This document shows positions 1-29,786 of a stretch of DNA of 29,786 nt, one piece after another. Location of the stretch: NCBI GenBank assembly GCA_038213575.1, contig JBBQSW010000001.1:1-29786 (forward strand), written 5' to 3'. The number at the start of each line of letters is the position of its first letter. Positions within the stretch are counted from its first letter, which is position 1. The translations under genes were made by a program, and so were the position numbers. The notes under the pieces were generated by a model. The model did no database searches. It saw only the letters and a program-made list of their open reading frames with translations, and had not been told where the DNA came from. The DNA is from Chitinophagales bacterium. GTDB lineage: Bacteria > Bacteroidota > Bacteroidia > Chitinophagales > Saprospiraceae.

Positions 1-1755
1 ATAGTCGCCTCCGGCCGGACCAATGGGATCAACACGTCGGAAACCTGTGACATTTCCAGCATTGTCTAACGCACATTTTACTACTTTCACGCCATTGGAC
101 TGTACGGAAAGGACGTAAAACGCCTTGCCCGGCGCAATAGCACCGTAAGACCCATCTCCGTTCACGGTTTGAACCCAGGGCGCCTTGGGGTCGGCAGAGT
201 TTACAAAAAAGTTGCCGTTGTCCTGCAAACCGCCCAGAAGCGTGTTATCCCCCGGGGTGTTTTTGTCAATGATGGCAGTATAAAATTGAGATGTGATATA
301 ACCATCGTTCAGGTACGACCATTCGACAAAAGGCGCGAGGCAATTTTCAGTGCGGTGAATACCGCCATCACTGCCCGTAATCATCACATTTGGGTTGGAA
401 GGCAGGAACAAAGCTTCGTGCAAATCAGGATGGTGGTTGGGATAGAGTTCAAAAAATGGAAACTCCGTACCGATTTTGTAACCACCGATTTTAGTGGTGT
501 TGTTGGGGGAGGCAAACCCATCGGTACTGCGCCAGAGGTTGGTGCCGCCGATTATTAAGGTGTTCGTGCCGGGTTGTTGCCTCACGACCAGGTCATAGCC
601 ACTTTGTGCAGCACATTGATCAAACTCAGTGCCCGTACTGGGCAAATTCATAGAGCGGTCTTCCCATTGTCCACCTGCACCAGAGCCATCTCCGCTCAGG
701 TAGGTGTATTTAAAAAGGCTCGTCCAATCGTCCGAGCCGATATAACTGGTGTAGTGTCCGCTGCCTGGCGTAGTGCCAAAGAAATACACCTCGTTTTCGT
801 TGCTAGGATTGATGCCAATGACAAGGCGATCGTATTCGTTGGGCATAAAACTGGGCGTTATGCTGGTCCAAGTTGTGCCATTCGTGCTTCTCCAAATGCC
901 TTTGGGCGTACCTTCGCTGCTGAGGGTGGCATAGACAACACCGGTCGAGGTAACCGCCACATCTGTAAAATAGGAATAGGGTTGACCCGTACCTGGACCG
1001 CGCACCACTGCCCAGGAAGTGCCGCCATTCACGCTGCGAAAAATTGCACCATAAGTAGCGGCATATACCTCGTCCTGAGCGGATGAAGGATCGGTTGCAA
1101 TGCGCCAAACGCCTTGCCACACCAAGGTAAATTCATGCGGGTTGCCACCAGCCGTTGAAGCAATGGGCGCCCAGGTATTGCCGCTGTCAATACTTTTGAA
1201 CACACCGTCGCCCAGATAATAGGCGCCACCACCAGATGGCGAAGAGCCGTAGAGTTCTCCAGAAGTATAGTACCAAATATTTGTCTTTCCGGGTCGGGTG
1301 TCTTGCGCGATGCTCGTAACGCCGGGGTGCGCATTGAGTGGGGTTTTGCGTGCCCAGGTTTGACCGCCGTCTTCACTGAGCCAGATTCCGCCCGAAATAC
1401 CGCCTGCAAGCATACGGTTTTCGTTTATCACGTCAATAGCCAATGCACGGGTTCGTCCGCCTACGTTCCAGGGGCCACGGGACATCCATTGCCCATTACC
1501 CCCACGTTCAACTACAGCCTGTGGGAGAGTAGATGCATATTGACGTTCGAGGAACTCGATGCCTGCGGGAATTTGTCCCGTGGCTGGGTCGGCGAGCCGC
1601 ATCCGTTGCCATTCGCGGCGACGTGGGCCGTTTTCTTCTGAGGCGCCACCGGGAGCTTTAAGGCCGCCTGAGATGTTTTTTTCTTCGCTTGAAAAATAGA
1701 AGAGGCCGCAGGCGGCAAAAAGCAGTACTGCAAAAACGGGTATGATTCTTTTCAT
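1..1755 (-). CDS. Secreted BNR/Asp-box repeat beta-propeller protein (VPS10/WD40-YVTN-like), truncated by the window's left edge (>=585 aa)
   Basis: It is missing from the ORF track because it has no stop in the window. Manual translation from ATG 1755 gives MKRIIPVFAVLLFAACGLFYFSS...RGPWNVGGRTRALAID...SEDGGQTW...SIDSGNTW...SVNGGTSW...STNGTTW...HHPDLH...GSDGG, and the frame still reads sensibly at base 1 (...RRVDPIGPAGGDY). It has multiple SxDGGxTW Asp boxes and an N-terminal hydrophobic signal. Confidence 0.9.
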   Translation of the reverse strand, partial: MKRIIPVFAVLLFAACGLFYFSSEEKNISGGLKAPGGASEENGPRRREWQRMRLADPATGQIPAGIEFLERQYASTLPQAVVERGGNGQWMSRGPWNVGGRTRALAIDVINENRMLAGGISGGIWLSEDGGQTWARKTPLNAHPGVTSIAQDTRPGKTNIWYYTSGELYGSSPSGGGAYYLGDGVFKSIDSGNTWAPIASTAGGNPHEFTLVWQGVWRIATDPSSAQDEVYAATYGAIFRSVNGGTSWAVVRGPGTGQPYSYFTDVAVTSTGVVYATLSSEGTPKGIWRSTNGTTWTSITPSFMPNEYDRLVIGINPSNENEVYFFGTTPGSGHYTSYIGSDDWTSLFKYTYLSGDGSGAGGQWEDRSMNLPSTGTEFDQCAAQSGYDLVVRQQPGTNTLIIGGTNLWRSTDGFASPNNTTKIGGYKIGTEFPFFELYPNHHPDLHEALFLPSNPNVMITGSDGGIHRTENCLAPFVEWSYLNDGYITSQFYTAIIDKNTPGDNTLLGGLQDNGNFFVNSADPKAPWVQTVNGDGSYGAIAPGKAFYVLSVQSNGVKVVKCALDNAGNVTGFRRVDPIGPAGGDY

Positions 1756-1805
1756 GTGAAAAAGTGTTTTAAGCGGGAAAGGTAAAAAGTGTCAGCCTAA
1801 TTTCT

Positions 1806-1824
1806 CGAAAGTTCTGAACTTTCG
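1806..1824. repeat. Perfect palindrome CGAAAGTTC-T-GAACTTTCG (REP-like or operator)
   Basis: 9-bp arms with a 1-nt spacer in the divergent intergenic region. Confidence 0.6.
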
Positions 1825-1863
1825 GGGCGTTAAAACAGTGTGGTAAACCAAAATAAAATTTAG

Positions 1864-1890
1864 ATGTTTTAATGCTAAAATTTAAAACAT
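1864..1890. promoter_or_regulatory. Candidate operator ATGTTTTAA-N9-TTAAAACAT upstream of pirin
   Basis: Perfect 9-bp inverted repeat ending 7 nt before the pirin ATG. The sequence is AT-rich, so chance is possible. Confidence 0.4.
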
Positions 1891-1897
1891 TCAATTT

Positions 1898-2647
1898 ATG
1901 CCCATTCGTATCATTCCAAAAGAACAGCAGGGCCACGGCGCGTTCAATGGCGGCGAAATCGTGGAAAACAAACCCATTGGGTTCCCGCAAGACCATGCTA
2001 GTGTGCGCCCATACTCCAACCTTTTTTACTGGGCGCATGCCCGAGCGGTCACGGACAGCACCATTGGGCTGCACCCGCACCAGGGATTTGAGATTTGTTC
2101 TTTCGTCCTCAAAGGCCAAATCCGCCACTACGACACCCAACTCAAGGAATGGAGACCGCTCTCTGCGGGAGATGTTCAAATTATTCGCGCAGGCAGCGGC
2201 ATCAGCCACTCCGAATGGCTGGGCAAAGACGGGGAAATATTCCAGATATGGTTTGACCCAAATTTGGAAACAACCCTGTCAAAACCTGCGAGTTACGATG
2301 ATTACAAGGCCTCAGATTTTACTGAAAAGCAAATCGGCGAATCGCGTATAAAAACCCTCGTCGGCCCTGGAAGCCCGTTTCAAATGGATACACCAGGGGT
2401 CGAAGTTTTTCAGGTAGAAATCGGAAGCGGGGAATTCAGGCTGAAGGCCCAAGAAGGCAAAATATACTCTGCGTACCTGCTTGCCGGAACAGCGAGTATT
2501 AACGGTGAAATAATCCAGCAATTTGACTTTGTCCTAGCCACAGAGCAGGAAGAGATTGTGCTGGAGTCAGCGGACGGAGCCAATATTTTTATCATCGCCT
2601 CGCCAGTGCACCCTGGATACCGAACTTATGGGCAGTTGAGGGGTTGA
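1898..2647 (+). CDS. Pirin family protein (bicupin)
   Basis: Pirin motifs IGLHPHQGFEICSFVLKGQIRHYD and GDVQIIRAGSGISHSE, plus FQIW. Confidence 0.93.
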   Translation: MPIRIIPKEQQGHGAFNGGEIVENKPIGFPQDHASVRPYSNLFYWAHARAVTDSTIGLHPHQGFEICSFVLKGQIRHYDTQLKEWRPLSAGDVQIIRAGSGISHSEWLGKDGEIFQIWFDPNLETTLSKPASYDDYKASDFTEKQIGESRIKTLVGPGSPFQMDTPGVEVFQVEIGSGEFRLKAQEGKIYSAYLLAGTASINGEIIQQFDFVLATEQEEIVLESADGANIFIIASPVHPGYRTYGQLRG

Positions 2648-2776
2648 GAATGTTGAGGGGGCCGTGTTCAGAAATCTATGTCAACTGCCGAGAGTGTTCA
2701 GAAATCTGTGTCAACTGCTGGTTACACCCCCGTTGAGATTACGCAGCGGAGACCCTCAACATTCTCAACCCCCTCA
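2637..2776. repeat. MITE/REP-like element: 20-bp perfect terminal inverted repeats enclosing two 25-bp direct repeats
   Basis: GGGGTTGAGAATGTTGAGGG (2640-2659) pairs with CCCTCAACATTCTCAACCCC (2753-2772). GTGTTCAGAAATCT(A/G)TGTCAACTGC occurs at 2664-2688 and 2694-2718. Confidence 0.8.
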
Positions 2777-2800
2777 GAAACCTGACTTTTCCAAAAAAAT
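2772..2800. promoter_or_regulatory. Conserved box copy 1 (CCTCAGAAACCTGACTTTT..AAAAAAAT) upstream of the peptide gene
   Basis: 19/19 identical to 4691-4709 and contains the dyad TCAG-N4-CTGA. Confidence 0.6.
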
Positions 2801-2883
2801 GTCCAACGAGACTTTTGACTGTGTGAGTATCTTTAGTCCGTAGAAAATATTTGTTTCCAAATCATCTTTCAAATTTCTCTCGT

Positions 2884-3078
2884 ATGGCAAAGGAAAAACT
2901 CAAACTCAAAGACCTCCAGGTGCAGAGCATTGTCACTTCGCTAGAAGAAGGACAGATGCAGACCTTAAAAGGCGGCAAAGAAGTGGTGGGCCGCCGCCGC
3001 ATCTATTCTGTTCGCTGGACCATGATTGATACCCGTGTTCAATCGGACTTAGCGTTCGGATCCAACGGCGGAAATTAA
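2884..3078 (+). CDS. 64-aa peptide with pinensin-family-like leader and double-glycine site; Cys-free core
   Basis: MAKEKLKLKDLQVQSIVTSLEEGQMQTLKGG-KEVVGRRRIYSVRWTMIDTRVQSDLAFGSNGGN. The leader resembles the Bacteroidota LxLxxLxVxSFVT lanthipeptide leader and ends in GG. ATG 2884 was chosen over TTG 2851. Confidence 0.8.
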   Translation: MAKEKLKLKDLQVQSIVTSLEEGQMQTLKGGKEVVGRRRIYSVRWTMIDTRVQSDLAFGSNGGN

Positions 3079-4625
3079 GTCTCCGTAGATTCCGCCTCGC
3101 GCAGATATTTATCGCGTACCACTACTGCAAATGTTTGACCTCTTGCCTTGCCATCCAACCAAGCCAAGAGGTCAAATGTTTGCAACAAAGCCCTGGTTTC
3201 AGGCTCTTTTGCTTTGGTTTGCAAGTCGTTTTTCACCTTAGCAAAGACCTCGCGCTGGCCTCGCACATCCGGCAATTTTATCGCTTCAAAGATGCCGTGC
3301 ATAAACTGCCGTTCCAGTTCGTGGAGGCGGTTTTTTCTTTTCAAAAACCGGGCAGCCGTTCGGAGTTGAGAATCCAAAAGCAGGAAATTCCCCAGCTCAA
3401 AATGGAGGATGAGCGACAGGATGCGGGCAAGGCTCTGGAGGTCTTCGCGGCCCACAGTTCGGCGTTGGGCAAGCCAATGGTTCAGGTGGTCGAGTGCCCT
3501 GTTGTAGTCGCCACAGCCAATGCTGATGGGTACGAATTGCAGGTAGAAACTGCCTGTTTCGTATTCGTGCGGGTCAAAGCGTTCGGCTTCACGCAGACAG
3601 CGATCCATTTCACGTTGGGCTTTATCGAATTCGCCCGTGTAGGTGCAAAGTGCAAAAAACCCGCTGAAATATTGGCGGTGTATTTTTCGCCGGTCATCTT
3701 CTGTAATCGCCTGTAAACCATCAATTTTCCGCAGGCATTCGCGCACTTCCTCATATTTTCGGAGCAGGCCACATGCCAGAATTTGATTGCTCAGTGCGGC
3801 AATATATTCTGACAAATTTTCGCGTAAAAAATGTGGCTGTGACTCTTGCAGGGCGATGAGCGTCTTGCCGGTTTCGTAAAATTTTTCTTGCTCCAGCGCC
3901 GTGTGATAATAGAGGCTGAGGGTGCGGTAATATAGCACCCGGGCCGTGTGCGACACCGCCGCATTAGGGTCGGCGAACGCCTCTTGCTCTACCAACTGGC
4001 GAAGACGCGCCACACGATCGGGACCGCGTTGGACGGGATCTTTTTTGATCGTGGCGTAGGCCTGAAAAAATGCCCTCCGATAGTGTGAAGCATTGCGCAA
4101 TTGCTCCATTGCGCGCGCCTCTTCATCTTGCAATCGCTCGAGGTTTTTGTGGAGGAAATCTATGTCCATTCGGGTATAGGCAAGTTGCTTTTCCCATCGA
4201 ACTATTTCGATCTGGTGTGAAAAGCTCTCATGCTGTTGGGCGAGTTTGCGGGCCTTGCTCAGCAGTTCGCGGCAATCAGCGTAATGCCCCCGTTTGAAAA
4301 GTGCGGCAACACTCTGCAGCAGTTGGTTGAGGCGTTGTTGGGTGGAATGCAGTTCATCGTAATTCTGAAGACATTTCAGCACCAGTTCGTATAGATATGC
4401 CTTAAGCTCAGAGTATTTTTTACTGCCAAAGTCCTGACTTTTGTAAATTTTATTCCTCCATTTTTCCTCGTCAAACTGCTCGCCAGCAGCCAAAGCCTCA
4501 AATAGTTGGGTGTATTTGGTGTCTCCCCCTTGCGTCCCCCTTATGAAGATGCGGAAATAGCGTTTTTCGGCTGGCGAAAGCGAGCGAATGAGGCGGTGTA
4601 ATTTGTCGGAAGGTGTTTTTGACAT
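3075..4625 (-). CDS. Bacteroidota conserved hypothetical all-helical protein (N-terminal ~90-aa putative DNA-binding domain plus TPR-like repeats)
   Basis: 516-aa ORF. The N-terminus SDKLHRLIRSLSPAEKRYF matches a widespread Bacteroidota family I recognise. TPR-like helices include ALFKRGHYADCRELLSKARKLA, YTGEFDKAQREM and GDYNRALDHLN. No signal peptide or TM segment. Confidence 0.85.
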   Translation of the reverse strand: MSKTPSDKLHRLIRSLSPAEKRYFRIFIRGTQGGDTKYTQLFEALAAGEQFDEEKWRNKIYKSQDFGSKKYSELKAYLYELVLKCLQNYDELHSTQQRLNQLLQSVAALFKRGHYADCRELLSKARKLAQQHESFSHQIEIVRWEKQLAYTRMDIDFLHKNLERLQDEEARAMEQLRNASHYRRAFFQAYATIKKDPVQRGPDRVARLRQLVEQEAFADPNAAVSHTARVLYYRTLSLYYHTALEQEKFYETGKTLIALQESQPHFLRENLSEYIAALSNQILACGLLRKYEEVRECLRKIDGLQAITEDDRRKIHRQYFSGFFALCTYTGEFDKAQREMDRCLREAERFDPHEYETGSFYLQFVPISIGCGDYNRALDHLNHWLAQRRTVGREDLQSLARILSLILHFELGNFLLLDSQLRTAARFLKRKNRLHELERQFMHGIFEAIKLPDVRGQREVFAKVKNDLQTKAKEPETRALLQTFDLLAWLDGKARGQTFAVVVRDKYLREAESTET

Positions 4626-4647
4626 TTCTGGGCGATGGATTTAGAGG

Positions 4648-4679
4648 CAAAATTGTCAGATATTTATCATTTTACCAAA
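4648..4679 (-). promoter_or_regulatory. Putative Bacteroidota sigma70 promoter of the TPR-like gene (-33 TTTG / degenerate -7 CAATTTTG)
   Basis: Minus-strand TTTG (4679-4676), a 20-nt spacer, then CAATTTTG (4655-4648), which is one mismatch from TAnnTTTG. Confidence 0.4.
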
Positions 4680-4690
4680 ACTAAATATAG

Positions 4691-4718
4691 CCTCAGAAAC
4701 CTGACTTTTGAAAAAAAT
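4691..4718. promoter_or_regulatory. Conserved box copy 2 between the TPR-like gene and lytTR
   Basis: CCTCAGAAACCTGACTTTT is identical to 2772-2790 and is followed by the same A7T tract. Confidence 0.6.
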
Positions 4719-5002
4719 AGGGTTGCGGGAGGAAAAACGAGTGCGGACTTTTGTACCATTAGACGTTGGACGTTGGATTTGACCGGTTTCAAACTTATAA
4801 ACTCCAGTCTTTTCGAGCGAAAGTCCATAATCTAATGTCTAAGGAACGCGGCACCAATAACTTAGTCATTTTAGGTCAACCATTTTTTCATCAGACAACA
4901 CTATTTTTCTGCGAATAGCAGCGCTATTTAACGAAAAAGATAGGACGGATGACGGCAAAAGAATGGCATCAAATTGGAAAGTTATTTTGACACCGTTCCT
5001 AA

Positions 5003-5051
5003 TTCTACTTTGTCAAATGAGCCCCTTTGGGGCTGATGTGACAAAGTAGAA
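5003..5051. repeat. Hairpin TTCTACTTTGTCA...AGCCCC-TTT-GGGGCT...TGACAAAGTAGAA upstream of lytTR
   Basis: 13-bp perfect outer arms and a 6-bp inner stem. It resembles the CTTTGTCAAAG-type Bacteroidota palindromes. Confidence 0.65.
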
Positions 5052-5082
5052 CTAAGCGTCTTGAATCTAAAAATCTGCTGCC

Positions 5083-5538
5083 ATGCTAAAAGCCATCGCT
5101 ATCCGTCGCCAGTCTGAATCGCCAGAGCCCAATGCTTCAATTGCTCGCGCTTTGCCGCTAAAACCTTCGCTCAATATGGAGCCTGGGACAAAATTTGCTC
5201 CCGACGCGGAAAAAATCGCACTGCCTACGATGGAGGGGATATGTTTCGAAAAAGTGAAACATATCACTTATTTGGAAGCGAGTGGCAATTACACCGCCTT
5301 GCACTTCAAGGACAAACGGCAGGTCTTGGTGTGCAAAACCCTCCGGGAAGTGGAACAAATGCTTCCTGGTCGGGCATTCGTACGTATCCATCGCTCGCAC
5401 ACGATTCACCTCAAACACCTGAAAAAATATGTGCGAGGCAAAGGCGGCCATGTTTTGCTCCAAAACGGAGTGACGCTCACTGTATCCACCGGCCAAAAGG
5501 AATCGTTTTTGGGGCAAGTGAAGGCTTATTTTGGTTGA
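5083..5538 (+). CDS. Stand-alone LytTR DNA-binding domain protein (no receiver domain)
   Basis: KIALPTMEG...ITYLEASGNYT...LVCKTLREVE...FVRIHRSHTIHLKHLKKY...LQNG..LTVS is the LytTR signature. The N-terminal ~40 aa are low-complexity rather than a REC domain. Confidence 0.92.
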   Translation: MLKAIAIRRQSESPEPNASIARALPLKPSLNMEPGTKFAPDAEKIALPTMEGICFEKVKHITYLEASGNYTALHFKDKRQVLVCKTLREVEQMLPGRAFVRIHRSHTIHLKHLKKYVRGKGGHVLLQNGVTLTVSTGQKESFLGQVKAYFG

Positions 5539-5647
5539 GCGTCAGCTACATTTTTCTGTTTTCCCACCCTTGTATAGCGCCAATTTCAAAAGAAAAACAC
5601 CCATCTCCCGCCCCAAAGCCCTCCCATGCAAATAAACACAACTGCCA

Positions 5648-5730
5648 CCCTCCTTTTCCCGCTTAGCGCGGGAGAGGAGGGATTGGGAGGGTTTGATTTG
5701 CGATTTACGATTACATGATTTACGATTTTC
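5648..5730. repeat. GC-rich hairpin (CCCTCCTTTTCCCGC / GCGGGAGAGGAGGG) followed by degenerate (A/G)CGATTT heptamer repeats
   Basis: Imperfect stem at 5648-5681. GATTTGCGATTTACGATT...GATTTACGATTTT at ~5695-5729 is similar to 19366-19397. Confidence 0.55.
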
Positions 5731-5853
5731 AATAAAAAACACAGTAAGGGTTTGGTTTGGCACCGGGCGCAGCAACTTGCGTCCGGTGATTTTTTTTCTG
5801 AGGAAGCTCGAATTTTTCAGACCTTTCGCGGGCTAAAAGTCTCCAACCCTCCA

Positions 5854-8058
5854 TTGAGCAACGCCGACAATACCCTTCCACGCCGCTACCCCGGACTGCG
5901 CCCTTTTGAGCGCAGCCAAAGCGCTGTGTTCCACGGAAGGCAAGAAGATATTGCCAGGCTCAGCAACCTCGTGCTCCGAGAGCGTCTGGTGGTGCTGTTC
6001 GCCAAATCTGGGATGGGCAAAACATCCCTTTTGCAGGCCGGCTGCGCGCCCGAACTTGAGCGACAGGATTTTGTGCCTGTGTTTCTTCGCACGGAACGGA
6101 GCGACCGCCCCCTGCTCAGCGGTATCGGTGAAATGTTGGAGAAAAACACCCATGTGGGTAGCAAAAACAGCACCGGATTGCGCTCTGGTGCAGCACAGAC
6201 TTTGTGGGAAAAAATGAAACGGCTCGAGTTCGACCTCAGTGGCCTTCCCGCTACCCCCGTACTAGTGCTCGACCAATTTGAAGAAGCATTCACACTTGCT
6301 CATACAGAAGAAAGCCGCAACCACTTCTTCAACGAACTGGCTGATCTTGCCAACGAGACCATGCCAGAAGCATTGCGAACCTCGCTTCTGGAGGATTTTG
6401 AGTACGGAAAAATAGATGTAGAAACCATGCAGTGGTGGGAACAACAGCCCAACGTGCGCATCGTGTTGAGCATCCGTTCCGATTTTCTCCACATGATTGA
6501 CCGGGTGAGCAAAAGTATCCCGGGTATCCTCCGCAACCGTTACGAATTGCAGCCGCTGAACCGCGATAAGGCCCGCACGGCGATCGTGAAACCCGCTGAA
6601 CAATTGGGTGACTACGCAAGCCAGCCTTTTCTTTATGCGCCTGCAGCTCTGGAAGAAATGTTGGATTTCCTTTCAGGGCACGATGCAACCGACGAAAATG
6701 AGGGCAAAGCATTGACCAAGTCAGAGGAAATTGAAGCCGTCAACCTACAGATAATTTGTCAGGATGTGGAGGAACGCATCATTGATTTCCAAAAGCCCGC
6801 AGGCTTTGAGGTGGATGGTCAGTTCTATGAAGGCAAAGAGGGATTGCGCAACTCAATCCGCAATTTTTATCAAAACCAACTTCGTCTTTTCCCCAAGGCT
6901 TATGTGGAGCGCATTTTGCAAAAAACACAGCAAGGTGCTCCCATCTCGTCCTTAGACAAGGCTTTGACAGCCAAACCAATGGGCGATCTCCGTGATACAG
7001 CTCGGCGCCTCATCGAAGAAAGCCTCATCACACCTGGCAATCGCCGGAACAGTGTGGTGGACGACACGCTTATCAGTGAATTCCAGGTATCGCCTGATTT
7101 CCTAGACACACTGGTGGATAAGAGCCGCCTGCTGCGCAAGGAACCTCGGCTTGACGATTTCTACTACGAAATCAGTCACGACACGCTTTTGCCTGCCATC
7201 ATCGAATCGCGCAATACCCGTCGTGACAAAGAACAAGCCGACCGCCAAAAAGCGGAATACCAAGATCAATTGGCCGAAGAAGCCAAACGCCGTGAGGCAA
7301 TGGAAGCCGAGCTTACGCTTACCCGTAGGCAGCGCAAATTGGCCCGCACGGTGGCAATCACTTCGCTGCTTTCATTGCTGGTTTGTTTGGGCTTTGCTAT
7401 TTGGTTCATCAACGAGTATGTGGACAATGCCAGAAGCCAACTCACCCAAGCTGAATTTTATGTCCACAACGAATTGTACAATGCAGCCGATCACGCATAC
7501 AGCGAACTGATTGCCCACCCTCGCCGCACCTGGATACTCGAACATACCAGACCGCACCAAGATGTGTGCGCGGAATATGAGTTGGTCAAAAAGTTCCACA
7601 TATCCTACAGTACGATAGACAGCAATTTCGTCTTTGCCGATTCCTCGATGCTGGTCAACAACTATGCTTTTGCGCTCCAACATTACCGACTTGCGGAAGA
7701 TTCCTTGGCAGTCTATCGCTCGCTCAATGCTCAATTTTCGCACGATACTTTGAACAATAAGTGGCGGGTGCGTCAGCAACTCATTGATTCAAAGGCGGAT
7801 TTGATTGGAAAACGTATTTATAATGCAAACCAAGCCCTAGTTCGCGAATTCAAAATCAGTCAGCGCGAATACGAGTCATTCGTCGAGGCCAAAGTATGGG
7901 GCCAAGCCCTGCGCAATCTCCGGCGCATGAAACAACTTTTGCCCGCGCACCCTTCCGACGAAATTGATTTGAAAAACGCACTGAAAATCAATGAGCTCCC
8001 CAGCGAATACGTCAAAAAGGAACTTGTGAAATGCGAGGCAAAGCTGCTAGGGCTGTAA
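5854..8058 (+). CDS. Membrane-anchored nSTAND1-type (novel STAND NTPase 1) ATPase with C-terminal helical/TPR-like domain
   Basis: RYPGLRPF...FHGRQED, Walker A LFAKSGMGKTSLLQAG, Walker B LVLDQFEE, SIRSDF, L.PL....A..AI..P, and YEISHD. A coiled coil and a TM helix (VAITSLLSLLVCLGFAIWFI) follow. TTG 5854 is the likely start (the ORF track extends to 5752). Confidence 0.88.
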   Translation: MSNADNTLPRRYPGLRPFERSQSAVFHGRQEDIARLSNLVLRERLVVLFAKSGMGKTSLLQAGCAPELERQDFVPVFLRTERSDRPLLSGIGEMLEKNTHVGSKNSTGLRSGAAQTLWEKMKRLEFDLSGLPATPVLVLDQFEEAFTLAHTEESRNHFFNELADLANETMPEALRTSLLEDFEYGKIDVETMQWWEQQPNVRIVLSIRSDFLHMIDRVSKSIPGILRNRYELQPLNRDKARTAIVKPAEQLGDYASQPFLYAPAALEEMLDFLSGHDATDENEGKALTKSEEIEAVNLQIICQDVEERIIDFQKPAGFEVDGQFYEGKEGLRNSIRNFYQNQLRLFPKAYVERILQKTQQGAPISSLDKALTAKPMGDLRDTARRLIEESLITPGNRRNSVVDDTLISEFQVSPDFLDTLVDKSRLLRKEPRLDDFYYEISHDTLLPAIIESRNTRRDKEQADRQKAEYQDQLAEEAKRREAMEAELTLTRRQRKLARTVAITSLLSLLVCLGFAIWFINEYVDNARSQLTQAEFYVHNELYNAADHAYSELIAHPRRTWILEHTRPHQDVCAEYELVKKFHISYSTIDSNFVFADSSMLVNNYAFALQHYRLAEDSLAVYRSLNAQFSHDTLNNKWRVRQQLIDSKADLIGKRIYNANQALVREFKISQREYESFVEAKVWGQALRNLRRMKQLLPAHPSDEIDLKNALKINELPSEYVKKELVKCEAKLLGL

Positions 8059-8176
8059 TGGTGATTGGTGGAATGGTGGATTGGTAGAATGGTGATTGTT
8101 GATTGGTGGACTGGTTGATTGGTTCTCGTGCTACCGAATCCACCAATCACCAGTCCACCAGTCCACCAATCACCCA
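8059..8176. repeat. Inverted array of 7/8-mer tandem repeats (GGTGATT/GGTGGATT versus AATCACC/AGTCCACC)
   Basis: About 8 G-rich units (8059-8123) are followed by about 5 complementary C-rich units (8138-8176), so a long hairpin can form. Confidence 0.8.
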
Positions 8177-8208
8177 TGCGCATCATGCTCTGAGACAAAC
8201 ATTTGGTT

Positions 8209-8934
8209 ATGATTCAAAAGCTACGCAACAAATTCACAAAAAAACTGCCCTACACCGATAGGTTTATCACAAGACTGCCCTCTTCAACCATGGGTTGTGG
8301 GATGTTGAACGAGGGGAATGTCTATTTGATGGACTATGCAATAAAGAATATGCCAGCGGGGAAATATGTTTTAGAAATTGGCTCCTGGGCAGGGTTATCC
8401 ACGAATTTGTTATTGCATCTTATGCAAAAACATGGTAGAAAGGAACAGTTTATTGGTTGCGATCCTTGGCTATATGGTTATAATAATTCCGAAGACGAGC
8501 ATGGATATTCCATTGAGGGTAGGGAAGATATAAGCAGAGCTCAATACATGGATTATATTAAAAAGGGGTTTATGGATTCTGTTTTGTTGTTCAATAAATC
8601 AAATCTGCCCTATACGTTTCACCTGAAATCAGATGAATTTTTTGAAAATTTCAATCAAAAATCTATCCTGACGGATGTTTTTGGAAGAAGCACAACGCTA
8701 GAGGGCCGTCTGTCTTTTTGCTATATTGATGGAAACCATAGCTATGAGCATGTAAAGCGAGATTTTGAAAATGCAAACAAACACTTGATAGTGAACGGCA
8801 TGATCCTATTCGATGATTCTTATGACGGCGCTCCATTTGGGAGCGCTCATTTTATGGATGAAATAAAGAAATTTCCACAGTTCAAAGTGATCGGCAAAAA
8901 CCCTAATTACTTAATACAGAAACTCAGCCAATAA
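8209..8934 (+). CDS. Class I SAM-dependent methyltransferase (Methyltransf_24-like)
   Basis: VLEIGSWAGLST, IGCDPW, LSFCYIDGNHSYEHVKRDF and GMILFDD. Visibly AT-rich. Confidence 0.9.
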   Translation: MIQKLRNKFTKKLPYTDRFITRLPSSTMGCGMLNEGNVYLMDYAIKNMPAGKYVLEIGSWAGLSTNLLLHLMQKHGRKEQFIGCDPWLYGYNNSEDEHGYSIEGREDISRAQYMDYIKKGFMDSVLLFNKSNLPYTFHLKSDEFFENFNQKSILTDVFGRSTTLEGRLSFCYIDGNHSYEHVKRDFENANKHLIVNGMILFDDSYDGAPFGSAHFMDEIKKFPQFKVIGKNPNYLIQKLSQ

Positions 8935-8946
8935 CCTGAAGCCATT

Positions 8947-10044
8947 ATGCGCTTACTCTGGCTCAGTCCGGGCTTTCCCGCTGACGAACAAGACCACAAT
9001 TGTCTTCCCACCTTGCAACTGTTGGCACGCACGCTTATTTCACAGGGCGTTGATTTACAAATCATAACACTCGGCTACCCATTTCACTCAGCGACCTATC
9101 GCTGGCATGAAATCCCGGTCGTTTCTGGTTTTGGATTTAATCGGCAATGGTTTCGTTGGCTCAACTGGTTTCGGGCAATTCGTTATGCCCAAGCGGCCCA
9201 CCGACAGCAAAAGTTCGATGTGATCCACAGTTTTTGGCTGGGGCCCACTTGGCTGATTGGTCAATACTTGCGTGCTTGTTGGAAGATTCCACATTACACG
9301 ACCCTTATGGGCCAAGATGTATTGCGCAGCAACTTGTACCGCCATTTCCTTCAAGCCCGACATACACAAGCGCTTGTAGCAGTCTCTGATTTTCAAAACA
9401 TGGCTTTTGAAAAAACGAAGGGCAAACGAGCGGCCCATACCATCCCTTGGGGTGTGAGCAGTGCCGAAATCCCCAACAGCTTGCCCGATCATCGTCCACT
9501 CGACATATTGGGCTGTGGCTCTTTTATACTTTTGAAAAACTGGGCGCTCTGGCTAGAAGTGATTGCAGAGGTGGCTACACAAAAACCCGATATCCAGGCC
9601 GAAATTATAGGCGATGGAGCAGATAGACCGCTTATTGAAAACCTCATCCAACAGGCTGGTTTAGAACACATTGTACGGCTAGTCGGACACCTTCCACGGG
9701 TGGAGGTTTTAGCCCGGATGCAGGAATCAAAAGTTTTCTTGCACACCGCCCAATTCGAATCGTTCGGGTTTGTACTGGCCGAAGCTGCCATGAACGGTTG
9801 CAGGGTAGTGAGCACACCCGTTGGGATTGCTCCGCAGATTTCGACGGTTGGAGACACGCTGGGGGCACTGGTGGAGCAAACGATGTTGGCTTTAGATCAG
9901 CCTTTGTTGAAGTGGCCGAATGCACCGGTTACGATGGAGTCGGTGGCCTGTAAATATCTCAATTTGTACAGTAAGAGCCCCAACACCGATGATTGCTCCA
10001 AGCCGGCTTTGCCGGGGAGTGTTCAAAAAGTATGGCACACCTAA
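8947..10044 (+). CDS. Glycosyltransferase family 4 (GT-B)
   Basis: DVIHSFW, IIGDG and VFLHTAQFESFGFVLAEAAMNGCRVVSTPVG (E-x7-E motif). Confidence 0.92.
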   Translation: MRLLWLSPGFPADEQDHNCLPTLQLLARTLISQGVDLQIITLGYPFHSATYRWHEIPVVSGFGFNRQWFRWLNWFRAIRYAQAAHRQQKFDVIHSFWLGPTWLIGQYLRACWKIPHYTTLMGQDVLRSNLYRHFLQARHTQALVAVSDFQNMAFEKTKGKRAAHTIPWGVSSAEIPNSLPDHRPLDILGCGSFILLKNWALWLEVIAEVATQKPDIQAEIIGDGADRPLIENLIQQAGLEHIVRLVGHLPRVEVLARMQESKVFLHTAQFESFGFVLAEAAMNGCRVVSTPVGIAPQISTVGDTLGALVEQTMLALDQPLLKWPNAPVTMESVACKYLNLYSKSPNTDDCSKPALPGSVQKVWHT

Positions 10045-10109
10045 ATTTGAGTGTTGATAATTAACGTGGGTTTTGGATAGCCTTTTCGGTAATGGAGTTT
10101 CAATAAAAA

Positions 10110-10260
10110 CCGCGTAGCGGTGTCATTTTGGTAGCCCGCAAGGGCGTTTGGGGAATAGGATCCGCGTAGCGGTGACATTATATCGCCGCAATAATGCCAC
10201 CGTTACGCGGTTCTGGAAAACAATGAACGCTGACGCTACCATAATGTCGCCGCGATGCGG
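10110..10260. repeat. BIME-like cluster of four REP-like units, consensus CCGCGTAGCGGTGACATTATGGTAGC
   Basis: Forward copies at 10110-10135 and 10162-10181, inverted copies at 10191-10210 and 10235-10260. Confidence 0.85.
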
Positions 10261-10480
10261 CTTTTTCATGAACACTCCCATTTGCCCGACAATACCAACG
10301 TATTCAGCAATCCAACCTTATAATTCCCCCTGGTCTTGTTTCACAATCGCAGCATTTTCAAGGCCCAAATTTTCTCCTTTTGCGTTATGCGCAACCAATG
10401 GATGTGACGGTGCTGCGGTGAGCTGAATGACCCATCCTCCGTAGAATGGGTTTCTTGGTGTGGAGAAGGGCTTTATTCCT

Positions 10481-10488
10481 TACCTTTG
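10481..10488 (+). promoter_or_regulatory. -7 element TACCTTTG (mnmG promoter)
   Basis: Matches the Bacteroidota TAnnTTTG consensus, 19 nt before the ATG. Confidence 0.65.
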
Positions 10489-10507
10489 CGCTCTTTTTTA
10501 TCCAATA

Positions 10508-12373
10508 ATGTTTCCAAAATACGACGTGATAGTAGTGGGCGCAGGACACGCAGGTTGCGAGGCAGCCGTTGCTGCCGCCAATCTGGGCTGCAAAGTCCTC
10601 TTGGCCACCATGAATATGCAGACCATCGGACAGATGAGCTGCAATCCCGCCATGGGCGGGGTGGCAAAAGGCCAGATTGTGCGCGAAGTGGATGCCCTGT
10701 GCGGATACTCGGGTATCATTACCGACCACACCGCCGTGCAATTTCGAATGCTCAACCGCTCCAAGGGTCCTGCCATGTGGAGTCCCAGGGCGCAAAGTGA
10801 TCGGATGCAGTTCGCTTCTAAATGGCGGCAAATGCTTGAAAATCACCCCAATATTGATTTTTGGCAAGAGATGGTGGGCGGACTTTTGGTGAAAAACGGA
10901 CGAGCATGTGGTGTGCGTACCAGCATGGGCTTAGAGATTGAAAGCGAGACCGTTGTGCTCACCAATGGCACTTTTTTGAACGGCATTATCCACATCGGCG
11001 AAAAAAAATTTGGTGGCGGGCGAGCGGGTGAAAGTGCAGCACGAGGCATCACCGAACAACTGGTGGAACTGGGTTTTGAGGCCGGGCGCATGAAAACCGG
11101 AACCCCCCCACGCCTTGACGGGCGCAGCCTCGATTATTCCAAAATGGAAATCCAGGATGGCGACAACCCACCAGGCAAATTTTCCTACACCGATACCCCG
11201 GCGCTCCAAAACCAACTCTGCTGCTGGAGCACTTACACGAATCAAAAAGTACACGACACGCTCCGCACGGGTTTTGACAAATCGCCCATGTTCAATGGGC
11301 GCATCCAAGGGGTAGGGCCGCGCTACTGCCCTAGCATCGAGGACAAGATTGACCGCTTCAGCGACAAGGACCGGCATCAACTTTTTGTCGAACCAGAAGG
11401 GAGAGACACGGTAGAGATTTATATCAACGGTTTTTCCAGTTCGCTGCCAGAAGATGTTCAATACAAGGCGCTTAAGTTGGTTCCAGGCTTGGAAAATGTC
11501 AAGATGTTTCGCCCCGGTTACGCTATTGAATACGATTATTTCCCGCCCACCCAACTGCAAACCACGCTGGAAACCAATTTGGTGAAAAACCTCTTTTTCG
11601 CCGGACAAATCAATGGCACCACGGGCTATGAAGAAGCGGCTTGTCAGGGCCTGATGGCTGGATTGAACGCCGCATTGGCTGCGAAAAACGAAGCCCCGGT
11701 CGTGCTGAAACGTTCCGAAGCCTATATTGGGGTGCTGATTGACGATCTGGTGAATAAAGGCACGGAAGAGCCTTACCGAATGTTCACCAGCCGAGCCGAA
11801 TACCGGATCTTGCTTCGGCAGGACAATGCGGATCTGCGGCTCACACCCATCGCCCATCGCTTGGGCTTGCAAGGCGCCGAGGAGCGTATGGTACGTGTTC
11901 ACGCAAAAAATAGAGCGGTAAAAGAAATTGACGCTTTTTTCCGCAATACCTCCGTCAACCCAGACGAGTTGAACGGTTATCTGCAAAGTGTAGATTCTGC
12001 GCTCATTGGTCAAAAAACAAAACTGCACAACATCCTGCTTCGGCCTCAGGTAGACATTCCAGGCATGGCGAAAGTATTGCCCGAGCTTGCTCGCTTTCTA
12101 GGTGCGTACGAGTCAGAATTTGTGGAAATGGCCGAAACCAACATCAAGTACGACGGCTACATCAAGAAGGAAGAAGAAATGGTATCGCGCATGGCAAGGC
12201 TTGAAGACCTTCAACTTCATGCTGATTTTGACTATTCCAGCATACACGGATTAAGCATTGAAGCAAAACAGAAACTGGCACACACCCGCCCAAGGACGAT
12301 TGGGCAGGCGAGCCGAATTTCTGGGGTGAACCCGGCGGATGTTAGTGTGTTGTTGGTGCATTTGGGGCGCTGA
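10508..12373 (+). CDS. mnmG: tRNA uridine-5-carboxymethylaminomethyl(34) synthesis enzyme MnmG/GidA
   Basis: [59 protein letters not shown] and [11 protein letters not shown]. Confidence 0.99.
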
Positions 12374-12395
12374 AGCGCCATTGCTAAAAAAACTT

Positions 12396-12424
12396 TTTGT
12401 ATTAAAAATCGAGGCTTACATTTG
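12396..12424 (+). promoter_or_regulatory. Putative promoter of the R-M operon (TTTG-17 nt-TACATTTG)
   Basis: -33/-7 match at near-canonical spacing. Confidence 0.5.
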
Positions 12425-12484
12425 TGACTATAAAATCATTTCCCCGCGAGAAATGAAATATTACAGTTGAGTTGGGTTTTCAGT

Positions 12485-13702
12485 ATGGCAAACAGAACTT
12501 CAAAATATAATGTGATTTCATTGTTTTCAGGAGCAATGGGTTTAGATATTGGACTTGAAAAGGCAGGCTTACACACAGCTGTTTGTGTTGAAATGAATAA
12601 ACTTGCTTGCGAAACGATTAGAACAAATACATCTATTCCTGTTATAGAAAATGACATTACAAAAGTTACGACTGAAGAAATCTTACAGACGGCTAATCTA
12701 AAGAAAGAAGAAGTTTTTATGGTAGTCGGGGGGCCACCTTGCCAAGCGTTCAGTACTGCAGGGAAGCGACTTTCATTGCAAGATTTTCGAGGGAATGTGA
12801 TTGTTAATTACCTCAGGGTGGTTGAAGAGATAAGCCCTCCTTATTTTATTCTTGAGAATGTGCGGGGTATTTTATCAACCCCACTTAATGCAGTTCCGAT
12901 AGAATATGAGAGCGAATACAATACCGTGGTTGAAATGCCTGGAAGTGTAGTTTATTTTTTATGGAACGAGTTTCAGAAATTGGGCTACGATATCAGTTTC
13001 GGGTTGTTCAATAGCGCAAATTATGGGGTACCACAGATTAGGGAACGGGTTATTATTTTTGGAAGTAAGAATGGAAGAATCCCATTGCCGAACCCAACAC
13101 ACAGCGAGACAGGGTTTGAAACTGGCATGAAGTGGGTCACTATCGCGGAGGCATTTGAAAACCTTGGAAAGCAAGAACAGTATCTTGAAATTCCACAGCG
13201 AATAAAAAAATTTCTTGTTCATATTAAGGAAGGTGAAAACTGGACTGACTTACCTGCTAATGTAAAAGCAGAGGCAATGGGAAAATCCATAGATTTGAGT
13301 GGCGGAAGAACAGGATTTTACCGCAGATTATCCTTCAACAGACCATCCCCAACTTTGCTAACAAGTCCGATAATGAACGCAACCTTATTGGCACATCCTA
13401 CAGAGATGCGCTCCCTATCTGTTCAAGAGTATGCAAGGATTCAACAATTTCCCGACAGTTGGAAACTACAAGGAAAACCTACAGACCTATTTAAACAAAT
13501 CGGCAACGCAGTCCCAACTGGGCTAGGTTATATCGCTGGAAAGACAATTCTAGATTTTCACCATGGCGACTTTGACCCCCAAAGAGAAAAACGGAATAGA
13601 GTTCCATATTCGAGGTATTTAGGTTGTTCGGACTTTCAATTTATTCCGACTTTCAAAAAAAATTTACAAAAGAGTAGTCAAAAACAACTTATCTTTTCAT
13701 GA
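12485..13702 (+). CDS. DNA (cytosine-5) methyltransferase, type II R-M
   Basis: Motifs I (LFSGAMGLDIG), IV (GGPPCQAFS), VI (ENV), VIII (QIRER), IX (RSLSVQEYARIQQFP) and X (QIGNAVP). Confidence 0.97.
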   Translation: MANRTSKYNVISLFSGAMGLDIGLEKAGLHTAVCVEMNKLACETIRTNTSIPVIENDITKVTTEEILQTANLKKEEVFMVVGGPPCQAFSTAGKRLSLQDFRGNVIVNYLRVVEEISPPYFILENVRGILSTPLNAVPIEYESEYNTVVEMPGSVVYFLWNEFQKLGYDISFGLFNSANYGVPQIRERVIIFGSKNGRIPLPNPTHSETGFETGMKWVTIAEAFENLGKQEQYLEIPQRIKKFLVHIKEGENWTDLPANVKAEAMGKSIDLSGGRTGFYRRLSFNRPSPTLLTSPIMNATLLAHPTEMRSLSVQEYARIQQFPDSWKLQGKPTDLFKQIGNAVPTGLGYIAGKTILDFHHGDFDPQREKRNRVPYSRYLGCSDFQFIPTFKKNLQKSSQKQLIFS

Positions 13703-13750
13703 GAACCCCACTTGGCACCTATAAAATATATTTATTTAACCTATAGAACT

Positions 13751-14485
13751 ATGAACCAGATAGATTTAAAAAGTGTACAGCAATATGTTGAGGCTAATAT
13801 CAGTTCATTTCATGATAAACGAATTGCGAGTCTCCAAGGTCTCAAGCTAAAAACTGTACTCCAAAAGAAAAATCCCTACCTATTTCGTGCAAAATATTTA
13901 TTGACAGCCGAACAAATCGTTCGCAGTCTGACAGACGCTTTTATTTCTTCAAATGAAGAAACGATATTTGGTGACTGGTTAGAAGGTTTGGCTACATTTA
14001 TCAACAACAAAGTTTTTGGAGGTCGTAAGTCTGGAATAAATGGTGTTGACTTAGAATTTGACAAAGACGGGATTCGATATATTGTAAATATCAAATCTGG
14101 CCCTAATTGGGGTAATGCGAGTCAGATTAAAAAAATGAGTACTGATTTCAAAGCTGCTGGTAAAACTTTGAGAACTAGTGGTTCTGGACTGCAAGTTATT
14201 GCTGTAAATGGGTGTTGCTATGGCCGCAATAAAAACCCTGACAAAGGTGATTGTTTTAAATATTGCGGCCAGCAATTTTGGGAATTTATATCAGGTGATA
14301 CAAATTTATTTACGGAAATCATTGAACCATTAGGCTATAAATCCAAAGAAAAAAATGATTCATTTTCAGAGGCCTACGCAAAGATGATAAACTTATTTAC
14401 ATTAGAGTTTGCCACTGACTTTTGCACCACCGATGGTTCTATCGACTGGTCAAAATTGGTTCGATTTAACTCTGAAAAAAAATAA
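13751..14485 (+). CDS. Type II restriction endonuclease, PmeII/EcoO109I-like family
   Basis: KNPYLF...SSNEETIFGDWLE...GVDLEF...IKSGPNWGN...GQQFWEFISG...DGSIDWSKLV, directly downstream of the MTase. Confidence 0.88.
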   Translation: MNQIDLKSVQQYVEANISSFHDKRIASLQGLKLKTVLQKKNPYLFRAKYLLTAEQIVRSLTDAFISSNEETIFGDWLEGLATFINNKVFGGRKSGINGVDLEFDKDGIRYIVNIKSGPNWGNASQIKKMSTDFKAAGKTLRTSGSGLQVIAVNGCCYGRNKNPDKGDCFKYCGQQFWEFISGDTNLFTEIIEPLGYKSKEKNDSFSEAYAKMINLFTLEFATDFCTTDGSIDWSKLVRFNSEKK

Positions 14486-14594
14486 GCAAACGCTCAATCC
14501 CTGAGTCAGTTGTAGTCAGCAATAAGATAGGGAATCACCCCATTAACTTGACCAAGAGACAGGAATTCCCTTTCTTCACCCCAAAATTTTCTCC

Positions 14595-15845
14595 ATGAAT
14601 TTCCCACCATTCGTTTTCCTAATGCTTTGCGCAACCACCGCTAGCGCACAACCCGGCTGCCCCGACCCGCAGGCTACAAACTTCAACGCCTCAGCGACGA
14701 GCAACGACGGTTCTTGCCTTTACCCAGTCACCAATTATGCGCCGGTTTTCAAGACGAATTTGAACGGTGATTTGAAAGAAATCAGCGGTCTCACAAAAGC
14801 CAATTCCAAGTGGTGGGGACACAATGACAGTGGTTTCGACGAAATTTTTTTTAGCATTGATACTGAATCAGGCGACGTTTTTCAAAAAATCGAACTTATA
14901 AACGCCAAAAACAAAGATTGGGAGGACATAACCGCAGACACCCAAAACCTATATATCGGCGATTTTGGCAACAACAGCAATGACCGCCAAAATCTGGGGG
15001 TTTACATCGTCCCCCTCTCCGAAATAGGCAGCAGCAACTCTGAGACGGTACAAGAATTCGAGTGGTCGTTTCTTCCATTCTCCTACATTGATCAAACGAA
15101 CTATGCAACGCAACCTGAAGACAGCTCCGTTTTCGACTGCGAGGCAATGATTTTTTACAACGACAAAATCCACCTTTTCACCAAAAGCCGACGCAACTAC
15201 CGCACTTCGCACTATACCATAAATACCTCAACCAATGTTGCGGACAAGGTTGAAGCATTTAACGTACAGGGACTTATCACGGGTGCATCCCTTTCCCCGG
15301 ATGGCAAACTCATCGCGCTTGTCGGCTATGATTTGAGGCCCTTCATCCCCACCGTTTTTTGCTGGTTGCTCTGGGATTGGCCACTCGGCACGGACCAGTT
15401 TTTTTCGGGCAACAAACGGCGCATCGAACTGGGCACGGCATTGCAAATTGGTCAGGTGGAAAGCGTCGGATTTGACTCCGATCGCGCTGGCTTTATCTCG
15501 AACGAGCGCACTTCATTCAATGGTGTGACCATCGTGCCGGAGTCCGTTCGCAGTTTTGATTTTAGCCAATGGGTGCCTGCAAGTGTTGGCACCGGCGAGC
15601 CGGGCGGTCCACTTGACACCTTTTCCGTATTCCCCAACCCGTTCGCGCAAGGCGTTCAATTTCAGTTCTTAGGAAATAAAAAACCTGATTTTTTACGAAT
15701 AAAAAATCAGGTTGGGCAAACTGTTTTGACCTTGAAAGAGATTCCTGAAACGCTTGATTTGCGCTTTTTACCTTCAGGATATTACACTTTTGAAACCTGG
15801 CAAGGCGGGCGGCAGATTGGATGGGCCAAGGGGCTAAAGCAATGA
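14595..15845 (+). CDS. T9SS type A sorting domain-containing secreted protein (GCxDPxAxN..DGSC microdomain plus beta-propeller-like core)
   Basis: Signal peptide ASA|Q, GCPDPQATNFNASATSNDGSCLY, EISGL..WWGHNDSG, DWEDI..LYIGDFGNN, FDCEAM and C-terminal FSVFPNPF...LPSGYY CTD. Confidence 0.88.
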   Translation: MNFPPFVFLMLCATTASAQPGCPDPQATNFNASATSNDGSCLYPVTNYAPVFKTNLNGDLKEISGLTKANSKWWGHNDSGFDEIFFSIDTESGDVFQKIELINAKNKDWEDITADTQNLYIGDFGNNSNDRQNLGVYIVPLSEIGSSNSETVQEFEWSFLPFSYIDQTNYATQPEDSSVFDCEAMIFYNDKIHLFTKSRRNYRTSHYTINTSTNVADKVEAFNVQGLITGASLSPDGKLIALVGYDLRPFIPTVFCWLLWDWPLGTDQFFSGNKRRIELGTALQIGQVESVGFDSDRAGFISNERTSFNGVTIVPESVRSFDFSQWVPASVGTGEPGGPLDTFSVFPNPFAQGVQFQFLGNKKPDFLRIKNQVGQTVLTLKEIPETLDLRFLPSGYYTFETWQGGRQIGWAKGLKQ

Positions 15846-15955
15846 AATAATTACCTCAAAACCAACACTTTTCGTATCCCGGAATCTTCCGTCGTGTCCC
15901 ATCTGTGTCATCTGATTTCCACTTAACCAGTTACGAAGTTTTATAGGTATTCGGA

Positions 15956-17425
15956 TCAATACGCCTTCGCAAACAACACCCGTCGTTCGCTTGGCTTCCC
16001 GGTTCGTATGCACTTGCCAGCTTCATCCGGCCAACCGAGCGGAATGCAACGAATGGTTGCCTTGGTCTGGGCTTTGATGTCCTCTTCCGTTTCGGTCGTG
16101 CCGTCCCAATGGGCGTAGGCAAAACCGCCTTTGTTATCCACCACCTCTAACAATTCTTCCCAGGTGTCTACTTTGGTGATGTGCTCATCGCGGTATGCTT
16201 TGGCGCGGTTGAATAGGTTGGCTTGGATTTCGTCGAGCAGACCCGCGATGTGGTCGGCGATGGTATCGAGCGGCACGTTGGCTTTTTCTTTTGTGTCGCG
16301 TCGAGCTACTTCCACCTGTCCGGCAGCGAGGTCGCGTTGGCCGAGTCCGAGGCGCACGGGAATTCCAATCATCTCATATTCAGCGAATTTGAAGCCGGGG
16401 CGGTTCTGATCGTCGTTGTCAATTTTGACACGGATGCCTTTCGCCTTGAGCTCGGCGGCGATTTTTTCTGCCACTACCGTTAGCTCATCCGATGGCTTTG
16501 GAATAGGAATGATGACCACCTGCGTAGGCGCAATTTTTGGTGGAATGATCAGTCCGTCGTCATCAGAGTGCGTCATGATGAGTCCGCCGATGAGCCGTGT
16601 GGAAACGCCCCATGAGGTAGCCCACACATATTCCTGCTGGTTTTCCTTGTTCAAAAACTGCACATTGAACGCCTTGGCGAAATTCTGCCCCAAAAAGTGC
16701 GAAGTGCCCGCCTGCAAGGCTTTTCCATCCTGCATTAAAGCCTCAATTGTATAAGTGTCATCAGCGCCAGCGAAGCGTTCATTGGCTGATTTCACGCCTT
16801 TAATAACGGGCATGGCCATCCATTCTTCGGCGAATTGGGCATACACATCCAAAATTAAAAGGGTTTCTTTCACAGCCTCTTCTGCCGAGACGTGGGCGGT
16901 ATGGCCTTCTTGCCACAAAAATTCTGCTGTGCGAAGAAACGGGCGCGTACGCATTTCCCAGCGCACCACATTGGCCCACTGATTGATCAGGATGGGTAAG
17001 TCGCGGTAGCTCTGGATCCAGTCGCGGTAAGTATTCCAGATGATGGCTTCCGAGGTTGGGCGCACGATGAGTTCTTCTTCGAGTTTTGCCTCGGGGTCCA
17101 CCATGAGTTTACCCGGCCTGTTCGGGTCATTTTTTAGGCGATAATGCGTCACCACGGCACATTCCTTGGCAAAACCCTCCGCATTTTTTTCCTCGGCTTC
17201 AAAAAGGCTTTTCGGCACAAAAAGTGGAAAATAGGCATTTACATGGCCGGTTTCTTTGAACATAAAGTCCAATTGGTCGCGCATTTTTTCCCAAATACCG
17301 TAGCCGTGAGGTTTGATGACCATGCATCCGCGCACAGGCGAGTTGTCGGCCAAGCGGGCCTTTTGCACAATGTCGAGGTACCACTGGGAGTAGTCTTCTG
17401 AGCGGGGTGTTATTTCTTTAGCCAT
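15956..17425 (-). CDS. proS: Proline--tRNA ligase (eukaryote/archaea-type)
   Basis: [54 protein letters not shown] and C-terminal ...FAKAY. Confidence 0.99.
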
Positions 17426-17427
17426 GA

Positions 17428-17462
17428 AAATGTTGAGTGGTTGAGTGGTTGAGAATGTTGAG
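17428..17462. repeat. (GTTGAGT/A) 7/8-mer tandem repeats in the proS leader
   Basis: GGTTGAGAATGTTGAG (17447-17462) is identical to 2642-2657. Confidence 0.7.
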
Positions 17463-17575
17463 TTTATGGCTCAGCGTTCTTTTGAAACGGGCACAAAGAT
17501 GAGGGGATTTTCGAGCCAAATGCCCGAAAAACCCCTCAAAAATTCTTTTTGTTCCAATTCAACATATTTCTACGT

Positions 17576-17612
17576 CAATGACCAATGACTCAATGACCAA
17601 TGACCTAATGAC
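17576..17612. repeat. CAATGAC heptamer tandem repeat (5 units)
   Basis: caatgac caatgac t caatgac caatgac ctaatgac, immediately downstream of the lipoprotein stop. Confidence 0.8.
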
Positions 17613-17621
17613 ACTTAACTC

Positions 17622-18539
17622 CTATTCCCATTTTGGCAACAAACCCCGCAGCCCCATGTCCACAATTTTTTCGGCGGGGGTAACGCCGTCACCGTAAAAA
17701 TCCAGCTGGCCATTGGCATTGTCGTCCACCCACTCAAAACTCTGATTTACAGAGAACGAAAGCGTTACAGTCAGATCCTGAGTTTCGTTACCCGTAACCA
17801 CCAGCGGTGTGTCAAATTTTCCGGTCACCACACAAGAGCCGGCAGGGATGGGGCTGCTGGAAAAAAGCGGGTTTACCACTGTGGTGGCACCAGCCGGGGC
17901 TTCGCCGGAAGAGAGTTGATTGTAAGTATCGTAAGGAGGGGTCAGGTTGGTTTCAAATGCCCAAAAGCCCTGTTTTTTATCGTCATTTACGGTCAACGTT
18001 TTGCTGCGTGGCGTGATGCTGCTGATGTAGGTATTGAAACCGACGAAAGAAGCCACCGTGCCTTTCTGCTGGATCAAATTTCCCACGATCGGGATGTTGT
18101 TGATGTTGAAACGCACGTCGTAGTTTTGGTACGTTACACTGGCACGTACCCATTCATAGGTGCCGGGAGGGACGTTTTTAAGACTGATTTTAGTGAAAAT
18201 CTGCCCATCACCACCTTTCGCCACTTTGTCAAAATCTACCGCATTTTCGCCACCCTTGCTGGTTTCTTCGCCTTTATATATGATGGCTCCCGTACCAAAT
18301 AAGGTGAATGCCGACGGAGCCAGTTCGATGTAATGGACACTCATTTCGTGGAATTCAGGCGTCTGGGCGGCATGCCCGGCGGCTAAAGGGGCTGGCTGGC
18401 CGATGTTGTTGAGTCGCGCCTGGGCAGCGTCGAATTTGAACTTGAATTGTAGATTTGCCCCGCTATCCGAACCTTCTTTTTTACAATTTGAAAAGAGTGA
18501 AAGCGCGGCCAACAAAAGGAGCATTACGTAGTTTCTCAT
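17622..18539 (-). CDS. Hypothetical lipoprotein, beta-rich
   Basis: Lipobox-like LSLFSN-C followed by KKEGSDS (similar to the Bacteroidota lipoprotein export signal). 305-aa ORF. Confidence 0.85.
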   Translation of the reverse strand: MRNYVMLLLLAALSLFSNCKKEGSDSGANLQFKFKFDAAQARLNNIGQPAPLAAGHAAQTPEFHEMSVHYIELAPSAFTLFGTGAIIYKGEETSKGGENAVDFDKVAKGGDGQIFTKISLKNVPPGTYEWVRASVTYQNYDVRFNINNIPIVGNLIQQKGTVASFVGFNTYISSITPRSKTLTVNDDKKQGFWAFETNLTPPYDTYNQLSSGEAPAGATTVVNPLFSSSPIPAGSCVVTGKFDTPLVVTGNETQDLTVTLSFSVNQSFEWVDDNANGQLDFYGDGVTPAEKIVDMGLRGLLPKWE

Positions 18540-18636
18540 GTACAGGAATTTGTTTGAAATGAATGCCCTAAAACGGAAATTTTACTTTCCAATTGCGGAG
18601 TCAATGTTTTTCAAAACCATTTAGGACTTGTTTTGT

Positions 18637-18644
18637 TATTTTTG
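18637..18644 (+). promoter_or_regulatory. -7 element TATTTTTG (nfu promoter)
   Basis: TAnnTTTG match. Confidence 0.5.
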
Positions 18645-18656
18645 CCGCTGTGTACA

Positions 18657-18737
18657 CCGGAACTCTGTTCCGGGATAATTAAACGCTTCCCGGAACGGAG
18701 TTCCGGGATACATTGTCCCCGGAACGGAGTTCCGGGG
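18657..18737. repeat. Three REP-like palindromes CCCGGAAC-GGA-GTTCCGGG
   Basis: Copies at 18657-18673 (inverted), 18689-18707 and 18717-18737. Confidence 0.88.
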
Positions 18738-18752
18738 TACAACATTTTCTCG

Positions 18753-19361
18753 ATGGATACGATCACTAAAAGCCCCGTGATGCTTTACACGGAACAGACG
18801 CCTAACCCAGAGGCGCTCAAATTTGTAACCAACCGGATGCTTTTCCGGGGCATTGCTGACTTCAAAGATCCGGAATTGGCAGCAGAATGGAGCCCTCTGG
18901 CAAACAGCCTGATGGAGCTACCTTACATCAAAAGCGTCTATTTCAACAACAACTATGTGACGGTGACGAAGGAGATGAACTATGATTGGACAGATATCAT
19001 GTTGAAGATCAAGGAGTTCATCAAAGACTTTATCGAGAAAGACGGCACGATCATACGCGAAGGTTTTGCCGAATATTCGGAAAAAGTATTGGCTAGCAGC
19101 AACGCCGTGCAGTTCAGTGGCGAGGGCGGCGAAATAGCCAAAAGAGTGAAAGAATTGATTGACACGTATGTGAAACCCGCCGTTGAAATGGACGGTGGCA
19201 ACATCGAATTCAAGGCTTTTGAGGCTGGCAAAGTGTACGTTACCATGCAGGGTTCTTGCAGCGGCTGCCCCTCTTCTTCCGTCACGCTCAAGGCGGGTAT
19301 CGAAGGAATGCTGAAACGTATGATTCCTGAAGTGGAAGAAGTGGTGCAGGAGATGGAGTGA
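18753..19361 (+). CDS. NifU/Nfu family Fe-S cluster carrier (Nfu_N plus NifU-C)
   Basis: TEQTPNPEALKF, and VKPAVEMDGGNIEF...MQGSCSGCPSSSVTLKAGIE with the CxxC motif. Confidence 0.96.
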   Translation: MDTITKSPVMLYTEQTPNPEALKFVTNRMLFRGIADFKDPELAAEWSPLANSLMELPYIKSVYFNNNYVTVTKEMNYDWTDIMLKIKEFIKDFIEKDGTIIREGFAEYSEKVLASSNAVQFSGEGGEIAKRVKELIDTYVKPAVEMDGGNIEFKAFEAGKVYVTMQGSCSGCPSSSVTLKAGIEGMLKRMIPEVEEVVQEME

Positions 19362-19394
19362 TTCAATTTGCGATTTTTAAATTACGATTTACGA

Positions 19395-19434
19395 TTTCCC
19401 CCGTCGGCAGTTTGCTGGCGGGGGAAATTTTTTT
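19395..19434 (+). terminator. Intrinsic terminator after nfu, preceded by ACGATTT heptamers (19366-19397)
   Basis: TTTCCCCCGTCGGC-AGTTT-GCTGGCGGGGGAAA followed by a T tract. Confidence 0.8.
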
Positions 19435-19549
19435 GCTGAATATTTTGCTCTAAACGCTTTGTATTTAGATTGTAATTTGTAACACAACTTATTGAATTTC
19501 AAGCTAAAATCTGGGGTTTGCAAATTCCATAGTTCTATAAAATCTGTTC

Positions 19550-19557
19550 TACTTTTG
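19550..19557 (+). promoter_or_regulatory. -7 element TACTTTTG, 5 nt before the flippase ATG
   Basis: TAnnTTTG match. Confidence 0.55.
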
Positions 19558-19562
19558 CGGCC

Positions 19563-21035
19563 ATGTCGTTGTTAAAAAAACTCGCGGGAGAAACTGCCTT
19601 GTATGGCTTGAGCAGCATCGCCGGGCGGCTGCTGAATATGATGCTGCTCGTACCGTTGCACACGCGGCTGTTGAATTCCACGAGCGATTATGGCGCGGTA
19701 ACGGATCTCTACGCCACCTCGGCGTTCCTCATGGTATTCTTCTCCTACCGCATGGAATCGGCCTTTTTTCGTTTCGGAACGCCCGCTGAAGACCGCGACA
19801 AAGCCTATTCCACGGGGATGCTCTCGCTTTTTGGGAGCACTGCCATCATCGCCGCCCTTTTGTTGGTTTTTACGCAACCGATTGCCGATGCGCTACAATA
19901 CCCGCAACACCCGGAGTATGTACGCTGGTTCGCGCTGATCCTTGCTTTTGATTGTCTGGCAGAGTTGCCTTTTGCGCGTTTGAGGTTGGAACAGCGCCCA
20001 AAACGATTCGTTTTCATCAGGCTTTGCAACATCGCGGTGAATATCACGATGAATCTTTTTTGGCTGGTCTTTTGTCCTTGGGCCGCCGACAATGGCATGG
20101 ATTGGGTACACGCCGTATGGCAACCGGGGCTTGGGGTGGCCTATATCTTTCTGTCCAATTTGATTGCCAGCGCGATCACGCTGGTGCTGTTATTGCCTCA
20201 ATTTCAGGCGGTTAGGGCCAGTTTTGATAAAATTTTGTGGAAAAAAATGCTTGTCTATGCTGCTCCGCTCATCGTGGTGGGGTTGGCTGGAATTGTGGAC
20301 GAAATGTTCAGCCGGGCCATGCTTAAATACTTGCTTCCAGGAACGCGAGAGGAGAATTTGGGGCAAGTAGGCATCTTTGGAGCGAACTACAAACTGGCTG
20401 CGCTCATCACACTTTTCACGCAGGCTTACCGATACGCTGCGGAGCCGTTTTTCTTCCGCCATGCGCAGGACAAAGATGCCATGCGTACCCAAGCTGAGGT
20501 GACAAAATGGTTTACCATTGCGAGCGCGGCTGGAATGTTGGGAATTTTACTTTTCCTCGATGTGGTCAAAGGTTTTATTGGAAGCAAATACCATAGCGGA
20601 CTTCATGTGGTACCTATCTTGTTGGGAGCCAACCTGTTGTTGGGCGTCTATTACAATTTTTCCGTCTGGTATCGCTTGAAAGATCGGACCGGGTTGGGGG
20701 CCTGGATTTCCGTTGGTGGAGCGATCATTACCGTGGCGCTTAATCTTTTCCTGATCCCGCTTTATGGCTATTACGGAGCGGCTTGGGTGACCTTGGTTTG
20801 CTATGCTTTTATGAGTTGGGCCACTTGGTTCACAGGAAAAAAACACTATCCAGTGCCTTATCCATTGGGTCGAATGGCCTTTTATCCAGTCCTTGCGCTG
20901 ACGCTTTGGATGGCGAGTATTTGGCTTGCACCCATACTGCCCATGGAGGCGCTTTGGGGTGTTCGGGTGGTCTTCTTTGGTGCATTTTGCGGCACGGTGT
21001 ATTGGCTGGAGTTATGGAAACGTGCATTAAGCTGA
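19563..21035 (+). CDS. Polysaccharide biosynthesis flippase (Wzx/MOP superfamily)
   Basis: KKLAGETALYGLSSIAGR, about 12-14 TM helices, GIFGANYKLA, YRYAAEPFFF and YGYYGAAWVT. Confidence 0.92.
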   Translation: MSLLKKLAGETALYGLSSIAGRLLNMMLLVPLHTRLLNSTSDYGAVTDLYATSAFLMVFFSYRMESAFFRFGTPAEDRDKAYSTGMLSLFGSTAIIAALLLVFTQPIADALQYPQHPEYVRWFALILAFDCLAELPFARLRLEQRPKRFVFIRLCNIAVNITMNLFWLVFCPWAADNGMDWVHAVWQPGLGVAYIFLSNLIASAITLVLLLPQFQAVRASFDKILWKKMLVYAAPLIVVGLAGIVDEMFSRAMLKYLLPGTREENLGQVGIFGANYKLAALITLFTQAYRYAAEPFFFRHAQDKDAMRTQAEVTKWFTIASAAGMLGILLFLDVVKGFIGSKYHSGLHVVPILLGANLLLGVYYNFSVWYRLKDRTGLGAWISVGGAIITVALNLFLIPLYGYYGAAWVTLVCYAFMSWATWFTGKKHYPVPYPLGRMAFYPVLALTLWMASIWLAPILPMEALWGVRVVFFGAFCGTVYWLELWKRALS

Positions 21036-21124
21036 AAAGAGTTTGTTTATCTTCGCCTCGATTTATTCGTCAAACCAACAAATCCTTGCCGACAGGCAGG
21101 AACGATACCTAAAATTTAACAGCC

Positions 21125-21583
21125 ATGGATTTACACACCTTACTCAACACCCTCCACTCCTACAACCGTTACCTCATCATAATCGCGCTCTTTTGGGTGA
21201 TTTTCCGTTCCTGGTCGGGCTGGATGGGTAAAAAAAATTATGTAAAAGCCGACAATACGGCTTCTCTGGTATTGCTAATACTTGCCCACCTACAATTGCT
21301 TTTAGGGCTTATCCAATATTTTGTCACCAGTGCTTACACCACCGGCGGTATGCCCATTAGTGATCCGTGGGTGCGCTATTTCAAAATGGAGCACATCGCC
21401 GGGATGATTCTCGCCGTCGTTTTGATCCAGTTGGGGCGCACTTTTTCCAAAAAGGCGCAGCTGGATGAACAAAAACACAAAAAAACGGCTTTGTATACTA
21501 CGGCTGCTGCGATAATCATCACGGGGATACTGGCGATGAAAGGGCTGTTTTTGGGAACCTTGGCAAGTGCGTCTGGGCATTAG
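21125..21583 (+). CDS. Conserved Bacteroidota 4-TM membrane protein (often annotated cytochrome b-like)
   Basis: Four hydrophobic helices with His residues (HSYNRY, AHLQLLLG, MEHIAGM). Confidence 0.8.
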   Translation: MDLHTLLNTLHSYNRYLIIIALFWVIFRSWSGWMGKKNYVKADNTASLVLLILAHLQLLLGLIQYFVTSAYTTGGMPISDPWVRYFKMEHIAGMILAVVLIQLGRTFSKKAQLDEQKHKKTALYTTAAAIIITGILAMKGLFLGTLASASGH

Positions 21584-21613
21584 ATTTTCCCTAATTTTGC
21601 GCCGTTCAATTCA

Positions 21614-21647
21614 AAACCTCCGAGGACAACTCAGTCCTCGGAGGTTT
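21614..21647. terminator. 14-bp perfect hairpin plus T-rich tail immediately upstream of hisS
   Basis: AAACCTCCGAGGAC-AACTCA-GTCCTCGGAGGTTT then CCTTTTCTGATTTTTT. A TAATTTTG -7 match lies at 21592-21599. Confidence 0.6.
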
Positions 21648-21667
21648 CCTTTTCTGATTTTTTGACC

Positions 21668-23017
21668 ATGCAAAAACCCTCCATTCCAGAAGGTACCCGC
21701 GACTTTGGCCCCGAACAGGTGCGCAAACGCAATTATATTTTCGATACGGTCCGTTCGGTGTTCGTCAAGTTTGGTTTTCAGCCGCTTGAAACGCCTGCTA
21801 TGGAAAACCTCAGCACCCTCACCGGAAAATACGGTGAAGAGGGCGATAAACTGCTGTTCAAAATACTGAACAATGGTGATTTCCTTTCAGGTGCAGACGC
21901 GGAAGCTCTGGCCACCCAAAACTCCACGAAACTTACTACCAGTATTGCCAAACGCGGGCTGCGCTACGATCTCACGGTGCCTTTCGCACGTTATGTGGTG
22001 ATGAATCGGGGGACACTTTCCTTTCCCTTCAAACGCTACCAAATCCAACCTGTTTGGCGGGCTGATCGTCCGCAGCGGGGGCGTTACCGCGAATTTTTTC
22101 AGTGCGATGTGGATGTCATTGGGTCTGAATCGTTGCTTTACGAGGCAGAATTGGTGCAGATTTATGATGAGGCTTTCGCCAAAATGAATTTGCCCGTCAT
22201 GATTAAAATCAACAACCGCAAGGTGCTGTTTGGTATAGCGGAAGCAGCGGGCATTGCCGATCGTTTCACGGACATGACCGTGGCGATTGACAAACTTGAT
22301 AAAGTGGGTATGGAAGGGGTGCGCAAGGAATTGAACGAGCGTGGCGTTCCAGACACTGCCATTGCTGTTATTGAAAAAATCTTAAAAACCCCCGATTTCC
22401 AATCACTTAAACCTATATTTGCCAACAGCGAAACGGGGTTGAAAGGTTTGGAAGAACTGGAACGGGTGTTTCAATTGTTGTCAAAATCGCCGCTCCAGAA
22501 CGAATTGAAATTTGACGTGACCTTGGCTCGTGGCTTATCCTACTACACTGGCTGCATCTTCGAGGTATCTGCCAAAGATTACCCGATGGGCAGCATTGGC
22601 GGCGGCGGAAGATATGCGGATCTGACTGGCGTGTTTGGAGTGCCAGGGCTTTCGGGAGTGGGGGTTTCTTTTGGCGCGGACCGGATTTACGATGTGTTGG
22701 AAGGTTTAAAACTTTTCCCGGAAAACATCTCGGAAAGTGTAAAAATCATGCTGGCTTCCTTTGACGAGCCCTCCTTTGAATATGCGTTTCAATGCGCCAC
22801 GGAACTTCGGGCTGCCGGGGTTGCCGTGGAAACTTACCCGGAACCGGGCAAGTTGAAAAAGCAATTTGAATACGTCGCCAAACGCGGCATCCCGTTCGTG
22901 GCCATCATCGGCGAGAGCGAAATGGCATCTAAAACCTTGACAATCAAGGATCAAAAATCGGGAGAGCAATGGACAGCGAGCGTGGCGGAGGTGGCGGAAA
23001 GATTGCTTGGCTCCTAG
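21668..23017 (+). CDS. hisS: Histidine--tRNA ligase
   Basis: GTRDF, LRYDLTVPFARY, VWRADRPQRGRYREFFQCDVD, LARGLSYYTG and GGGGRYADL. Confidence 0.99.
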   Translation: MQKPSIPEGTRDFGPEQVRKRNYIFDTVRSVFVKFGFQPLETPAMENLSTLTGKYGEEGDKLLFKILNNGDFLSGADAEALATQNSTKLTTSIAKRGLRYDLTVPFARYVVMNRGTLSFPFKRYQIQPVWRADRPQRGRYREFFQCDVDVIGSESLLYEAELVQIYDEAFAKMNLPVMIKINNRKVLFGIAEAAGIADRFTDMTVAIDKLDKVGMEGVRKELNERGVPDTAIAVIEKILKTPDFQSLKPIFANSETGLKGLEELERVFQLLSKSPLQNELKFDVTLARGLSYYTGCIFEVSAKDYPMGSIGGGGRYADLTGVFGVPGLSGVGVSFGADRIYDVLEGLKLFPENISESVKIMLASFDEPSFEYAFQCATELRAAGVAVETYPEPGKLKKQFEYVAKRGIPFVAIIGESEMASKTLTIKDQKSGEQWTASVAEVAERLLGS

Positions 23018-23035
23018 AAAACCGAATTTACTGAA

Positions 23036-23134
23036 ACCGCCGACACCACCGAATTTTTAATTTGAACATACACTGTCAACACCACTTTTTTTCTTTACGC
23101 CGGGAAATTTGCCACCTTCGGTGGTATCGGCGGT
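23036..23134. repeat. Inverted repeat pair ACCGCCGACACCACCGAA / TTCGGTGGTATCGGCGGT within 9-mer-periodic flanks
   Basis: 18-bp arms (1 mismatch) at 23036-23053 and 23117-23134. Confidence 0.75.
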
Positions 23135-23165
23135 GTCGGTAAAACCGGTGTTCCAAACTTTTCTC

Positions 23166-23882
23166 ATGCTCCGCAATTACTTCCTCCCAGCAATTTTTGC
23201 CCTTGCAGCTCATCTGCTCTCCGCCCAACAAACCGACTATGATGCCATCATCCAACCCATAGACGCAAAAGCCCGTGATATTGGGGAATACATCGTGCAA
23301 CTTGCCTGGCTCAACAGCCCGGAAGGTCGTATTGCCGAAGCGGAACTGCTCAATGCCCGAAGCGAGAACAAAAACACCCGGAAAGAATGGATGCGCGATG
23401 TGAACGCCTCGTTCAACTTCAACGAGTCCAACCTGAAAGGAGCCGATACCTTGGGCAATGTTTTTTTTCCACGCTACAACTTCGGACTAACGTTGAATTT
23501 GTACAACATCCTGAGCCAGAAAGAGAAAAACAACATCGGTAAACGCCGCATGAGCATTGCTGACGAACGTATTCATCAGCGCAAACGCGAAATCCGGGCT
23601 GATGCACTGACAGCTTGGGCTAATTTTCGCCTCGCCCGCGAAATTTTTAAAGAGCGAAGTACCGTGGAACTGGATTTGAACAACAATTTCATCCTGATCC
23701 AACAACTGTATAAAAGCGACGAGGCCACCCTAGAGCAATACACCACCACTTCTGCCACCTACTACGAGGCCCGTGAGGCGCGGATCCGTGCCCAAACCGA
23801 GGCGGAAATTGCCAAATTCAAACTAGAAGAAATCATTGGACTTCGCTGGGAGCAGGTGCAACACCCTTCAAAAGAAGACTGA
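23166..23882 (+). CDS. Short TolC/outer-membrane efflux-like protein
   Basis: Signal peptide LSA|QQ, YNFGLTLNL beta strand, long amphipathic helices and AKFKLEEIIG. Confidence 0.75.
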   Translation: MLRNYFLPAIFALAAHLLSAQQTDYDAIIQPIDAKARDIGEYIVQLAWLNSPEGRIAEAELLNARSENKNTRKEWMRDVNASFNFNESNLKGADTLGNVFFPRYNFGLTLNLYNILSQKEKNNIGKRRMSIADERIHQRKREIRADALTAWANFRLAREIFKERSTVELDLNNNFILIQQLYKSDEATLEQYTTTSATYYEAREARIRAQTEAEIAKFKLEEIIGLRWEQVQHPSKED

Positions 23883-23913
23883 GGATTTTTAGACTGTTGG
23901 GCGTTGGACTTGC

Positions 23914-23921
23914 TACTTTTG
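23914..23921 (+). promoter_or_regulatory. -7 element TACTTTTG (ompH promoter)
   Basis: TAnnTTTG match. Confidence 0.5.
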
Positions 23922-23984
23922 CCCTTCTAAGGAACAAGTTATTATTCACCCGTTCCTAAAATGCATTAACTCACTAACTTTTTC

Positions 23985-24572
23985 ATGAAAAATCTCCCGA
24001 TCATTCTCAATATCATCTTGTTTGCCCTGGTTGGCCACTTGTATTATTTGAATTCTAAAAACGCAAAACCTGCTCATGGTCAATCCATTATGCCGCCAGC
24101 TTCGCAAGCAGCCGGGGTACGTATCGCTTATATTCATGCGGACACGCTTGATGCCCAATATGTATGGTTGAAAGAGCAAAAGGCGGCCATTCAGGCGCGC
24201 ATGAGCGCTGCCGAAAAAACGCTCTCCGCCAGAGAAGAAGGCCTGCTGAGGGAGGCGGAGGGTTTACAAAAGAAATTTCAAGAAGGGAACATGACCCAAG
24301 CCGAGGCGGAAAAACACCAGGCGAGCCTCATGCAACGTGGGCAAAAACTTGAAGAAGAAAAAATGAGGCTAGGCAAATCGCTCAACGAAGAGCAGAAAAA
24401 AGCTTTCAACGACCTCTATGTCAACATCGAAGCCAAACTCAAAACGCTCTCTTCCCAGATTGGCTACGACTACATTCTTTCTTATTCGCGTGGAGGCCAA
24501 ATATTGCTTGCCAACGACAGCCTCGACATTACCAAACAAGTGCTTGAGTTGTTGAACGCGAAGGACAAGTAA
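23985..24572 (+). CDS. OmpH/Skp family periplasmic chaperone
   Basis: IAYIHADTL, a long coiled coil, and GYDYIL...ILLANDSLDITKQVLELLN. Confidence 0.93.
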   Translation: MKNLPIILNIILFALVGHLYYLNSKNAKPAHGQSIMPPASQAAGVRIAYIHADTLDAQYVWLKEQKAAIQARMSAAEKTLSAREEGLLREAEGLQKKFQEGNMTQAEAEKHQASLMQRGQKLEEEKMRLGKSLNEEQKKAFNDLYVNIEAKLKTLSSQIGYDYILSYSRGGQILLANDSLDITKQVLELLNAKDK

Positions 24573-24581
24573 CTTGGCTTC

Positions 24582-24614
24582 ACGTTTACGAAACCTTCAA
24601 GGTTTCGTAAACGT
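24582..24614. repeat. Perfect palindrome ACGTTTACGAAACCTT-C-AAGGTTTCGTAAACGT (REP-like)
   Basis: 16-bp arms with a 1-nt centre, between ompH and the GNAT gene. Confidence 0.8.
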
Positions 24615-24646
24615 CGAACGTCCATGTGATATGCCACATTGTCAAT

Positions 24647-25162
24647 ATGACCAACATCTCTCTTCGCCGGGCCACAGAAGCCGATATCCCGCTCATCCGT
24701 CAATTGGCCGAACTTATCTGGTGGGAGCATTACCCGAGCATCATCAGCGATGCGCAAATCGCCTACATGCTCGAATTGATATACAGCAATTCAGCACTTC
24801 GACAGCAAATGGAAGCGGAGGGGCAGGAGTTTTGGTTGCCTGTGAAAAATGGCCAAGCACTTGGTTTTCTGGCAGTCAGCCGAAAAGAGGAAGGCGATTA
24901 TTTCCTCCACAAATTCTATTTGGAACCCCGCGAAAAAGGACTTGGAACCATTATTTTTGAACTTTTGCTCGCCCAATATCCTGATTTGCGCGGACTCCGT
25001 TTGCGCGTGAATCGCCGTAATTTTAAAAGCGTCAACTTCTATTTTAAAGTCGGTTTTCGCATCGAATATTGCATTGATACGCCCTTCGGCGAGGAGTATG
25101 TAATGGATGATTTTCAGATGGTTTTTGGTCAAAACAAATTAACAGAGCGCGCAAGGATTTAA
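24647..25162 (+). CDS. GNAT family N-acetyltransferase
   Basis: LRRATEADI, LHKFYL...KGLG, and LRVNRRNFKSVNFYFKVGF. Confidence 0.92.
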   Translation: MTNISLRRATEADIPLIRQLAELIWWEHYPSIISDAQIAYMLELIYSNSALRQQMEAEGQEFWLPVKNGQALGFLAVSRKEEGDYFLHKFYLEPREKGLGTIIFELLLAQYPDLRGLRLRVNRRNFKSVNFYFKVGFRIEYCIDTPFGEEYVMDDFQMVFGQNKLTERARI

Positions 25163-25189
25163 AGCGCTCAAACTTCTCCAGTCTATTCC

Positions 25190-25642
25190 ATGTTGTCCGT
25201 TCTTTCCGACCCTTATTTTATGAAACAAGCCCTCGCCGAGGCTGAAAAAGCCTACGAAGAAGGCGAGGTGCCTGTTGGCGCGGTCATCGTGTGTGAAGGC
25301 CGCATCATTGCTCGGGCCCACAACCAAACCGAGATGTTGACAGATGTGACCGCCCACGCAGAGATTCTTGCGCTTACGGCCGCCAGTAGCCATTTGGGCA
25401 GCAAATATTTGCCCGATTGCACGCTCTACGTTACCCTCGAACCCTGTGTCATGTGCGCGGGTGCGCTCGCCTGGGCTCAAATCGGCCGAGTGGTTTATGC
25501 CGCTTCCGACGAAAAGCGCGGCTTCATGCTTTTTGGTGGTAAAGACCTGCTGCACCCAAAAACGAAGCTGGAAATGGGTATAATGGAAGAGGAATGTGGT
25601 TCGCTGGTGACCGCATTTTTTCGGGCAAAGCGGGGGAATTAA
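25190..25642 (+). CDS. tadA: tRNA adenosine(34) deaminase / nucleoside deaminase
   Basis: EVPVGAVIV, TAHAE, TLYVTLEPCVMCAGA and FFRAKR. Confidence 0.92.
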   Translation: MLSVLSDPYFMKQALAEAEKAYEEGEVPVGAVIVCEGRIIARAHNQTEMLTDVTAHAEILALTAASSHLGSKYLPDCTLYVTLEPCVMCAGALAWAQIGRVVYAASDEKRGFMLFGGKDLLHPKTKLEMGIMEEECGSLVTAFFRAKRGN

Positions 25643-25714
25643 CCAAACACATGTTTTGAAATATGTGTTTTAACCTCTTACGTGCTAAACCTCGCTCGAT
25701 ACTGCCCAAATTTC

Positions 25715-25722
25715 TACCTTTG
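25715..25722 (+). promoter_or_regulatory. -7 element TACCTTTG
   Basis: TAnnTTTG match upstream of the 763-aa membrane protein. Confidence 0.5.
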
Positions 25723-25784
25723 CCAAGCTGCCAAAACAGATATGCCCACCCGGAGATATTTAGAAATGACAGCATTCATTCGCC

Positions 25785-28076
25785 TTGAATACTTCTACGC
25801 GTATAAATAAGTTATTATCTCCTAAATGGCAACAATGGCTCGGAGCATTGGCGGCGGCCTTGTTTCTATTGTTGCTGGCCCGACCCATCTTCAAAGATTA
25901 CTTCACGCGGCCCAACTCGATGATGTATTCCTTTGGCGGCGACGCCTTGGTGCTTTATTACAATACGGCCTACCATACGCGTTATGACCATGATGCCACG
26001 CTGCGCAATATGAATTATCCCGACGGGGAATACATCTATCTCACGGATGCTCAGGGGGCGGTTTCCAATACCTTGCAATGGATTAACCGCCACGTCACAG
26101 ATATTTCGGGGCAAACGGTCGGTATCGTCAACGCGCTGAATTTATACCTGCTTTTTGCAGCCGTAGTGCTGGTTTTCTTCCTGTTGCGGGCTTTGAAGGC
26201 ACATCTTTTTACGGCCATCTTGTTTTCGCCTTTGATTGTGCTGCTTTCCCCCCAGATAGGCCGCATGGCGGGGCATTTTGGTTTGGCCTACCCCTTCCTG
26301 ATCCCGATGGGCATGTTGTGGTTTTTGAGAAAATACAACGTAGGTCGTTTGGAAAAGCGTGATGCGCTCATGCTGGCTGTTTCGGTATTTTTTACATTCA
26401 ACAACCCATATACGGGGTTTAATGTCAATTTTTTCCTGCTTTTGGCGGGGATGCTGCTATTTGCCGCCGAAGGTTTCAAACTAAAAAACTGGAAGCGCCC
26501 GGCCATTATATCAGGCATGGGTTTTTTAGTATTGGCACTGGTTTTTCTGAATTTTAAACTGTTCGACCCCGTACACGACCGCATGGATCCGCAATGGGGC
26601 TTCTTTGATTATCATGCGAGCTTCGAGGGATTGTTTCACCCGCCCCGTTCCTTCCTGCACGACTGGCTGACGCGAAACAAGATCATGATCACAGAGATAG
26701 AGTTCGAGGCGATGCTGAATGTAGGTATCGTGACCACCTTGGCTTTGGCTGTGATGTTGCTAATGACCATAGCGGGGGTTTTTTACCGCAAAAACAAACC
26801 CACATTGCAGCGGCTTGCGCCCGAGCACCGCATTTTGTTGGGGTCAACGTTGCTACTCTTCCTGTTGGCTGCGAATACCAGTTTGTTGCCTGTGTCTCGG
26901 GAGTGGATGGAGACAAATACAGGCTGGCTCATGATGTTCAAAGCCTCTGGCCGATTGGGCTGGGGCTTTTATTTCGCATTGACGGTGACCGGGGCCTTAT
27001 TCATTGACCGACTCTTTCGGATTACTTCACCGTGGTTTATGGCCGCGTTGTTCTCGCTTTTATTTGCGGCCGTTTGGAACTCAGAGATAAACCAATACAT
27101 ACGCCCTAAATTCAGGGACGTTTTTCAAGCCAATTTTTTTAGCCGCGAACATGAGCAAGAGATGTTGGATGTGCTGAGCCAAAACAACATAGACGTAGGT
27201 CAATATCAAGCGATCCTTTGCCTTCCTAAAATGATGGCTTGGTCTGACAAAATCCTTTCCCATATCAATTACAGGACGCAGATATACAGTACAAGGATCT
27301 CCATGGCCACCGGCTTGCCCATGGTCAATTCGATGCTTTCGAGGATTGGTTTACAGCATACACTGGAGCGTGTGCAGATGCTGTCGAACCCCTTGGTGGA
27401 GCGGACCATGCTCCAAAAATTCCCCAATCAAAAAGATATTCTCCTGCTGGTTGGTTCGGATGCTATTCCCGAACTCAAAACTGGCGAACAATATTTGCTG
27501 GATATTTCCGAACGTGTGGCCCAAACCAAGGACTTCTCCCTATATCGCTTGCGTTTGGCCGATTTGGCAAACAGCAAGGCGGTGCAGGAAGCAAAATCTG
27601 CTTTTCAAAGTGGCACATTTCCGGCGCCCAGTATTCATCTGGGTTATGATCAGGAGCCTTCAACCCTGGCTTTCTACGGTGCAGGTTGCCGCCAGACGAA
27701 AGCCAAGGAGGACGATGTTTTAGTTTTTACATCGCCTTTTGAGCGCGACACGCAGATGGTTTTTTCAGGCTGGACGTATGTGGATCCCGGCCAATGGAGC
27801 GCAGGCTTCTGGCTCTTCAGCATTCGCGACGCAGCGGGTGCTGAGTTGGAAAATTTCAAAGTTGAAACCAGACAATGCAATGATGTGCAAGGCAATTGGA
27901 TCCGGGGAGAAGCCAAGCTTCGGCTGCCACGCGGTGGGCATTTGCAGGTCAAGAGCTACGGCCACAAGGCTATGTTGATTGACGAGGTAATGCTTTGGCC
28001 CAAAGGGGTTTCGCCGATTGTGAACGACCCCAATGCGGAGACGTTTTTATTTGAAAATTTTAAGGTGAAGAAGTGA
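25785..28076 (+). CDS. Polytopic membrane protein, GT-C/YfhO-like, with C-terminal soluble domains
   Basis: N-terminal TM, then GGDALVLYYN and YPDGEYIYLTD loops, about 11-13 TM helices and a ~320-aa extracytoplasmic tail. The TTG start is uncertain. Confidence 0.75.
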   Translation: MNTSTRINKLLSPKWQQWLGALAAALFLLLLARPIFKDYFTRPNSMMYSFGGDALVLYYNTAYHTRYDHDATLRNMNYPDGEYIYLTDAQGAVSNTLQWINRHVTDISGQTVGIVNALNLYLLFAAVVLVFFLLRALKAHLFTAILFSPLIVLLSPQIGRMAGHFGLAYPFLIPMGMLWFLRKYNVGRLEKRDALMLAVSVFFTFNNPYTGFNVNFFLLLAGMLLFAAEGFKLKNWKRPAIISGMGFLVLALVFLNFKLFDPVHDRMDPQWGFFDYHASFEGLFHPPRSFLHDWLTRNKIMITEIEFEAMLNVGIVTTLALAVMLLMTIAGVFYRKNKPTLQRLAPEHRILLGSTLLLFLLAANTSLLPVSREWMETNTGWLMMFKASGRLGWGFYFALTVTGALFIDRLFRITSPWFMAALFSLLFAAVWNSEINQYIRPKFRDVFQANFFSREHEQEMLDVLSQNNIDVGQYQAILCLPKMMAWSDKILSHINYRTQIYSTRISMATGLPMVNSMLSRIGLQHTLERVQMLSNPLVERTMLQKFPNQKDILLLVGSDAIPELKTGEQYLLDISERVAQTKDFSLYRLRLADLANSKAVQEAKSAFQSGTFPAPSIHLGYDQEPSTLAFYGAGCRQTKAKEDDVLVFTSPFERDTQMVFSGWTYVDPGQWSAGFWLFSIRDAAGAELENFKVETRQCNDVQGNWIRGEAKLRLPRGGHLQVKSYGHKAMLIDEVMLWPKGVSPIVNDPNAETFLFENFKVKK

Positions 28077-28083
28077 GGGGGTT

Positions 28084-28180
28084 TTTCACGCGGATGTTAC
28101 ACGGATGTTACACGCAGATGGTACACTGATAAATTCTGTGTACCATCTGCGTGTAACATCCGTGTAACATCCGCGTGAAA
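28084..28180. repeat. 43-bp perfect inverted repeat with 11-nt loop, built from C(G/A)GATG(T/G)TACA units
   Basis: Arms at 28084-28126 and 28138-28180 are exact reverse complements. It sits between convergent genes. Confidence 0.95.
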
Positions 28181-28187
28181 CAAAACG

Positions 28188-29660
28188 CTATTCCTTCCTT
28201 TTCAATAAAAAAGCGGGCCTTATCCGATATGGATTCAACCAGGATTCCGCCGTTTGGAGAAAATATACATCGCCTTCGGTACGCGCATTTTTAAGCGCTG
28301 CTTGCCAGACAAATTCAGGCAAAAGGAAATACTGGCCACCCAGTTTTTTGATTTTCAATTTATTTTCTGCTCCTGCGAAATAATGCAGTGTTTGCTCCTG
28401 CACTACGGCGGCAATTCGCCAGAGTTTGCTGGAGTCCACGGCGTACTCGGGAAGCCAGGGCATAGCGTCTGTGCCTGTCGTGAAGGTAAAATATTCAGCA
28501 AGGGCGTTGTGCGCGATGAAGAACTCGGGTTGGGTTGGTATCGAACTTTCGGGAAGTTGACGCTCTACGTTGATCGTTAGCCTTTTAAATAAGGCATAAT
28601 CCGGGTCGTGCAGAATGGGCGAATAAGATTTCCAAGAAAAAAACGAAACCGCGACGAGTGCCAAAAAAGCTACTTTGGAGGCCTTTTTAGAAACATTTTG
28701 AAAGTCAAAAGCCATTGGCAGTATTAGGACGAACACCAAAAACATCCGCCATGCCAAGCCCGTGAGCGACCATTCTAAAAACGGGAACAACAGTAACCCG
28801 CAGAGCCAGAAAAGGGCTTGATTTGAAATGCCTTTTTGACTCCTACAAAGGATCAAACCTCCTATCCACCAAACCATCACCATTGAAATTTCGAATATCC
28901 ACCCGCCGCTGATACGCTCCAGGCCGAAAGACTGGACAAATGAAATGGGGGCAAATTGGGGTTGCCAGTTCAGTGTTCCTTTGAACCGCCCTAAGTCCGC
29001 AATAGTAGCCAAGCCGGGAAAAAACTGTGCGGCCAGTGCAAACGCGCCGAGCATAATGGCAAACGCGAGGAGTGATTTTTGAAGAAAAACTTTGTTGAAA
29101 AAACGCTCTTTGAACCTAAAACCCAGCCACAAAAATAGATACACCACTGCCAACCCAAACATCATCCGATGTCCAAAATAGTTGATAATCAATAGAATGC
29201 CCGGAACGGCCAGCCAAGTCCGAGGCTTCGAAAAAGCCCAATCCAGCGATCGTACAAAAGCTACGAACAGCACCAACCCCAGCAAATTCTTTGGGTACTG
29301 CGCTGCGAAATAGGTCAGTTGCGGGGAGAACAGAGACCATGCTCCCAACAGCGGCAAGTACGAGCCTCGGCGGCACATCAATAGCGTAAAAATTCCACAC
29401 AATACCGCCGTGCCAATTTTCAAGGCCAGTACATAATCGCCAGCCAGCCAATAGAAAAGCCGCAGATAGGGATAAATCATCGAGGCTTCCGGCGAGTGCA
29501 TGTGCCCGGTTTCTTCCAGGGATTTTATTTGAACCAGGTAGAAATAGCTGTCCCAGCCTGTAGCGAAAGGGGTTTGAGAGAAGGCCAGGTATCGAAGCAG
29601 GGCGGAGGCGATGGCCAGCGTTAGTGGATATAAAGGTATTCTAAGATTTGGGAAAACCAT
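28188..29660 (-). CDS. Polytopic membrane protein, GT-C (ArnT/PMT-like) candidate
   Basis: TM1 followed by GWDSYFY (acidic first loop), about 11 TM helices and a soluble C-terminus. ATG 29660 is preferred to GTG 29687. Confidence 0.7.
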   Translation of the reverse strand: MVFPNLRIPLYPLTLAIASALLRYLAFSQTPFATGWDSYFYLVQIKSLEETGHMHSPEASMIYPYLRLFYWLAGDYVLALKIGTAVLCGIFTLLMCRRGSYLPLLGAWSLFSPQLTYFAAQYPKNLLGLVLFVAFVRSLDWAFSKPRTWLAVPGILLIINYFGHRMMFGLAVVYLFLWLGFRFKERFFNKVFLQKSLLAFAIMLGAFALAAQFFPGLATIADLGRFKGTLNWQPQFAPISFVQSFGLERISGGWIFEISMVMVWWIGGLILCRSQKGISNQALFWLCGLLLFPFLEWSLTGLAWRMFLVFVLILPMAFDFQNVSKKASKVAFLALVAVSFFSWKSYSPILHDPDYALFKRLTINVERQLPESSIPTQPEFFIAHNALAEYFTFTTGTDAMPWLPEYAVDSSKLWRIAAVVQEQTLHYFAGAENKLKIKKLGGQYFLLPEFVWQAALKNARTEGDVYFLQTAESWLNPYRIRPAFLLKRKE

Positions 29661-29711
29661 CTTAACGAGGACTAGTGGCAGGGGCACGAAGTCTTTGATA
29701 GTTTGGTCAGA

Positions 29712-29786
29712 TTATTTTGAGATGAGACTAGGCGCGACGAAGGATTGTAGCGGGCTCTCCATGACTGAGGCGCAACAAAGTATCAG
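29712..29786 (-). CDS. Possible 3' end of an upstream gene (...LILCCASVMESPLQSFVAPSLISK*)
   Basis: Open frame from the window edge to a TAA at 29712-29714, on the same strand as the next gene. Only 24 codons are visible. Confidence 0.3.
   Translation of the reverse strand: MILCCASVMESPLQSFVAPSLISK

Follow-up and report, generated by a model that had tools for sequence, protein, structure and literature searches.

In the 29.8-kb window, as we call the whole stretch of DNA analysed here, the gene for a small peptide precursor, the gene for a 516-residue TPR protein and the gene for a small LytTR DNA-binding protein lie together. The first two, and usually the third, travel together in about 90 Saprospiraceae species and share a promoter box. 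We regard it as an even question whether the locus is a copy of a conserved, self-contained Saprospiraceae regulatory module, in which a peptide precursor and a RusR-family TPR sensor (plus LytTR) work with feedback. Judged from its sequences, the trio looks like a peptide-linked regulatory circuit not previously described in Bacteroidota. The initial annotation, which had paired the peptide with the TPR protein as signal and receptor, is supported in part.

A peptide gene and its convergent partner

The peptide gene encodes 64 residues (2884–3078, plus strand) and converges on the gene for the 516-residue protein (3075–4625, minus strand). A shared TTAA at 3075–3078 holds the stop codons of both reading frames, so that no intergenic DNA separates the two genes. 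This double-glycine ORF and its overlap with the convergent gene had been described by the initial annotation and are confirmed. The four-nucleotide overlap is a local trait that varies between loci, where the spacing of the two genes ranges from -40 to +193 bp. The same annotation had seen no terminator between them, and this is borne out: a hairpin (an unstranded inverted repeat with 25-nt arms and a 24-bp stem, 3126–3184) falls instead inside the 3' end of the 516-residue gene, 48 nt beyond the peptide stop. Its MFE z is -5.6. When the 140 nt past the peptide stop were folded in 63 loci, they beat control windows from the regulator gene by over 10 kcal/mol in 26 of them. The hairpin may terminate the convergent transcripts or form their RNA ends.

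Is so small an open reading frame a real gene? Its precursor reading draws on the NF038180 score, the orthologue alignment and a coding-like codon pattern. A search by peptide motif alone found the orthologous 516-residue gene convergent with the peptide, at a distance of 2–193 bp, in 63 of 63 species-level genomes, and the same holds for all 28 same-genus loci having downstream DNA. Pairwise differences at codon positions 1, 2 and 3 are 0.37, 0.27 and 0.59, as in coding sequence. With this retention and this codon pattern, the small ORF is a real gene.

The pairing of peptide and regulator is beyond chance. Of the 63 genomes, all but one bear a Saprospiraceae, Lewinellaceae or broader Bacteroidota label; the remaining one is a 2.6-kb contig labelled Thermoanaerobaculia. 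Of 35 further loci, which span about 29 genera, 30 have a peptide with a related leader and a different core beside a homologue, and more distant homologues (30–38% identity) retain a convergent double-glycine peptide. The genes also disappear together: five same-genus genomes without the regulator are also without the peptide and the module LytTR. The peptide gene is single-copy and conserved vertically, and several of the genomes with the module are complete or nearly so. Saprospiraceae assemblies with the module come from freshwater, sediment and wastewater samples, and the stretch itself is present in DNA metagenomes from freshwater, sediment and microbial mat.

The precursor consists of a double-glycine leader, MAKEKLKLKDLQVQSIVTSLEEGQMQTLKGG (residues 1–31; 2884–2976, plus strand), followed by a Cys-free, cationic core of 33 residues (2977–3075, plus strand). 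Against NCBIfam NF038180, the family of pinensin-type leaders, it scores 39.6 bits with a cut-off of 24, and each genome has exactly one pinensin-type leader. Leaders of substrates of peptidase-ABC exporters (PCATs) are 15–30 residues long, end in a Gly-Gly (or GA/GS) cleavage motif and carry hydrophobic residues at -4, -7, -12 and -15 from the cut. In the window peptide these positions before the GG are L28, M25, L20 and V17, and the orthologue alignment keeps V/L/I, M/L, L and V, respectively. The GG ends at residue 31 in 63 of 63 orthologues; K29, G30 and G31 are invariant, as are R44, W45, T46, D49 and R51 in the core.

The core is strongly conserved within the genus (GRRxTYRxRWTxVDTR), whereas many quorum-sensing peptides show rapid pherotype divergence, and the leader is conserved to about the same degree. 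Over its conserved 21 residues (32–52), the core is cationic and aromatic and has a net charge of +5, and Cys occurs in only one of the 63 orthologous cores. Cores in the roughly 29 other genera differ yet retain [WFV][TG]xx[DEK]x[RQ]; the acidic position becomes Lys in other genera, as in peptides of the WTxxKTQ type.

How might such a peptide leave the cell? An intact PCAT is encoded elsewhere in the genome; it has the catalytic motif SDCGAACL and, in the copy of the window genome, QFDSSDCGAACL and HWKQDHFVVV. There is one match to peptidase C39 (PF03412) per genome, unlinked to the module. An intact PCAT was found in every genome examined, with or without the module; the exporter is therefore not dedicated to it, and the phyletic pattern is uninformative. 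No Opp-like or other transporter is linked to the module.

The window has no gene for a LanB, LanC, LanM, radical SAM or ATP-grasp enzyme, and in 64 loci none recurs as a conserved neighbour. Neither a graspetide nor a lanthipeptide reading is supported: these enzymes are absent, the core has no Cys and its acidic position is replaced by Lys in other genera. Besides the peptide and LytTR genes, the 516-residue gene has pirin and nSTAND1 NTPase genes as neighbours. PADLOC gave no match for the peptide, regulator or LytTR genes, which leaves a defence-system reading unsupported.

The TPR protein, its family and the LytTR partner

The 516-residue product is an all-helical, cytoplasmic protein, which its NF058569 match, AF2 model, structural comparison, TPR profile and synteny mark as a candidate regulator or receptor. 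A conserved four-helix domain at the N-terminus (residues 1–65) is followed by long helices and a TPR superhelix (about 165–514), in a model with a pLDDT of 94.7. That the protein is TPR-like had been proposed from the letters alone and agrees with the match of its family profile to kinesin light chain TPR (E 6e-10).

For the TPR part, the comparison with RRNPP folds suggested in the initial annotation also gave a positive answer. In an exhaustive VIA-align comparison with 48,161 chains, residues ~165–514 are best matched by Rap and NprR (RapI, Z 18.7; phi105 Rap with peptide, 18.3; pLS20 Rap, 17.7; NprR-NprX, 16.4), a likeness of fold class and no proof of kinship, since the unrelated TPR protein LGN scores 16.9. 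Foldseek of the whole model against the PDB returned generic TPR matches only, at E 1e-3 or worse. Among named language-model neighbours outside the family, Rap clusters come closest (0.78), which is to be read as a lead only. Profile searches in Pfam, NCBIfam and PDB gave no sequence match to RRNPP families.

Neither an XRE-type HTH nor RapH_N was detected in the protein by Pfam and NCBIfam search. Residues 1–95, modelled separately (pLDDT 79.7), give a best Z of at most 6.4, which is at noise level; the matches include many sigma region 4, LuxR and OmpR-type DNA-binding domains, likewise at noise level (Z 4.3–5.4). Foldseek with this partial model gave no match. A complex prediction with the regulator, LytTR protein and peptide precursor scored 0.02, which gives no answer either way on binding. 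Receptor position R312 holds Arg where the peptide is of Asp type and Glu where it is of Lys type. This candidate charge swap is not used as evidence of co-variation because it rests on one or two independent tree contrasts and has exceptions.

To which family does the protein belong? Its sequence places it, as a distant member, in the RusR (BT2802) family. It aligns over residues 1–500 with about positions 1–500 of the 502 in NF058569 (E 1e-35), and it shares with RusR its length, its all-helical build and the N-terminal motif LSxxEKRYF. The score, 123.7 bits, is far under the curated cut-off of 550, which places the protein in a subfamily different from RusR, as a distant relative and no equivalent. 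The family is very large, about 6,264 clusters, all of ~500–520 residues, and these more than 6,000 clusters are almost all unannotated.

RusR belongs to the ribose utilisation locus of Bacteroides thetaiotaomicron, where it is a positive regulator with a ribose-derived cue; a rusR deletion strain does not grow on ribose and reaches only ~10% of rus induction (bioRxiv 10.1101/574913). The 516-residue gene adjoins a double-glycine peptide gene and a LytTR gene instead, and no SusC/SusD, ribokinase or sugar genes adjoin it in the window. A more distant homologue without a peptide (P0034) adjoins a GH65 gene.

The initial annotation had extended peptide sensing to the whole widespread protein family, and here it has to be narrowed. 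Synteny with the peptide, which that annotation had proposed as a test, holds very strongly for one subfamily and fails for the family as a whole. No double-glycine peptide lies beside any of 60 paralogues in 20 genomes, and no pinensin-type leader occurs in five paralogue-rich genomes (5–24 paralogues each); family-wide pairing is rejected for these reasons, and RusR, the founding member of the family, responds to ribose (bioRxiv 10.1101/574913).

The third gene encodes a stand-alone LytTR DNA-binding protein of 151 residues (5083–5538, plus strand; Pfam PF04397, 56.8 bits). It has a variable N-terminus of ~45 residues, the PF04397 domain at residues 53–142 and no receiver domain. In all 60 loci with DNA at that position the gene runs divergently from the regulator, and it is present in most, not all, lineages of the module. 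Neither this partner gene nor the shared promoter box figured in the initial annotation.

Promoter boxes

The peptide and LytTR promoters have a conserved box in common (TCAGAAACCTGACTTTT...), placed ~50 nt ahead of the -7-like element in each. Box 1, CCTCAGAAACCTGACTTTTCCAAAAAA (2772–2798, plus strand), is ~107 nt before the peptide ATG. Its core, GAAACCTGA, occurs 95–125 nt before that codon, in the same orientation, in ~59 of 62 loci, and box 1 is found also in other genera. Box 2, CCTCAGAAACCTGACTTTTGAAAAAAA (4691–4717, plus strand), sits in the spacer from which the regulator and LytTR genes diverge; it is 71 nt away from the regulator ATG and points towards LytTR. It is present in ~52 of 60 loci, in constant orientation; its distance to the regulator start is mostly 55–117 nt, with outliers of 36 and 163–246 nt. 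The two boxes are identical at 25 of 27 positions.

Taken as a 28-bp box, the element spans 2774–2803 and 4693–4722 and includes GAAACCTGAC. Conservation is much stronger in its left half than in the right, which shifts by 2–3 nt between the two promoters.

The Bacteroidota -7 promoter consensus is TAnnTTTG. A putative -7 element of the peptide gene, TATCTTTA (2828–2835, plus strand), lies 51 nt past the point where the box core starts, and TA.cTTT is kept at this offset in an anchored alignment of 60 loci. The putative counterpart in the LytTR promoter, GACTTTTG (4746–4753, plus strand), is 50 nt after the box-core start; here actTTtg is kept, with a perfect TAnnTTTG in several loci. The regulator has a putative promoter of its own at 4648–4680 on the minus strand, composed of a -33 TTTG (complement of 4676–4679), a 20-nt spacer and a -7-like CAATTTTG (complement of 4648–4655). 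The string CaAAA.TGtc...CCAAA is conserved in the regulator upstream region of 52 aligned loci.

Which genes carry the box? It is absent upstream of 64 paralogues, and extra sites precede orthologous secreted-protein genes in several genomes; genes with GWxTD-domain and beta-propeller-like products are among the secreted-protein candidates. It is present at loci without a LytTR neighbour, including those where no orthologous LytTR was found, and no LytTR-type 9-12-9 direct repeats are evident in it by eye.

A possible circuit and its alternatives

One can picture how these parts would work together. Cleavage of the precursor after Gly31 and its export would fall to the unlinked peptidase-ABC exporter, and the TPR protein would act as sensor and regulator of the peptide. 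Its ligand may be the re-imported mature peptide, in RRNPP-like manner, or an unexported pool of precursor; no import route for an exported peptide of 33–45 residues was identified. A regulator would bind the box ~50 nt before the -7-like element, ~40–65 nt upstream of the presumed start sites, and drive a few secreted-protein genes as well as those for the peptide and LytTR, which would close a positive feedback loop. Is the box-binding regulator the TPR protein or LytTR? The former is somewhat more likely.

Such a circuit would have relatives in logic elsewhere. Firmicute RRNPP/Rgg receptors join an HTH to TPRs and bind a small peptide encoded next door, and some shp/rgg pairs are convergent; peptide pheromone circuits whose receptor is a cytoplasmic TPR protein are known in Bacillota and their phages and plasmids. 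The RRNPP systems (Rap-Phr, NprR-NprX, PlcR-PapR, PrgX, Rgg-SHP and ComR-XIP) resemble the module in placing a cytoplasmic TPR-type protein beside a small peptide gene and, with Rap and NprR, in fold class; a box common to the peptide promoter and the regulators' promoter region would fit autoregulation. However, RRNPP peptides have a Sec or PptAB-type signal and 5–10 residues, whereas the module peptide has a double-glycine leader and, after GG cleavage, a core of 33–45 residues. Sequence homology and an XRE-type HTH or RapH_N were not detected in the module protein, the module belongs to Bacteroidota, it has LytTR as an extra partner, and an Opp importer is not linked to it.

A second likeness is to ComCDE, BlpRH, Pln and Agr-type systems of Bacillota, which also combine a GG-leader peptide with a LytTR DNA-binding protein; ComC and BlpC carry such leaders. 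The peptide and regulator genes of the module stand under a common box, which would suggest autoinduction as in these circuits. Moreover, HdrR and BrsR (HdrRM, BrsRM) are LytTR proteins without a receiver domain, like the 151-residue protein. The histidine kinase, receiver domain and membrane inhibitor of ComCDE- and HdrRM-type systems are absent from the module: in HdrRM and BrsRM the membrane inhibitor is co-transcribed, whereas the partner here is a divergently transcribed, soluble TPR protein. The box is also no obvious 9-12-9 direct repeat, and it occurs as well at loci in which an orthologous LytTR was not found.

What else could the locus be? The peptide might be exported unmodified as a class II-type bacteriocin or another extracellular effector, its production controlled by the TPR protein and LytTR on some other cue and the peptide itself unsensed. 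This is unlikely, despite Bacteroidota GG leaders being typical of bacteriocins and RiPPs (NF038180, TIGR04149), the cationic and aromatic part of the core (net +5 over 21 residues), the regulators that commonly accompany bacteriocin genes and the small metabolites that can be the cue for RusR-family members. The ~125 loci share no conserved gene for immunity, dedicated export or accessory functions, and the single-copy, vertically conserved gene with its three-gene co-loss contrasts with the usually patchy, variable bacteriocin loci. The box of the peptide promoter is also that of the regulators' promoters and of the secreted-protein genes, which fits an autoregulated circuit.

The 64-residue product might also stay in the cytoplasm, where it would act on the TPR protein or LytTR as anti-activator or co-factor, its leader-like N-terminus being a binding helix. 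A leader with every sequence feature of a PCAT substrate (fixed GG, the -4/-7/-12/-15 residues, NF038180 above cut-off) and an intact PCAT in all genomes examined make this distinctly improbable, although the tight convergent pair persists at loci without LytTR, transporter linkage is absent, a cytoplasmic receptor requires no import step, and leader and core are about equally conserved. Finally, the peptide could be a RiPP precursor with unlinked tailoring enzymes; the 516-residue protein would then be no regulator but a scaffold, a chaperone or a protein that binds the leader. The leader family is named for lanthipeptides, here those of pinensin-type class I, and conserved Thr, Asp and Trp in the core could serve as modification sites. 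The core differs from that of pinensin-type precursors in being conserved within the genus rather than variable. Against the RiPP reading, Cys is found in one of 63 cores, LanB/LanC/LanM, radical SAM and ATP-grasp enzymes are absent from the window and from the conserved neighbours of the module, and the acidic position gives way to Lys in other genera. Together with the genetic evidence from rusR for a regulator role of the protein family and the transcriptional control indicated by the shared box, this makes a RiPP origin very hard to credit.

The regulatory module can be taken a step further, tentatively and with more doubt than belief, as the first peptide-based cell-cell signalling in Bacteroidota: a PCAT-exported peptide, a Rap/NprR-like receptor of the RusR family, LytTR, autoinduction, an output of secreted proteins and genus-wise co-diversification. 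The literature searched describes no peptide-based signalling system for this phylum; in that literature, the N-acyl-cyclolysine pathway is the sole Bacteroidota signalling pathway mentioned (cited in PMC13419125). Since the module is small and both its 28-bp box and its peptide are defined, the idea is directly testable.

If the peptide is the ligand, RRNPP-like logic would have evolved convergently from another receptor family, and the very large RusR family would gain its first non-sugar ligand class. The module would then also offer a handle on gene regulation in Saprospiraceae.

A convergent peptide-regulator pair and its third gene

The peptide precursor of 64 aa (2884-3078, forward strand) consists of a MAKEKLKLKDLQVQSIVTSLEEGQMQTLKGG leader followed by a 33-aa core that is devoid of Cys, and it converges with the 516-aa TPR protein encoded on the reverse strand (3075-4625). 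The stop codons of both ORFs have the TTAA at 3075-3078 in common, just as the initial annotation had described. Against the "pinensin family lanthipeptide" leader model (NCBIfam NF038180, cut-off 24 bits), the leader reaches 39.6 bits, and it is hydrophobic at -4, -7, -12 and -15, a pattern typical of double-glycine leaders. The genome, a 65%-complete assembly of 470 contigs, contains one such leader and one such 516-aa-type protein; each near-complete genome of the genus has exactly one pinensin-type leader.

The two genes travel together. An orthologue of the 516-aa protein (51-89% identity) occurs in ∼31 of 36 species of the genus, and a homologous convergent peptide gene was found in all 28 same-genus loci reaching past the 3' end of the regulator gene, at a spacing of -40 to +152 bp. 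The reverse search, performed with the peptide motif Y[RST][TVS]RWTx[VI]DT alone and one genome per GTDB species, returned 63 loci, and all 63 have a convergent 516-aa orthologue (46-94% identity) 2-193 bp away. These loci all come from MAGs labeled Saprospiraceae, Lewinellaceae, Saprospirales, Chitinophagales or just Bacteroidetes, with the exception of a 2.6-kb contig labeled Thermoanaerobaculia. Among their peptide genes, pairwise differences at codon positions 1, 2 and 3 are 0.37, 0.27 and 0.59, the GG end of the leader is always residue 31, and only one core of 63 has a Cys; these features argue that the small ORF is a real gene under constraint.

Clustering of the neighbors at 64 loci revealed a third invariant gene, overlooked at first: a stand-alone LytTR DNA-binding protein of 151 aa (5083-5538, forward strand; PF04397, 56.8 bits) with no receiver domain, oriented divergently to the 516-aa gene. 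All 60 loci with DNA on that side have it, and three loci end there. In five genomes of the genus (89-99% complete) with no detected regulator, the peptide is missing too, as is any LytTR protein scoring like that of the module. This is a three-gene module, with the peptide and the TPR protein as its two-gene core, that is inherited and lost as a unit. Tandem duplication of the regulator occurs in some genomes (loci L063, L211 and L220, and contig G016:C109); in L063 the duplicated unit is the regulator plus LytTR.

Every other neighbor differs by lineage: pirin, a BNR protein and an nSTAND1 NTPase in the sub-clade of the window, recX-like and cinA-like genes elsewhere. The nSTAND1 NTPase (5752-8058, PF20703, E 7e-36) lies downstream of LytTR on the same strand; it adjoins the module in 15 of the 64 loci, all from this sub-clade, and it therefore falls outside the conserved module. 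PADLOC gave it a marginal mad8 match only, and none to the peptide, 516-aa and LytTR genes. The remaining genes of the window are housekeeping genes, glycosyltransferases and a type II restriction-modification pair (C5 cytosine methylase, 12467-13702; EcoO109I-type endonuclease, 13712-14485).

A conserved promoter box

The module bears one conserved promoter box, which had also escaped the initial annotation. In the window it appears as a pair of 27-nt repeats (2772-2798 and 4691-4717) on the same strand, identical at 25 of 27 bases. Its core, GAAACCTGA, is found 95-125 nt upstream of the peptide ATG in ∼59 of 62 loci and in the regulator-LytTR spacer in ∼52 of 60, where its distance from the regulator ATG is usually 55-117 nt (36 and 163-246 nt in the outliers), and in every case it is oriented toward the peptide and LytTR genes. 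The -7 box of Bacteroidota has the consensus TAnnTTTG, and a conserved -7-like element follows 50-51 nt after the box start at both positions; neither box-bearing promoter has a -33 TTTG at the usual spacing. For the 516-aa gene, a separate conserved -33/-7 pair lies on the opposite strand. This arrangement suggests a site of activator type, placed some 40-65 nt before the points where transcription presumably starts, which would serve the promoter of the peptide gene and those of the divergent regulator and LytTR genes.

Two other elements occur nearby. Between the pirin gene and the peptide box, the arms of a perfect inverted repeat of 20 nt, GGGGTTGAGAATGTTGAGGG (2640-2659 and 2753-2772), flank a pair of 25-nt direct repeats at 2664-2688 and 2694-2718; the whole (2640-2772) looks like an inserted REP- or MITE-like element. 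Its arm is a dispersed repeat, of which the 65%-complete genome has 20 copies (≤2 mismatches; control pattern, 0). The regulator-LytTR spacer is unusually long in the window (458 nt vs roughly 100-350 nt in most other loci), and a strong hairpin with 26-nt arms (5000-5054, z -6.7), 29 nt upstream of the LytTR ATG, might act as an attenuator or terminator or might have come in as an inserted element.

The box is not confined to the module. Its exact 12-mer occurs six times in the genome of the window (0 for the control pattern), and the additional sites in a set of six genomes include several with the extended consensus, 70-130 nt upstream of genes whose products bear signal peptides. These products are a GWxTD-domain protein, PQQ_2-like beta-propeller proteins and a family with no Pfam match. 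Such extended sites lie at 3769-3780 of contig C19 and 987-998 of contig C461 of genome G000 (both reverse strand) and in the fetched loci L099, L102, L105, L109, L110, L115, L119 and L124. Since orthologous genes of different genomes keep the site, these genes form a candidate regulon of secreted proteins.

Which protein reads the box? The form TYAGAAACCTGAC is retained across genera and is present also at loci with no adjacent LytTR, in genomes whose best LytTR scores ≤111 bits, vs 153-237 bits for module copies. The persistence of the box without LytTR makes the 516-aa protein a somewhat likelier reader than LytTR.

Family, fold and reach of the pairing

Pfam recognizes the 516-aa protein only through TPR matches below threshold. 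It aligns end to end with NF058569, the family model of BT2802 (residues 1-500 to 1-499 of 502, E 1e-35), at 123.7 bits, far under the cut-off of 550; it represents a distant subfamily and not an equivalent of RusR (BT2802), the ribose-utilization regulator of Bacteroides thetaiotaomicron. RusR was described as carrying predicted DNA-binding motifs and as lacking homology to the known PUL regulators. A strain deleted for it fails to grow on ribose and retains ∼10% of rus induction (bioRxiv 10.1101/574913; see also PMC12596196), so that a regulatory role of the founding member has genetic evidence.

The AlphaFold2 model (121 homologues; pLDDT 94.7, pTM 0.91) is all-helical, with four short helices (8-61), then long helices and a TPR-like superhelix. 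Foldseek found nothing in the PDB beyond generic TPR matches. An exhaustive VIA-align comparison with 48,161 chains gave, over residues ∼165-514, RapI (Z 18.7), phage phi105 Rap with its peptide (18.3), pLS20 Rap (17.7), LGN (16.9), MalT domain III (16.5), NprR-NprX (16.4) and PlcR-PapR (13.6), values that exceed the usual helical-repeat level according to the VIA-align notes but overlap those of unrelated TPR proteins. The family profile also matches kinesin light chain TPRs (E 6e-10), and a language-model neighbor search placed Rap clusters at 0.78, a lead only. The most conserved region of the family is the N-terminal domain (S..LF.LIKSLS.SEKRYFK); modeled alone (pLDDT 79.7), it has only weak fold matches, many of them to DNA-binding HTH domains (sigma region 4, LuxR-type, OmpR-type, Fur) at Z 4.3-5.4, within noise. 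A charge swap at receptor column R312 is confounded by phylogeny and has only 1-2 independent contrasts.

How far does the pairing extend? The family has 6,264 clusters (50% identity; E 1e-3 or better), nearly all of 500-520 aa, and the proposal that it senses peptides as a whole found no support. Sixty paralogues retrieved from 20 genomes all lack a convergent GG peptide, the box is missing upstream of all 64 paralogues inspected for it, and five genomes from other families of the order, in which 5 to 24 paralogues occur per genome, are devoid of pinensin-type leaders. The distant homologue P0034 adjoins a GH65 gene, in RusR style. The pairing nevertheless reaches beyond the orthologous clade. 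A sample of 200 genomes (168 genera of the family Saprospiraceae) contained 36, from 29 genera, with a match to the peptide profile, usually a single one per genome; 30 of 35 fetched loci have the convergent regulator, and 23 of those 30 have LytTR. These 30 regulators score 494-683 bits with the family HMM, vs 138-467 bits for paralogues with no peptide. Metagenome homologues at 30-38% identity are also paired with convergent GG peptides, whose cores are different; LytTR accompanies three of them, and the 4-nt overlap of the window recurs in one pair that lacks LytTR. Between genera the cores diverge strongly in length and sequence around a common motif, [WFV][TG]xx[DEK]x[RQ...] (variants WTxIDTR, WTxxKTQ, WTISEIR and WGEIDIR). 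Locus L222 (G087:C584:26354-33452) has three tandem precursors with the same leader type and long Cys/Asp-rich cores, with no TPR regulator nearby, and is probably a different, RiPP-type use of the leader family.

Possible roles of the peptide

The module pairs an export-type leader with a TPR protein of a genetic-regulator family that most resembles Rap and NprR. It may work like the RRNPP systems, the TPR-type peptide receptors of Bacillota, but it is not one of them: sequence homology is lacking, its leader and mode of export are of another type, its peptide is far longer and it includes a LytTR protein. With Com/Blp-type circuits it has the GG leader and LytTR theme in common, but neither their kinase nor their receiver domain. 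We found such a module described nowhere in the searchable literature; the only Bacteroidota signaling pathway found mentioned, that of the non-peptidic N-acyl-cyclolysines, is cited in PMC13419125.

At least one peptidase-C39 ABC exporter (PCAT) is encoded in each genome examined, unlinked to the module; that of the window's genome carries the catalytic motifs QFDSSDCGAACL and HWKQDHFVVV. PCATs also occur in module-less genomes and are thus not dedicated to the module. That the peptide is a regulated effector, not sensed by its neighbor, is unlikely. A purely intracellular small-protein partner appears improbable. The peptide is not a lanthipeptide, and a RiPP precursor with unlinked enzymes is very improbable, in spite of the pinensin-type leader. 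No lanthipeptide enzyme, radical SAM, ATP-grasp or peptidase-ABC exporter is encoded among the genes of the window.

We give about an even chance that the TPR protein has this peptide as its cognate signal, either by RRNPP-like re-import or through an unexported precursor pool. In such a circuit, the PCAT would cut and export the peptide, the TPR protein would sense it, and the TPR protein or LytTR would bind the box, leading to autoinduction and to control of secreted proteins.
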